Below are positions 1 to 46,179 of a DNA stretch of 46,179 bases, piece by piece. The translations under genes were made by a program, and so were the position numbers. Where the stretch lies: positions 1 through 46,179 of the forward strand of contig PCQY01000018.1 in the NCBI GenBank assembly GCA_002770755.1, read 5' to 3'. This stretch comes from a candidate division WWE3 bacterium CG23_combo_of_CG06-09_8_20_14_all_40_14. Its GTDB lineage: Bacteria; Patescibacteriota; WWE3; CG2-30-40-12. Within the stretch, counting starts at the first letter, position 1; the number at the start of each line of letters is the position of its first letter. A model generated the notes under the pieces. That model had not been told where the DNA came from. It did no database searches and saw only the letters and a program-made list of their open reading frames with translations.

Positions 1-1
1 T

Positions 2-328
2 TTGATTACTTTGGAAAAGTTTCATTTTTATGTAAAGCTTATGATAGACGCTATGACAAGCGCGCCGTTTTCGGGGGCGTCTTTGCCCCCTCCTTCAAAG
101 GAGGAGTATACGAATAACAAAGATAAAGTTATTGACGCAAGCCGAAGAAAATATGGCACGAATTATTTAGAGGTGGAGGCTAAAATAAAGGCTTGGATTG
201 AACGGCCGTTTGATTTGGGGATGGCTATTGCGGAAGAGCACCGTGAAAAAAAAGCAATGGAAACCCAGCAGCCGGCGGAGGAAGGGGAGATAAGGTTAAA
301 TCCTAAACGATTAGATACCAGAGTTTAA
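2..328 (+). CDS. hypothetical protein (possibly truncated at window edge)
   Basis: Frame is open from the window edge to TAA at 326-328. No motif recognised. The next gene follows 10 nt later on the same strand. Confidence 0.35.
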   Translation: MITLEKFHFYVKLMIDAMTSAPFSGASLPPPSKEEYTNNKDKVIDASRRKYGTNYLEVEAKIKAWIERPFDLGMAIAEEHREKKAMETQQPAEEGEIRLNPKRLDTRV

Positions 329-337
329 AAGAAGGGG

Positions 338-1123
338 GTGATATTTTTGTTTAGTAAAAGCATAAAAAATCAGATACAGCTTGTTAATCAAGCTATAAAC
401 GCGTCCATTAACTCTTTGAATTTAACTAAACAGCTTATTAACGAGCTGGAGAGGGTATCGGGTTCTTTTGGTACCTCTATGCCCGGGGTTGGAAGAACAG
501 TTAATATACCGGGAATAATTGGAACCTACGACGGCGAAAATATGGTAACGGAAAAAGGCCAAAAATTTCCTGTACCCCAAAACTATGCTTCCAAATCGGA
601 GTTGGTGTACGGGGATACCTTAAAGAGAATTGAAGAGGGTGGGGGATTGGTATTTAAGCAAGTACAAAGGGTTAAACGATTGAAAGTTCCGGGAGTCTTG
701 GTTAAAAAAGAGGGCCGCTGGGCGGCGGTAACAAGCGAAGGCAGCTATAAGGTTTTGGATAGAACGGTGGAACATTTTGGATTTAAGGAAGGGCAGGAAG
801 TTATGGCAGTTGTTTCGGAGAACAACAAAACTGCGCCTTTCGCCGCTATAGAACAGCTTAAAAAAGAGGAAAGCGGAGCGGTTTTGCCAAAACCGGAGGA
901 AGAAAAGAAAAAAGCGGTTTCGGAGGAAAAAAAGCCTGCGCCTGCGCCTGCGCCTGCGCCTGTGTCTGTGCCTGTGCCTGCGGCAAAGACTAAAGAAGCG
1001 CCAAAAAAGGAAAAGCCTAAAGCAAAAAAAGAAACCAAAAGAGAGGAGTCGGCAATGAGTTTAAGCGAGGAAAAGCCTAAAGGAGGTTCTTCTGTGGCGC
1101 TTAAAGACGATGATTTAAGATAG
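338..1123 (+). CDS. hypothetical protein with Lys/Glu/Pro-rich low-complexity C-terminal tail
   Basis: 261-codon ORF. AAGGGGG Shine-Dalgarno at 332-337; GTG 338 is too close to it and the in-frame TTG at 347 is better spaced. The C-terminal third is KE-rich with a PAPAPAPAPVSVPVPA linker. An intrinsic terminator follows. Confidence 0.55.
   Translation: MIFLFSKSIKNQIQLVNQAINASINSLNLTKQLINELERVSGSFGTSMPGVGRTVNIPGIIGTYDGENMVTEKGQKFPVPQNYASKSELVYGDTLKRIEEGGGLVFKQVQRVKRLKVPGVLVKKEGRWAAVTSEGSYKVLDRTVEHFGFKEGQEVMAVVSENNKTAPFAAIEQLKKEESGAVLPKPEEEKKKAVSEEKKPAPAPAPAPVSVPVPAAKTKEAPKKEKPKAKKETKREESAMSLSEEKPKGGSSVALKDDDLR
935..982. repeat. imperfect hexanucleotide tandem repeat (CCTG[C/T]G) x8 inside a CDS
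   Basis: cctgcg x4, then cctgtg, tctgtg, cctgtg, cctgcg read directly. In frame it encodes PAPAPAPAPVSVPVPA. Confidence 0.9.
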
Positions 1124-1133
1124 CATCGTAAAT

Positions 1134-1163
1134 CTTTAACCCCCGAGGTTAAAGGGTTTTTTT
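1134..1163 (+). terminator. rho-independent terminator
   Basis: Stem ctttaacc / ggttaaag with a 5-nt loop, followed by ggttttttt, 10 nt after the stop at 1123. Confidence 0.7.
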
Positions 1164-1236
1164 GTGTTTGTCGGTTCTCGTTGTGATGAAGGCTTAGAGA
1201 GCAGGGTGCATTTAAGGTTTTACTTGCCACCTCTTT

Positions 1237-1267
1237 AGGGGTCTGACCCCAAAGGGGTTAGACCCCT
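1237..1267. repeat. REP-like 31-nt double palindrome (copy A, one arm mismatch)
   Basis: aggggtctgacccc-aaa-ggggttagacccct, lying between convergent genes. Same family as the copies at 7438, 45400 and 46139. Confidence 0.85.
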
Positions 1268-1315
1268 ATTACAATCGGAAATAGATTTTATTTTGGATGG
1301 GCGAATTTATGGGTT

Positions 1316-1981
1316 TTATTCCTCTTCACTAGGAAGTTCCAGTTCGATTTCTTCCAGCCGTTCGTGTTTGGTGTATGGTCTTATATCCTGCTTTTTGTCT
1401 TTAAAAACTGGTACGGGGCTTTTTAAGAGCACAATGCCATGCTTTCTTTTAGCCATTAAAAGGGTTGCCGTTCCTTTCCATGAATTGTTAAGTTTTTGCT
1501 CCAGTTCCTTGCCGCTTTTTCCTTCGGCTTCCGCTACTTTGTCCTTTTCAATATAAAAGCTTAATTTTCCTTTGCCCATAGTCGCTGTAAATTTTGTGCC
1601 TACTTCAAAAAAGTTTGCGTCATATTTTTGAACGAATTTAATTAGAGCCTTTGTTGTGATGGCTGGTTCTATAACAAAGTCAAGCTTTTTTTCTGAATCG
1701 TTGAGTTTAATGGTTTTTGCCTGCCCGGCATATTTGGAAAGCGCTCTTAAATTCTTTTCCGCCGTTTGGTTTATGGGATCGTGCTTTAAGGTTTCTCTAA
1801 AATATTCTTTAGCCTTTTTAATATCCCCGATTTCGGCATAAGCCCGTCCCATTCTGTTTAGAGCGTACACATCGTCGCCTTTTTCTTTTAAGATTTGGTC
1901 GTTCAGACCTATGGCTTTGTACCACTCTTTATTCAACGCCGCCTTTACCGCTTGCTGTTCAAGAGCGGGAGTATTTTGCAT
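1316..1981 (-). CDS. TPR-repeat-containing protein
   Basis: 221-aa ORF. The N-terminal ~90 aa has a TPR-like pattern (WYKAIGL..., ALNRMGRAYAEIGDIKKAKEYFRETLKHDP). The C-terminal half is unrecognised. Confidence 0.55.
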   Translation of the reverse strand: MQNTPALEQQAVKAALNKEWYKAIGLNDQILKEKGDDVYALNRMGRAYAEIGDIKKAKEYFRETLKHDPINQTAEKNLRALSKYAGQAKTIKLNDSEKKLDFVIEPAITTKALIKFVQKYDANFFEVGTKFTATMGKGKLSFYIEKDKVAEAEGKSGKELEQKLNNSWKGTATLLMAKRKHGIVLLKSPVPVFKDKKQDIRPYTKHERLEEIELELPSEEE

Positions 1982-2028
1982 AAGTAAAATATACTTTAAT
2001 TAACTTGAATGTCAATAGGTGGGGGGTG

Positions 2029-2881
2029 GGGTAATCAATACGAGTTGGTACAAGATTTGGTAAGATGAGGAACATGTATCAACTCAATCAAATACCATCA
2101 GAAACACAGATACAGAAAAATATCCGTCAAGCCGTGTTTGGAACTCATATGTTTTGTCCGGTTTGCCAGTCACGGAATGTGGTTCGGTATGGAGAAAGGT
2201 ATCGCTGTCGGAAGTGTCGGACAAAATTCTCGCTTCTTTCTCATACTTGGCTTTCTAATATGAAGTTGGGGTTGGAAATCTTTTGGTTTGTTCTCTGGTG
2301 TTGGATTTCTCAAGTTCCAGTTAAACAGACAATGGCTTTAACCAAACTTTCCGAAAAAACAGTCCGACTTTGGTTTGATCGATTTCGGAGTCATCTTCCC
2401 GAAGAGGAGAATACTTTGGGAAAGATTATCCAATTAGATGAAGCATACTTCGGAGGCGAAACGGGAGAACACTCTTTATGGGTAAAGAAATCGGAACCAG
2501 AAACTTGGTCTACCGCACTCTACCTCATCCCCATCCGGCGCGAGAAGATGCTTGGGAGTTTCTCCAACGGTATGTTGCTCCCAAGAGTACTATCTGCACC
2601 GATGGGGCAGGAATCTATCGCGGAATTGATAGTTGGTGGCCGGTCAAACACGAAACAGATATCCACAAGAAATTTCAGTTTGAAAAGACAAGCGAGATCG
2701 AAGGAATATTTGGGGTCTTGCGCACCTTTATCCGAAGGATGTATCATCATGTCACGGTGGACAAGTTACCATATCTCGTGGGTGAATTTTGCTTCAGATT
2801 TTGCCACCCAGAAATCTTTGAAGACCCGCGGAGTTACTTGATGTCAGCTCTTAAGCTTGTACCAACTGGGTAAGATAACCC
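2029..2881 (+). mobile_element. IS1595-family insertion sequence (853 bp) with terminal inverted repeats and a near-perfect target duplication
   Basis: Left end gggtaatcaatacgagttggtacaag versus the reverse complement of the right end gggttatcttacccagttggtacaag: 20/26 identical, with the inner 12 bp perfect (2043-2054 / 2856-2867). Flanking direct repeat ggggggtg (2021-2028) versus tgggggtg (2882-2889). Encloses the transposase frames. Confidence 0.75.
2065..2873 (+). pseudogene. IS1595/ISXO2-like transposase, frameshifted
   Basis: The N-terminal frame has a zinc ribbon (CPVCQS...YRCRKCRTKF), a helix-turn-helix region and the DEAYFGG motif. The DDE-domain remainder (STICTDGAGIY...H..D.H...FEKTSEIEGIFG...YL.EF.FRF) continues in the ORF at 2478-2873, in a different frame. 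The frames can only be joined by a 1-nt shift around 2455-2480, and no slippery motif is present. Confidence 0.75.
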
Positions 2882-2949
2882 TGGGGGTGTACAATTGAAT
2901 GGTCGGAGAAAGTGTAGATTGCGATTTTAAGTTAAAAATTATTGAAAGC

Positions 2950-3483
2950 ATGTCCGGACATTCTAAATGGGCAAACATTAAAAGACAAAAGGGAGCAAAC
3001 GATTCAAAACGGGCGCAGATTTTTACAAAATTAGCTCGCGCTATTACCGTTGCTGCTCAAAAGGGCAGAGACCCCGATTCTAACCCAGCCCTTCGCTTGG
3101 CAATTGAAAAAGCCCGAAGCGCCAATATGCCCAAGGAAAATATTCAGCGCGCAATAGCTAAAGGCGCAGGAGCGGGTTCTAACGGCCAAGAGCTTGAAGA
3201 GATTAGGTATGAAGGTTACGGCCCGGGCGGAGTGGCGGTTTTAGTTGATGTTTTAACAGATAACCGAAACAGAACCACTGCCGAGATTAGAAACATATTT
3301 AGCAGGTATGAAGGGTCTTTGGGAGAAGTAGGCAGCGCTTCGTATGTGTTTGGCAAGGGCCCCGAAAATCCCTCTTTTACAATTCCGCTTAATGAGAAAT
3401 TAAAAAATAAAGTTTTGGAGCTTTTAGAAACCCTCTATGACCACGATGATGTACAGGAGGTTTATTCCAACGCAAGTTTTTAA
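2950..3483 (+). CDS. yebC: YebC/PmpR-family transcriptional regulator (short form, 177 aa)
   Basis: [15 protein letters not shown]..., [11 protein letters not shown] and DNRNRT motifs. The ATG at 2950 is preferred over the upstream ORF start at 2899. Conserved yebC-ruvC adjacency. Confidence 0.85.
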
Positions 3484-3524
3484 CCTCGCAAGCGAGTACA
3501 GGCCTTTTTGTGTATAATACTTCT

Positions 3525-4022
3525 ATGATTATTTTGGGGATAGACCCCGGAACCGCTTCAACAGGATGGGGACTAGTTAGAAAACTGCAAAATCCCCCTA
3601 AAAATGGCAACGGCATTGAACTTTTGGATTATGGGTGTATTAGAACTCCCCCCGATTTAGCAATGCCGAAAAGGCTTCTTTTATTAAAAAATGAATTATC
3701 CAGTATAATTACTGCCCATAAGCCAATGGCGCTAGTGGTAGAGAGGATTTTTTTTAACACCAATGTCAAAACGGCTATTAGCGTTGGGCAGGCTAGGGGA
3801 GTGGTTATGCTTTTATCGGCACAGTTTGAGGCGGAATTTTTTGAATATACAGCTTTGCAGGCAAAAAAAGAACTTACCGGTTATGGTAGGGCAGGCAAGC
3901 AGGAGATGCAAAAGGCGGCGGCTGATTATTTGGGCATTGTAGAGAAAATAAAACCCGATGATGCGGCAGACGCTTTAGCGCTAGCGATATTTCACTGCCT
4001 AAGAATCGGAAAGAAGGTATAA
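3525..4022 (+). CDS. ruvC: crossover junction endodeoxyribonuclease RuvC
   Basis: MIILGIDPGTASTGWG N-terminus and C-terminal DDAADALALAI motif. The ATG at 3525 is in frame with the ORF-track start at 3510. Confidence 0.85.
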   Translation: MIILGIDPGTASTGWGLVRKLQNPPKNGNGIELLDYGCIRTPPDLAMPKRLLLLKNELSSIITAHKPMALVVERIFFNTNVKTAISVGQARGVVMLLSAQFEAEFFEYTALQAKKELTGYGRAGKQEMQKAAADYLGIVEKIKPDDAADALALAIFHCLRIGKKV

Positions 4023-4024
4023 AT

Positions 4025-4795
4025 ATGATATTAAGTAGAAGAATAAGTTTAATAACGGCAACGGCATTATTTTTGGTATCGTTAATCTTTGTGGCATTTT
4101 TTCCCAGCGCAACGCAGGTTTTCTTGTTGCTTTCTTTATCTGCTCTAACTTTGGTTTTGGCTTTTAGGGTTTTTGGCGCAAAGCTTTTATGGATTGGAAT
4201 TTTGGCGCCTTTAGTTTATCTTGCAAGCACTTATTTTGTATTTATAAAATTCCCGCTTATAAATCTGCCTTTTAAGTTGGCTCTATGCGCTGTTTTCTCG
4301 GTTTTTTATTATTATCTTCTCCTTTCGGTTAATACAGTGTTGATATGTTCTTTGGAGAATAAATCCTTTCCTCTATTGAGGGCGGGTAAGACGGTTATTT
4401 ATATAACTACACTGTTTGCCGCTTTCTTGTCTTATACAGTAATATATAAATTTGAATATATTTTTATTTTTTACTTTTCGTCGGTTTTTGCGGTAACCTT
4501 TTTATTGAGTGTAGAATATTTTTGGTCGCAAAAAGTTGGGGTGGGGGAGGATGCTGGAAAAAAGAATTTGGATCTCTTTGAACCTTTAATAATATCTATA
4601 TTTGTTTCTGAAATGGCGGCTTTACTGAGCTTTTTTCCAACAGAGGCGTTTTTTAGGGCGCTTGCCGCCAGCTCCACTTTTTATGTTCTGCTTGGGCTTA
4701 GCGAGAATATTGCCTCGCACAAAATAACTAAAAAAATGTATTTGGAATACATTTTAATTTTAATTATTATCTTTGTTATTTTAGTAGTGGCGTAG
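4025..4795 (+). CDS. polytopic membrane protein, unknown function
   Basis: 256-aa ORF with about 7 hydrophobic segments. It starts 2 nt after the ruvC stop. Confidence 0.6.
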   Translation: MILSRRISLITATALFLVSLIFVAFFPSATQVFLLLSLSALTLVLAFRVFGAKLLWIGILAPLVYLASTYFVFIKFPLINLPFKLALCAVFSVFYYYLLLSVNTVLICSLENKSFPLLRAGKTVIYITTLFAAFLSYTVIYKFEYIFIFYFSSVFAVTFLLSVEYFWSQKVGVGEDAGKKNLDLFEPLIISIFVSEMAALLSFFPTEAFFRALAASSTFYVLLGLSENIASHKITKKMYLEYILILIIIFVILVVA

Positions 4796-5341
4796 AAATT
4801 GTGGGATAGCAGGCACGGGTGGGCAGGGGATATTATGGGGGCGTTAGCGGTATTGACTATAGGGTGCTAGACATGAAAGCGGTAACACCATAGGAAATTT
4901 GTCATAGTTTAAGATGTCGTTATTGTCATAGTGTTGTAGACAGGTGGCTTTGGCGGGTGGGGTTGTGGATAACTGTGGGAAGTGTTTTAATTTTGGGGCG
5001 GACAATAATAAGAAGAACTCTTTAATAAGCGCTTTTCATTTAATTTAAATAAATTATCAGATTTTAAGTAAAATTAATTTCTAGGAAACTATTATTCTCT
5101 TTTACGATTATTTGTTCATTTTTTTATTTTCGCCTTGCTCGCCCTATGTAATGTCGTTAAATATACATAATACGACAACACAGGTTTCTGTATTTCTGTT
5201 CCCCGCTCCACAATTTTGTGTCTCGGAAAATTTTATTTTAGTAAATTTAAACATTTCTAAATAATTAAAATTTGTATCTCTCTACTGTCTTTCGCCTGTT
5301 TCTCCTTTTAGCCTTTATTACAATGTTAATGTCGTTTATTG

Positions 5342-5370
5342 TTGACAAGTCTTTCTTTTGTTATTATACT
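5342..5370 (+). promoter_or_regulatory. sigma-70-type promoter for the recombinase gene
   Basis: TTGACA (5342-5347), 17-nt spacer, TATACT (5365-5370), 28 nt upstream of the ATG at 5398. Confidence 0.5.
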
Positions 5371-5397
5371 TAAGATTGGAATTTTTGGGCTTCCAAA

Positions 5398-6375
5398 ATG
5401 CCCCAGAATCAATTTTTGCTGCTTAAAATGACTAATATATCATCCTTAAAAACTGAATTTTTGGAGCATAGCGAGATAGAAAGAAATTTGAGCCAGTACA
5501 CAATTAAGATGTACGATTACTGTTTAAGAGATTTTGTGGAGTTTGCGAAAAAGCATTTAGGAAAGGATATAGTTGATTTAAGTGAAATAAATTTAGACTT
5601 AGTAAAAGATTACCGCATAAATTTAAACCGCAGAATAAGTTCAAAATCCCGCGAAAGTTTTAAAGTTTCTACTCAAAACGAATTTTTGGTGGCGTTAAGG
5701 TCATTTTTAAAATTTTTAGCGGTGGAAAAAAATTTGCAGGTTTTAGAAATTGCTAAACTTCGGCTTGCCAAGCCGGAAGCTCGTGTTCCAAAATTCTTAA
5801 ATGACGAGCAGTTGGATAGGTTTTTAAGTGTGCAAAATATTGAGAGGAAGAGCGGAGTTAGAGATAGGGCTATTTTGGAGGTTTTGTTTAGTACAGGCTT
5901 AAGGGTTGGCGAGCTGGTAAAGCTAAATGTTGACGATGTAAAAAATGCGTTTGAAAGCAAAGAATTTAATGTTATAGGAAAAGGCAGAAAAGTGCGGGTT
6001 GTGTATTTGTCTGAATCGGCGGTGATATGGTTAAAGAAATATCTTTCTTTAAGGAAAGATTCCTATAAACCCTTGTTTTTGAGGTATAGCGGGAAGTTAC
6101 CCGAGGTAAATGACCCGGACGGCGAAAGTTTTAGATTAACGGCGAGAAGCATTCAAAGGCTTGTTAAAAAGTATATCCTAAAAGCGGGTATTTCCGTTGA
6201 CGCTACTCCTCATACTTTAAGGCATACTTTTGCCACAGATTTGTTAACTAAAGGCGCGGATTTGCGAAGCGTTCAAGAACTTTTGGGCCATTCCAATATC
6301 CAAACTACGCAAATATATACGCACTTAACCAACCCACAACTAAAAGAGGTCTTTGAAAAATTTCACAAGAAATGA
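5398..6375 (+). CDS. tyrosine site-specific recombinase, XerC/XerD-like
   Basis: SAM-like N-terminal domain. Catalytic signature RDRAILEVLFSTGLRVGEL ... HTLRHTFAT ... LLGHSNIQTTQIYTH (R..HxxR..H..Y). A second ATG at 5428 is an alternative start. Confidence 0.85.
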   Translation: MPQNQFLLLKMTNISSLKTEFLEHSEIERNLSQYTIKMYDYCLRDFVEFAKKHLGKDIVDLSEINLDLVKDYRINLNRRISSKSRESFKVSTQNEFLVALRSFLKFLAVEKNLQVLEIAKLRLAKPEARVPKFLNDEQLDRFLSVQNIERKSGVRDRAILEVLFSTGLRVGELVKLNVDDVKNAFESKEFNVIGKGRKVRVVYLSESAVIWLKKYLSLRKDSYKPLFLRYSGKLPEVNDPDGESFRLTARSIQRLVKKYILKAGISVDATPHTLRHTFATDLLTKGADLRSVQELLGHSNIQTTQIYTHLTNPQLKEVFEKFHKK

Positions 6376-6434
6376 TACTCTATAGTGTATAGTATGTCTT
6401 GGACAATGGGCATTTTTAGAAAGGAGAAAATAAA

Positions 6435-6656
6435 ATGAGCGGATTGATAGGAGGAAGTGGCTACTATTGTGATATTGAAGGAAATCCTGTTCCAGCTCAG
6501 TTTGTTTCAATTGAGCTCGTTCAGGTGACATGCTGGGGTTGTGGAATGGTGTGGGTGCCCAAGAGCCCCTGTCAGCCCGGGAAATCCCACACAGTTAAAT
6601 GTCCGAACTGTGGTTTGCGGCGGACAATCGCTTTCGTAGCAAAATCCTACTACTAA
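6435..6656 (+). CDS. small zinc-ribbon protein (73 aa), unknown function
   Basis: Strong RBS (aaaggagaaaataaaATG). CWGC...C...CPNC cysteine pairs. Visibly more GC-rich than its neighbours. A hairpin terminator follows. Confidence 0.55.
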   Translation: MSGLIGGSGYYCDIEGNPVPAQFVSIELVQVTCWGCGMVWVPKSPCQPGKSHTVKCPNCGLRRTIAFVAKSYY

Positions 6657-6676
6657 AGGTTGTGTTTGCAAAAACT

Positions 6677-6722
6677 GACCCAGACCTTTTTTTCTAATTC
6701 TATTAGAGAATAGGTTTGGGTC
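6677..6722. terminator. hairpin between convergent genes (bidirectional terminator candidate)
   Basis: gacccagacc ... ggtttgggtc 10-bp stem with an inner tctaat/attaga stem. There is a T-run after it on the minus strand (agtttttgc). Confidence 0.5.
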
Positions 6723-6723
6723 T

Positions 6724-7413
6724 CTACTTTGATTGCCTTATCGGGGAGAAACTTTTGCGATGGATTGCGCAGGGTCCATAAATTTTAAGAGCTTCTAAAT
6801 GCTCCCTAGTCCCATACCCCTTGTGTCTGTTGAAGCCGTACTCGGGATATTTAGTATGCAAATCACCCATCATTTTGTCCCTATGTACTTTGGCAATTAT
6901 GGAAGCCGCCGCAATTGATATTGAAACAGCATCTCCGAATTTTATGTTCATTTGATTTTTAAGGAGGGGGGTTATGTTAGGTGTTCTAGGCAGCTTAAGT
7001 AATCTAAATAAACAGATATCCGACGAAGTGAGTTTTAGATAATCGGTAATAATAAAGGTAGGCGCTACCTTTAAGTTTGCGAGCGCCAAAAGGAAAGCGA
7101 GCTTGTTTGCTTTTCCTATTCCTATTCGGTCTATAACATCCGTTTCCACTACGCCAACTCCAATGGAGAGGGCGGTTTCTCTAATTTTAACATCCAGCTC
7201 GGTTCTTATTTTTGGGGATAGTTTCTTGGAATCCCTAATGAGAGACAAATAGGGCGCTGACCCTAAAGGGTCGGACCCTTTAAGATTAAGAATGACTGCA
7301 GAAGCAACGATAGGTCCCGCCAGTGGCCCTCTTCCCACCTCGTCCACCCCGGCTATCATCTTATACCCTTGCTTTATTAGATTGTTCTCAAGCTCTAAAT
7401 TTGGTGCATTCAT
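6724..7413 (-). CDS. rnhB: ribonuclease HII
   Basis: GVDEVGRGPLAGPIVASAVIL and DSKKLS motifs; 229 aa. Confidence 0.9.
   Translation of the reverse strand: MNAPNLELENNLIKQGYKMIAGVDEVGRGPLAGPIVASAVILNLKGSDPLGSAPYLSLIRDSKKLSPKIRTELDVKIRETALSIGVGVVETDVIDRIGIGKANKLAFLLALANLKVAPTFIITDYLKLTSSDICLFRLLKLPRTPNITPLLKNQMNIKFGDAVSISIAAASIIAKVHRDKMMGDLHTKYPEYGFNRHKGYGTREHLEALKIYGPCAIHRKSFSPIRQSK
7251..7280. repeat. degenerate REP-like sequence embedded in frame in rnhB
   Basis: agggcgctgaccctaaagggtcggaccctt versus REP aggggtctgaccccaaaggggtcagacccct, about 25/31 identical with one 1-nt gap. On the minus strand it encodes KGSDPLGSAPY. Confidence 0.6.
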
Positions 7414-7437
7414 ATCCGCTGTTACTGTAAGGTATTT

Positions 7438-7468
7438 AGGGGTCTGACCCCTTTGGGGTCAGACCCCT
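7438..7468. repeat. REP-like 31-nt double palindrome (copy B)
   Basis: aggggtctgacccc-ttt-ggggtcagacccct, perfect, between the rnhB start and the gyrA stop. Confidence 0.9.
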
Positions 7469-7476
7469 ATTGAGCT

Positions 7477-9987
7477 TTATATAGCAATAAAGGAAACTAC
7501 TTTGTCCTTTTCTGAAAGCCTTATCAGCCTTACACCCTGTGTGTGTCGTTTTAGCGCTGGCACTTCCTTTACGGCAAGTCTTATTACCTTCCCTCCCGCC
7601 GAAGTTATTAACAAGTCCTTTGATTGCTCGTTCGCCATAAAAGCCCCCACAACTTTGCCCACGCTGTTACCGGTTTTATAAGTTAATATTCCCCTGCCTC
7701 CGCGATTTTGCACCTTGTACTCCGAAAGCAAGGTTTTTTTGCCGGAACCTTTTTCCGATATAACTAAAAGCCACATTTTTTCCGCGCTGTCTTTTTTCCC
7801 CACTACAGTACAGCCTACCACTTCATCACCATGCTTTAATCTTATTCCTGTAACTCCCGCGGCGGCCCTGCCCATAATGCGGACATCCTCTTCCTTAAAC
7901 CTTATGGACATTCCTCCTGCCGTAGTCAGCATCGCTTCATCTTTTCCGGTTGTTTGTAAAACCCATCCCAAAGAATCTTCGCTGGATAACTTTATTGCTA
8001 ATATCCCCGTAGAACGGATGTTTTCAAAATCTGATAACCGTACCCTTTTAGCTATGCCCCGCCTTGTTACCATAAGTAATGTGGGAAGCGCAGAAGGTAT
8101 AGGAGGCGTAGAAGGTGTGGGCAGGATTGCCGTAACCAATTCTTTGGACCCCAAATTTAACAAATTTACTATAGCCGTTCCCTTAGCGTTTTTTGAAGCT
8201 TCCGGTATTTCCCACGACCTCAAAGAATAAACTTTTCCCGTGTTTGTGAAAAACAGCACTTTATCATGAGTATCGGATATTATAATTTTTTCTACCGTAT
8301 CGTTCTCCCGCAGTTCCGACCCCCTTACGCCTTTTCCTCCCCTGCCCTGCTTCTTAAATGTTTCCACGCTTAATCTTTTTATGTAGCCGGTTTGCGTTAG
8401 TGTTAAAACTACATCCTCCTCCTTAATAAATTCCTCCTCCTCCGGTTCGTAAATATCCCCTTTTACCACTTTAGTTTTTCGTTTGCCGGCGTACTTTCGT
8501 TTAATCTCTAACAGCTCCGCTTTAATAATATCCATTACCTTTTGCTGGTTTGCTAAAATTTCCTTAAAATTTTTAATTGCTTGCACAATCTCCTTTAACT
8601 CATCCTCTATCTTTTTTCTCTCAAGCGCCGCCAGCTTTCTTAATTGCATATCCAAAATAGCCTGCGCCTGAATGTCGGTGAGCTTAAATTTTTCCATCAA
8701 CGCGGTCTTTGCTGTTTCGGCATCCCTTGATTGGCGGATTGTTTTTATAACATCCTCAATATGGTCAAGCGCTATCTTTAAACCTTGCAGAATATGCTCC
8801 CTTTCCTGCGCCTTTTTGAGTAAGAACTCTGTCCTTTTTGTTATAACCACTTGTCTGTGCCTCAGGAATTCCTCCAGCATAGTTTTTAAATTCATAAGTT
8901 TTGGCTCGTTGTTTATTAACGACACCATATTTGAATTAAAAGCTTTTTGAAGTTCCGTATGTTTGTACAACAAATTTAGTATTCTTTGAGGTTTCGTATC
9001 TTTTCTAACTCCAATGGCAATCCTCATACCCGATATATCCGACTCGTCCCGCAGATCGTTTATTCCGTCTATTTTTTTCTCCTTAACAAGCTCCGCTACT
9101 TTTGCTATTAAGGCGGATTTGTTCACCTGATAAGGCAGTTCGGTAACCGCAATTACATATTTCCCGTCTTTTTCTTCTATTTCAACTTTGGCTCTTGTCA
9201 TTATTCTTCCCCGCCCTGTAGCGTAAGTTTGAATTATGTCCTTCTGATTGTAAATAATTCCTCCTGTTGGAAAATCAGGACATTTAATAAAATTTAAAAT
9301 ATCCTCAATTGAGGCTTTGGAGGAAAATTTATTAAATTCAATACTCTCGGCGGTTTCCAAAAGGTGCAAAAGTCCATCAACCACTTCCCCCAAATTGTGG
9401 GGCGCAATGTTGGTTGCCATTCCTACGGCTATGCCGGATGCTCCGTTTAATAAAAGATTGGGGATTTTTGTTGGCAGAAGAATGGGTTCATAATAGTCCC
9501 CGGAATAATTAGCCGTAAAAGGAACGGTCTCTTTTTCTATGTCGCATACAAGCTCCCCGGCAATTTTTGAAAGGCGGCATTCTGTATACCGCATTGCCGC
9601 TGGCGGGTCGCCGTCCACCGACCCAAAATTACCCTGCCCGTCTATTAATGGGTATCTTAATGTAAAATCCTGCGCCATTCTTGCTAAGGCATCATATACC
9701 GAAACATCTCCGTGAGGGTGATACTTTTTTAGTACTTCCCCAATTACCGCGGCGCATTTTTGGTGACGGGCATTAGCAGTCATACCCTGCTCGGTCATAG
9801 CGTAAATTATTCTTCGCTGAACAGGCTTTAACCCGTCCCTAACATCGGGCAAAGCGCGGGAAACAATTACAGACATAGCATAGTCTAAATACGCTCTTTG
9901 CATTTCTTCTGTAATTGGAGTGGATAAAATAGCCTTTTTATTATCAGTATTTTCCGGTTCCGGTTGAGCTAGAGTTATATTCTCCAT
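7477..9987 (-). CDS. gyrA: DNA gyrase subunit A
   Basis: 836 aa. AAMRYTE active-site Tyr motif, GyrA-box-like QGRGGKGV, and C-terminal beta-pinwheel repeats. Confidence 0.95.
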
Positions 9988-9993
9988 TTTTTA

Positions 9994-12015
9994 TTATATT
10001 ACCGTTCCTACAATTAAAAGCGCTACGATATTTATTATTTTTATCATCGGGTTTATTGAAGGACCCGCCGTATCTTTATAAGGATCTCCCACAGTGTCTC
10101 CTGTAACAGCGGCTTGGTGGGCGAAACTTCCCTTCCCCCCGAATTTTCCCGTTTCTATGTACTTTTTAGCATTATCCCACGCCGCTCCGCCAGTGGTCAT
10201 AGATATGCCCACAAAAATTCCCGTAACTATGGCGCCTACAAGTAACCCCCCGACGGCAGTGGCCCCTAAAATTCTACCAACTAATATAGGCGCTAAAACC
10301 GGAATTAAAACTGGAATAACCATCTCTTTAAGCGCCGCTTTGGTAACAATATCTACTGTTTTGGCATAATCGGGTTTGGCGGTTCCCTCCATAAGACCTT
10401 TAATCTCCTTAAACTGTCTTCTCACCTCGCTAACAACGCTTCCAGCGGCTTTGGACACAGCTTCCATAGAAAAGGACGCAAATAAATAAGGCAGAGAGCC
10501 CCCTATAAAAAGTCCGGCAATAACTGTAGGGTCCGAAAGGTCAAATTTTATAATTCTTCCTATGTTCTGCAATTCCTCCGTAAAACTTGCAAACAAAACC
10601 ACCGTGGCAAGCCCTGCCGAACCTATGGCGTACCCTTTAGTTACAGCTTTTGTGGTATTGCCCACCGCGTCTAATGCATCGGTTACTTCCCTAACTTTGT
10701 TTGAAAGTTTGCTCATTTCCGCTATCCCCCCCGCATTATCGGTAATTGGCCCAAACGCATCCACCGCAATTATTATCCCCGCTACCGACAACATACTTAT
10801 TCCGGCGGTGGCTATGCCGTATAACCCCGCCAGTGAATATGATGTTAGAATTGCGGCAGTAATTACAAGAACAGGCGCAAAAGTTGCTCTCATAGAAACC
10901 GCAAGACCCGCTATTACATTGGTGCCGTGCCCGCTTTCGGATGCCTTGGCAATATTTTTTACAGGCTTGAAATCTTTTGAAGTGTAATATTCTGTTATTA
11001 CAATTATAAGCGCCGTAACGGCAAGTCCTATTATAGAGGTTAAATACAAGGAAAAAGTATCTATGCCTTTTAGCATAATAGCAGTAACCGGATAATATAA
11101 AATTGCAGAGATTATTCCGGAAGCTATTAAGCCTTTATATAAAGCTTTCATTATAGACTTGTCTTTGCCCAGTTTTACAAAGAAAGTTCCAATAATAGAT
11201 GCCAAAAGGGATACCGCGCCAAGAACTAAAGGATAAATTACCGCAATTTCCATATTAAGATTGTTTGCCCCCCTAAAATTTCTTAAAGCCAGTGTTCCTA
11301 AAATTATGGCAGATACTAGAGTAATGGCGTAAGTCTCAAAAAGGTCAGCCGCCATCCCGGCGCAATCGCCTACATTGTCTCCTACATTGTCCGCTATAAC
11401 GGCGGGATTTCGCGGGTCATCCTCTGGAATTTTCTGCTCTACTTTTCCCACAAGGTCGGCTCCCACATCCGCCGCCTTGGTAAAAATTCCGCCCCCTACT
11501 CTGGCAAAAGCCGAAATGAGACTTCCTCCAAAACCTAAGCCCACCAGCCCTGCTAAACTTTTGGTGAGAAAATAAAATGCGGTTACCGATAAAAGGCCCA
11601 ATCCAGCAACTAAAAGACCCGTTACCGCCCCGCCCTTAAAAGCCACCGTTAAAGCCTTTCCTAAGCCCTGTTTTGCCATTTCCGCTGTTCTAACATTGGT
11701 TTTTACAGCGGCGGTCATGCCTAGAAAACCCGCCAGTCCAGAAGCTACCGCTCCCAGTAAAAACCCCAGCGCTGTTAAATACCCCAAAGATAAAAACAGC
11801 ACCCCGAAAAGCGCCAAAGCTACAATGCCTATAACTTTATATTGAGCCTTAAAGTAAGCATTTGCGCCAAGTTCAATTGCTTGCGCTATTTCCCTCATTT
11901 TGGGAGTTCCGTTTGGCAATTTTAAGATGCTCTTGTAAAGGAAATAACTATACCCTATGGCGATAATTGCCGGTAAAGATATTAAAATTGGTAACAATAA
12001 ATTTAGATTATGCAT
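9994..12015 (-). CDS. hppA: membrane-integral H+-translocating pyrophosphatase (K+-independent type by the GNTTKA motif)
   Basis: 673 aa, about 16 TM segments. [15 protein letters not shown] and DTVGDPYKD motifs. Confidence 0.9.
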
Positions 12016-12040
12016 CTTTATTCGGATTTATGGTTTTTTG

Positions 12041-14044
<2,004 letters not shown>

Positions 14045-14076
14045 TCAATGGGGAATTTAAAATGTGCACACACCCG

Positions 14077-14100
14077 GTGTGTACAATCGTGTGTACAATC
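14077..14100. repeat. perfect 12-bp tandem duplication gtgtgtacaatc x2 upstream of gyrB
   Basis: Read directly. Flanked by ccgg on both sides, and a hairpin attcccc/ggggaat lies at 14038-14056. Confidence 0.85.
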
Positions 14101-14114
14101 CCGGTTACTTTATC

Positions 14115-14882
14115 TCAAGGGGGGAAAACAAAAGAACCAGCTTCCAAAAGAAATAATTCCAAAGCAAGGCGAGACGAGCCGTTGGTATTTTGTATGGTCT
14201 CTTTTAACTCCTGTGAGAATTCTATGAGACTTACTATTTTCTTTGTGTCCAAATTTAATTTGTCCAAATTTAATTTTTTCAAAATCTCCTTGTTTTGCTT
14301 ATTTAGAATAGCAGAATTATTATCCATATTTAGAAGCAGTCTATCTCGTAAAACCGAAACCCATATATCCAATAAATTCATTGCGTATTCCTTGCTGGCA
14401 ATTTTTTGCTTATTTTTTTCTATAAAATCTAGTCTCTGTCCCCTGCCCTCTTCTAAAAGCTCCACGAACAGTTTAACCTGCTCGTTGTGTTCAGGAGAAT
14501 TTTCGTCCACAAGGTTCTTGTTTCCTAAATTTACTCTTTTGCAGCGGGATATTATTGTAGGCAGTAACCTATTCTCGTTTCTTGTTTCAATAATTATTTT
14601 TGAATTTGCGGGAGGCTCTTCCAATGTTTTCAACAAAGCGTTTTGAGCTTGTAGAGTAAGCGTTTCAGCGTTTCTTATTATAACAACTTTCCCCCGCATT
14701 TTGAGCGGTTTTGTTTGTAAAAAACTTTTAATCCCCCGTGCCTCATTTATACCGATGCCCTTTCTAAGAGCGGGACTTATTACTTTTATATCTGGGTGAT
14801 TTGAGGGGCTAGGAGGTATAGCGCGGAGGATTTCCCGCTCTCGGTCAATTTTCTTGCCGCCAAAAATTAAAATTGAGTGCAT
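14115..14882 (-). CDS. holB: DNA polymerase III delta-prime-like clamp-loader subunit
   Basis: NALLKTLEEPP and SRC-like (IISRCKRV) motifs. No intact Walker A GKT. The ATG at 14882 (MHSILIFGG) is preferred because the longer ORF runs over the divergent pilB promoter. Confidence 0.75.
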   Translation of the reverse strand: MHSILIFGGKKIDREREILRAIPPSPSNHPDIKVISPALRKGIGINEARGIKSFLQTKPLKMRGKVVIIRNAETLTLQAQNALLKTLEEPPANSKIIIETRNENRLLPTIISRCKRVNLGNKNLVDENSPEHNEQVKLFVELLEEGRGQRLDFIEKNKQKIASKEYAMNLLDIWVSVLRDRLLLNMDNNSAILNKQNKEILKKLNLDKLNLDTKKIVSLIEFSQELKETIQNTNGSSRLALELFLLEAGSFVFPP

Positions 14883-14932
14883 AAACTTATTATAAATGTT
14901 AAAACTCAAATCCGCCAGCCAGATAAATGTCA

Positions 14933-14960
14933 TTGCTTATTGACTTTAGCTCTCTATAAT
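14933..14960 (+). promoter_or_regulatory. sigma-70-type promoter for the pilus operon
   Basis: TTGCTT (14933-14938), 16-nt spacer, TATAAT (14955-14960), 38 nt before the pilB ATG at 14998. Confidence 0.45.
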
Positions 14961-14997
14961 TTAAAATAGATTGCAGTACAGGTTTTTATCTGCCCTT

Positions 14998-16716
14998 ATG
15001 AAACTGCAAAAACAAAAATACCTTGAAGATGTACTTTACGACCAAAAACTTTTAACAGAAGACCAAGTTTCCGCTATAAAATTAGAAAGCCTAAACACCG
15101 GCAAAAATTCTGAGGAGATTGTCAACGAACGAAAATATGTCACATCCGAGGAATTAGCCAAAGCTAGGGGCATCTTATATGATGTTCCCTTTTACGATTT
15201 AAGGGACCAAGCCATTAAATCCGATATACTGGAGTTTGTTCCAGAAAATGTGGCAAAAAATTATAAACTGATTCCCTTTGACAAAAAAAACAACTTTCTG
15301 TATGTGGCGATGGCGGATCCCTTAGACCTCCAAATTGTTGAGTTCCTAGAAAGAAGAACTAAACTCTCCGTTAAAACTTTTATTTCCGACCCCGGCGCTA
15401 TTTCCAAAGTTACCGAGGAACAATACGGAAAAAGTATTCGGGAAGATGTTTTTGAGGCTTTAGAGGAATTTGAAGGCACCAACAAAATAGAGGAATCCAT
15501 AGCCGATATAAAAAAAGCAGGCGATGTTATTAGAGACGCTCCTGTTGCCCGTGTGGTCAATACTATTTTGGAGTATGCTGTAAAGGCGCGCGCTTCGGAT
15601 GTGCATATTGAACCGCAGGAGGAGAAAACTCGCGTTCGCTACCGAATTGACGGTGTTTTGCAGGAAAGGTTGACTTTGCCGAAAAAAGTTACGGAATCTG
15701 TTATAGCGCGTATAAAGATTTTGTCTGGTTTGAAAATTGATGAAAAAAGAAAACCTCAAGATGGCAGGTTCAAAGTGGAAGTTGGAGAAACAAAAACGGA
15801 TTTGCGCGTTTCTTCCCTGCCCACGGTTTTTGGAGAAAAAATAGTTATAAGGCTCTTAAAAGAGCAGGGGCAGGTTTTAACTTTTAAGGATTTAGGGCTT
15901 GGGGGATTGGCGCTTAAGCATTTTGAGGAAGCGTTGTTAAAACCCAACGGCATTATTTTGGTTACAGGCCCAACGGGCAGCGGTAAAACAGTTACCTTGG
16001 CGACAGCTTTAAATAAACTAAATACTATACGAGTTAACATTATTACATTGGAGGACCCGGTTGAAATTAGGGTGCCTGGAGTTAATCAAGTTCAGATAAA
16101 TACTACAGCGGGACTTTCGTTTGCCTCTGGTCTGCGCTCTATTTTAAGGCAGGACCCCAATATTATAATGGTTGGGGAAATCCGTGATAGCGAAACGGCA
16201 AGCCTTGCCATAAACGCCGCTTTAACCGGGCATTTAGTTTTATCCACTTTGCACACCAATTCCGCGGCAGGAGCAATCCCCCGGCTTATTGATATGGGCG
16301 CGGAAAATTTTTTGCTGGCATCCACCCTTAATCTAGTTTTGGCGCAGAGGCTTGTTAGAAAGATTTGCTCGTTCTGCAAGGAGAAATATGAAGCTCCAAA
16401 AGAGGTGGCTTTAGATATTAAAAAGAATCTTGCCGCTTTGTTTAATCCTAAAAGTTCCAGTGAAAAAATGTATTTGTATAGAGGAAGAGGCTGTGATAAA
16501 TGTGGCGAGCAGGGATATTCCGGAAGAATTGGAATTTTTGAGGTGATGCCGGTTGGCGCTAAAATTGCTAAACTAACTTTGGAAAGAAGGCCGGAGAGCG
16601 AAATTGAAAAAAATTCTATTGAAGAAGGTATGGTAACCCTTTTGCAGGACGGTTATCTTAAAGCGTTGGAAGGGGTTACCACTATAGAGGAAGCTTTGAG
16701 AGTGGCTAAAGAATAA
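14998..16716 (+). CDS. pilB: type IV pilus assembly ATPase PilB (GspE family)
   Basis: N-terminal T2SSE_N-like domain, Walker A GPTGSGKT, Asp/His boxes, and a tetracysteine motif CSFC...CDKC. Confidence 0.9.
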   Translation: MKLQKQKYLEDVLYDQKLLTEDQVSAIKLESLNTGKNSEEIVNERKYVTSEELAKARGILYDVPFYDLRDQAIKSDILEFVPENVAKNYKLIPFDKKNNFLYVAMADPLDLQIVEFLERRTKLSVKTFISDPGAISKVTEEQYGKSIREDVFEALEEFEGTNKIEESIADIKKAGDVIRDAPVARVVNTILEYAVKARASDVHIEPQEEKTRVRYRIDGVLQERLTLPKKVTESVIARIKILSGLKIDEKRKPQDGRFKVEVGETKTDLRVSSLPTVFGEKIVIRLLKEQGQVLTFKDLGLGGLALKHFEEALLKPNGIILVTGPTGSGKTVTLATALNKLNTIRVNIITLEDPVEIRVPGVNQVQINTTAGLSFASGLRSILRQDPNIIMVGEIRDSETASLAINAALTGHLVLSTLHTNSAAGAIPRLIDMGAENFLLASTLNLVLAQRLVRKICSFCKEKYEAPKEVALDIKKNLAALFNPKSSSEKMYLYRGRGCDKCGEQGYSGRIGIFEVMPVGAKIAKLTLERRPESEIEKNSIEEGMVTLLQDGYLKALEGVTTIEEALRVAKE

Positions 16717-17768
16717 TGGAAATAAAGAATTTGTTAGAAAAAGTAATAAATAGCAATGCATCGGATTTGCATTTAACCATTGGCGCGCCCCCCACACTAA
16801 GGATAAATGGCAAACTCTCTCCTCTTGTTGGAGTTTCCGCTTTAACCTCTGAGGACTTGGAAGATTTGGTTTTTGGGCTTTTGAACAAAGAGCAAAAAGA
16901 GCTTTTTTTTGTGAATAAGGAGATTGATTTTTCTTTTTCGCTTGGGCAGAAAGCCCGTTTTAGAGTTAACGCTTATTTTCAGAAAGGGTATCCTGCGGCG
17001 GCTTTAAGAAATATCCCTTTTAAAATCCCCAAACTTGACGATATTCATCTGCCGAAGGTGTTGTACGAATTTTGCAAACTGCCTCAAGGATTTGTTCTTA
17101 TTACTGGGGCAGCTGGGCAAGGAAAATCTACCACTATAGCGGCAATGCTCAATTATATTAATGAGAATAGAAATGCGCATATTGTAACCATAGAGGACCC
17201 TATTGAATATGTTTTTCCGCATAAAAGAAGTTTAGTTGAGCAAAGGGAAATGTATGTGGATACGCATTCGTGGGAGATAGCCTTGCGCTCCATTTTAAGG
17301 GAGGACCCGGATGTAGTCCTTATTGGAGAAATGCGCGATTATGAAACTATTTCCGCCGCGTTAACAATTTCGGAAACGGGGCATTTGGTTTTTGCTACCC
17401 TGCATACCAATTCCGCCGCCCAAAGTATAGATAGAATTATTGATGTGTTTCCTGAGCATCAGCAGCAGCAAGTTAGAGTGCAGTTGGCAAGTGTTTTGGA
17501 GGCGGTGGTGTGCCAGCGGTTGGTTGCCGCTTTGGGTGGGGGCAGGTTTCCGGCGGTTGAGGTACTCCTAACTACCAATGCGGTTAAAAATGTTATACGG
17601 GAAGGAAAAGGACATCAAATTGATAACATAATAGCCACAAGTTTAGATTTAGGAATGATTTCGCTGGAGCGCTCTCTTGCCAATCTTGTGAACGAAGGAA
17701 AAATATCTCTTGAAGAAGCTAAATCAAAAACTTTGAAACCGGATATTTTAGTTAGATTGATTAAATAA
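16716..17768 (+). CDS. pilT: type IV pilus retraction ATPase PilT
   Basis: 350 aa. ASDLHL, Walker A GAAGQGKST, ALRNIP and GHLVFATLHT motifs. Overlaps the pilB stop by 1 nt. Confidence 0.9.
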   Translation: MEIKNLLEKVINSNASDLHLTIGAPPTLRINGKLSPLVGVSALTSEDLEDLVFGLLNKEQKELFFVNKEIDFSFSLGQKARFRVNAYFQKGYPAAALRNIPFKIPKLDDIHLPKVLYEFCKLPQGFVLITGAAGQGKSTTIAAMLNYINENRNAHIVTIEDPIEYVFPHKRSLVEQREMYVDTHSWEIALRSILREDPDVVLIGEMRDYETISAALTISETGHLVFATLHTNSAAQSIDRIIDVFPEHQQQQVRVQLASVLEAVVCQRLVAALGGGRFPAVEVLLTTNAVKNVIREGKGHQIDNIIATSLDLGMISLERSLANLVNEGKISLEEAKSKTLKPDILVRLIK

Positions 17769-17770
17769 AT

Positions 17771-18976
17771 ATGCGCTACAGTTATGTGGCAAAGGATGAG
17801 AGAAGCAAAACGGTAACGGGTAATGTGGAGTCTCTTAACGAGAAAACTGCTGTGCTGCTTCTGAAGGAGAAAGGGTTTTTGGTTATTTCCCTTGCCAAAG
17901 ATGAAAAGAATAAAGGAGTGGGGAGATTTTTAAGTTTTCTAAAAAAGGTTTCGCTTAATGATAGGGTTAATTTTACCCTTCAGATTTCCACGATGCTTTC
18001 TTCGGGGTTAACCTTGTCCCAATCGCTGGCGCTTTTTACCTCGCAGTTGAAGCCCGGTTTATTTAAAGAAATTGTAAGTGAGATTTCTAAAAATGTTGAG
18101 GTCGGCGTTTCTTTTTCGGAGGCTTTGTCTAAATTTGAGGCTGTTTTTCCCCCGACTTATTTAAGTTTAGTTAAAGCGGGCGAGGCTTCTGGCAATTTGG
18201 ATGTCGTTTTAACAAGGCTTGCGGATACTTTGGAAAAGCAAAGAGATTTTAGGGCTAAAGTTAAGGGCGCTTTAATTTATCCGGCGATTATTTCTGTTGC
18301 AATGGTTGGGGTTTTTATTCTCATTATAGTTTTTGTTGTTCCCAAACTTACTTCTATGTATTCCAGTCTTAATATAGAGCTTCCCTTGCCTACCAAAATA
18401 ATGATAGGGCTTTCGGATTTTTTTATTACCAAATGGTATTTGGTTATTCTTATTGCAATTTTAATAAGTTTAGGGTTTAATTATTATAAGAAATCTAAAG
18501 CTGGGAAATATCAGCTTGCTAAAATGAGTTTGCGCCTGCCTATATTTGGTAAAATAAATAAAGAGAAAGAACTTACCGAGTTTGCCCGAACTTTGAGTCT
18601 TCTTATTAGCGCGGGTGTTCCCATTGTTGAATCATTAAATATCTCTTCAAAAGCTGTAAGCAATGTTCTGTACATTGATGCTATAAAGGCTTCCGCCCAA
18701 AAAGTTGAAAAGGGCACCCCTCTCTCTGAAACCATTGCCTTAAACGCAATTTTCCCTCCTATTGTCTCTCAAATGATTAATGTGGGTCAGGAAACCGGAA
18801 AAATGGATGAGGTTTTGGGAAAACTTTCTTTGTATTTTGAGAACGAGGTGGACAGAAAACTCAAAAATTTATCGGTAGCTTTAGAGCCTTTAATTATGAT
18901 GGTTTTGGGTTTAATGGTGGGAGTTTTAATTTTATCAATAATAACGCCTATTTATAAGCTTACGAGTTCGTTCTAG
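17771..18976 (+). CDS. pilC: type IV pilus platform protein PilC (GspF family)
   Basis: 401 aa. Two GspF-type repeats and 3 TM segments. Confidence 0.9.
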   Translation: MRYSYVAKDERSKTVTGNVESLNEKTAVLLLKEKGFLVISLAKDEKNKGVGRFLSFLKKVSLNDRVNFTLQISTMLSSGLTLSQSLALFTSQLKPGLFKEIVSEISKNVEVGVSFSEALSKFEAVFPPTYLSLVKAGEASGNLDVVLTRLADTLEKQRDFRAKVKGALIYPAIISVAMVGVFILIIVFVVPKLTSMYSSLNIELPLPTKIMIGLSDFFITKWYLVILIAILISLGFNYYKKSKAGKYQLAKMSLRLPIFGKINKEKELTEFARTLSLLISAGVPIVESLNISSKAVSNVLYIDAIKASAQKVEKGTPLSETIALNAIFPPIVSQMINVGQETGKMDEVLGKLSLYFENEVDRKLKNLSVALEPLIMMVLGLMVGVLILSIITPIYKLTSSF

Positions 18977-19003
18977 TTGGCAGTCTCTGCTCCACTAGCG
19001 ACC

Positions 19004-19059
19004 AGAGACCATTAAAAGGGGGTGAAAGAAGGAATGCAATTAAATAGAAAAGGTTTTAC
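19004..19059 (+). repeat. 56-bp perfect direct repeat, copy 1 (5'UTR, RBS and leader peptide of pilin 1)
   Basis: agagaccattaaaagggggtgaaagaaggaatgcaattaaatagaaaaggttttac, identical to 19579-19634. Confidence 0.95.
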
Positions 19060-19504
19060 GCTTATTGAGCTTTTAATAGTTATTGTTATTTTGGGTATTT
19101 TAGCGGTAGCGATACTCTCTGCAATTAACCCGATAGAACAGATTAGAAAAGCGAATGACGCGGGTAAAAGGAGCGATTCTGCGGAGCTTTTGAATGCTTA
19201 CGAAAGGTATTACACCACATTTCAAGCTTATCCGTGGGGGGCGGCAGTGCCAACCCATGTACTAGCTAATGCGGCAGGTGCTGGAGTAGCTGAGTTAGCG
19301 GCAAAAAATGAAGTAAAGCCTGAATTTCAGAGAAGAACTAATCTTGGGTTGTTGTATGTAACGCAGGATACCGCCAGTTTGGTGCATGTTTGTTTCCTTC
19401 CGGAATCCGCAACTTCTAAGGCGGTCGCGTCTTTTACATCCGCTTGCGATGGAACATTGGGGACGAAGGGCGCAGTCGGAAACTGTATATGCATGCCGGA
19501 GTAA
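19034..19504 (+). CDS. type IV pilin (candidate major pilin 1)
   Basis: MQLNRKG|FTLIELLIVIVILGILA class III signal peptide with Glu5. GAAGGA RBS. First gene after pilC. Confidence 0.85.
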   Translation: MQLNRKGFTLIELLIVIVILGILAVAILSAINPIEQIRKANDAGKRSDSAELLNAYERYYTTFQAYPWGAAVPTHVLANAAGAGVAELAAKNEVKPEFQRRTNLGLLYVTQDTASLVHVCFLPESATSKAVASFTSACDGTLGTKGAVGNCICMPE

Positions 19505-19578
19505 TTACGAATATCTAGTGTTTAGCATCTGCCAGCTGATTTTGTGTTATGGAAATTTGTAACCATAGACCAGCGGCT

Positions 19579-19634
19579 AGAGACCATTAAAAGGGGGTGA
19601 AAGAAGGAATGCAATTAAATAGAAAAGGTTTTAC
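19579..19634 (+). repeat. 56-bp perfect direct repeat, copy 2 (5'UTR, RBS and leader peptide of pilin 2)
   Basis: Identical to 19004-19059, offset by 575 bp. Confidence 0.95.
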
Positions 19635-20103
19635 ATTAGTAGAGTTATTGGTAGTTATTGCTATTGTGGCAGTTTTAGCGGGAGTGGTTTTGGTGGCTAT
19701 TAATCCTGCTAAAATAATGTCGGAATCGCGAGACGCCGCAAGGCTTTCGGATATGGACACCTTAAATAAGGCTATAACATTGGCAATCGCCGATGAGGAA
19801 TACACATTGGTTGCTGCGCAAGGCAGTTCTCTTACAGGTACCATAGCCGTGGATGGCACTGGTTGGGTGTCGTACACTGTTCCCGCCAACAAAATAGGGC
19901 TTGGGAAGTATCTAGCGGTTTTACCGCGAGATCCTGAACACATCGGAGGTCTGTTGGCGTATGAGTACAAAGCGGATGCCAATGGGTATGTGTTGCGATG
20001 CCAATTGCAGTCGCTAAAGTATACTTCTAAAATGACTACGGATGGCGGTGAGTCCGCTGTGCATTATGAGGTTGGAACAGATCCAGGGCTTGATTTGTTT
20101 TAA
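19609..20103 (+). CDS. type IV pilin (candidate major pilin 2)
   Basis: MQLNRKG|FTLVELLVVIAIVAVLAG. The mature part is unrelated to pilin 1 beyond the N-terminal helix. Confidence 0.85.
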   Translation: MQLNRKGFTLVELLVVIAIVAVLAGVVLVAINPAKIMSESRDAARLSDMDTLNKAITLAIADEEYTLVAAQGSSLTGTIAVDGTGWVSYTVPANKIGLGKYLAVLPRDPEHIGGLLAYEYKADANGYVLRCQLQSLKYTSKMTTDGGESAVHYEVGTDPGLDLF

Positions 20104-20219
20104 TTTGTTTGGAAGGTTTTATGAGATTCTACCCTCCGCCTTTGTTGGTTAGCTGGAATATGGCGGGGGGTTAGGGTCCCCTAAAGAAAATACTGCCTTT
20201 CTTGGGTCTAGTGTAAGTT

Positions 20220-21089
20220 ATGACTTTTTTTATTTATCTCTACATATTCTTAATAGGCGCATGCGCAGGTTCGTTTTTGAATGTGGTTATTGACCGTTTT
20301 CCCAAGCGCCAAAAACTTATAAAATCACGCTCAATTTGTCCCTTTTGCAAAACCCCCCTCTCTTTCAGAGATTTACTGCCGATTGTTTCATTTGTTTTAT
20401 TAGGAGGAAAGTGCAGGTATTGCAAAAAGAAAATTGATAAAACACTGCCTTTAGTTGAAATTTTAGCAGGGGTAATGTTTATTTTGGTTATGAGTATAGA
20501 CGGGGGTATAGGAGGTGTGGGTATAGTGGAGAAATTGTACTATTTAGCAATATTTAGTGTGCTTTTGGCGGTGTTTTTTATGGACTTAAAATATGGGGTT
20601 ATTGAAGACAAGCTTGTTTTGGCAGGGGTTTTTATTTGGGGTTTTTACACCGTTTTTTCAAAGGCGGGTATTTTGTATTTCTACTACACGAGTTTAAGAG
20701 GAGACGCTTTTGGAAAATATTTAATTAAAGCGGGGTTTTTAAATAGTTTATTTGTTAGGGAGCTAAAGGAAGTTTTTTTAAGTTTGTTATGCGCAGTTAT
20801 TTTGTTTTTGTTTTTTTATTTTTTGGCGTTTATAACCCGCGGGCGCGGTATAGGCGGCGGAGATGTAAAATTTGCGTTTTTGATGGGGCTTATTCTAGGC
20901 TTTCCGAAAATAATTCCCGCCTTTTTCTTATCCTTCTTGACAGGCGCTTTGGTTAGTCTCATACTTATATTATTAAGGAAAAAAACGATAAAGCAAACAG
21001 TTCCTTTTGGTCCATTTTTGGTTTTTGGGGCGGTTCTAGGGCTTCTTTTTGGAGAGGGTATTGTTAGCTGGTACTTAAAGTTTTTGTAG
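20220..21089 (+). CDS. pilD: prepilin peptidase / N-methyltransferase PilD (A24 family)
   Basis: CPFC...CRYC zinc motif, polytopic membrane protein, GGGDVKF active-site Asp motif. Confidence 0.9.
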   Translation: MTFFIYLYIFLIGACAGSFLNVVIDRFPKRQKLIKSRSICPFCKTPLSFRDLLPIVSFVLLGGKCRYCKKKIDKTLPLVEILAGVMFILVMSIDGGIGGVGIVEKLYYLAIFSVLLAVFFMDLKYGVIEDKLVLAGVFIWGFYTVFSKAGILYFYYTSLRGDAFGKYLIKAGFLNSLFVRELKEVFLSLLCAVILFLFFYFLAFITRGRGIGGGDVKFAFLMGLILGFPKIIPAFFLSFLTGALVSLILILLRKKTIKQTVPFGPFLVFGAVLGLLFGEGIVSWYLKFL

Positions 21090-21104
21090 AGAGCGGGTGA
21101 GATA

Positions 21105-21563
21105 ATGAACAAAGAAAAAATTGTTACTTTCCTAAAATCTATGAAAGATAAGTTGGGTTTGTCCACTTATTGTAAAAAAGAAGGCGGAAAGGACGGAGGC
21201 TTTACATTAATTGAACTTCTTATTGTTATTGCCATAATCGGGATTTTAGCAGGAATCGTTATAGCTGTAATAAACCCCACGAGACAAAGGACAAAAGCTA
21301 ACGAGGCGGTATTAAGAGCTAATGTTGCGAAGATGTGTCAGGCATGGGCGGCCTGTTTGAACGCGTCCCCCACGGGTAATTTGGCGGAATGCAATACAGC
21401 GGCTTTGGCTGGCATAAATGTACCAAATCCAGTTGTCCCTGTGAAGGCCGTATACCGTTATACAAACAACCGTTGGCAGGGAGTGTTAGGGTCATGCACT
21501 ATTTATTGCGATAGGACATCGTTTAAACCAACATTGAGTGGAACCTGCGCTATTGTTCAATAA
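21105..21563 (+). CDS. prepilin-type N-terminal cleavage/methylation domain protein (long leader, Cys-rich)
   Basis: ...KEGGKDGG|FTLIELLIVIAIIGILAG. GGTGAG RBS before the ATG at 21105 gives a 32-aa leader. Six Cys residues in the globular part. Confidence 0.75.
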   Translation: MNKEKIVTFLKSMKDKLGLSTYCKKEGGKDGGFTLIELLIVIAIIGILAGIVIAVINPTRQRTKANEAVLRANVAKMCQAWAACLNASPTGNLAECNTAALAGINVPNPVVPVKAVYRYTNNRWQGVLGSCTIYCDRTSFKPTLSGTCAIVQ

Positions 21564-21568
21564 CATTT

Positions 21569-22003
21569 ATGGATAAGGAAGCGTTTACATTGGTGGAACT
21601 GCTTATTGTGGTTTCTATTATAGGAATACTTGCCGGGGTGGCAATTGCGGTTATAAACCCCAATAAAGTTCGCGGCAGGGCAAGGGACGGCGTTCGCAAA
21701 AACGATATTGCTGTTATAAAAGGCGCTATTGAAAACTATTACGCCGAAAACAATATCTATCCCGCGACTGGAACTATTCCCTTTGGCGGAGTCTGGGCTA
21801 ATTATCTAAAACTTGTTCCGCAGGACCCTCTTATTGCAGGTGGCGCCAGTTGGGTTCAGTACTGCTACGCAAGTATTGATGCCAATAATTTTATTCTATG
21901 CGCAAAAGTTGAGGATAGCAATTCTGCCTATGTCCCAAGCGGCGCAAGTCCTTGCGGGGGGATAGCGGTAACGGAGGCATATTGCGCGCAGAATCCGTTT
22001 TAA
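21569..22003 (+). CDS. prepilin-type N-terminal cleavage/methylation domain protein
   Basis: MDKEA|FTLVELLIVVSIIGILAG. Ala rather than Gly at position -1. Confidence 0.75.
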   Translation: MDKEAFTLVELLIVVSIIGILAGVAIAVINPNKVRGRARDGVRKNDIAVIKGAIENYYAENNIYPATGTIPFGGVWANYLKLVPQDPLIAGGASWVQYCYASIDANNFILCAKVEDSNSAYVPSGASPCGGIAVTEAYCAQNPF

Positions 22004-22012
22004 TGTTTAAAA

Positions 22013-22516
22013 ATGGAGAAAGTTATAGGGGTCAGACCCCTGCTAAAAGGGTTTACGCTTGTTGAGCTGATTGTTGTTGTAGCGCTGGTTTCAATGATAG
22101 CTTCGTTGTCTTTAGTGGCTCTTAACCCTGCCGATATTTTTGCCCGCTCCCGCGATTCAAAAAGATTATCCGATTTAGCTTTTTTGACGAACGCCTTTGA
22201 GCGGTATAATATTGATAATGGAGTTTATCCTGACTCAGCGGCGATTATGCGGGTAAGCAGTTCTCTGCCTCAAGACCAAACAGGACCTTTGCAAAGCGCC
22301 TCTTCCGGTTGGATAGTGGGTGATATGTCTAAATATATCTCCCGCCTTTCTACGGATCCCAAAAACGAGGATTTTTTGGTGTATAGATACAAAAGGTCTG
22401 AAAATGCCTATGAACTTGATTGCTATTTAGAATATTACAAGGAAAAATCTCAAGCGGATGGCGGCAATAATGCGGAGAGATTTGAAGTGGGAAATGATAT
22501 GAGTATTTTGCCGTAA
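22013..22516 (+). CDS. prepilin-type N-terminal cleavage/methylation domain protein
   Basis: MEKVIGVRPLLKG|FTLVELIVVVAL. The leader codons overlap a REP half-site. Confidence 0.75.
   Translation: MEKVIGVRPLLKGFTLVELIVVVALVSMIASLSLVALNPADIFARSRDSKRLSDLAFLTNAFERYNIDNGVYPDSAAIMRVSSSLPQDQTGPLQSASSGWIVGDMSKYISRLSTDPKNEDFLVYRYKRSENAYELDCYLEYYKEKSQADGGNNAERFEVGNDMSILP
22027..22041. repeat. REP half-site (15-nt palindrome aggggtcagacccct) inside the pilin leader codons
   Basis: Exact match to the right arm of the REP. In frame it encodes GVRPL. Confidence 0.8.
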
Positions 22517-22524
22517 CTAAAGTT

Positions 22525-22566
22525 AAAAGTTAAAAATAAATTTGATTTTTAACTTTTGATTTTTAA
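22525..22566 (+). terminator. AT-rich hairpin with T-tract between pilin genes (attenuator or terminator candidate)
   Basis: aaaagttaaaaat (22525-22537) pairs with atttttaactttt (22545-22557) around a 7-nt loop, then gattttt. Confidence 0.4.
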
Positions 22567-22569
22567 CCT

Positions 22570-23040
22570 ATGCCTTATAAGGGATTTACTTTGGTGGAGC
22601 TTTTAATAAGTGTTTCGGTAATAGTTATTCTAACCGCTATTGCTCTGCCTATTTTTGCTACAACAGGAAGCAATCAAACATTAACTCAGAATTTTGAAAA
22701 TATTAAATCCGATCTGCGAATTGTTCAGGCTAAATCTCTCTCAGGTATTGTTTCGGGGGATAACGGTTACTGGGGCATCCGTTTTAATTGCGCAGGCGGA
22801 AAGGCTGTTAGCTACATTCTGGGCCAGCCCAACAACGCTTCCGACCCTTTGTCTGAAATATATCCTGGTATCCAAAAACTTTTAACCTTTGGTGTATATG
22901 TAAAATGCTCCAATTCTTTCCAAGTGGTGTTTTTGAAAAATACCGCAAAACCCGCGGAAGGAAGTATTTCTATAGTTGTGGCGGATGGGAAAAATGCGGA
23001 CAAAACAATTGTTGTGAATGCTCAGGGTAGTGTAGAATAA
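22570..23040 (+). CDS. minor pilin / pseudopilin (FimT/GspH-like)
   Basis: MPYKG|FTLVELLISVSVIVILTAIALP. Confidence 0.7.
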   Translation: MPYKGFTLVELLISVSVIVILTAIALPIFATTGSNQTLTQNFENIKSDLRIVQAKSLSGIVSGDNGYWGIRFNCAGGKAVSYILGQPNNASDPLSEIYPGIQKLLTFGVYVKCSNSFQVVFLKNTAKPAEGSISIVVADGKNADKTIVVNAQGSVE

Positions 23041-23095
23041 AATTCAAATGATAAAATTCAAAAGTTTTATAAATTTGAATTTTGAGCTTTGAATT
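23041..23095 (+). promoter_or_regulatory. bipartite AT-rich hairpin ending 5 nt before the next start codon
   Basis: aattcaaa (23041-48) pairs with tttgaatt (23088-95), and aaaattcaaa (23053-62) pairs with tttgaatttt (23074-83). A 4x4 internal loop lies between the two stems. Confidence 0.4.
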
Positions 23096-23100
23096 TGAGA

Positions 23101-23559
23101 ATGTACACAAATGACAAAGGACAGACTCTAATAGAGGTTGTTTTGGCGGTGGCGATTGCCGTTATTGTTATTTATGCGTTGGTTTCGCTTGCCACCATAT
23201 CCATGCTTTACGCTCAATCTGCTCTAAGAAGAAGCGAAGCGGTAAAATTGGCAAATGCCGGAATGGAGGCTTTTAGATTGGAGCGGGATATGGGAGGTTT
23301 TGATAGCGGCTGTTTAGTTCCCAGTGGATTGGGTAACACTTATATTATTAGCGATTCCCCTACAACTTGCGCTTTTTTGGAGATGACCAGTAATCCGTAT
23401 GAATCTATAACCCCGCGAACAAATGTAATTTATAAAAGGTCTATGACAGTTGAGGATGTGGGCGCGGATAAAAAGAATGTCCGCGTTACCGTTAAGTGGA
23501 CGGAGGGAACTTCTGAACGAAAGGTTTCAATGTCGGGGGTTTTAACCAACTGGAGGTAA
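23101..23559 (+). CDS. minor pilin (PilV-like)
   Basis: MYTNDKG|QTLIEVVLAVAIAVIV. The ATG at 23101 is preferred over the TTG at 23089. Confidence 0.65.
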   Translation: MYTNDKGQTLIEVVLAVAIAVIVIYALVSLATISMLYAQSALRRSEAVKLANAGMEAFRLERDMGGFDSGCLVPSGLGNTYIISDSPTTCAFLEMTSNPYESITPRTNVIYKRSMTVEDVGADKKNVRVTVKWTEGTSERKVSMSGVLTNWR

Positions 23560-23563
23560 TGGT

Positions 23564-24133
23564 ATGCTTGCTTCAAAAAAAGGTGTAACCTTGATAGAAC
23601 TTTTAATAGTGGTTGGAGTCATATCCATTGTGGCGGCAGTGGGTGGGGATATCCTGCTTACCGTTATTAGAGCCTATAAAAAAGCCCAGATTTTGGGTAC
23701 GGTGGAACAAAACGGTTCGGTGTCGTCAACCTTTCTTGAAAATAATTTGAGAGACGCTTCTGTTATAAGATACGAAGGCGGGGGGCAGTTTGTGGAAATT
23801 CCCGAAGGGGAAAGTGTCTCATCCGACTATATTAAGATTACAAGTTCCCAAGGGGTAACTGCCACAATACAATTTGTGGAAGGCGGAACGGGAGGAAGTT
23901 GTCCCAACGGAAAAATTGAGGTTGATGGTGTTTCTATAACTAGTACGGATGTCAACAGCGGTGTTAATGTAATAAAAAAGAATGGCGGCGCTATTTTTAC
24001 TATTTATAATCCGGATAACACCCCTCCGGTTATTACAACGATTTTTGATGTAACACAGGCCTGCCAAAGCCCAGTTACAGCAAAGGCGGAGTTTAACACC
24101 ACGGTAACATTAAGAGGAAATTATGGGGATTAA
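23564..24133 (+). CDS. minor pilin (PilW-like)
   Basis: MLASKKG|VTLIELLIVVGVISIVAA. Confidence 0.65.
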   Translation: MLASKKGVTLIELLIVVGVISIVAAVGGDILLTVIRAYKKAQILGTVEQNGSVSSTFLENNLRDASVIRYEGGGQFVEIPEGESVSSDYIKITSSQGVTATIQFVEGGTGGSCPNGKIEVDGVSITSTDVNSGVNVIKKNGGAIFTIYNPDNTPPVITTIFDVTQACQSPVTAKAEFNTTVTLRGNYGD

Positions 24134-24180
24134 AGTAATTTACAACATATATTTTTGGGGTTACAATTAATGGGGGTATT

Positions 24181-24978
24181 ATGAACAAACTTTTTTCGTG
24201 TATTCTAAATAATAGGAATAAAGGTCAGGCTACATTAGTGGTGGTTGTTTTGGTTATGGTGGTGTCTCTTGCAGTGGGAGTTGCCGCGTCCAACCGCGCC
24301 ATATCCAATATCAGAATGGCCGCCTATACAGCGCAAGGAGACCAAGCTTTGCATTGCGCGGAATCCGGGGCGGAGGATGGCTTAAATAAAATAAATGAGC
24401 TGGAAAAAAGCTCTTTTGGAACATACAATGCTGTTTTGAAAGATTCGGACAATGTGGATATTTGCAGTTATGAGTACACCATCTCCGAATTTTCCGGAGA
24501 GGTTTTAACTTATCCCCTTGTTAAACAAGATGATTCTCAAGAAGTTAACTTAGACGGCTACAACGGAAGTTTGAGCATTTATTTTGGCAGTGACGATTCC
24601 GCCGCTTTAGAAATCACATTCATAAAAGGGTCTTCCCCTCCCTACTCGGTTGAAAAATACGCGTATAATTGCGAGGAACTATACGATAATAATTTTGAGG
24701 ATGGTTCCTCCAATGGCGGCGAGGACCTTCCCTGTGGAACGGAGTCTTTTAATATCAGCGGTTACAAAATCGCCCGTATTAGACCCCTTTATGCCGATAC
24801 AAAAGTTGTGGTTAAATTCGGCAGTGTTAGCCAGTCGCAGGGCTATTTAATTGAGTCTATAGGTTCTGCGGGAACTGCGCAGAGAAAAGTTCAAGTTATA
24901 AGAACCAATGCACAGCTCCCTGCCATATTTGATTACAGCATTTTCTCAGCGTCTGAAACCGAACCTTTGAGTAAGTAG
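24181..24978 (+). CDS. PilX-like pilus assembly protein
   Basis: NRNKGQATLVVVVLVMVVSLAVGVA N-terminal segment, typical of the PilX N-terminal domain (no Glu5). GGGGG RBS. Confidence 0.55.
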   Translation: MNKLFSCILNNRNKGQATLVVVVLVMVVSLAVGVAASNRAISNIRMAAYTAQGDQALHCAESGAEDGLNKINELEKSSFGTYNAVLKDSDNVDICSYEYTISEFSGEVLTYPLVKQDDSQEVNLDGYNGSLSIYFGSDDSAALEITFIKGSSPPYSVEKYAYNCEELYDNNFEDGSSNGGEDLPCGTESFNISGYKIARIRPLYADTKVVVKFGSVSQSQGYLIESIGSAGTAQRKVQVIRTNAQLPAIFDYSIFSASETEPLSK

Positions 24979-25045
24979 TAATCCCTAATTATCAATGAAT
25001 CTAGTGGCAATTGAAAAATTGCAGTAATGGGGTTAATATTAAAGG

Positions 25046-26926
25046 GTGAATACAAACTGTCCATTAGTGTTATTTTTGGCTCTTTGCTTTTTTTTGTTCT
25101 CCTCTGTAGTTTTTGCAGATGGGGATATAACTCCTCCAACAACATCCCCCTTGCTTAGCCCCGCATATCCCAATGGTGAGAATGGCTGGTACACTGTTCC
25201 TGTGGATATAGCTTTGAACGCGGTTGATTTGGAGTCAGGCGTTAAAGAGATAAATTGGAAACTTAATGATAATTTATGGACAAAAAAAACATTTTCCCAA
25301 ACGCTTAATATGGTTATAAACTCTTCCTTTGAGACTGGAACGGAAGGGTGGAGTTTTTCATCATTTAACAATTCCACAGGAGAACGGACGAATGAATTTG
25401 CCAAAATTGGAGATTATTCCGTTAAAATAAATTCTTTAGAAAACGGCACATCCTTTTTTACTAATAAGAGCAATTATGTTGTGGTTTCACCGTGGAAAAC
25501 CGTTTCGTTAGGCGCTTGGCTTAAAGGCAGTAATATTATGGGAGATGGCGCATTTTACAAAATTTATATTCTTACTGCGGAAGGAAGCAAACTTTTGTAC
25601 ACCTCGTCTGTCCACAACGGAACTTATGATTGGCTATATGATTCAAAAGATGTTATTATCTCTTCCGACTCTGCTTATGGGCTTTATTTTGAACTCATTT
25701 TGCAAGGGGTAGGCGCGGTGTATTTTGACGGGGTGTATGCGGCCTATGCCTCGGAACAGCCTAAAGCGGAATTTACGGTGTCTGACAATGGAGAAAATAC
25801 GCTATCCTTTTACTCGGTGGATTTTGCCGGAAACATAGAGACTACTAAAACCGCAGATTTTAAGATAGATACCATAGCTCCCACAAATTGGCAGAATTTT
25901 GAGGCGGAAAATTCTGGAAACGCCCATACTTTTATATCTAAAATTAGTGTTTCAGATAACGCTTCCGGATTAAATGCGAATTCCTCCCAATTTCAATACT
26001 CTCCGTTAAGCGATTTGGTATGGGGGTATTTTACCGACTACGAAAATTGCAAAGGAATTTTTGAGGCGGGAAAATGGCTGTCTGCCACCGTTGATTTTAA
26101 TGAGGGGGGTTTGAGCGGGAGGTTGGAGTCCCCCTCTATAGATTACTGCAATTCTAATTGGTTTTTTTGCAAGGGTAATAGATTTAAGATTGAAGACTTT
26201 GCGGGAAACGATTCCACAAAGGAAATATGCTTGAATGGTCCTTGGGTTAAAAGTATAGATGGGGATGTTGCATCATTAAGTTCAATAGATATGCTTTCGG
26301 CAGGAGCAGAGGATAATACAAACGCTATGGTAATATCGTCCAAATCTTTGTCCAACTTTTCCTCAAGCCGTAATTGGCTGATTTCCTATTATCAGAACAA
26401 GTTTGACGGGGGGATGTACTCTTACGATTTTCTAATCGGTGAGTTCCCCCCAAGCAGTACTATTGATAAACTGCCCACGGAAAATGGAGTTTTTAAGACG
26501 GCTAAAACTTTACAAATAAATTATTTTGCTATTCCGCAAAACTATGCCAGTCGGCAGTTCTCAAATGTGCTTTTTGTTAATGGAGATTTGATAGTTTTGC
26601 GAGATGTTAATATGAAGGATACCTCCGGCACAATCTTTGTAGTTAAAGGGGATGTTTTGGTAAGCAGATGGGTTTCTTTCTTGGACGGCTTTTTTATTGT
26701 AGGCGGTACTTTTAACACCTCCTATAATGGCGGGATAGTGGACAACTCTTTAAAGATATTCGGCGGGGTTTTGGCTAATAAGGTTGACTTAAACAGAAGT
26801 TTCTCCACTTTTAAGATTGCCAGCGAAGAACCTTCGGAAGAATTTATTTATGACCCAAAATATTTAATTGAGTTTACATCCCTTTTTGGTAATGCTAGTA
26901 TTAAATGGAGCGAGATTTTTGAATAA
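25046..26926 (+). CDS. large secreted multi-domain protein (candidate pilus-associated adhesin)
   Basis: Sec signal peptide ...FSSVVFA|DG. Ig-like surface-domain pattern GENGWYTVPVDIALNAVDLESGVKEI ... SFYSVDFAGNIE...KIDTIAPT, with a CBM4/9-like insert (NSSFETGTEGWS ... VYFDGV). The C-terminal region looks beta-helix-like. GTG start. Confidence 0.6.
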   Translation: MNTNCPLVLFLALCFFLFSSVVFADGDITPPTTSPLLSPAYPNGENGWYTVPVDIALNAVDLESGVKEINWKLNDNLWTKKTFSQTLNMVINSSFETGTEGWSFSSFNNSTGERTNEFAKIGDYSVKINSLENGTSFFTNKSNYVVVSPWKTVSLGAWLKGSNIMGDGAFYKIYILTAEGSKLLYTSSVHNGTYDWLYDSKDVIISSDSAYGLYFELILQGVGAVYFDGVYAAYASEQPKAEFTVSDNGENTLSFYSVDFAGNIETTKTADFKIDTIAPTNWQNFEAENSGNAHTFISKISVSDNASGLNANSSQFQYSPLSDLVWGYFTDYENCKGIFEAGKWLSATVDFNEGGLSGRLESPSIDYCNSNWFFCKGNRFKIEDFAGNDSTKEICLNGPWVKSIDGDVASLSSIDMLSAGAEDNTNAMVISSKSLSNFSSSRNWLISYYQNKFDGGMYSYDFLIGEFPPSSTIDKLPTENGVFKTAKTLQINYFAIPQNYASRQFSNVLFVNGDLIVLRDVNMKDTSGTIFVVKGDVLVSRWVSFLDGFFIVGGTFNTSYNGGIVDNSLKIFGGVLANKVDLNRSFSTFKIASEEPSEEFIYDPKYLIEFTSLFGNASIKWSEIFE

Positions 26927-26931
26927 AAATC

Positions 26932-27963
26932 ATGAATGTTATAGGGCTTGATATTGGAACGAATTTAATAAAGGGGGTAGAGGTAAAAAAAGAGAAAGGA
27001 ACTTTTGAGCTTTTGAACTATACATTTGCGCCCGCTTTTAAGGAGTCGCTTCTTTCCGAATCTGATATAGATGCGGATAAAGCGGCTTCAAGGTTGCGTG
27101 AATTTATAGCGGAATCTTCTTTTTCTTCAAATAATATAATAGCGTCATTTCCAGAAACCCATGTTTTTACCAGAGTGATAGAAATTCCAAAAATGTCCCA
27201 AAAAGAGGTGGAGAAAGCGGTTTTTTGGGAAGCGGAGCAATATTTACCCACCTCAATTGAAGATGTAACTTTAAATTTTCAAATTTTGCCAAGGGATTCC
27301 GAAGAATCAAATCAAAATAAAACAGAGGTTTTACTGATTGCCGTTCCAAAAGGTTTGGTTCAAAGATTTGTCAAAATACTTGTTAAAGCGGGATTAACTC
27401 CTGTTGGGTTGGAGCCCGAATCAATGTCCATCGCCCGCTCAATTTTTTACAACGAGAAATCTTATCCGGCAACATTAATTGTGAATATAGGCTCGGAAGT
27501 AACCAATTTATCTATCTTGGTTGAAGATTACATACGATTCACCAGAAGCATTGGTACTGGGGGGAACTCATTATCCCGCGCTATTTCACAGGAGCTTAAT
27601 TTGGAGGAAAGGCAGGCCCAAGAGTACTTAAAAAGTTATGGTCTGGATGCTTCCAAAATGGATGGAAAAATAAAAGCTTCTATTGAACCGGTGTTTAATG
27701 TTATTCTTAATGAGATAAGAAAATCGGTTGCCTATTATGAAACAAGAAAAAATTTTATAAAGGTAAAGAGGGTTGTTTTGTGCGGGGGGACCTCTACAGT
27801 TCCCGGGGTTTTAATTTATACGGCGCAGTACCTTAATTTAGAAGTCCAAAAAGCAGATCCTTGGAAAAAACTTCTAATAGGGGGAAAATTTAGTGAAAAG
27901 GAGTTGGATGACACAGGGCCTATGTTTGCGGCGGCGGTGGGTTTAGTTCTTAAAGATGTATAA
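26932..27963 (+). CDS. pilM: type IV pilus assembly protein PilM (actin-like ATPase fold)
   Basis: IGLDIGTNLIKGVEV N-terminus and ...VVLCGGTSTVPG motif; 343 aa. Confidence 0.85.
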   Translation: MNVIGLDIGTNLIKGVEVKKEKGTFELLNYTFAPAFKESLLSESDIDADKAASRLREFIAESSFSSNNIIASFPETHVFTRVIEIPKMSQKEVEKAVFWEAEQYLPTSIEDVTLNFQILPRDSEESNQNKTEVLLIAVPKGLVQRFVKILVKAGLTPVGLEPESMSIARSIFYNEKSYPATLIVNIGSEVTNLSILVEDYIRFTRSIGTGGNSLSRAISQELNLEERQAQEYLKSYGLDASKMDGKIKASIEPVFNVILNEIRKSVAYYETRKNFIKVKRVVLCGGTSTVPGVLIYTAQYLNLEVQKADPWKKLLIGGKFSEKELDDTGPMFAAAVGLVLKDV

Positions 27964-28541
27964 TGCAAGACATTAATTTAATTCCGGAGGAATTAAAAAA
28001 ACAAAAAAAACTGGAATTACAGCTAAAAGGCTTGTTTAAGACATCTCTTGGATTTTTGATTTTGAGTATTCTGACTTCGGCGGGTCTTTTAGTTTATAAA
28101 ACTAGTTTGGACAAATCCCTTAGCGATTTAATCGTGAAAATTGATACGGAGGAGCAAAAAATTTCCGCCTTAGAATCTATGGAATCTAAAATGTATGTGC
28201 TTGGGGAGAAATTGGTGTTTGCGCAAAAAATTCTGAACTCGCGGTTAAATTATTCGTCGCTTTTAAGAGAGTTTGGCGGGGTACTTCCTTCCGGGGTTTA
28301 TCTTACCGATGTGGCAATCGCGTCCTCCGATAAAACAACAATTGGCGGTATAACCTCTTCCTACGCGATGCTTTCGGAATTGGTAAAAAACATATCTAAC
28401 AGCTCTTTAATGGGCAATTCTATTTTTGAATATTCTGAGGTAACTTCGGTTAATTTAAAGGAGGAAGTCAGCCGGATAGAATTTTCTATGAATGTTTATT
28501 TGAAAAAGGATGCGTTAAAAGATGGAATTAAAGGTAAGTAA
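27963..28541 (+). CDS. pilN: type IV pilus assembly protein PilN
   Basis: INLIPEE N-terminal motif, a single TM segment, then coiled coil. Start overlaps the pilM stop. Confidence 0.75.
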   Translation: MQDINLIPEELKKQKKLELQLKGLFKTSLGFLILSILTSAGLLVYKTSLDKSLSDLIVKIDTEEQKISALESMESKMYVLGEKLVFAQKILNSRLNYSSLLREFGGVLPSGVYLTDVAIASSDKTTIGGITSSYAMLSELVKNISNSSLMGNSIFEYSEVTSVNLKEEVSRIEFSMNVYLKKDALKDGIKGK

Positions 28542-29262
28542 ATCCAATATAAATATTTCTAAATATAAAGATATCGCAATTCCTGTAGGTTTTATAATTA
28601 TTGCATTGGCAATTTTGCTTTTGGTTGGGTTTAAATCTTTTGGCAGTTTAGCGCCTTTGAAGGAAAGTATAGCCGCATCGCAGGCGCGTTTAACCGGACT
28701 GGAAGAAAGGCGTAGGAATTTGGAGATTATATCCGGTATGTCGGGGATTTTGGATGAGAACATTGCTCTTGTGGTGTCAGCAGTTCCTGAAAAGGATGAG
28801 GTTTCAGGTTTGCTTTCCCAGATTCAACAGATTGCGGGAGAAGCTGGCGTTACTTTGAAATCTTTGCAATATACTGGGTCCTCAAAAGGATATAAAAGCG
28901 AAGAGACTCCCATAAATTCGAGGGAGGAAAATGGCTTATTTGTTCAGGTATCTGTAGATGGTTCTTATTCCCAACTTGTTAAATTTTTGGAGCTTTTGGA
29001 AAATGCAAGGAGAATCGTTAATTTTGAGTCTTTGCGGTTAAGCGCTGTTTCCAAAGAAGATTTAACGAGACTAAATGGTTCCTTGAGCGCTACGGGATAT
29101 TATTTGGAGCAGAAGGCAGCGAGGGAAGTTTCAGGAAATGAGAAAATTATAGATTTTAGAAGTGGGGACTTCAATAAAATTCTTGAGGAACTTCGTTCCT
29201 ATAAAAGGTATGAAACTAAAAGTTTGTTGGTTGAGCCTGATGCGGAAGAACCTATTCTCTAA
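28522..29262 (+). CDS. pilO: type IV pilus assembly protein PilO-like
   Basis: Single TM segment, coiled coil, then a ferredoxin-like C-terminal part, in the pilMNO position. Overlaps pilN by 20 nt. Confidence 0.6.
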   Translation: MELKVSKSNINISKYKDIAIPVGFIIIALAILLLVGFKSFGSLAPLKESIAASQARLTGLEERRRNLEIISGMSGILDENIALVVSAVPEKDEVSGLLSQIQQIAGEAGVTLKSLQYTGSSKGYKSEETPINSREENGLFVQVSVDGSYSQLVKFLELLENARRIVNFESLRLSAVSKEDLTRLNGSLSATGYYLEQKAAREVSGNEKIIDFRSGDFNKILEELRSYKRYETKSLLVEPDAEEPIL

Positions 29263-29926
29263 CGGCGGTTTTCTTTTCGCTTTCTCTTTTTCTCCATTGC
29301 TCTATTTCCTTGTGATTTCCAGAAAGAAGGACTTTTGGAGCCTTTAATCCTTTATAGTCTTGTGGGCGAGTGTATTGCGGATACTCCACGAGATTTTTGT
29401 TTTGGAAAGATTCCGATTTTAATGAGCTTTCATTTTCTAAAACATTGGGTACTAGCCTGGCGATGGCATCCGTTAATACTAATGCGGGGTACTCACCTCC
29501 TGAGAGTACATAATTTCCAATAGAGATTTCTTGTGTTGCGAGATTTTGGGCAACTCTCTCGTCTACACCTTCGTAATGGCCGGCAATTAAAATAAGGTTT
29601 TTCTTGAGGGCTAAACTCTGCGCCATTTCTTGATTGAACACTTTTCCTCCCGCGGATAAAAGTATTATCTCACAGTTTTCTTTAGTTATTTTACAGCTTT
29701 TTAGGATATGTTCTACAGCTAGGAAAATAGGTTCCGGTTTAAGCACCATTCCCGCCCCTCCTCCGTATGGCGGAAGATCCGTTATTTTGTGCCTATCTTT
29801 TGTAAAATCTCTGATATTAATGGGGATTATTTCCAAAACACTTTTTTCTTGGGCGCGTTTTAGGATAGAAAAACTCGTTGCCTGCGCAATTATTTGGGGA
29901 AATAAAGTGAGTATGAAAACCCTCAT
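29252..29926 (-). CDS. trmD: tRNA (guanine37-N1)-methyltransferase
   Basis: MRVFILTLFPQI..., DFTKDRHKITDLPPYGGGAGMV and GHYEGVDERV motifs. Confidence 0.9.
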   Translation of the reverse strand: MRVFILTLFPQIIAQATSFSILKRAQEKSVLEIIPINIRDFTKDRHKITDLPPYGGGAGMVLKPEPIFLAVEHILKSCKITKENCEIILLSAGGKVFNQEMAQSLALKKNLILIAGHYEGVDERVAQNLATQEISIGNYVLSGGEYPALVLTDAIARLVPNVLENESSLKSESFQNKNLVEYPQYTRPQDYKGLKAPKVLLSGNHKEIEQWRKRESEKKTAVRE

Positions 29927-30156
29927 TTTTCTGAAACTTGTATTTCAAAATATTTATTCTGTTTTATGGCTTTAACTTTTACGAGCTCCTTGATTGCTTT
30001 AATAACTCTTCCTTGTTTTCCGATGATAGTTCCTATATCTTCTTTGTTAGCATTCACTATTAATTTCGTTATGTTGTTTGAATCCTCCTGCGTTATCTTT
30101 ACATCGCTGGGATTTTTTACTATATTTTTAATGATTTTTTCAAGAGTTGTTTTCAT
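29923..30156 (-). CDS. KH-domain RNA-binding protein (YlqC/UPF0109 family)
   Basis: IIGKQGRVIKAIKEL GXXG motif. Conserved position between rpsP and trmD. The ATG at 30156 was chosen (77 aa), because the longer ORF overlaps rpsP. Confidence 0.75.
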   Translation of the reverse strand: MKTTLEKIIKNIVKNPSDVKITQEDSNNITKLIVNANKEDIGTIIGKQGRVIKAIKELVKVKAIKQNKYFEIQVSEK

Positions 30157-30445
30157 TTTCCGCAGGCTCCCTTCCCTTTTTTTCTGCCTTTTTCGGCTCG
30201 TATTTCTTGAAGATATATTTTCCTTGTACCATATTAAAAACGGCTTCTGTGGGCTTTGCTCCCCTTTTAAGCCATTGAGTGTATTTATTATTGTCATAAG
30301 AAAAATTGTTAGCGGCATCTTTAGGGTTGTAAAAACCTAGAATATCCAGATACTTCCCGTCTCTTTTGGAGCGGGCTTCAGAGACCACTATTCTGTAAGT
30401 GGGCGCATTTCTTTTGCCGAATTTTGATAATCTAATTTTTAGCAT
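30140..30445 (-). CDS. rpsP: 30S ribosomal protein S16
   Basis: MLKIRLSKFGKRNAPTYRIVV... The ATG at 30445 was chosen. Confidence 0.9.
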   Translation of the reverse strand: MLKIRLSKFGKRNAPTYRIVVSEARSKRDGKYLDILGFYNPKDAANNFSYDNNKYTQWLKRGAKPTEAVFNMVQGKYIFKKYEPKKAEKKGREPAENENNS

Positions 30446-30473
30446 TATGTGGATTTTAACACTGTAAAGGTTT

Positions 30474-31172
30474 TTATACAAGCTTTCTGGCTTCCCACTT
30501 CTCTAGGGCGTTTTGGGCGGCGGCTTCCTCCGCTTTTTGTTTGCTATTGCCTTCGCCAGTACCTTCCATAGAATCTGTTATAAAAACACCCGCTTTGAAA
30601 TTTTTGTCATGGTCAGGACCCCATTCTTTAAGGATTTTATAAATGGGGGTTACATTTTTTCTTTCTTGGGCTAATTCTTGAAAAGAGCTTTTGCTATCTT
30701 TGTATTTTTTTTCTTTTACCACCCCGGCTATTTTTGGGAAAATGGTTTTCTCTAAGAATTTACGGCTTATTTCAAGACCTTGGTCCAAATAAATCGCTCC
30801 TAAAAGCGCTTCAAAGGTGTTAGCCAAAATATAGGGGCGGGTTCTTCCGCCTGTGGCTTCTTCGCCTTTGGACAACATAAGAAACTCCCCCACCCCTAAT
30901 TTTGCGGATTCTTCCGCAAGGGATTCTGTTCTAACTACAGCGGCGCGGTAGCTAGTTAAAAGTCCCTCAGGGGAGGAATAGTTCTTATAAAGATATTCCG
31001 AAGTTAAAAATTGCAAAATGGAGTCTCCTAAAAATTCAAGTCTTTCGTTTGATTCTTCGCTATCCTTATGTTCGTTTAGATATGAGCGGTGCGTTAAAGC
31101 TTTGTTGAGAATGTCCTTGTTTGAAAAGATTATATTTAGCTTCTTTTCTAATTTTGCTAGGCCTATGTTCAT
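30474..31172 (-). CDS. rnc: ribonuclease III
   Basis: ALTHRSY and ERLEFLGDSIL signature, plus a C-terminal dsRBD. Confidence 0.9.
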   Translation of the reverse strand: MNIGLAKLEKKLNIIFSNKDILNKALTHRSYLNEHKDSEESNERLEFLGDSILQFLTSEYLYKNYSSPEGLLTSYRAAVVRTESLAEESAKLGVGEFLMLSKGEEATGGRTRPYILANTFEALLGAIYLDQGLEISRKFLEKTIFPKIAGVVKEKKYKDSKSSFQELAQERKNVTPIYKILKEWGPDHDKNFKAGVFITDSMEGTGEGNSKQKAEEAAAQNALEKWEARKLV

Positions 31173-31411
31173 AAATTATCCTCCAAGAAATGCAGAAGAT
31201 TCTGCACGGTTTTAATTTTTTCTATATCCTCCGGGTTGATTTCTACATTAAAAACTTCCTCTACCGAAATCATGAGGTTGGCAAATTCAAAGGTGTCAAT
31301 GTTTAAGTCCTCCTCAAAATGGGAGTTTAGGGCTATCTCCTCGCGACTTACGCCGGTTTCTTTAGATATTAAATTTTTTAAATCTTTAAGTAATTGTTTA
31401 GTTTCTTTCAT
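31169..31411 (-). CDS. acyl-carrier-protein homologue with Thr at the 4'-phosphopantetheine site
   Basis: Gapless by-eye alignment to E. coli AcpP (FEEDLNIDTFEFANLMISVEE versus [21 protein letters not shown]). The acp-rnc synteny matches Firmicutes. Confidence 0.75.
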   Translation of the reverse strand: MKETKQLLKDLKNLISKETGVSREEIALNSHFEEDLNIDTFEFANLMISVEEVFNVEINPEDIEKIKTVQNLLHFLEDNL

Positions 31412-31809
31412 AGTTTTGCGGCAATATTTCCAAGCACACCATTAACAAATTTGCCGGAATTATCGCTTCCAAATTCTTTTGATAATTCTATCGCCTCGTC
31501 AATAACAACTTTTATAGGCGCTTCTTTAACAAATTTCAATTCGCTTATTGCTATCCGTAGGCATGCTAAGTCAATTTTGGCAATTTTATCCACGGGCCAT
31601 TCGGGAGCGGATTCTTGGATTAGCGCGTCTATCTCATAAATATGTTCCATAGTTTTTCTGTATATTTTATTGTAAATGTCGCTGTTGAATTCACTGATTC
31701 CTAAAAGTTCTACGCTTAAAGCTTTATCTACTTGCGTATCTTTGGACAGAAATGCCCATGCAAATACTACCGACAACGCCAATTTTCTTGCCTCGTGCCT
31801 TGCGTCCAT
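31408..31809 (-). CDS. nusB: transcription antitermination factor NusB
   Basis: 133 aa. ARKLALSVVF... start and a NusB-like helical pattern (ID.AIELSKEFG....KFVNGVLG). Confidence 0.85.
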   Translation of the reverse strand: MDARHEARKLALSVVFAWAFLSKDTQVDKALSVELLGISEFNSDIYNKIYRKTMEHIYEIDALIQESAPEWPVDKIAKIDLACLRIAISELKFVKEAPIKVVIDEAIELSKEFGSDNSGKFVNGVLGNIAAKL

Positions 31810-31827
31810 ATTAATTAGAATATCTTA

Positions 31828-31974
31828 CTAAAAACCGCACTCTTTGCAAATTGTGTGGGGCAGTTTATCCTCCTTGCATTTTTTGCATTGCACAACAGCC
31901 TTAATAGAAAGCTTAATATTTTTCCTCCTGCGGTTTTTTCTTGATGTGCTTGTTTTCTTTTTTGGTACTGGCAT
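31828..31974 (-). CDS. rpmF: 50S ribosomal protein L32 (48 aa, below the ORF-track length cutoff)
   Basis: Hand translation gives MPVPKKKTSTSRKNRRRKNIKLSIKAVVQCKKCKEDKLPHTICKECGF. This carries the canonical MAVPKKKTS-type N-terminus and CxxC...CxxC knuckle. Confidence 0.85.
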   Translation of the reverse strand: MPVPKKKTSTSRKNRRRKNIKLSIKAVVQCKKCKEDKLPHTICKECGF

Positions 31975-32497
31975 TTTTTAATATACTCACTCCCGTCTTA
32001 CCGTATGTTCTTTGCCTAAATACTTCTAGTCCTTCTAGATTTATTTTAGCATCTCTATGGTGTAGATATACTATCACGCCTTTCTCGCTTATACAATTTA
32101 GTAATTTTTGCGCGAGATTGTCAACAGTCAATTTATATGGCGGGTCAGCGAATACGATGTCGTATTTTGTTGGTAGGGAAGATGCTAAGAATTTTTCCGC
32201 CTCTGTATTCACGGCAATAATCCTATTTTCAAAATCCAAATTTTTAGCGTTTTGTTTTATTAGGTTTATGGCGCTAATATCTTTATCCACAAATGTGCAG
32301 CTTTTGGCGCCCAAACTTAAGGCCGATAATCCCAGCGCTCCGCTGCCTGCGTATAGGTCAAGGCAATCGGCGTTTCTAACTGTTTCTCCAAGCATAGAGA
32401 ACACCGCAAGTTTTACAACATTTTTCGTCGGTTTTATATTGTTGGGAACAAATAGATTTCCCCCCTTTTTTTCGCCTTGTGAGATTCTTAAATGCAT
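31913..32497 (-). CDS. rsmD: 16S rRNA (guanine966-N2)-methyltransferase RsmD
   Basis: DLYAGSGALGLSALSLGA SAM motif and FADPPY motif. Confidence 0.85.
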   Translation of the reverse strand: MHLRISQGEKKGGNLFVPNNIKPTKNVVKLAVFSMLGETVRNADCLDLYAGSGALGLSALSLGAKSCTFVDKDISAINLIKQNAKNLDFENRIIAVNTEAEKFLASSLPTKYDIVFADPPYKLTVDNLAQKLLNCISEKGVIVYLHHRDAKINLEGLEVFRQRTYGKTGVSILKNASTKKENKHIKKKPQEEKY

Positions 32498-32505
32498 TCT
32501 GAGAA

Positions 32506-32535
32506 ATTATATTGTAGTGGGAGTCTAACTGTCAA
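32506..32535 (-). promoter_or_regulatory. near-consensus sigma-70 promoter immediately upstream of rsmD
   Basis: Minus strand reads TTGACA (32535-32530), 18-nt spacer, TATAAT (32511-32506). Only 8 nt separate the -10 box from the ATG. Confidence 0.45.
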
Positions 32536-32548
32536 ATTGTACTGCAAG

Positions 32549-34579
32549 CTAGTTTGGAGAGACTGAGATTTTTGTTGATTGTTGCAGTTTGTTTTTTAGT
32601 TTTGGGTGCTTGTCCAAATTTTTGTAGTAATTTTCGGCGTAATCTTTTGATTCTGCCAAAAGCTTTGTGTTAAATATATCCGCAACCTTTAATTTTAGTA
32701 TGCCATGTTGATGCGTTCCGAACGCATCTCCGGGACCTCTGAATTTTAGGTCTATTTCTGCCAGTTTTATCCCATTATGTATCTCTGCCATATATTTGAG
32801 CCTGTTTTGCGAAGCATAAAAGCTATCGCTGAATAGCAGGCAATAAGATTTTATGCCGCTTCTTCCAACGCGTCCCCTTAATTGGTGCAAAGAAGCAAGC
32901 CCAAAGCGCTCTGCGGTTTCAATTATAATTATGCTGGCGTTTGGGATATCTATTCCCACCTCTACCACTGGCGTGGCAACCAATATATCGTATTTTTTTT
33001 CCTTAAAATCCTGCATTATTTTATCCTTTTCTTTTGTTTTTACTTTTCCGTGCACTAAACCTACCGAGAAATCCGAAAATATTTTTTTGAGTTTTTCATA
33101 CTCCTCTTTTGCGGACTTTACATTCCTCATTGATTCCGCTTCCGATTCTTCTATTAACGGACAAACAACAAAAACCTGCGCGCGCTCTTTTGCAATTTTT
33201 TCTTTAATCCAGTTATAAGCGCCATCTCTTTTTTTTGAAGGCACAAGCCAGGTAGTTACTTTTTTCCTTTTCTTGGGAAGCTCATCTATTACGCTTAGAT
33301 CTAAATCGCCATATATGGTAAGGGCAAGAGAACGAGGTATGGGCGTTGCAGTCATTGTAAGAAGGTGGGGGGTTTTAGAAGTTTCTATAGTTTGCAGAAA
33401 TTTTGCCCTCTGTTCTACTCCAAAACGGTGCTGTTCGTCTATTATTACTAATGCCAAATTTTGCAAATTAATTTTTGAATAAAGTAAAGCATGTGTGCCT
33501 ATGAGTATTTGGCAGGATTGATTGTTAATTTTTTTTGAACTGGTTAATAAGCCTATTTCTATGCCAAAATGCTCAAACAAATTAGTTAATGTCGTATAAT
33601 GTTGAGCGGCTAAAAGTTCGGTTGGCACTGCCAATATAGCTTGCCTTTTGTTTAAAGCTGTAATTAAAAGCGCTATTGCGGCGACAATAGTTTTTCCACT
33701 GCCCACATCGCCTTCCAATAATCTATTCATCGGTTTGAGTTTTGTGAGGTCGTTTATTATTTGCTCGCTTACTTTTGTTTGGGCGTTGGTTAATTTGAAA
33801 GGAAGTTTTTGAACAAAAGTGTCTACAGTTTTTTTAATATTTTGGGGGAGGTCTATTTTTTGCGCCAGTTCCCTACCCTGCCAGCTTTTCTTTCTTTGCT
33901 GGGATTTCAAATTAAGTAAAAAAAGCTCTTCAAAACCAAATCTTTTTAGGCTTTGTTCAATATCTTTTTGGCTATTTGGAAAATGTATGAAATTTAAGGA
34001 AGTATTTAAACTTGGATAATTTCGGTCCTTTAAAATTTTCTGCGGTAAAAATTCAATATCCGCTTCCTTATAAAAGTCAAGTGTTTTTTTTATTTTGCTT
34101 CTTAGCCATTTTGAAGTTATGCCTCTTGTTTCGGGATAGACGGGGGTAAGCCGGCCTGTGTGGGTGGGTGTTTGCCCTTTAACGATTTCGTATTCCGGGC
34201 TTAAAAATGCGAGTTTCCCGTCCATGTTTTCTACCGTTCCCGATATGCCCACAGAGCTTTTTGCTTTTATACTTTTGGTTAAGAAAAATTGATTGAACCA
34301 CACAAGTTCCATTTTTCCCGTCTCGTCTGTTAGCATCGCTTTAGTTATTTTTTTGCGGTTTTTGGTAAAAATATTTTTAATGCTTTCAATTGAGCCATAG
34401 ACTGTTGCGGTTTCGTCAACTAAAAGTTCGGATATTTTTTTGATGTTTGAAAAATCGTTGTATCTAAAAGGAAAATGGTACAAGAGGTCCTCAACAGTTT
34501 TGATATCAAGCTTGTTCAAAAGTTTTTGGTATTTTTCTCCGATTAAAGGAATTGCCGTTACGGAATCCGTTAATTTCAT
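32549..34579 (-). CDS. recG: ATP-dependent DNA helicase RecG
   Basis: 676 aa. Wedge/OB N-terminal domain, GDVGSGKT, DEQHRFG, and TATPIPRSLA motifs. Confidence 0.9.
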   Translation of the reverse strand: MKLTDSVTAIPLIGEKYQKLLNKLDIKTVEDLLYHFPFRYNDFSNIKKISELLVDETATVYGSIESIKNIFTKNRKKITKAMLTDETGKMELVWFNQFFLTKSIKAKSSVGISGTVENMDGKLAFLSPEYEIVKGQTPTHTGRLTPVYPETRGITSKWLRSKIKKTLDFYKEADIEFLPQKILKDRNYPSLNTSLNFIHFPNSQKDIEQSLKRFGFEELFLLNLKSQQRKKSWQGRELAQKIDLPQNIKKTVDTFVQKLPFKLTNAQTKVSEQIINDLTKLKPMNRLLEGDVGSGKTIVAAIALLITALNKRQAILAVPTELLAAQHYTTLTNLFEHFGIEIGLLTSSKKINNQSCQILIGTHALLYSKINLQNLALVIIDEQHRFGVEQRAKFLQTIETSKTPHLLTMTATPIPRSLALTIYGDLDLSVIDELPKKRKKVTTWLVPSKKRDGAYNWIKEKIAKERAQVFVVCPLIEESEAESMRNVKSAKEEYEKLKKIFSDFSVGLVHGKVKTKEKDKIMQDFKEKKYDILVATPVVEVGIDIPNASIIIIETAERFGLASLHQLRGRVGRSGIKSYCLLFSDSFYASQNRLKYMAEIHNGIKLAEIDLKFRGPGDAFGTHQHGILKLKVADIFNTKLLAESKDYAENYYKNLDKHPKLKNKLQQSTKISVSPN

Positions 34580-34698
34580 GTTACCTAAAAAATAGCGGTA
34601 TTAAACCTGTTAACAGCAGGGACAGTGAGGCTACGATTGTTATTATTGTCCAAACCCTTTTATGTTTTCTAAAAAAGTACATAAAAATAAGAAACTGT

Positions 34699-35772
34699 TT
34701 ATCTTGTGATATTATACCCTATTACTTCCTCGTATAGGTTTCTCGCTTTTTTGTCTTTTTCAAAATATTCCCGTACCGGTTTTATTAACATTTCAAGGCT
34801 TTCGGACACACCCATTTTTAAATCATTAGGGTGCAAATTTCCCATCTCGTAAGCTTTTTTAAGTTCGTTCGCCGTTTGGTATTCAATATAGCCCCCGTGT
34901 TCTTTGGCGCGGTAAATTTTTAAGTTGCCTAAACTTGGAAAGATGATATATTTTGCGTATTCAAAAACCGGGTTGCCTTGTGTTTGGTTTGGCGGGCAGA
35001 AGGCGGTTCTTATTTTATTCTCAATTTCTTTTTTAGTGTCGTGCATATATATGCTGGAAGTTGGATCGGATTTAGACATTTTTGAAGCGATTAGAGTTTG
35101 TTCGGCATCCTCCATTTGTTTTATTCCTTTTAATCCTAAAAGCATATGGTGATGGACGGCAATAGGCTTTTTCCAATTTAATTTATCCGCGATTTCCCTT
35201 GCTATCATATTAGCTCTTCTTTGGTCCATTCCAAGCTGGCAGATATCAATATCCATTTCAAAAATATCCGCGACTTGCATTGAAGGGTAAAATAACTGCG
35301 CAGTGGATAGAATATCTTTTTGGCTTCTGCCGGCGATGGTTAAGGACTTGAATGTTCGGTTTAGGGATAAATGCCTTGCCACGGTGAGAACTCTATCCCA
35401 ATACTCCAACGAATCCATTATATCGCTTGCCCAGATAATTTCTATTTTATTGGTTTCTACTCCGCTGGCTTTCCAAACTTCAATAAAATACTCTCCCACT
35501 CTTTGGATTTTTTTTATGTCCGCGTCCATTTTGTTATTTATGTATGCAAAATAATCGGCAAGATATAATTTTAAGTGGATGCCTGTTTCAAGAAGTTTTT
35601 TTACATTTATAGCGCGCAAAAGTCCAAAATGGATTGGGGCGATGCCCGAAGGTTCAAAGCCGTCGTAAGCCACAGGGTGCTCTTTTTCTTCAAACAGCTT
35701 TAAAAGTTCCTCCTCGGAGATTATTTCCTGGGCGAAGCTTTTTATAACTTTTACTTTTTCTTGCGGGGTCAT
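34699..35772 (-). CDS. tyrS: tyrosyl-tRNA synthetase, archaeal/eukaryal type
   Basis: 357 aa. Blocks EIISEEEL, AYDGFEPSG, LADYFAYINN, YPSMQVADI, GMDQRR, KMSKS, CPP...GNP and LHPNDLK match archaeal TyrRS along the whole length. No bacterial C-terminal S4-like domain. Confidence 0.8.
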   Translation of the reverse strand: MTPQEKVKVIKSFAQEIISEEELLKLFEEKEHPVAYDGFEPSGIAPIHFGLLRAINVKKLLETGIHLKLYLADYFAYINNKMDADIKKIQRVGEYFIEVWKASGVETNKIEIIWASDIMDSLEYWDRVLTVARHLSLNRTFKSLTIAGRSQKDILSTAQLFYPSMQVADIFEMDIDICQLGMDQRRANMIAREIADKLNWKKPIAVHHHMLLGLKGIKQMEDAEQTLIASKMSKSDPTSSIYMHDTKKEIENKIRTAFCPPNQTQGNPVFEYAKYIIFPSLGNLKIYRAKEHGGYIEYQTANELKKAYEMGNLHPNDLKMGVSESLEMLIKPVREYFEKDKKARNLYEEVIGYNITR

Positions 35773-35976
35773 ATTTAGTATATTACCAAATTAATCTAAT
35801 TAACGAAATGATAATTCCCTCATTAACTTTTAATCGTGTTTTTAGGGCTTTTTCTTTCCCAATAATTTTCTTGAGAATAAGAAGTCCCCCGGTTTCTACT
35901 CCTTGCAAACCAATAGGTTTTGTTAATGCTTATGTTTCCCATACTTTGGGAGTTTGCCTAACTATTAGGAGCGTTG

Positions 35977-36408
35977 TCAAGAACTTCTTTGCAAAAATTT
36001 GTCAATTTGTGAAACGAATTCGTCAAAATCGGAAAGGTTGTTTTGAATAATATTATATATTTCTTTTGGATCAACATCCTCGTATTGGTGAACAAAGATA
36101 TTTCTTGCTCCAATCGCCTTTTCCATTTTATTGGAAATTTCTTTGGTAATTATTTTCTTTTTGGCGAGAAGTGGAAAAACCTCTCTATTTTTCTTGTATC
36201 GACCCAAAAGAAGTTGAGATGTTATATGTTGAGAAATATCCAGCACAGCTTGTAAGGCTATTTGCAGGTGGTGAAGCGTTCCGTAATATTCATGGATATT
36301 TTTGTCATTATTAAATTCTTCAAACGAGATACCAACAAAATCAGTTAGTAGAGATCGTTCTCTTAGAATTGTTTTTAGCCTTTCCTGAATTCTTTCTTTG
36401 TCGAGCAT
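35977..36408 (-). CDS. hepT: HepT-type HEPN toxin (DUF86)
   Basis: RNIFVHQY is the Rx4HxY HEPN motif. 143 aa. Overlaps the upstream MNT gene by 34 nt. Confidence 0.8.
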   Translation of the reverse strand: MLDKERIQERLKTILRERSLLTDFVGISFEEFNNDKNIHEYYGTLHHLQIALQAVLDISQHITSQLLLGRYKKNREVFPLLAKKKIITKEISNKMEKAIGARNIFVHQYEDVDPKEIYNIIQNNLSDFDEFVSQIDKFLQRSS

Positions 36409-36812
36409 AGGTTATTCTTGGCTTGTTCAACAGAAGCCTCGTAAGCCTCGTTTAAATAAGGTTCTATGTCGTTATACTCGTTTCTTGTGGCAACTTCGAA
36501 ATCCGCCCTTTCCCCGGCGTTTTTGCAAAATACTACTTTTTGTGGGTATATTGCCTTAAATCTAAAAAGAGGAGATTTGTCATTTAAGATATTTACATGG
36601 ATGTTCCCGAATCGCGCAAGTTTTGCAGAAAGTCCCCCCTCGTCCAACAGGGAATGGTTTTCTCCTTGGTAAAACAAAACGCCAAGGTCTATATCGGAAT
36701 CTCTTTTGGCGTCGCCGTTGGATTGTGAACCATAGAGATACAAAGCCAAAATTCTAGTATCGGTTTGCAATTCTCTTTTAATTTTTTCTAGCGTTAATTT
36801 TATATTTCTCAT
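36375..36812 (-). CDS. mntA: MntA-type minimal nucleotidyltransferase antitoxin
   Basis: LYLYGSQSNGDAKRDSDIDLGVLF is the GSx10DxD motif. Confidence 0.8.
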   Translation of the reverse strand: MRNIKLTLEKIKRELQTDTRILALYLYGSQSNGDAKRDSDIDLGVLFYQGENHSLLDEGGLSAKLARFGNIHVNILNDKSPLFRFKAIYPQKVVFCKNAGERADFEVATRNEYNDIEPYLNEAYEASVEQAKNNLCSTKKEFRKG

Positions 36813-36906
36813 ACTATTTTATGTTAGCACATTGCTTGCGATATTGTAAAATTGTGTGAAGGTGCAAACCACGCCTTTTCTTTTACGCTGTCCTCTATGG
36901 ATATTT

Positions 36907-36921
36907 AGGGGTCTGACCCCT
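36907..36921. repeat. REP half-site followed by T8 (terminator-like on the plus strand)
   Basis: aggggtctgacccct then attttttttg. It abuts the 3' end of tRNA-Tyr. Confidence 0.75.
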
Positions 36922-36931
36922 ATTTTTTTTG

Positions 36932-37005
36932 TCCAGGGGGTTGGATTCGAACCAACGAATGGCAGTTTTACAGACTGCGGCCTTAAACCACTTGGCTACC
37001 CCTGG
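36932..37005 (-). tRNA. tRNA-Tyr (anticodon GTA), class I architecture with C1:G72
   Basis: Hand fold: CCAGGGG / TA / GCC-AAGTGGTTTAA-GGC / C / GCAGT-CTGTAAA-ACTGC / CATTC / GTTGG-TTCGAAT-CCAAC / CCCCTGG / A. 74 nt, with no encoded CCA. Confidence 0.85.
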
Positions 37006-37019
37006 GTCAAACCCCTTCT

Positions 37020-37048
37020 ATTTTACAATATTGCAGTCCATTGTGTAA
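37020..37048 (-). promoter_or_regulatory. candidate promoter for tRNA-Tyr
   Basis: Minus strand reads TTACAC, 17-nt spacer, TAAAAT, ending 14 nt before tRNA position 1. Confidence 0.3.
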
Positions 37049-37049
37049 A

Positions 37050-39275
37050 ATGGACTTAATGCTAAATTTTAAAAACAAGAAAAAAAGATCCCTTATCCTA
37101 GTGTCCCTTGCTTCTATGGCGCTGTTTGTTGTAACCGCGGGGGCAATTTTTTCCATGGCGCTATTTAGCGTTTACTCTGCCATACTTCCCTCCCCTTCAA
37201 AGCTGACCACAAGAAATATTGAACAATCAACAAAAATTTTTGATAGAAACGGCAAACTTTTATACGAGGTCTTTGCGGATAAAAACCGAACTTTGGTACA
37301 GCTTCAGGATGTGTCCCCTTCTTTAATCCATGCCACTTTGTCTGCCGAGGATTCCGATTTTTACAAGCACCGCGGATTTGATTTAATTGGCATCACGCGC
37401 GCTGGATTCAATATGTTAAGAGGGAAAGGTTTGCAAAGCGGTTCCACCCTCACCCAGCAGCTTGTTAAAAATGCCCTTTTAACCAACGAACGAACAATCA
37501 ATAGAAAGATTAAAGAAATTCTATTATCTTTGCAAATAGAAAGGAAATACTCCAAAGACGACATCTTAAAAATGTATTTAAACGAAGCGCCATATGGCGG
37601 TACCGCCTATGGTGTGGAAGCGGCAAGCCAATACTATTTTAGCAAATCTTCTAAAGATTTAACTTTGGCGGAAAGCGCCTTGATAGCTGGTTTACCCCAG
37701 TCACCCTCCTATTATTCCCCTTTTGGAGCTAATCCCGAAAACGCCACCGCCCGTCAGCATTATGTTTTGTGGCTTATGAAAACAAGAGGGTGGGTGGAAA
37801 AAGATGGCGTGAGGCATTTTATTACCGAAGAGGAGTATGCCGCCGCTAGAGAAGAAGTTCTTAAATATGCCAGTATAAATCATGGCATTAAAGCGCCCCA
37901 TTTTGTGATGTATGTAAAAAGTCTTCTTAGTAGGCGCTATAACGAAAATATTGTGGAGAATTCTGGGCTTAGTGTTACCACTTCTTTGGATTTGGATTTT
38001 CAAGAGCAGGCAGAGGAGATTGTTAAGAGCGAAGTGGATAAAGTTAAATATCTTAGTGTGGGGAACGCTGCCTTAGTTGCTATTGACCCCAAAACGGGTC
38101 AAATTTTGGCAATGGTGGGTTCAAAAGACTATTTTGATATGGAAAATGACGGCAATGTGAATGTAACCTTATCTCTAAGGCAACCCGGGTCGGCTATTAA
38201 ACCTTTAACCTATATAACAGCTTTTGAGCGCGGATTTACCCCCTCAACAGTTTTATTTGATGTCCCCACAAAATTTTCGGGCGGAGAGGGGCAACCCCCG
38301 TACATTCCCGTTAACTATAACGGGAAATACATAGGACCGACGCAAATCCGCTACGCTTTGGCAAATTCTATAAATATCCCGGCAGTTAGAATGCTTAAAC
38401 TCATTGGTGTAGAAAATGTTATGGATACGGCAAAAAAATTTGGAATCACCACTTTTAGCGACCCTTCCCGCTATGGCCTTTCCCTAACATTAGGTGGCGG
38501 AGAGGTTAGACTTTTGGAATTGACCAACGCCTTTGGAGTTTTTGCAAGCGGCGGAATTTACCACTCTCCGGTTGGTATTCTTAAAGTTGCGGACGCAAAA
38601 GGTAATGTTTTGGATGAGGAGACCTCTTATAAAGGAGAAAAAGTTATAGATAGCTCTTACACTTATTTGATTTCGGATATTTTATCGGATAATAACGCGC
38701 GCGCCGCAGTGTTTGGTTTAGGCAGTAATTTGGTAATTCCGGGACACACCGTTGCGGCTAAAACCGGAACCACAAACGATATAAGAGATAACTGGACAAT
38801 TGGATACACCCCCTCAATAGTGATTGGTGTTTGGGCAGGCAATAACGATAATTCTCCTATGGCAAAAGGGCTGGCTTCGGGTATTACCGGGGCGGCGCCT
38901 ATTTGGCAAAAAGCTATGATAGCTTATCTAAAAGATAAAAAAGATGAAAAATTTGAAAAGCCTGATAATATTATAGATGTGGAAGTGGGAAAAACTTCTG
39001 GGATGCTGGTTTATGAAGGCGCGGAGGATGGGAGATGGGAGAAATTTGTTAAGGGAACCGAACCGGTATCCGTTTCCGATTGGTTTATACCCCTTGAAGT
39101 GTGCAAAAAAGATAATGGCGATTATAAGCTTAAAAAGGATTGCGATGATGAGGAGGATAAAATAAAAGAAAGGATTTTTGTTAAGATGAAGGCGGAACTC
39201 ACGGAGTGGCAGGAGGATGTGGATGCATGGATAGAAGAAAACATTGACGACAAAGATTATTTTCCCCCCGATTAA
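37050..39275 (+). CDS. class A penicillin-binding protein (glycosyltransferase + transpeptidase), PBP1A-like
   Basis: GT51 motifs EDSDFYKHRGFD and GSTLTQQL. Transpeptidase motifs SAIKP (SxxK), SIN (SxN) and KTGTT. N-terminal TM anchor. Confidence 0.9.
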   Translation: MDLMLNFKNKKKRSLILVSLASMALFVVTAGAIFSMALFSVYSAILPSPSKLTTRNIEQSTKIFDRNGKLLYEVFADKNRTLVQLQDVSPSLIHATLSAEDSDFYKHRGFDLIGITRAGFNMLRGKGLQSGSTLTQQLVKNALLTNERTINRKIKEILLSLQIERKYSKDDILKMYLNEAPYGGTAYGVEAASQYYFSKSSKDLTLAESALIAGLPQSPSYYSPFGANPENATARQHYVLWLMKTRGWVEKDGVRHFITEEEYAAAREEVLKYASINHGIKAPHFVMYVKSLLSRRYNENIVENSGLSVTTSLDLDFQEQAEEIVKSEVDKVKYLSVGNAALVAIDPKTGQILAMVGSKDYFDMENDGNVNVTLSLRQPGSAIKPLTYITAFERGFTPSTVLFDVPTKFSGGEGQPPYIPVNYNGKYIGPTQIRYALANSINIPAVRMLKLIGVENVMDTAKKFGITTFSDPSRYGLSLTLGGGEVRLLELTNAFGVFASGGIYHSPVGILKVADAKGNVLDEETSYKGEKVIDSSYTYLISDILSDNNARAAVFGLGSNLVIPGHTVAAKTGTTNDIRDNWTIGYTPSIVIGVWAGNNDNSPMAKGLASGITGAAPIWQKAMIAYLKDKKDEKFEKPDNIIDVEVGKTSGMLVYEGAEDGRWEKFVKGTEPVSVSDWFIPLEVCKKDNGDYKLKKDCDDEEDKIKERIFVKMKAELTEWQEDVDAWIEENIDDKDYFPPD

Positions 39276-41204
39276 CTATTTTCTAACCGTTAGCCCTAAA
39301 CCTTCTTCTAAAAGTTTTATAATTTGTTTTCTTATTGGCGCAACATCTTTATCTGAAAGTGGCCTTTGAGGGCTCTGATAAACTACAGTTAAAGTTATGG
39401 ATTTATTATCCTTTTCTTTATAAATGTCCTTGAGTTCTATGTCTCTTATTAGAGTGTTTATGTTTCTTATTTTTTTTATAATATCCCCTACTCTGCTTTC
39501 CTTTTTTACATAAAAGGAAAAGTCTTCTATTATTGGCGGGTAACTAGAAACATCTTTTATCTCCTTTTTGTATTTTATGTGTTTCTCATAAAGATTTTCC
39601 AAATTAATTTTATAAATTATTAAGTGCTGCGCGGAAAATATGGGATTTATATCTCCTTCCAAATTGATAAAATTGGAAAGCAAAATTTCCATATCCCCTT
39701 TGGCTTTTCGGTACAATGTTTCGTAGTCTGGTTGGTTTGCGTCATAATAAGCCGCGCATAAAGTATAAATCTCTTCCGGCAAGCCCCTCGCTTTTTTGTG
39801 AAGCTCCTTTCCTACCTCAAATAACTTAAATTGGCTGAAATTTTTTTTATTAAGCTCCACTTTTTCATACATATTTGGCAGTAAATTGTTTCGCATAAAT
39901 TTAAGTTGAGGCGATATGGGGTTAATAAGTTCAATAAGATTTTCAATCCGTAAATTGACTTTTTGGTATAATTCTTCCCCCACGAAAGAGTAGTTGTACA
40001 CTTCGGAGTACCCTAAAACTGTGGCGAGTGCTTTTATCTGCCTAATAAATTCCAGCTTAAAATCAAGCATTGTTGGGGAGATTTCTTTGCTTGGAAGTTT
40101 GGGCGCTATTTTTTCATAACCATAGATTCTAGCTATCTCTTCTAACAGGTCCTCCTTTATAGAAACATCTCTTCTGAAAAAGGGAATGCTAACTGTAAGA
40201 GTGGGTCCTTCCTTCTTAATTGTAAATCCTAATAACGCTAAAATATTTGTAGCCTCTTTTTCATTTAAGTTTGTTCCTAAAGTTTTATTGATAAAATCCA
40301 AAGTTAATTCAATGGTGCGTGGAAGCGGTGTTTGTACATACTTTTCGCTTAATCCCGCCACTTTACCCGATTCATATTTGTTCAAAAGAGAAAGGAATTT
40401 TCCAAGACCCCTTTCTGCTATATCCGGGGAAATATTTTTTTCAAATCTACCGGAGGCTTCTGTTCTTAAGTTTAATTTTCTGGAACTTTCTCTGGTAACA
40501 AAATTGTTAAAATTAGCCGCTTCCAAGATTATCTCTGTAGTCTTTTCGTCCACCTCAGTATCTTTGCCTCCCATAATCCCGGCAATTGCGATGGGTTTGT
40601 TGTTGTTTGTTATTACAACATTATTTTCGGAAAGGGGTCTTCTAACGCCGTCTAATGTTGTTAAAACTTCCCCTTTTTTGCCTCTTCTAACTCCGAGGCG
40701 GTATTTTTCTTTTTTACCTAATTTAGAGGCGTCAAAGGCGTGCAGGGGCTGACCCGTTTCCAACATAGCGTAATTTGTAAAATCCACAATGTTATTTATT
40801 GGTCTTAGTCCGCAATCAAGCAGACGGGTTTGGATTTCTTTTGGAGAAGATTCTACTTTTAAATTCCTTATTTTTACTGCTATATACCTTGGGCAATCTT
40901 TCGGATTTTCTATATGTATTTGAATATCTTTTACGATGGGTATATTACCTGTTTTGTAATCTGGGAGCTTAAAAGAACTATTTGTTATAGCGGAAATTTC
41001 CCTAGCAATTCCTTCAATGCTAAAGCAGTCCCCGCGGTGAGTTAGAGCTTTATTTTCTATCTCAATAATTTTATCGTTTGATTTTGAGGTTTTAAGGGTT
41101 TCCACTTCTGATAATTTTGCGGACAAAAGCTCGCATAAATTTTGTGGGGTAATATCTATTCTAATTCTAGTAAATTCTTTTACCCAGCTTAATGGTATTT
41201 TCAT
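39276..41204 (-). CDS. pheT: phenylalanyl-tRNA synthetase beta subunit (short form, 642 aa)
   Basis: MKIPLSWVKEF start and HRGDCFSIEGIAREI, B3/4, B5 and FDX-ACB-like regions. The OB/EMAP tRNA-binding domain appears absent. Confidence 0.85.
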   Translation of the reverse strand: MKIPLSWVKEFTRIRIDITPQNLCELLSAKLSEVETLKTSKSNDKIIEIENKALTHRGDCFSIEGIAREISAITNSSFKLPDYKTGNIPIVKDIQIHIENPKDCPRYIAVKIRNLKVESSPKEIQTRLLDCGLRPINNIVDFTNYAMLETGQPLHAFDASKLGKKEKYRLGVRRGKKGEVLTTLDGVRRPLSENNVVITNNNKPIAIAGIMGGKDTEVDEKTTEIILEAANFNNFVTRESSRKLNLRTEASGRFEKNISPDIAERGLGKFLSLLNKYESGKVAGLSEKYVQTPLPRTIELTLDFINKTLGTNLNEKEATNILALLGFTIKKEGPTLTVSIPFFRRDVSIKEDLLEEIARIYGYEKIAPKLPSKEISPTMLDFKLEFIRQIKALATVLGYSEVYNYSFVGEELYQKVNLRIENLIELINPISPQLKFMRNNLLPNMYEKVELNKKNFSQFKLFEVGKELHKKARGLPEEIYTLCAAYYDANQPDYETLYRKAKGDMEILLSNFINLEGDINPIFSAQHLIIYKINLENLYEKHIKYKKEIKDVSSYPPIIEDFSFYVKKESRVGDIIKKIRNINTLIRDIELKDIYKEKDNKSITLTVVYQSPQRPLSDKDVAPIRKQIIKLLEEGLGLTVRK

Positions 41205-41207
41205 AAT

Positions 41208-42197
41208 TTAAAACTGCTGTAAAAAACGCAAATCTCCTTTATGAAATGCTCTAATGTCTGAGATACCGTACTTTAACATTACGAGCCTGTCCAGCCCAAT
41301 TGCCCACGCAAAGCCTTTATAAGTATTTGGGTCCAGCCCGGCCATTTTTAAGACATTTGGATGAATCATACCTGCTGGTATAAGCTCCAGCCACTTTTTT
41401 TCGCCGCTTTTTAGTTTATGTTCTACTAATAGTTCCAGCCCGGGTTCAACAAAAGGAAAAAAAGTGGGTTGTATTTTATAAGGAATTTTGTACCTATAAT
41501 ATGTATAAATAAAAGTTTCTAGAACGCCGATAAGTTCTGCCAAGGAAGTGTCTTTGCTAACATACATACCCTCTATTTGGTAAAAAGTATGTTCGTGGAC
41601 AGTATCGGTTGCTTCGTATCTAAAGCATTTCCCCGGTATAATCACCCTAAATGGCGGAGTATGGGTTTTTAATATTCTGTGTTGCATAGTGGATGTGTGC
41701 GCAATAGGTAAGAGATGGTCTTCAGTCCAAAAAGTATCCCACATATCCCGCGCGGGGTGGCCCTTAGGAAAATTCAATGTTTCAAAATGATTAAAATCGT
41801 CATCTACTTCTAAAGAATCTACCACTTTAAAACCCATGGTTAGGAATATATTTTCTGCGTAATGTTTCATTTGAGTTATGGGGTGAGTGTGCCCTATGTG
41901 TGGCTTTATTCCCGGAAGTGTTATATCTATGCTGTTTATAACATTTTCTGAGGATAGCGTTTTTTGCTGTAAGTTCTTAAGGGCAGTCTCTACCTCTTTT
42001 TTGAAAGTGTTTATTCGGGGGCCCCACTCTTTTTTTTGGTTTGGATAGAGCTTAACAAATTCTGAAATAATATTATTGATAGCTCCCTTTTTTCCGAGAT
42101 ATTTGATGTAAAGGTTATCCAACATTTCGCTGGAATCGTCTGTGTTTTTAATGTCACTGTTAAATGTTTTTTTTAAAGCCTGCAATTTCTCCATCAA
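41208..42197 (-). CDS. pheS: phenylalanyl-tRNA synthetase alpha subunit
   Basis: GHTHPIT, HPARDMWDTF and class II motifs (FRYE..D..H...FYQIEG; GFAWAIGLDRL). Confidence 0.9.
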   Translation of the reverse strand: MMEKLQALKKTFNSDIKNTDDSSEMLDNLYIKYLGKKGAINNIISEFVKLYPNQKKEWGPRINTFKKEVETALKNLQQKTLSSENVINSIDITLPGIKPHIGHTHPITQMKHYAENIFLTMGFKVVDSLEVDDDFNHFETLNFPKGHPARDMWDTFWTEDHLLPIAHTSTMQHRILKTHTPPFRVIIPGKCFRYEATDTVHEHTFYQIEGMYVSKDTSLAELIGVLETFIYTYYRYKIPYKIQPTFFPFVEPGLELLVEHKLKSGEKKWLELIPAGMIHPNVLKMAGLDPNTYKGFAWAIGLDRLVMLKYGISDIRAFHKGDLRFLQQF

Positions 42198-42376
42198 ATG
42201 CCAAGAATAAATCTAAGTAAAGTATAAGAAAGCAAAGTAATGGAAATTATTAGAAAGGTGTTAAAAGAAATTAAGGAGGACAAAGTTTTAAAAACATCGT
42301 TGTATTTTTGATATTGCAGAAATCCCAGCACTAATATTACTATACCTAATAAAATTAAAAGCTCAATGATTATCAT
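42194..42376 (-). CDS. small two-TM membrane protein (60 aa) between rplT and pheS
   Basis: 4-nt overlaps with both the rplT stop and the pheS start. Two hydrophobic helices. Confidence 0.45.
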   Translation of the reverse strand: MIIIELLILLGIVILVLGFLQYQKYNDVFKTLSSLISFNTFLIISITLLSYTLLRFILGI

Positions 42377-42717
42377 TTTTTAACTTGCGCAACAAGTTTT
42401 TTGAAAGCGTTCTTGTTTTGCGCCAAAGCTGATAAGCTTTTTCTGTTAAGCTCAATGTTGTTTTTCTTTAATCTGTTTATGAAATCGCTGTAACGAATAT
42501 TGTGTTCTTTTAGGGCGGCGTTTATTCGTATTATCCAAAGTTTTCGGAAATTCCTTTTGTTATTTTTTCTTCCGGCAAAAGAGTATTCTCCTGATTTTAA
42601 AAGCGTTTCTCTTGCCCTTTTGAAAATTTTTCGTCGGGAGCCATAGAAACCTTTAGCCTGTTTTAGCAGTTTTTTATGTTTTTGTGTTCTTTTATATCCT
42701 GTTTTTACTCTAGGCAT
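42373..42717 (-). CDS. rplT: 50S ribosomal protein L20
   Basis: MPRVKTGYKRTQKHKKLLKQAKGFYG... Confidence 0.95.
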   Translation of the reverse strand: MPRVKTGYKRTQKHKKLLKQAKGFYGSRRKIFKRARETLLKSGEYSFAGRKNNKRNFRKLWIIRINAALKEHNIRYSDFINRLKKNNIELNRKSLSALAQNKNAFKKLVAQVKK

Positions 42718-42720
42718 ATT

Positions 42721-42909
42721 TTAAATCAACTTCTTAATTTTTTTAGACCACCCTTTTGGTATTAAACTCATCTTTTGTTTTCTAAATTTTGAATTGGTGG
42801 TCTCCTTTCTATTTAAATGCGAAGTGCAGACCCTCTTTTTAAAGATCTTTCCTTTACTAGTTATTTTAAACCTTTTTCTAATTGTTTTGCTTGTCTTTTG
42901 TTTTGGCAT
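42721..42909 (-). CDS. rpmI: 50S ribosomal protein L35
   Basis: MPKQKTSKTIRKRFKITSKGKI... Confidence 0.9.
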   Translation of the reverse strand: MPKQKTSKTIRKRFKITSKGKIFKKRVCTSHLNRKETTNSKFRKQKMSLIPKGWSKKIKKLI

Positions 42910-43003
42910 TTTTATAATGCGAGCGTAAAATCACCTGCGTAAGCGGGTAACTATAAGCGAAATAGGAATCTTGCTTAGCGAGCATTACAACATCCCTTTA
43001 GCG

Positions 43004-43558
43004 TTAGCTAGAGGCAGCTGATTTAAAAGCTATAAGCGCGCTCATAGTGCCGTTCTTATATTCTATGTTGTTTTCTATTTTTATTAAATCCCCCAGTTGG
43101 GCGATAAATTTTTTAATTTTTTCTTCTCCTATTTCTGGGTGGGCTTTTTCCCGACCCTTAAATACTACGGAAATTTTAACCTTATTTTTATCCTTAATAA
43201 ATTCCTCTGCCCTTTTGGCTTTGTTTAACAAGTCGTTTTCGCCGATGTGAGGGCCAAATCTAAATTCCTTAGTTTCGGTTTTCACAATTTTCTTGTTGGA
43301 CTGTCTTTCTTTTAACCTTTCCTGATATTGAAACTTGTTAAAATTAAGTATCTTGCAAACTGGCGGGACCGCTCCTGAGGAAACCTCCACTAAATCCAGT
43401 TCTGCTTCTAAAGCTCTTTTTAAGGCATTATATGTTTTAACTACGCCCAAATTTTCTCCGGTTTCTGTTATTAAGCGCACTTCGGGCGCTTTTATTTGGT
43501 GGTTAATTAAGTATCGTTTCAATTTTTGAATTTTAGCAAACAGTTGCAAAGTTGGCAA
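43004..43558 (-). CDS. infC: translation initiation factor IF-3
   Basis: INHQIKAPEVRLITETGENLGV, plus N- and C-terminal domains. No in-frame ATG near the 5' end: TTG at 43558, or a downstream ATT/TTG, consistent with the usual non-AUG infC start. Confidence 0.85.
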   Translation of the reverse strand: MPTLQLFAKIQKLKRYLINHQIKAPEVRLITETGENLGVVKTYNALKRALEAELDLVEVSSGAVPPVCKILNFNKFQYQERLKERQSNKKIVKTETKEFRFGPHIGENDLLNKAKRAEEFIKDKNKVKISVVFKGREKAHPEIGEEKIKKFIAQLGDLIKIENNIEYKNGTMSALIAFKSAASS

Positions 43559-43565
43559 CCCTTAT

Positions 43566-45353
43566 TTACCAAAGTTCCAAACTCTTTTCTTTTATTATTT
43601 TTTGGGAGGTTTTTACAAAACTTTCTATGGTTATGTTATTAAAAGTCCTTTGATCGCGGAGTCTCACGGATATAGTATCTGTGGACATTTCCTTGTCGCC
43701 TGCGATTATCATATAAGGAATTTTTTTAGTTTGCGCTTCGCGGATTTTTGCCTGCATTGTTTCATTCCTTTCGTCCACGAAAACTCGTAAGCGGGATAAC
43801 AAAAGTCTTTCTTTTACTTTTTGGACATACTCCAAATGTTTCTCGGATATGGGTATTATCTGAACTTGGCCAGGAGAAAGCCAAACGGGAAGAGCGCCAG
43901 CGAATTTTTCCAACAAAAAAGCCATAGTTCTTTCAAAAGCGCCAATGGAAGAGCGATGGATAACTATCAACTCCTTTTCTTTTCCATCTTTATCTGCGTA
44001 GGTTAACTCAAATCTTTTTGGCATTACAAAATCGTATTGTACCGTAAATGCGGTTTCTTCTTTCCCGCCTGTTTTTTTCATTTGTACATCTATCTTTGGG
44101 CCGTAAAAAGCGGCTTCATTAGGCTCCTCGGAGAAGGTATTTTTTGTTTCGGTTAACACCTGTCTTAAAATATCTTCTGCTTTGTCCCACGCCGCATCGT
44201 CTTTATAGTATTTTTTTATATCCTTACGGTTTCCTAAAGACAATCGGTAGTTGTAATCAGTTCCTTTAATGAGTCCCAGTTTGCCGTTTACAAAATCAAT
44301 TAAGTTTAAGACATTTTTTATCTCGTCTTTTGCTTGGTCTTGCGAAGCAAAGATATGAGCATCTGCCAAGCAAAATGTTCTAACACGCATCAAGCCTGAA
44401 AGCTCTCCACTTTTTTCATATCTGAATTGTGAGGCTAGTTCGGCATATCTAATAGGGAGTTCCTTATAACTGTGTAATTTAGATTTATAAAGCATAAAAT
44501 GGTGAGGACAGGTCATAGGTCTTAGTATTAACTCTTCCTCATCAACTTTCATTTTAGGATACATAGAATCTTTGTAGTAAGGGTAATGGCCAGACTTTTT
44601 ATATAAATCAATTTTGGCAAGAGGTGGGGTAATCACATGTTGGTAACCATTTTTGGTCTCTTCGCTTATTATAAATTGTTCTAGCTCGCGGCGAATGATA
44701 GTTCCGTTTGGAGTTAGTAAGGGGAGGCCTTTCCCAACGAGGTCGGAAAATACAAAAAGGTCTAGTTCCTTTCCTAAAATTCTGTGGTCGTGTTTTTTTG
44801 CATTTTCTAGGTTGTTTAGATATCCCTCTAACTCTTTCTGTGTAGGAAAAGCGGTTCCGTAAATTCTGGTTAGCATTTTATTTTTCTCATCTCCTCGCCA
44901 ATATGCGCCGGCTATGGAGAGAAGTTTGAAGGCACCAATTTCATTGGTGGCTGTTAGATGGGGACCCTTGCAAATGTCCACAAACGAACCCTTTTTATTT
45001 GGTTCTCCTGTCCAATATGCAGTTAATTCCCCGCCTCGTTTTTGGGTTTCGTCAATCCATTCTAATTTGTAGGGATTGTTTTTAAACATTGTTTTGGCAA
45101 TTTTAACAGGAAAAGTTGTTTTAGAAATGGGGATATTAAGATTTTTTATGCGCAACATTTCTTTTTCTATTTTAGAGAAATCTTCTTCGGAGATTTTTGT
45201 TTGAAGGTCAAAATCAAAATAAAACCCATCCTCGGTAGCTGGCCCCATAGCTTTTAGAATGTTGGGGTAAAGATTTTCCATTGCCTGCATTAGAACATGT
45301 TCAGTAGTGTGCCTTAAAACGGTTAAGTGTTTGTTATAGTTGCCTTTTTCCAT
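43566..45353 (-). CDS. thrS: threonyl-tRNA synthetase (lacks N-terminal TGS domain)
   Basis: 595 aa. It starts directly in the editing/SAD domain (LRHTTEHVL), followed by the class II core and an anticodon-binding domain. Confidence 0.9.
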   Translation of the reverse strand: MEKGNYNKHLTVLRHTTEHVLMQAMENLYPNILKAMGPATEDGFYFDFDLQTKISEEDFSKIEKEMLRIKNLNIPISKTTFPVKIAKTMFKNNPYKLEWIDETQKRGGELTAYWTGEPNKKGSFVDICKGPHLTATNEIGAFKLLSIAGAYWRGDEKNKMLTRIYGTAFPTQKELEGYLNNLENAKKHDHRILGKELDLFVFSDLVGKGLPLLTPNGTIIRRELEQFIISEETKNGYQHVITPPLAKIDLYKKSGHYPYYKDSMYPKMKVDEEELILRPMTCPHHFMLYKSKLHSYKELPIRYAELASQFRYEKSGELSGLMRVRTFCLADAHIFASQDQAKDEIKNVLNLIDFVNGKLGLIKGTDYNYRLSLGNRKDIKKYYKDDAAWDKAEDILRQVLTETKNTFSEEPNEAAFYGPKIDVQMKKTGGKEETAFTVQYDFVMPKRFELTYADKDGKEKELIVIHRSSIGAFERTMAFLLEKFAGALPVWLSPGQVQIIPISEKHLEYVQKVKERLLLSRLRVFVDERNETMQAKIREAQTKKIPYMIIAGDKEMSTDTISVRLRDQRTFNNITIESFVKTSQKIIKEKSLELW

Positions 45354-45399
45354 ATTTATAGTATATCATGTTGTTTTATAAGTACAAATGTGGGCAAAT

Positions 45400-45430
45400 A
45401 GGGGTCTGACCCCAAAGGGGTCAGACCCCT
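45400..45430. repeat. REP-like 31-nt double palindrome (copy F)
   Basis: aggggtctgacccc-aaa-ggggtcagacccct, perfect. Confidence 0.9.
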
Positions 45431-45436
45431 AAATTG

Positions 45437-45465
45437 TTGACAAATACAATGTAAAAGGATAGCAT
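45437..45465 (+). promoter_or_regulatory. candidate promoter of the RAYT gene
   Basis: TTGACA, 17-nt spacer, TAGCAT. The -10 box ends 6 nt before the ATG at 45472. Confidence 0.35.
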
Positions 45466-45471
45466 TGATTT

Positions 45472-46131
45472 ATGCCTTCAAAACACCGAATTCGCCAATA
45501 CGGCGAAGATTGTTATTACCACATATATAACCGTGGTGTAGAAAAGAGAGATATTTTCCTAGACATTGCCGACTATAATTTATTTATATATACCTTGCGC
45601 AAATATTTGGAACCTGATTTCAAAATAATTAGAAAGAATCCCACAACAAATGAAAGAATAGTTATGGAACCAGATCATGTATATAAAGATATTTCTTTAC
45701 TAGCTTTTTGTTTAATGCCAAATCACTTTCATTTATTGGTGAAATTAAAAAAGCGGGATGGGGCCACAAAGTTGATGAGAAGAGTTTGTACTAATTATGT
45801 TGGATACTTCAATGAGAAATATGAAAGAGTGGGCGCTTTATTTCAAGGAACCTTCAAAGCAGTACGGGTAACTACACAAGAGCAATGTTTGCAGTTGTCT
45901 CGTTACATTCATATTAACCCAAGAGCTGTAACTTATAAAGGTAATATTGAAAGCTATGTTTACTCAAGTTTTTATTATCTTTGTAGAGATAGTACACCCT
46001 CCTGGTTGGATTTTAATAGTGTGCTTTTAGGGAACACGGTTCAGGATTATAAAAAGTTCGTTATGAGTAGGGTTGAGGAAGACTTTAGTGAAGCCGAAAA
46101 AAGCACCCTGTCAAATGTATTATTAGATTAA
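45472..46131 (+). CDS. REP-associated tyrosine transposase (RAYT) / IS200-like Y1 HUH transposase
   Basis: YHIYNRG start region, HUH motif MPNHFHLLV, and catalytic Tyr motif SRYIHINP. 219 aa. Confidence 0.8.
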   Translation: MPSKHRIRQYGEDCYYHIYNRGVEKRDIFLDIADYNLFIYTLRKYLEPDFKIIRKNPTTNERIVMEPDHVYKDISLLAFCLMPNHFHLLVKLKKRDGATKLMRRVCTNYVGYFNEKYERVGALFQGTFKAVRVTTQEQCLQLSRYIHINPRAVTYKGNIESYVYSSFYYLCRDSTPSWLDFNSVLLGNTVQDYKKFVMSRVEEDFSEAEKSTLSNVLLD

Positions 46132-46138
46132 GCTATTT

Positions 46139-46169
46139 AGGGGTCTGACCCCTTTGGGGTCAGACCCCT
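46139..46169. repeat. REP-like 31-nt double palindrome (copy G, inverted relative to F)
   Basis: aggggtctgacccc-ttt-ggggtcagacccct, perfect. Confidence 0.9.
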
Positions 46170-46179
46170 ATTTTGATGA

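Follow-up and report, generated by a model that had tools for sequence, protein, structure and literature searches.

The rules by which tyrosine is charged to its tRNA (G1:C72 and a long variable arm in bacteria, C1:G72 and no arm in archaea and eukaryotes) have long been taken as a domain-level barrier to the transfer of tyrosyl-tRNA synthetase (TyrRS), and genetic code expansion builds its orthogonal pairs on them. The closest described systems come from CPR bacteria. Mukai, Reynolds, Crnkovic and Soll (Life 2017, 7:8; PMC5370408) reported archaeal-type TyrRS together with C1-G72 tRNATyr, with or without the V-arm, in CPR genomes, naming WWE3 among them, and related these enzymes to those of DPANN archaea. 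Most C1-G72 tRNATyr of that study keep the V-arm, and the V-arm-less form is named for one Roizmanbacteria genome only. The abstract gives the origins of the C1-G72 tRNATyr as bacterial or archaeal, and the text describes no linkage of tRNATyr and tyrS genes. For tryptophan, tRNATrp(A73) and TrpRS-A are described as an operon, which coexists with the canonical pair in Beckwithbacteria. The same authors noted that CPR and DPANN co-occur and that bins can be cross-contaminated.

The joint switch of tyrosine identity in CPR, WWE3 included, was therefore already published in 2017, together with the point that a bacterium following the archaeal rule shows the barrier to be crossable; the novelty that a first-pass annotation of the present locus had implied for this co-switch does not stand. 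Here we describe a stretch of 46,179 nucleotides (the window) which very probably encodes the TyrRS and tRNA with which a WWE3 (Katanobacteria, CPR) bacterium charges tyrosine under archaeal/eukaryal identity rules, with the mechanism and history set out below. Our additions are modest. They are a fixed, vertically inherited core slot for the gene pair in WWE3, tRNA and enzyme genes that are often adjacent, and a tRNA that looks half-converted. They concern the way the switch came about and could help in choosing natural pairs for engineering.

The enzyme and its tRNA

The genes of the pair and their putative promoters are as follows.

34699-35772, minus strand: tyrS, archaeal/eukaryal-type tyrosyl-tRNA synthetase of 357 aa, assigned by NF006330, Pfam and structure matches
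35780-35788, minus strand: putative promoter element of the extended -10 type, TGGTAATAT, 7 nt ahead of the ATG of tyrS
36932-37005, minus strand: tRNA-Tyr(GUA) with C1:G72, A73, the 5-nt variable loop CAUUC and a class-II-style D-arm, CCA not encoded
37020-37049, minus strand: putative promoter TTTACA-18-TAAAAT (10/12 matches), upstream of the tRNA

Judged by its sequence, the window enzyme is an archaeal/eukaryal-type TyrRS. In NCBIfam it scores 359.8 bits against NF006330 (PRK08560, archaeal-type; equivalog cutoff 220), with residues 3-346 matching positions 3-337 of the 342 in the model, and 90.3 bits against TIGR00234 (bacterial tyrS), which is under the cutoff of 113.8. Its sole Pfam match is tRNA-synt_1b (PF00579) at residues 30-329 of 357. 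Pfam found no S4-like C-terminal domain, the one that binds the variable arm, in the 357 aa, and the 28 residues remaining past tRNA-synt_1b are too few to hold it. The top matches among solved structures are eukaryote-like and archaeal TyrRS, and the same search returned no bacterial TyrRS structure at E<=1e-10.

The residues expected for catalysis and tRNA reading are present. The KMSKS motif occupies residues 231-235, the tyrosine pocket consists of Y36/Q166/D169, and H314/D317 are predicted to contact anticodon base G34. In M. jannaschii TyrRS, R174 reads C1, K175 reads G72 and R132 reads C1 via water (PMC1934993). The window residues K142, R185 and R186 align with R132, R174 and K175, respectively, so that the basic residues reading C1:G72 are kept.

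ARAGORN detected a single tRNA in the whole window, tRNA-Tyr(gta) at 36931-37005 on the minus strand, and Rfam gave a full-model RF00005 match spanning 36932-37005 (64 bits, gathering score 29). In the Rfam search around tyrS and the tRNA for T-box and other RNA families, only this tRNA reached the gathering score. It reads CCAGGGG-UA-GCCA/AGUGGUUUA/AGGC-C-GCAGU/CUGUAAA/ACUGC-CAUUC-GUUGG/UUCGAAU/CCAAC-CCCCUGG-A. All seven acceptor pairs are Watson-Crick, the first being C1:G72, and the discriminator is A73, which places it in the archaeal-identity tRNATyr(GUA) class described for CPR (PMC5370408). CCA is not encoded, since the bases directly 3′ are CAA. The variable region has the class I length of 4-5 nt (5 nt here, 5-6 nt in relatives). 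The D-arm departs from the class I form of a 4-bp stem and a 7-9 nt loop: its stem has three pairs and an A13.A22 mismatch, and its loop has two extra bases, like class II tRNA-Tyr. The cloverleaf is 100% paired in four related tRNAs, with two compensatory changes in the T-stem, and in registers shifted by 1-3 columns pairing is <=58%.

The first-pass annotation had described an archaeal-type enzyme lacking the bacterial C-terminal domain, and a tRNA-Tyr(GTA) with a perfect 7-bp C1:G72 stem, A73, a 5-nt CATTC loop in place of the long arm, no CCA and a class-II-like D-arm. All of these readings were borne out, and the tRNA did not refold in another register. As had also been proposed, the archaeal-type enzyme and the arm-less C1:G72/A73 tRNA would then both use the archaeal recognition mode.

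The locus in WWE3 genomes

By protein names the host belongs to candidate division WWE3/Katanobacteria (CPR), and the identical TyrRS occurs in several Crystal Geyser MAGs; it is already on record as OIP97235.1 (bacterium CG2_30_40_12), and MAGs with this protein list it also as PIP04654.1, PIS12671.1 and PJE50892.1. The neighbouring genes (PBP1A, RecG, TrmD, PilMNO, gyrase) are bacterial, which identifies the host as a CPR bacterium and not an archaeon. With a GC content of 0.385 (window mean 0.394), tyrS is fully ameliorated in composition.

The core slot between pbp1A and tyrS-recG is kept across 11 distinct loci of the WWE3 clade, down to 62% TyrRS identity, in the gene order thrS-infC-rpmI-rplT-pheST, pbp1A, tyrS-recG-rsmD-nusB-acpP-rnc-rpsP-trmD. 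A survey of relatives suggested in the first-pass annotation detected a short-variable-loop C1:G72 tRNA-Tyr within the slot at seven of these loci. In the deeper-branching loci L215, L216 and L221 it lies 23, 40 and 44 nt from tyrS, has a class-I D-arm and a 5-nt V loop, and encodes CCA. The tRNA is on the tyrS strand in L215 (23 nt) and L216 (40 nt), an operon-like arrangement, and is inverted in L221. At the other four loci tRNA-Tyr is absent from the 6-10 kb around tyrS; with the inversion in L221 this indicates a linkage that is common, not obligatory.

In the window the tyrS start and the tRNA 3′ end are 1159 nt apart, in agreement with the distance of about 1.2 kb first noted. Between them lie the following elements.

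35977-36408, minus strand: hepT, the HEPN RNase that serves as toxin in a type VII toxin-antitoxin module (PF01934, 95.5 bits; NF047751, 101.9 against a cutoff of 60)
36375-36812, minus strand: mntA, nucleotidyltransferase antitoxin (PF18765/PF01909; NF047752, 67.7 bits against a cutoff of 60)
36907-36921, no strand assigned: a lone copy of the REP palindrome AGGGGTCTGACCCCT, 10 nt beyond the 3′ end of the tRNA; the window has 23 matches where chance would give 0.54

The toxin-antitoxin pair and the REP half-site had both been named from the sequence, and both are there. Since the two genes pass their equivalog models, are adjacent with an overlap of 34 nt, and have the RX4H motif of HepT (R-NIFV-H) and the GSX10DXD motif of MntA readable in translation, the module is intact by sequence. 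The palindrome is present here as a single copy, and its copies elsewhere in the window are doublets. It is followed by T8 on the plus strand and is therefore terminator-like; on the tRNA strand A8 precedes it. A Y1_Tnp ORF (45472-46131) is bracketed by REP doublets at 45400-45430 and 46139-46169. The window has the marks of a REP/RAYT (REP-associated Y1 transposase) system: an over-represented intergenic palindrome, inverted doublets and a flanked Y1 transposase gene.

The hepT cargo is lineage-specific and does not occur in the same slot of relatives. Each close relative has a different cargo there: Y1 transposase, M78 peptidase, P-type ATPase or BrnT/CopG. The idea that HepT/MntA is functionally tied to the tRNA was considered and rejected because the cargo in every relative is unrelated.

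The tRNA and tyrS do not form an operon in the window, where they are separated by the toxin-antitoxin module, the REP hairpin and the conserved -10 box ahead of tyrS. The motif TTTGGTAAnAT is kept at an equal distance from the ATG in the window and in three relatives (L087, L088 and L143), and the remaining intergenic DNA is unalignable. Lying 7 nt from the ATG, this element would therefore be the own promoter of tyrS and give a leaderless or near-leaderless mRNA. Upstream of the tRNA, the box TTGTAAAAT, kept in L087 and L088, may have a similar role, and a mirror-image promoter-like site on the plus strand faces pbp1A (37041-39275).

Origin of the pair and alternative readings

If the enzyme has an archaeal origin, then we can ask: Did its tRNA come with it? 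The nearest non-bacterial homologs of the TyrRS are those of DPANN archaea, at about 60% identity. In a scan with the TyrRS of GTDB representative genomes, a set without the host species, 78 of the 80 loci listed have an archaeal label and two a bacterial one, and no close bacterial relatives are among those listed. In a neighbour-joining tree, the kind of phylogeny first proposed as a check, the all-bacterial clade with the window TyrRS is sister to a DPANN clade; this is a quick distance tree of a small taxon sample, and the direction and number of transfers are beyond its reach.

The tRNA has a mixed character. Among the 75 distinct tRNA-Tyr sampled that share its anticodon arm, 65 have G1:C72 and the long arm. 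Its 5′ half is 27 nt, a length common to every class-II tRNA-Tyr in the sample, and matches a canonical bacterial G1:C72 long-arm tRNA-Tyr at 21/27 positions, a comparison in which a 74-nt molecule has little phylogenetic signal for origin. An earlier reading of the tRNA as clearly bacterial-derived was softened once positional orthologs with class-I D-arms appeared. The acceptor stem of the window tRNA is that of C1:G72 tRNAs still having the long arm. On one contig with such a long-arm tRNA (L107), a protein clusters with a Roizmanbacteria protein by exact protein look-up.

We propose the following mechanism and history. The TyrRS belongs to the DPANN/eukaryote-like type of class Ic enzymes; it would activate tyrosine by its KMSKS loop and Y36/Q166/D169 pocket and select tRNA by anticodon G34 (H314/D317), A73 and C1:G72 (R185, R186, K142). 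Because it has no S4-like domain, the long variable arm bound by bacterial TyrRS would be unneeded; for an enzyme independent of the arm and reading C1:G72, the tRNA would accordingly have inverted its first pair and shed the arm. Its gene is probably transcribed from a promoter of its own, with CCA added after transcription. The tyrS gene was probably acquired long ago from DPANN-like archaea and then descended vertically at a fixed core position, with the tRNA gene in the same slot, abutting tyrS in the three deeper-branching relatives. In the lineage of the window, mobile cargo may have come to use the gap on the 3′ side of the tRNA as a landing site; the HepT/MntA module and the REP singlet would be such cargo, outside the charging system.

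Other readings have to be weighed against this one. That assembly or binning joined an archaeal gene to a bacterial contig has a basis in the known cross-contamination of CPR and DPANN bins (PMC5370408), but we regard it as practically negligible: the exact protein is found on 22 independently assembled contigs from differing samples and assemblers, bacterial neighbours are identical in all six loci listed, synteny is kept in relatives at 62-85% identity, and the GC of tyrS matches the host. It is more conceivable, and still unlikely, that the archaeal-type TyrRS and C1:G72 tRNA are an extra orthogonal pair beside a canonical bacterial one. Our view is of one 46-kb contig and coexistence is documented for tryptophan in CPR, but the 2017 paper has it for Trp only, not Tyr (PMC5370408). 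Against an extra pair speak also the place of tyrS among housekeeping genes, conserved clade-wide, its intact catalytic and tRNA-reading residues and its ameliorated composition. CPR genomes are small and duplicate aminoacyl-tRNA synthetase genes are rare in them, which counts the same way. We take the window pair to be probably the only tyrosine pair of the cell.

Two further readings concern the linkage. The tRNA may be an archaeal tRNA-Tyr that arrived in one two-gene cassette together with tyrS, in which case their adjacency would be a relic of co-transfer. The class-I, CCA-encoding slot tRNAs next to tyrS in L215, L216 and L221 suit such a cassette, as does an archaeal locus (L029) with a C1:G72 tRNA-Tyr about 1 kb upstream of tyrS, and the abstract of the 2017 paper admits either origin of the tRNA (PMC5370408). 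We nevertheless hold co-transfer to be rather doubtful: of the 79 loci with an archaeal-type tyrS that are misbinned or have an archaeal label, just one has a tRNA-Tyr within 6 kb, and the closest Nano-/Micrarchaeota loci all lack one, and the 5′ half of the window-lineage tRNA (class-II length, two extra D-loop bases, close to long-arm tRNA-Tyr) and its acceptor stem, shared with arm-bearing tRNAs, point elsewhere. A somewhat stronger contender, which we find plausible though short of probable, is that the linkage means nothing for charging and that the tRNA gene, a common integration hotspot, stands beside tyrS by chance. The changing cargo, the conserved -10 box of tyrS itself, and a tRNA that is missing at four loci and inverted in L221 would all be expected of a hotspot. 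Yet the WWE3 TyrRS clade shows tRNA-tyrS adjacency on its two main branches, and a search at the borders of the toxin-antitoxin cargo for a direct, att-like repeat of the 3′ end of the tRNA found none.

Within the preferred reading of a natural archaeal-rule pair, we suggest only tentatively that the archaeal-identity tRNA-Tyr and tyrS have moved as one linked pair of genes since the switch in WWE3, and that the window tRNA is an intermediate, a bacterial class-II tRNA-Tyr with its first pair flipped, its arm shed and its class-II D-arm kept. If this is true, then the window tRNA and the C1:G72 long-arm tRNAs known from other CPR groups would form a natural stepwise series of non-lethal tRNA-identity rewiring, and there would be a source of naturally bacterial-adapted orthogonal tyrosine pairs.

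Comparison with known systems

The canonical bacterial pair (TIGR00234 enzyme, class II tRNATyr) shares with the window pair tyrosine, the GUA anticodon, A73 and the class Ic catalytic fold (PF00579). The window pair differs from it in having C1:G72, no long arm, no S4-like domain and a TIGR00234 score under the cutoff.

Genetic code expansion has its standard orthogonal pair in that of Methanocaldococcus jannaschii (PDB 1J1U). This pair is similar in its minimal TyrRS without a C-terminal RNA-binding domain, its class I tRNA with A73, and the residues R174/K175/R132 that read C1:G72, equivalents of which are found in the window TyrRS. However, the two enzymes are only 33% identical, that of the window has 51 aa more, and the D-arms of the tRNAs are unlike. 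Among solved structures the window TyrRS scores 336 bits against the eukaryote-like 8zmi/7sc6 and 146 bits against 1j1u.

An engineered E. coli (Iraha et al. 2010, PMC2887954) is also a bacterial cell dependent on a tyrosine pair of archaeal identity. There the endogenous TyrRS-tRNATyr was swapped in the laboratory and both genes were moved together, whereas the switch in the window lineage would be natural and ancient, and its tRNA may be a remodelled bacterial one.

The CPR systems of the 2017 study (PMC5370408) are the most similar, with a DPANN-related archaeal/eukaryal-type TyrRS, C1-G72 tRNATyr and a CPR host. In contrast to them, the WWE3 clade has the V-arm-less form as its slot tRNA throughout, combined in the window lineage with a class-II D-arm.

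The synthetase and its tRNA

The first-pass annotation had proposed an archaeal-type tyrosyl-tRNA synthetase encoded close to a tRNA-Tyr of corresponding identity. The features concerned are the following.

34699-35772, minus strand: tyrS, TyrRS of 357 aa (Pfam PF00579, NCBIfam NF006330)
within 35773-35795, minus strand: extended -10 box of tyrS, TGGTAATAT, conserved, 7 nt upstream of the ATG
35977-36408: hepT, between tyrS and tRNA-Tyr
36375-36812: mntA, between tyrS and tRNA-Tyr
36907-36921: REP palindrome AGGGGTCTGACCCCT, 15 nt, 10 bases past tRNA-Tyr
36931-37005 (ARAGORN) or 36932-37005 (Rfam tRNA model), minus strand: tRNA-Tyr(GUA)

The assignment of the enzyme was confirmed. TyrRS scores 359.8 bits against NF006330 (PRK08560, archaeal-type tyrosine-tRNA ligase; cutoff 220) and 90.3 bits, under the cutoff of 113.8, against the bacterial tyrS model TIGR00234. 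The class I Trp/Tyr-type synthetase core (PF00579) spans residues 30-329 with nothing C-terminal to it, in agreement with the reported absence of the bacterial C-terminal domain. The top solved-structure matches are eukaryote-like TyrRS (8zmi/7sc6, 336 bits; 3vgj, 291 bits), followed by 2cya (246 bits), 2cyc (242 bits) and then M. jannaschii 1j1u (146 bits); this search returned no bacterial TyrRS at E ≤ 1e-10. In the alignment with the M. jannaschii enzyme, the tyrosine pocket Y32/Q155/D158 corresponds to Y36/Q166/D169 and the G34 contacts H283/D286 to H314/D317, and the KMSKS motif lies at residues 231-235. The M. jannaschii residues R174, K175 and R132, which read C1, G72 and, via water, C1, respectively (PMC1934993), align with R185, R186 and K142. 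Judged from these residues, the window enzyme would be specific for C1:G72.

The tRNA-Tyr(GUA) is the sole tRNA found by ARAGORN in the 46-kb window, and it matches the Rfam tRNA model end to end with 64 bits (gathering score 29). Its acceptor stem CCAGGGG/CCCCUGG forms seven Watson-Crick pairs beginning with C1:G72, the discriminator is A73, and CCA is not encoded because CAA comes after A73. The anticodon and T arms read GCAGU-CUGUAAA-ACUGC and GUUGG-UUCGAAU-CCAAC, respectively, and the variable loop has 5 nt (CAUUC). In the D-arm a long loop is closed by three pairs (G10-C25, C11-G24, C12-G23) and an A13.A22 mismatch. The fold is unambiguous: all 20 cloverleaf pairs are kept in the window and three related loci (L143, L087 and L088), with compensatory changes in two T-stem pairs (U:A to C:G; U:A to A:U), and pairing falls to 58% or less when the register is moved by 1-3 columns. 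No other register giving G1:C72 was found, and the earlier description of this tRNA was correct in all four points. CCA encoding varies among close relatives (L088 4607-4683 versus window 36929-37005): A73 is followed by CCA in L088 and in three deeper loci (L215, L216, L221), by CAA in the window and L087, and by CCG in L143.

A fixed position with variable cargo

Database proteins identical to the window's TyrRS, ThrRS and RecG come from MAGs of candidate division WWE3 (Katanobacteria). This TyrRS recurs on 22 contigs that were assembled independently, and the index has it in 37 collection blocks. In 6 of the 6 loci listed for it the bacterial neighbours are identical, in the order thrS-infC-rpmI-rplT-pheS-pheT, pbp1A (opposite strand), tRNA-Tyr, mntA, hepT, tyrS, recG, rsmD, nusB, acpP, rnc, rpsP, KH protein, trmD, pilMNO. 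The GC content of tyrS is 0.385 (GC3 0.399) and the window mean 0.394. Chimeric assembly or recent transfer is excluded by the 22 contigs, the common bacterial neighbours in the six loci and the GC of tyrS, which equals the window mean. Elsewhere in the window, the minus-strand genes gyrB (12041-14029) and gyrA (7477-9987) are separated by a membrane H+-pyrophosphatase gene (9994-12015) of the same strand. Directly upstream of pilM/N/O, an ORF of 626 aa (25046-26926) has no Pfam match; ORFs of 619-626 aa at the same position in relatives likewise have no Pfam hit on record.

Bacterial TyrRS homologs, labelled Patescibacteria, Parcubacteria or WWE3, have identities between 85% and about 62%, and those of DPANN archaea (Pace-, Woese-, Micr-, Aenigm- and Nanoarchaeota) have about 57-62%. 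A quick, small neighbour-joining distance tree placed the window TyrRS within an all-bacterial clade, the sister group of a DPANN clade. Among the loci listed in a TyrRS scan of GTDB species representatives, 78 of 80 were labelled archaeal. Two loci have archaeal-type TyrRS but bacterial labels. By score, L067 (NZEQ01000080.1, "Verrucomicrobiales") falls among Poseidoniales archaea, and it is probably misbinned; in L012 (JAKBPE010000015.1, "bacterium", TyrRS 53% identity) the neighbouring genes encode FtsZ, lipoate ligase and lipoyl synthase.

We compared the genomic context of 10 further members of the bacterial clade. In all of them, down to 62% identity, tyrS lies between pbp1A and recG, and therefore it has been vertically inherited there for a long time. 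A C1:G72, A73 tRNA-Tyr(GUA) with a 5-6-nt variable loop occupies the pbp1A-tyrS slot in 7 of the 11 distinct loci.

Table. TyrRS identity to the window, presence of tRNA-Tyr in the slot, and slot cargo where recorded
Window: 100%; yes; HepT/MntA
L087: 85%; yes; Y1 transposase and unknown ORF
L088: 81%; yes; M78 peptidase and unknown ORF
L143: 79%; yes; P-type ATPase
L221: 67%; yes
L216: 64%; yes
L215: 62%; yes
L089 (also L218-220): 77%; no; BrnT/CopG and other genes (L089)
L090: 76%; no
L217: 68%; no

In L215 and L216 tRNA and tyrS share a strand, with 23 and 40 nt, respectively, between the tRNA 3' end and the start codon of tyrS; in L221 the tRNA is 44 nt from tyrS and inverted. In the window's sub-lineage the tRNA adjoins pbp1A, and the cargo between it and tyrS varies. 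Of 79 other archaeal-type tyrS loci in the scan, a single one has a tRNA-Tyr no more than 6 kb away. In this sole archaeal case, L029 (4965-5037, uncultured archaeon), a C1:G72/A73 tRNA-Tyr precedes tyrS by about 960 nt, both being on the same strand. In L216, a deeper WWE3 relative, a Trp_repressor-family gene (PF01371, 9319-9738) lies directly upstream of the tRNA-Tyr-tyrS pair. A trp repressor gene heads the tRNATrp(A73)-TrpRS-A operon (Mukai et al., PMC5370408), and by this parallel the Tyr pair may have a similar regulator.

The toxin-antitoxin pair noted in the first-pass annotation is HepT and MntA (type VII), both above NCBIfam equivalog cutoffs. The box TTTGGTAAnAT precedes the tyrS start codon by 5-8 nt in the window, L087, L088 and L143, the remaining intergenic DNA being unalignable. 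This distance leaves no room for a Shine-Dalgarno sequence and suggests that the archaeal-type tyrS has a leaderless mRNA. A putative promoter of its own for tyrS, together with the variable cargo, means that tRNA-Tyr and tyrS of the window are linked but not an operon, and that the HepT/MntA module is a passenger.

By chance 0.54 matches to the palindrome AGGGGTCTGACCCCT would be expected in the window, and 23 were counted. Inverted doublets lie at 1237-1267, 7438-7468, 45400-45430 and 46139-46169, and intergenic singlets at 22027-22041 and 36907-36921. The doublets at 45400-45430 and 46139-46169 enclose an ORF for a Y1 (IS200-like) transposase (45472-46131), the classic REP/RAYT arrangement, so the singlet beside tRNA-Tyr was rightly called a REP half-site; a REP/RAYT system of a CPR bacterium occupies 45400-46169. 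In L087 a Y1 transposase lies directly downstream of tRNA-Tyr. A 16-nt inverted repeat, 94% complementary, surrounds the window tRNA (36837-36852, TGCGATATTGTAAAAT; 37020-37035, ATTTTACAATATTGCA). Both arms contain the -10-like box TTGTAAAAT, giving mirror-image promoter-like sites that face tRNA-Tyr, mntA and pbp1A, and also a site for a possible short plus-strand transcript whose end would be the REP hairpin and its T8 run.

Origin of the arm-less tRNA

Where did a tRNA-Tyr of this kind come from? A metagenome scan for tRNA-Tyr with the window's anticodon arm and T loop gave at least 75 distinct sequences. Among the matches listed, 65 of 75 are canonical, with G1:C72 and the long variable arm of class II, and six combine C1:G72 and A73 with a long arm still present, four of these with the window's exact acceptor stem. 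The four with C1:G72 and a short loop all belong to the window's own lineage, and none of the 75 listed has G1:C72 with a short loop. One of the C1:G72 long-arm sequences is on a contig (L107) encoding a protein that clusters with one from Roizmanbacteria.

We favour the history in which the ancestral tRNA was arm-less with a class-II D-arm, later trimmed in one branch. The remark that the D-arm resembles class II is supported: the 5' half of the window tRNA has 27 nt, as in the class-II tRNA-Tyr compared, 21 of the 27 are identical to canonical bacterial tRNA-Tyr (L198/L135), and the two extra D-loop bases align with class-II sequences. The same features speak against joint arrival of tyrS and an archaeal tRNA, followed by alteration of the latter in the window's branch. 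This second history, to which we give an appreciable though minor probability, would explain the positional orthologs of the other WWE3 branch (L215, L216, L221), which have an ordinary class-I D-arm and encoded CCA. The comparison rests on 74 nt, too short to settle the choice between the two.

Relation to published work

Archaea/eukarya-type TyrRS with C1-G72 tRNATyr was reported in Parcubacteria, Microgenomates, Dojkabacteria and Katanobacteria (WWE3) by Mukai, Reynolds, Crnkovic and Soll (Life 2017, PMC5370408), the enzymes being derived from DPANN archaea. An identical TyrRS is deposited at NCBI (OIP97235.1, bacterium CG2_30_40_12), and our literature search found no later paper altering the 2017 picture. 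What was submitted had therefore been described before; the first-pass observation holds and its interpretation is supported, without the implied novelty. According to the same paper, many C1-G72 tRNATyr keep the V-arm, one Roizmanbacteria genome has both arm-bearing and arm-less forms, and those with the arm probably stem from bacterial tRNATyr, with which the class-II-like 5' half of the window tRNA agrees. That tRNA and enzyme have been inherited together as a unit in which an evolutionary intermediate is preserved is a tentative and rather doubtful reading. The text of that paper mentions neither tRNATyr-tyrS adjacency, fixed slot and variable cargo nor a class-II D-arm kept by an arm-less tRNA, and these are small extensions of the 2017 work.

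Follow-up and report, generated by a model that had tools for sequence, protein, structure and literature searches.

Work on REP/RAYT systems has been confined almost entirely to Proteobacteria; the systems are discussed as long-lived, vertically inherited "replicators" that earn their keep in the host. The TIRYT/TIRtron was described by Di Nocera, De Gregorio and Rocco in 2013 (PMC3733652). TIRYT genes are bracketed by terminal inverted repeats (TIRs), most of which have the motif GGGGWSAS, and some of the published TIRs are self-complementary or "double palindromic"; they occur as singles, dimers and groups, in moderately abundant families (PMC3733652). In the classification of Quentin et al. 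(2018, PMC6006769), Y...NP is the class-2 signature, and TnpAY1 subclass 2.1 is defined by the motif set NH[YF]H / FQ / Y[IV]HLNP / SS in proteins of ~238 aa (Table 1). Its subgroup 2.1.2 is heterogeneous for a C-terminal HTH-like domain, and no REP-like sequences were reported near subclass 2.1 genes (PMC6006769). RAYT Group 1 was described by Bertels et al. (2017, PMC5581495). Nothing relevant on RAYT or REP in CPR/Patescibacteria was found in our searches of the literature.

We analyzed a stretch of 46,179 nt from a WWE3 (CPR) genome, here called the window. Its G+C content, computed over the whole length, was ~40%, so that it is not very AT-rich; a preliminary description of this DNA had spoken of a very small, AT-rich genome. 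A gene for a Y1 HUH nuclease is located near the right end of the window and is bracketed by two palindromes:

45472..46131, plus strand: Y1 HUH nuclease gene, 219 aa, RAYT-like/TIRYT type, predicted single-strand DNA nuclease
45396..45434, unstranded: upstream flanking palindrome, a doublet; 39-nt arm AAATAGGGGTCTGACCCCAAAGGGGTCAGACCCCTAAAT, core at 45400-45430; 37 nt before the ATG
46135..46173, unstranded: palindrome flanking the gene downstream, a doublet whose sequence is the exact reverse complement of 45396-45434; separated from the stop codon by 3 nt

Every coordinate that the preliminary description gave for the gene and the repeats was correct, including the 219-aa ORF with its HUH motif and YIHINP. 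NHFH occupies residues 84-87, with H85-F-H87 as the HUH motif, and YIHINP occupies residues 145-150, with Y145 as the putative catalytic tyrosine. An SS motif at residues 165-166 is followed by a helical C-terminal tail. When 32 homologues were compared, Y16, H17, R21, G22, N84, H85, H87, Y145, H147 and N149 were invariant.

The Y1 gene was single-copy and syntenic in every strain, with thrS and truB as its neighbours, and no tnpB adjoined it in the strain contigs. The gene and both flanking repeats were found in 10 independently assembled contigs (ENA, JGI, NCBI), which excludes an artefact. The upstream palindrome lies inside the divergent thrS/Y1 intergenic region. The ATG of truB is at 46176, only 2 nt past the downstream repeat, with the equivalent position in L001-L010, and truB must therefore be transcribed through the unit.

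The basic unit of the palindrome is a 13-nt near-palindrome, GGGGTC(T/A)GACCCC, with a TA foot, and the family can be written GGGGTCWGACCCC. As single-stranded DNA, the unit folds into a hairpin, a 7-bp stem closed by a 3-nt loop. Two inverted units 3 nt apart make a REPIN-like doublet, which can fold as one 15-bp hairpin. The upstream 31-nt core, AGGGGTCTGACCCC-AAA-GGGGTCAGACCCCT at 45400-45430, ends 41 nt before the ATG, and the downstream core, AGGGGTCTGACCCC-TTT-GGGGTCAGACCCCT at 46139-46169, starts 7 nt after the stop codon. That exact inverted 31-nt copies bracket the gene had been proposed before; this was confirmed, and the perfect inverted repeat was in fact longer, 39 nt with 100% complementarity between 45396-45434 and 46135-46173. 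The flanking copies were the only pair perfect over 39 nt. The predicted single-strand fold of the upstream doublet had a 15-bp stem and a 3-nt loop at -18.2 kcal/mol (z -8.7), and that of the downstream doublet had -17.9 kcal/mol.

The downstream copy also scored as terminator-like. A reading of the palindromes as terminators only was rejected, with most copies lacking a T-run and truB starting 2 nt past the downstream repeat. It had also been suggested that the repeat gates a promoter of the Y1 gene. The TTGACA hexamer at 45437 on which this was based is present, but promoter-like sites in the region were at chance level (3 versus 3.4 in shuffled sequences). Furthermore, only 6 nt would separate the supposed -10 hexamer from the ATG, and a Shine-Dalgarno-like AAGGA would lie upstream of this hexamer, a geometry that implies a leaderless mRNA. 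The promoter was accordingly rejected as evidence.

The enzyme family was examined with profiles, motifs and fold. The protein matched Pfam PF01797 (Y1_Tnp) with 35.4 bits against a cut-off of 23, as did all 32 homologues. NCBIfam NF047646 (REP_Tyr_transpos) matched residues 72-165 with 45.8 bits, against an equivalog cut-off of 80. Across the family, the NCBIfam RAYT profile matched 32 of 32 members and the IS200 profile only one, at E 0.005; the 219-aa protein itself had no match to NCBIfam transpos_IS200. The AF2 model (pLDDT 93) had a short helical C-terminal tail, and the top PDB matches in Foldseek were 4ER8, 2VJV, 2XM3 and 2A6O. The first of these, E. coli TnpA-REP (YafM) bound to a REP hairpin, came ahead of IS608/ISDra2 with E 3.4e-6 and a TM score of 0.69 on the target. 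A single-sequence phmmer search against PDB found nothing, 4ER8 included, and a profile search reached 4ER8 weakly (E 0.013). With Y...NP, the profile matches and the 4ER8 fold, the earlier assignment to a Y1 HUH nuclease of RAYT type, and not to an IS200 transposase, was upheld.

NHFH, LFQG, YIHINP and S165-S166 fit the second motif set of TnpAY1 subclass 2.1, with I replacing L, in a protein of 219 aa. The sequence GGGGTCAG of the repeat fits GGGGWSAS. No Pfam match to a Bac_DnaA_C, HTH_23 or HTH_28 C-terminal domain was obtained for the 32 members at E up to 1. By BLASTP, a Duganella alba protein with NHVH/YIEFNP matched at E 4e-24. Judged from motifs and pairwise similarity, and not from a tree, the Y1 protein appears to belong with TnpAY1 subclass 2.1, which corresponds to RAYT Group 1 and TIRYT/TIRtron; the motifs match.

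Copies of the palindrome were scattered as singlets, doublets and one triplet in intergenic DNA, with decayed copies in frame within genes. A search with the 13-mer, allowing up to 2 mismatches, gave 22 strand-hits against 0.27 expected, a number reached by none of 100 shuffles. The census, which covered ~66 kb of the source genome, gave ~10 repeat sites. The dispersed copies in the window were as follows:

1237..1267, unstranded: dispersed doublet with one mismatch, GGGGTTAGACCCC, loop AAA; between convergent ORFs; conserved in strains L196-L205
7438..7468, unstranded: dispersed perfect doublet; flanked by the stop of gyrA (7477) and the start of rnhB (7413)
7251..7281, minus strand: decayed doublet within the RNase HII coding sequence; in-frame reading KGSDPLGSAPY
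22027..22041, unstranded: single unit, AGGGGTCAGACCCCT; inside a type IV pilin-like gene, in codons of its leader peptide (IGVRPL)
36907..36921, unstranded: single unit; past tRNA-Tyr (36931-37005, minus strand), at a distance of 10 nt from its 3' end

The recurrence of the element at 1237, 7438, 22027 and 36907, and in degenerate form at 7251, was thus as described previously. The 7438 doublet and the upstream flank copy were identical over 38 nt (100%). The unit at 22027 was kept in 10 of 10 strain contigs (L106-L115), and the tRNA-Tyr site in the sister strains L001-L007 carried a full doublet, GGGGTCTGACCCT-AAA-GGGGTC[C/T]GACCCC. The sites at 22027 and 36907 are real, but they are better read as REP-like singlets than as the "half-sites" of the preliminary description, at least one of them derived from a doublet by a 16-nt deletion. 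As for footprints in coding sequence, alignment to solved RNase HII structures placed a 7-10 aa insertion exactly at the 7251 repeat, and the footprint in this gene is real; in the pilin leader it is plausible. GT[AG]G was absent: the foot is (A/T)TTTA-GGGG, and neither GTAG nor GTGG was found beside any copy. A bracketed gene with a dispersed palindrome, the architecture proposed earlier, was therefore present, but a canonical REP/RAYT pair was not, given 45.8 bits against 80 and the missing GT[AG]G foot.

Two further sites were considered. The one at 3536 (GGGGATAGACCCC), which is among the 22 strand-hits, was rejected as a chance match that encodes the conserved RuvC motif ILGIDPG. The other, at 37003, adjoins the 5' end of the tRNA and is a possible repeat copy.

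A second Y1 paralog, of 227 aa and 36% identical, was found ~7.4-8.1 kb to the left of the window. It is bracketed, in inverted orientation, by a different palindrome, CTTTAACC-N5-GGTTAAAG. This second family had four sites, one of them at 1134-1154 of the window. The 36% identical protein was the only Y1 paralog in ~66 kb, and no identical second copy of the gene was found there.

We also compared the 200-nt flanks of the Y1 gene in metagenomic relatives 33-55% identical, searching for an exact word of at least 12 nt shared by the two sides. Such a word was found in 49 of 66 relatives (74%), against 2-6% in the controls (12 of 600 cross-locus pairs, 8 of 135 other ORFs). Flank words were shared by 45% of protein pairs that were 60-75% identical, and by 1-4% of pairs below 60%. 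Extra palindrome copies elsewhere in relatives amounted to 14 sites in 286 kb; none was seen in 44 of 56 relatives, for each of which 0.3-10 kb of sequence was available. In many genomes, the palindromes may be confined to the gene flanks.

When genome contigs were searched with the 29-nt palindrome, 95 stretches were found in Duganella, Marinobacter, Gaiellaceae and other MAGs, the source genome not being among them. A Y1 homologue lay within 8 kb of the palindrome only in L038 (Duganella alba), 130 nt away and on one side only. The D. alba pairing fits the GGGGWSAS motif, with which it is consistent without being proof.

The available strains were 99.4-99.97% identical, and repeat positions were the same in all of them; no insertion/absence polymorphism was seen at the repeat sites of these strains. 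One change in unit number occurred, a 16-nt doublet/singlet difference at the tRNA-Tyr site. This unit was the only gap in alignments of 9.4-10.7 kb between the window and L001-L003 and L005-L007, and L004 had one gap more; the repeat is in this respect a hot spot. The change is explicable by replication slippage between the units, without any enzyme, because the two units are direct as well as inverted repeats. Mobility of the repeat is thus unproven, as no site polymorphism was seen among strains all 99.4-99.97% identical. The statement that the system "operates" in this genome went too far, with identical repeat positions in near-identical strains and the tRNA-Tyr doublet/singlet as the sole change.

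We consider the locus to be probably a REPtron/TIRtron-type unit in WWE3 (CPR), composed of a single-copy chromosomal gene for a Y1 HUH nuclease and a cognate family of palindromes. A cognate nuclease/palindrome system is supported by the paralog with its own palindrome, by the flank pairing, and by the co-variation of protein and palindrome. The distribution of the gene, at one thrS-truB position in all strains and with a single weak match among viral contigs, is housekeeping-like. The REPtron/TIRtron arrangement is already known; what is new is its occurrence in the WWE3 lineage, where it was undescribed. From these observations, we infer that the enzyme acts on the palindromes and moves them. 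By analogy with E. coli TnpA-REP and with IS608/ISDra2 TnpA, the enzyme would bind single-stranded DNA folded as the hairpin, such as may be present at the replication fork, and would cleave beside the hairpin foot, where His85 and His87 would hold a metal ion and Tyr145 would form a 5'-phosphotyrosine link. The strands would then be rejoined by the enzyme, and such cutting and joining could spread, excise or homogenise the units.

More tentatively, and with somewhat less than even confidence, we suggest that a large clade of subclass-2.1-like Y1 nucleases, centred on CPR/Patescibacteria and published as "not REP-associated", has palindrome partners throughout: nested palindromes, specific to each lineage, that would evolve together with their enzyme. 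Intragenomic replicators of the REPIN/RAYT kind might then persist even among the most reduced genomes of bacteria (~1 Mb), inserting in frame into essential genes (RNase HII, pseudouridine synthase, pilin leader), and a GGGGWSAS recognition core might be common to distant phyla.

Alternatively, the palindromes could be regulatory or structural elements of the host, such as terminators, attenuators, mRNA-stabilising hairpins or operators. The Y1 protein would be a domesticated factor that binds or processes hairpins of DNA or RNA, possibly autoregulates through the flanking copies and no longer moves DNA, and selection or gene conversion would maintain the similarity of the copies. In relatives, the shared flank word ended 0-120 nt upstream of the start codon, in most cases 13-40 nt, and on the other side it began 0-49 nt downstream of the stop codon, in most cases less than 20 nt; such near-fixed distances speak for this reading, and a constant distance would fit a regulatory role too. 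The location of several copies at gene 3' ends (gyrA, tRNA-Tyr and the Y1 gene, where the downstream copy is terminator-like), the absence of extra nearby copies in most relatives and the lack of visible site turnover among strains are also in its favour. The HUH motif and the tyrosine are, however, invariant in the family, which argues for retained cleavage chemistry. Identical sequences of 31-38 nt at unrelated loci are hard to explain without insertion, and so are the decayed in-frame copies in RNase HII and the pilin leader. Moreover, a T-run is missing from most copies, and the downstream hairpin cannot be an efficient terminator with truB only 2 nt past it. We regard this reading as unlikely.

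The palindrome-gene-palindrome arrangement could also be an autonomous IS200/IS605-like insertion sequence, with the dispersed 31-nt copies as its solo ends or MITE-like deletion derivatives. The tight bracketing of the gene by identical ends speaks for this. The gene was near thrS in only 1 of 80 distant relatives, so that its position is not a constant over large evolutionary distances, and Group 1 RAYTs were ranked the most IS-like of the RAYT groups by Bertels et al. (PMC5581495). We nevertheless think an insertion sequence quite improbable. The tyrosine motif of the protein is Y...NP, where IS200 has Y...Q, the protein has no NCBIfam IS200 match, tnpB is not adjacent, and no identical second gene copy was found in ~66 kb, the sole paralog there being 36% identical and having different ends. 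The two ends of the unit are identical and inverted relative to each other; IS200/IS605 elements have distinct LE and RE hairpins on one strand. In addition, the gene is at the same site in all strains, truB starts 2 nt past the right repeat and is transcribed through the unit, and viral contigs contain almost no members of the family (1 weak match in 2.9 million).

That a common GC-rich hairpin of the genome flanks an unrelated Y1 gene twice by coincidence is hardly credible: the same 29-nt palindrome does occur in unrelated phyla (Duganella, Marinobacter, Gaiellaceae), in most cases without a Y1 gene inside 8 kb, but coincidental association is effectively refuted by the paralog's own palindrome, the flank pairing in 74% of relatives against 2-6% in controls and the co-variation of palindromes with proteins, and the flanking copies are, besides, the only pair perfect over 39 nt.

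With a REPtron/TIRtron-type unit as the preferred reading, two divergent paralogs with their own palindromes in an ultra-small CPR genome, together with flank pairing in three-quarters of the relatives, extend the known range of such systems. The flank pairing contradicts the published view that subclass 2.1 is without cognate repeats. To our knowledge, no member of subclass 2.1 has been assayed so far, and the perfect hairpins of 13 and 31 nt would be compact substrates for the first biochemical test of such an enzyme. For annotation, Y1 genes of the present kind should not be named IS200 transposases, and the GC-rich palindromes account for breaks between contigs and for unusual in-frame insertions (GSDP and GVRP peptides) in the proteins of CPR bacteria.

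Compared with IS200/IS605 TnpA (IS608, ISDra2; subclass 1.1), the protein has the same HUH/Tyr catalytic core, the folds match at E about 5e-4, and recognition of hairpins on single-stranded DNA is presumably shared. It differs in having Y...NP instead of Y...Q and in being ~70 aa longer, with a C-terminal tail. The locus is without tnpB, is not multi-copy (in ~66 kb), and has identical inverted ends where IS200/IS605 has distinct LE/RE hairpins on one strand.

Canonical REP/RAYT (E. coli TnpA-REP, Pseudomonas REPIN-RAYT; subclasses 2.2 and 2.5) shares with this system the Y1 HUH fold, Y...NP followed by a (W/Y)xSS(F/Y) tail, and a single-copy, syntenic, vertically held gene that has inverted copies of a dispersed palindrome on its two sides. 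The repeat is found singly or as an inverted doublet, as with REP and REPIN; a separate repeat family belongs to each paralog, and intragenic copies are in frame. Unlike the canonical systems, the hairpin foot is without a GT[AG]G guide, and the units are perfect over 13 nt with a 3-nt doublet spacer, so that a doublet is one perfect hairpin. The score of 45.8 bits is under the NCBIfam equivalog threshold of 80, and similarity to the 4ER8 sequence needs a profile to be found (E 0.013).

TIRYT/TIRtron is likewise a RAYT-like Y1 protein of ~220-240 aa with NH[YF]H, FQ, Y[IV]H(L/I)NP and SS motifs, is low in copy number, has terminal inverted repeats that bracket the gene at short, fairly constant distances, and has GGGGWSAS in the repeat, here as GGGGTCAG. 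The host differs, being CPR (WWE3) here and Proteobacteria, Acidobacteria and others in the described cases, and a Bac_DnaA_C or HTH_23/28-like C-terminal domain was undetectable in the 32 members here. Finally, unlike published subclass 2.1, which was described as having no REP-like sequences, 74% of the relatives here carried paired flanking palindromes.

The Y1 HUH nuclease gene with its HUH and Tyr motifs, the 31-nt elements on either side of it and the dispersed copies of the same repeat (family 1) were all present in the sequence, as the preliminary description had it:

45472..46131, plus strand: Y1 HUH nuclease gene, 219 aa; NHFH at residues 84-87, YIHINP at residues 145-150
45400-45430: upstream 31-nt element, AGGGGTCTGACCCC-AAA-GGGGTCAGACCCCT, ending 41 nt before the ATG
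46139-46169: downstream element, reverse complement of the upstream one with loop TTT, starting 7 nt after the stop
1237-1267: doublet (two 13-nt units in inverted order) with one mismatch
7438-7468: perfect doublet
7251-7281: decayed doublet
22027: single 13-nt unit (singlet)
36907: single 13-nt unit (singlet)

The perfect inverted repeat around the gene is longer than the 31-nt element, covering 39 nt (45396-45434 and 46135-46173). An assembly artefact was excluded, because the gene and both repeats were unchanged in ten contigs assembled independently. The window, which is the entire 46,179-nt contig, stops 6 nt past the downstream repeat, as expected if the assembly broke at a multi-copy sequence. 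In every strain contig the gene is bordered by thrS (divergent, start 45353) and truB. The truB ATG (46176) lies only 2 nt beyond the 39-nt repeat, which leaves truB no space for its own promoter, so that its transcription has to pass through the unit. The promoter proposed earlier for the nuclease gene found no support: TTGACA-17-TAGCAT belongs to a set of three promoter-like sites where chance alone predicts 3.4, and transcription from it would begin on the ATG, past an AAGGA Shine-Dalgarno-like site. WWE3 belongs to the Candidate Phyla Radiation (CPR). The G+C content is about 40%, so the genome is not extremely AT-rich. Database entries for candidate division WWE3 bacterium CG09_land_8_20_14_0_10_39_24 include identical or near-identical proteins.

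Searching the window for the 13-mer with up to 2 mismatches gave 22 strand-hits, compared with 0.27 expected from shuffles. The hit at 3536 was discarded as fortuitous, since the RuvC motif ILGIDPG is encoded there. About 10 kb to the left of the window, read in sister-strain contigs (L196-L205), contained three further sites (a singlet, the triplet GGGGTCTGACCCC-AAA-GGGGTCCCCC-AAA-GGGGTCTGACCCC and a decayed inverted pair), and the 10 kb to the right contained zero family-1 sites, giving about 10 sites per ~66 kb in total. The structures predicted for single-stranded DNA are hairpins with 3-nt loops: the stem has 15 bp for a doublet (-18 kcal/mol, z about -9) and 7 bp for a singlet with its TA foot (-5.7 kcal/mol). 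When copies were oriented by their flanks, the consensus was (A/T)TTT-A[core]T-AT(T/A), with loop TTT in some copies and AAA in others; from this alignment we infer a preferred TTT|AT context that would accept the core in either orientation.

The strains compared were 99.4-99.97% identical and had the same repeat sites, with no insertion polymorphism among them, so that mobility of the repeat is putative; only the unit number at the tRNA-Tyr site differed. This site is a singlet in the window and a doublet, GGGGTCTGACCCT-AAA-GGGGTC[C/T]GACCCC, in seven sister-strain contigs (L001-L007). Over 9.4-10.7 kb aligned at 99.6-99.8% identity, L001-L003 and L005-L007 showed no gap other than these 16 nt; L004 had one more. 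Within a doublet, each unit repeats the other in direct as well as in inverted orientation, which explains the difference. The copies at 22027 and 36907, previously taken for half-sites, are therefore REP-like singlets, at least one of which arose from a doublet by unit deletion. A HepT-like/nucleotidyltransferase (MNT) toxin-antitoxin pair (35977-36812, minus strand; Pfam PF01934, PF01909) adjoins the tRNA-Tyr and the polymorphic repeat site. Near-identical strains also differed in an IS1595-family DDE transposase ORF (2065-2841, plus strand; Pfam DDE_Tnp_IS1595 in the strain contigs), which was missing from L198 and replaced by a different 193-aa ORF in L199 and L201. There is thus real insertion polymorphism in the population for a classical IS, not for the palindromes.

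Footprints of the repeat in coding sequence, another point of the preliminary description, were confirmed for RNase HII and are plausible for a pilin leader. In RNase HII the decayed copy at 7251-7281 forms part of the reading frame, as KGSDPLGSAPY, and comparison with solved RNase HII structures placed a 7-10 residue insertion exactly there (residues ~44-54). The singlet at 22027 encodes GVRP in the 12-residue leader of a type IV pilin-like protein (MEKVIGVRPLLKG|FTLVEL) and was kept in 10/10 strain contigs. Outside the window, the decayed inverted pair, made of an extended unit (GGGGTCCGACCTCATCCGCC ... GGCGGAGAGGGTCTGACCCC), lies inside a PseudoU_synth_2 (pseudouridine-synthase) gene (L196 17904-17957). 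The ATCCGCC extension also follows the singlet at L196 14283, which suggests a sub-family of the repeat. The same RNase HII (6724-7413, minus strand) has a second insertion of ~20 residues (LTSSDICLFRLLKLPRTPNITPLLKNQ...) at residues ~127-159 relative to S. aureus RNase HII 5Y9P; for the Thermotoga entries 3O3G and 2ETJ the match was split in two, leaving these residues unaligned. At least eight type IV pilin-like genes with a conserved N-terminal (K)GFTL(I/V)ELL motif are clustered at 19022-24978 together with a prepilin peptidase gene (20220-21089), and their N-termini make up the largest direct-repeat families of the window (D1-D3).

The profile search suggested in the preliminary description placed the window protein above the cut-off of Pfam Y1_Tnp and gave a partial match to the NCBIfam RAYT equivalog (45.8 bits, cut-off 80). 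An exhaustive homologue search yielded 16,900 representative clusters at E <=1e-3 and 143 at E <=1e-30, almost all ~200-240 aa long; the named close relatives were all Patescibacteria (Parcubacteria, WWE3, "Patescibacteria group"). Among 32 aligned homologues, the RAYT profile matched 32 and the IS200 profile 1, and Y16, H17, R21, G22, N84, H85, H87, Y145, H147, N149 and S165 were invariant. The AlphaFold2 model (pLDDT 93) had as its top PDB match E. coli TnpA-REP with bound REP hairpin (4ER8, E 3.4e-6), with the IS608 and ISDra2 TnpA structures ranking lower. Table 1 of Quentin et al. (PMC6006769) defines subclass 2.1 of the Y1 transposases, equivalent to Bertels Group 1, by NH[YF]H, FQ, Y[IV]HLNP and SS; its median protein length is 238 aa. 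The window protein carries NHFH, LFQG, YIHINP and SS, but the C-terminal HTH similarity reported for many subclass 2.1 members was undetectable in it. One homologue, P0043, has an insertion, NPIIQGSDPSNSNKG, between the Tyr and SS motifs (alignment columns ~165-175). Since GGGTCAGACCCC encodes GSDP, this may be a case of a repeat unit landing in a Y1 gene, something already reported for subclass 2.4.

One test of a specific link between enzyme and palindrome came from a paralogous Y1_Tnp gene (product of 227 aa with 36% identity to the window protein; NHVH/YIILNP):

L196 19387-20070, minus strand: second Y1 paralog, ~7.4-8.1 kb left of window position 1

This paralog has its own palindrome, CTTTAACC-TCGGG-GGTTAAAG upstream and the inverse downstream, which differs from family 1. 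The family CTTTAACC-N5-GGTTAAAG had four sites in the region read, including a perfect copy at window 1134-1154, just past the stop of ORF 338..1123, with 80 nt separating it from the 1237 doublet of family 1.

We then compared 80 metagenomic loci encoding relatives 33-55% identical to the window protein, 66 of them with both flanks. The upstream and downstream 200 nt of the same gene shared an exact word of at least 12 nt in 49/66 (median longest word 17.5 nt), compared with 12/600 cross-locus flank pairs and 8/135 other ORFs of the same loci. The shared words were palindromes with the common pattern xxGGTCnGACCxx, present singly or as doublets; most lay 13-40 nt ahead of the start (range 0-120) and <20 nt after the stop (range 0-49). 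Extra copies outside the flanks numbered 14 sites in 286 kb, against about 0.3 expected by chance on a rough estimate. Words were common to 45% of protein pairs 60-75% identical, but to 1-4% of pairs below 60%. Only 1/80 relatives had thrS nearby: the gene keeps its place within the species, not over long distances. The Y1 family was essentially absent from 2.9 million viral contigs.

What these data show is the architecture, the conservation of the catalytic residues, the dispersal, a separate palindrome for each paralog, and the co-variation. By analogy with E. coli TnpA-REP (PMC3479197, PMC8266576) and the IS608/ISDra2 TnpA proteins, the enzyme would bind the folded hairpin on single-stranded DNA and cleave beside its foot via Tyr145, with His85 and His87 holding a metal ion; rejoining of the strands would then spread or excise units.

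An identical 29-nt stem pair, GGGGTCTGACCCC-NNN-GGGGTCAGACCCC, occurred with ~30 different loops in 95 stretches of other genomes (Duganella, Rugamonas, Marinobacter, Gaiellaceae/Actinomycetota, Isosphaeraceae and others). In Duganella alba (L038) one copy of the palindrome (7031-7059) lies 130 nt upstream of a Y1 gene (6198-6899) that neighbours gltB; its 233-aa product (NHVH/YIEFNP) is 28% identical to the window protein. This is consistent with a recognition core common to subclass 2.1; alternatively, a nested palindrome of such low complexity could have arisen by convergence.

Our literature search found no paper linking RAYT or REP to CPR. The host lineage is new here, as is the breadth of flank pairing in uncultured relatives. 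Quentin et al. found no REP-like sequences near subclass 2.1 genes by automatic or manual search (PMC6006769), and Bertels et al. reported only modest abundance of flanking 16-mers for Group 1 (PMC5581495). This result matters chiefly because it extends such units to CPR and provides evidence for cognate palindromes of subclass 2.1-like enzymes. RAYT-like genes with terminal inverted repeats instead of GTAG REPs were described as TIRYTs/TIRtrons by Di Nocera et al. (PMC3733652), and 20/26 TIRYTs were placed in subclass 2.1 (PMC6006769). The motif GGGGWSAS is common to many TIRYT repeats. Self-complementary or double-palindromic repeats occur among them, and some families are moderately abundant, with members present singly, as dimers or in groups (PMC3733652). 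The GGGGTCAG of the window repeat fits GGGGWSAS, and the gene is flanked by terminal inverted repeats; therefore the window contains a TIRtron-type unit. The earlier REP-RAYT reading holds for architecture and enzyme class, but not for the subfamily: the unit differs from canonical REP/RAYT in having no GT[AG]G foot, a score below the NCBIfam equivalog cut-off and the motifs of subclass 2.1.
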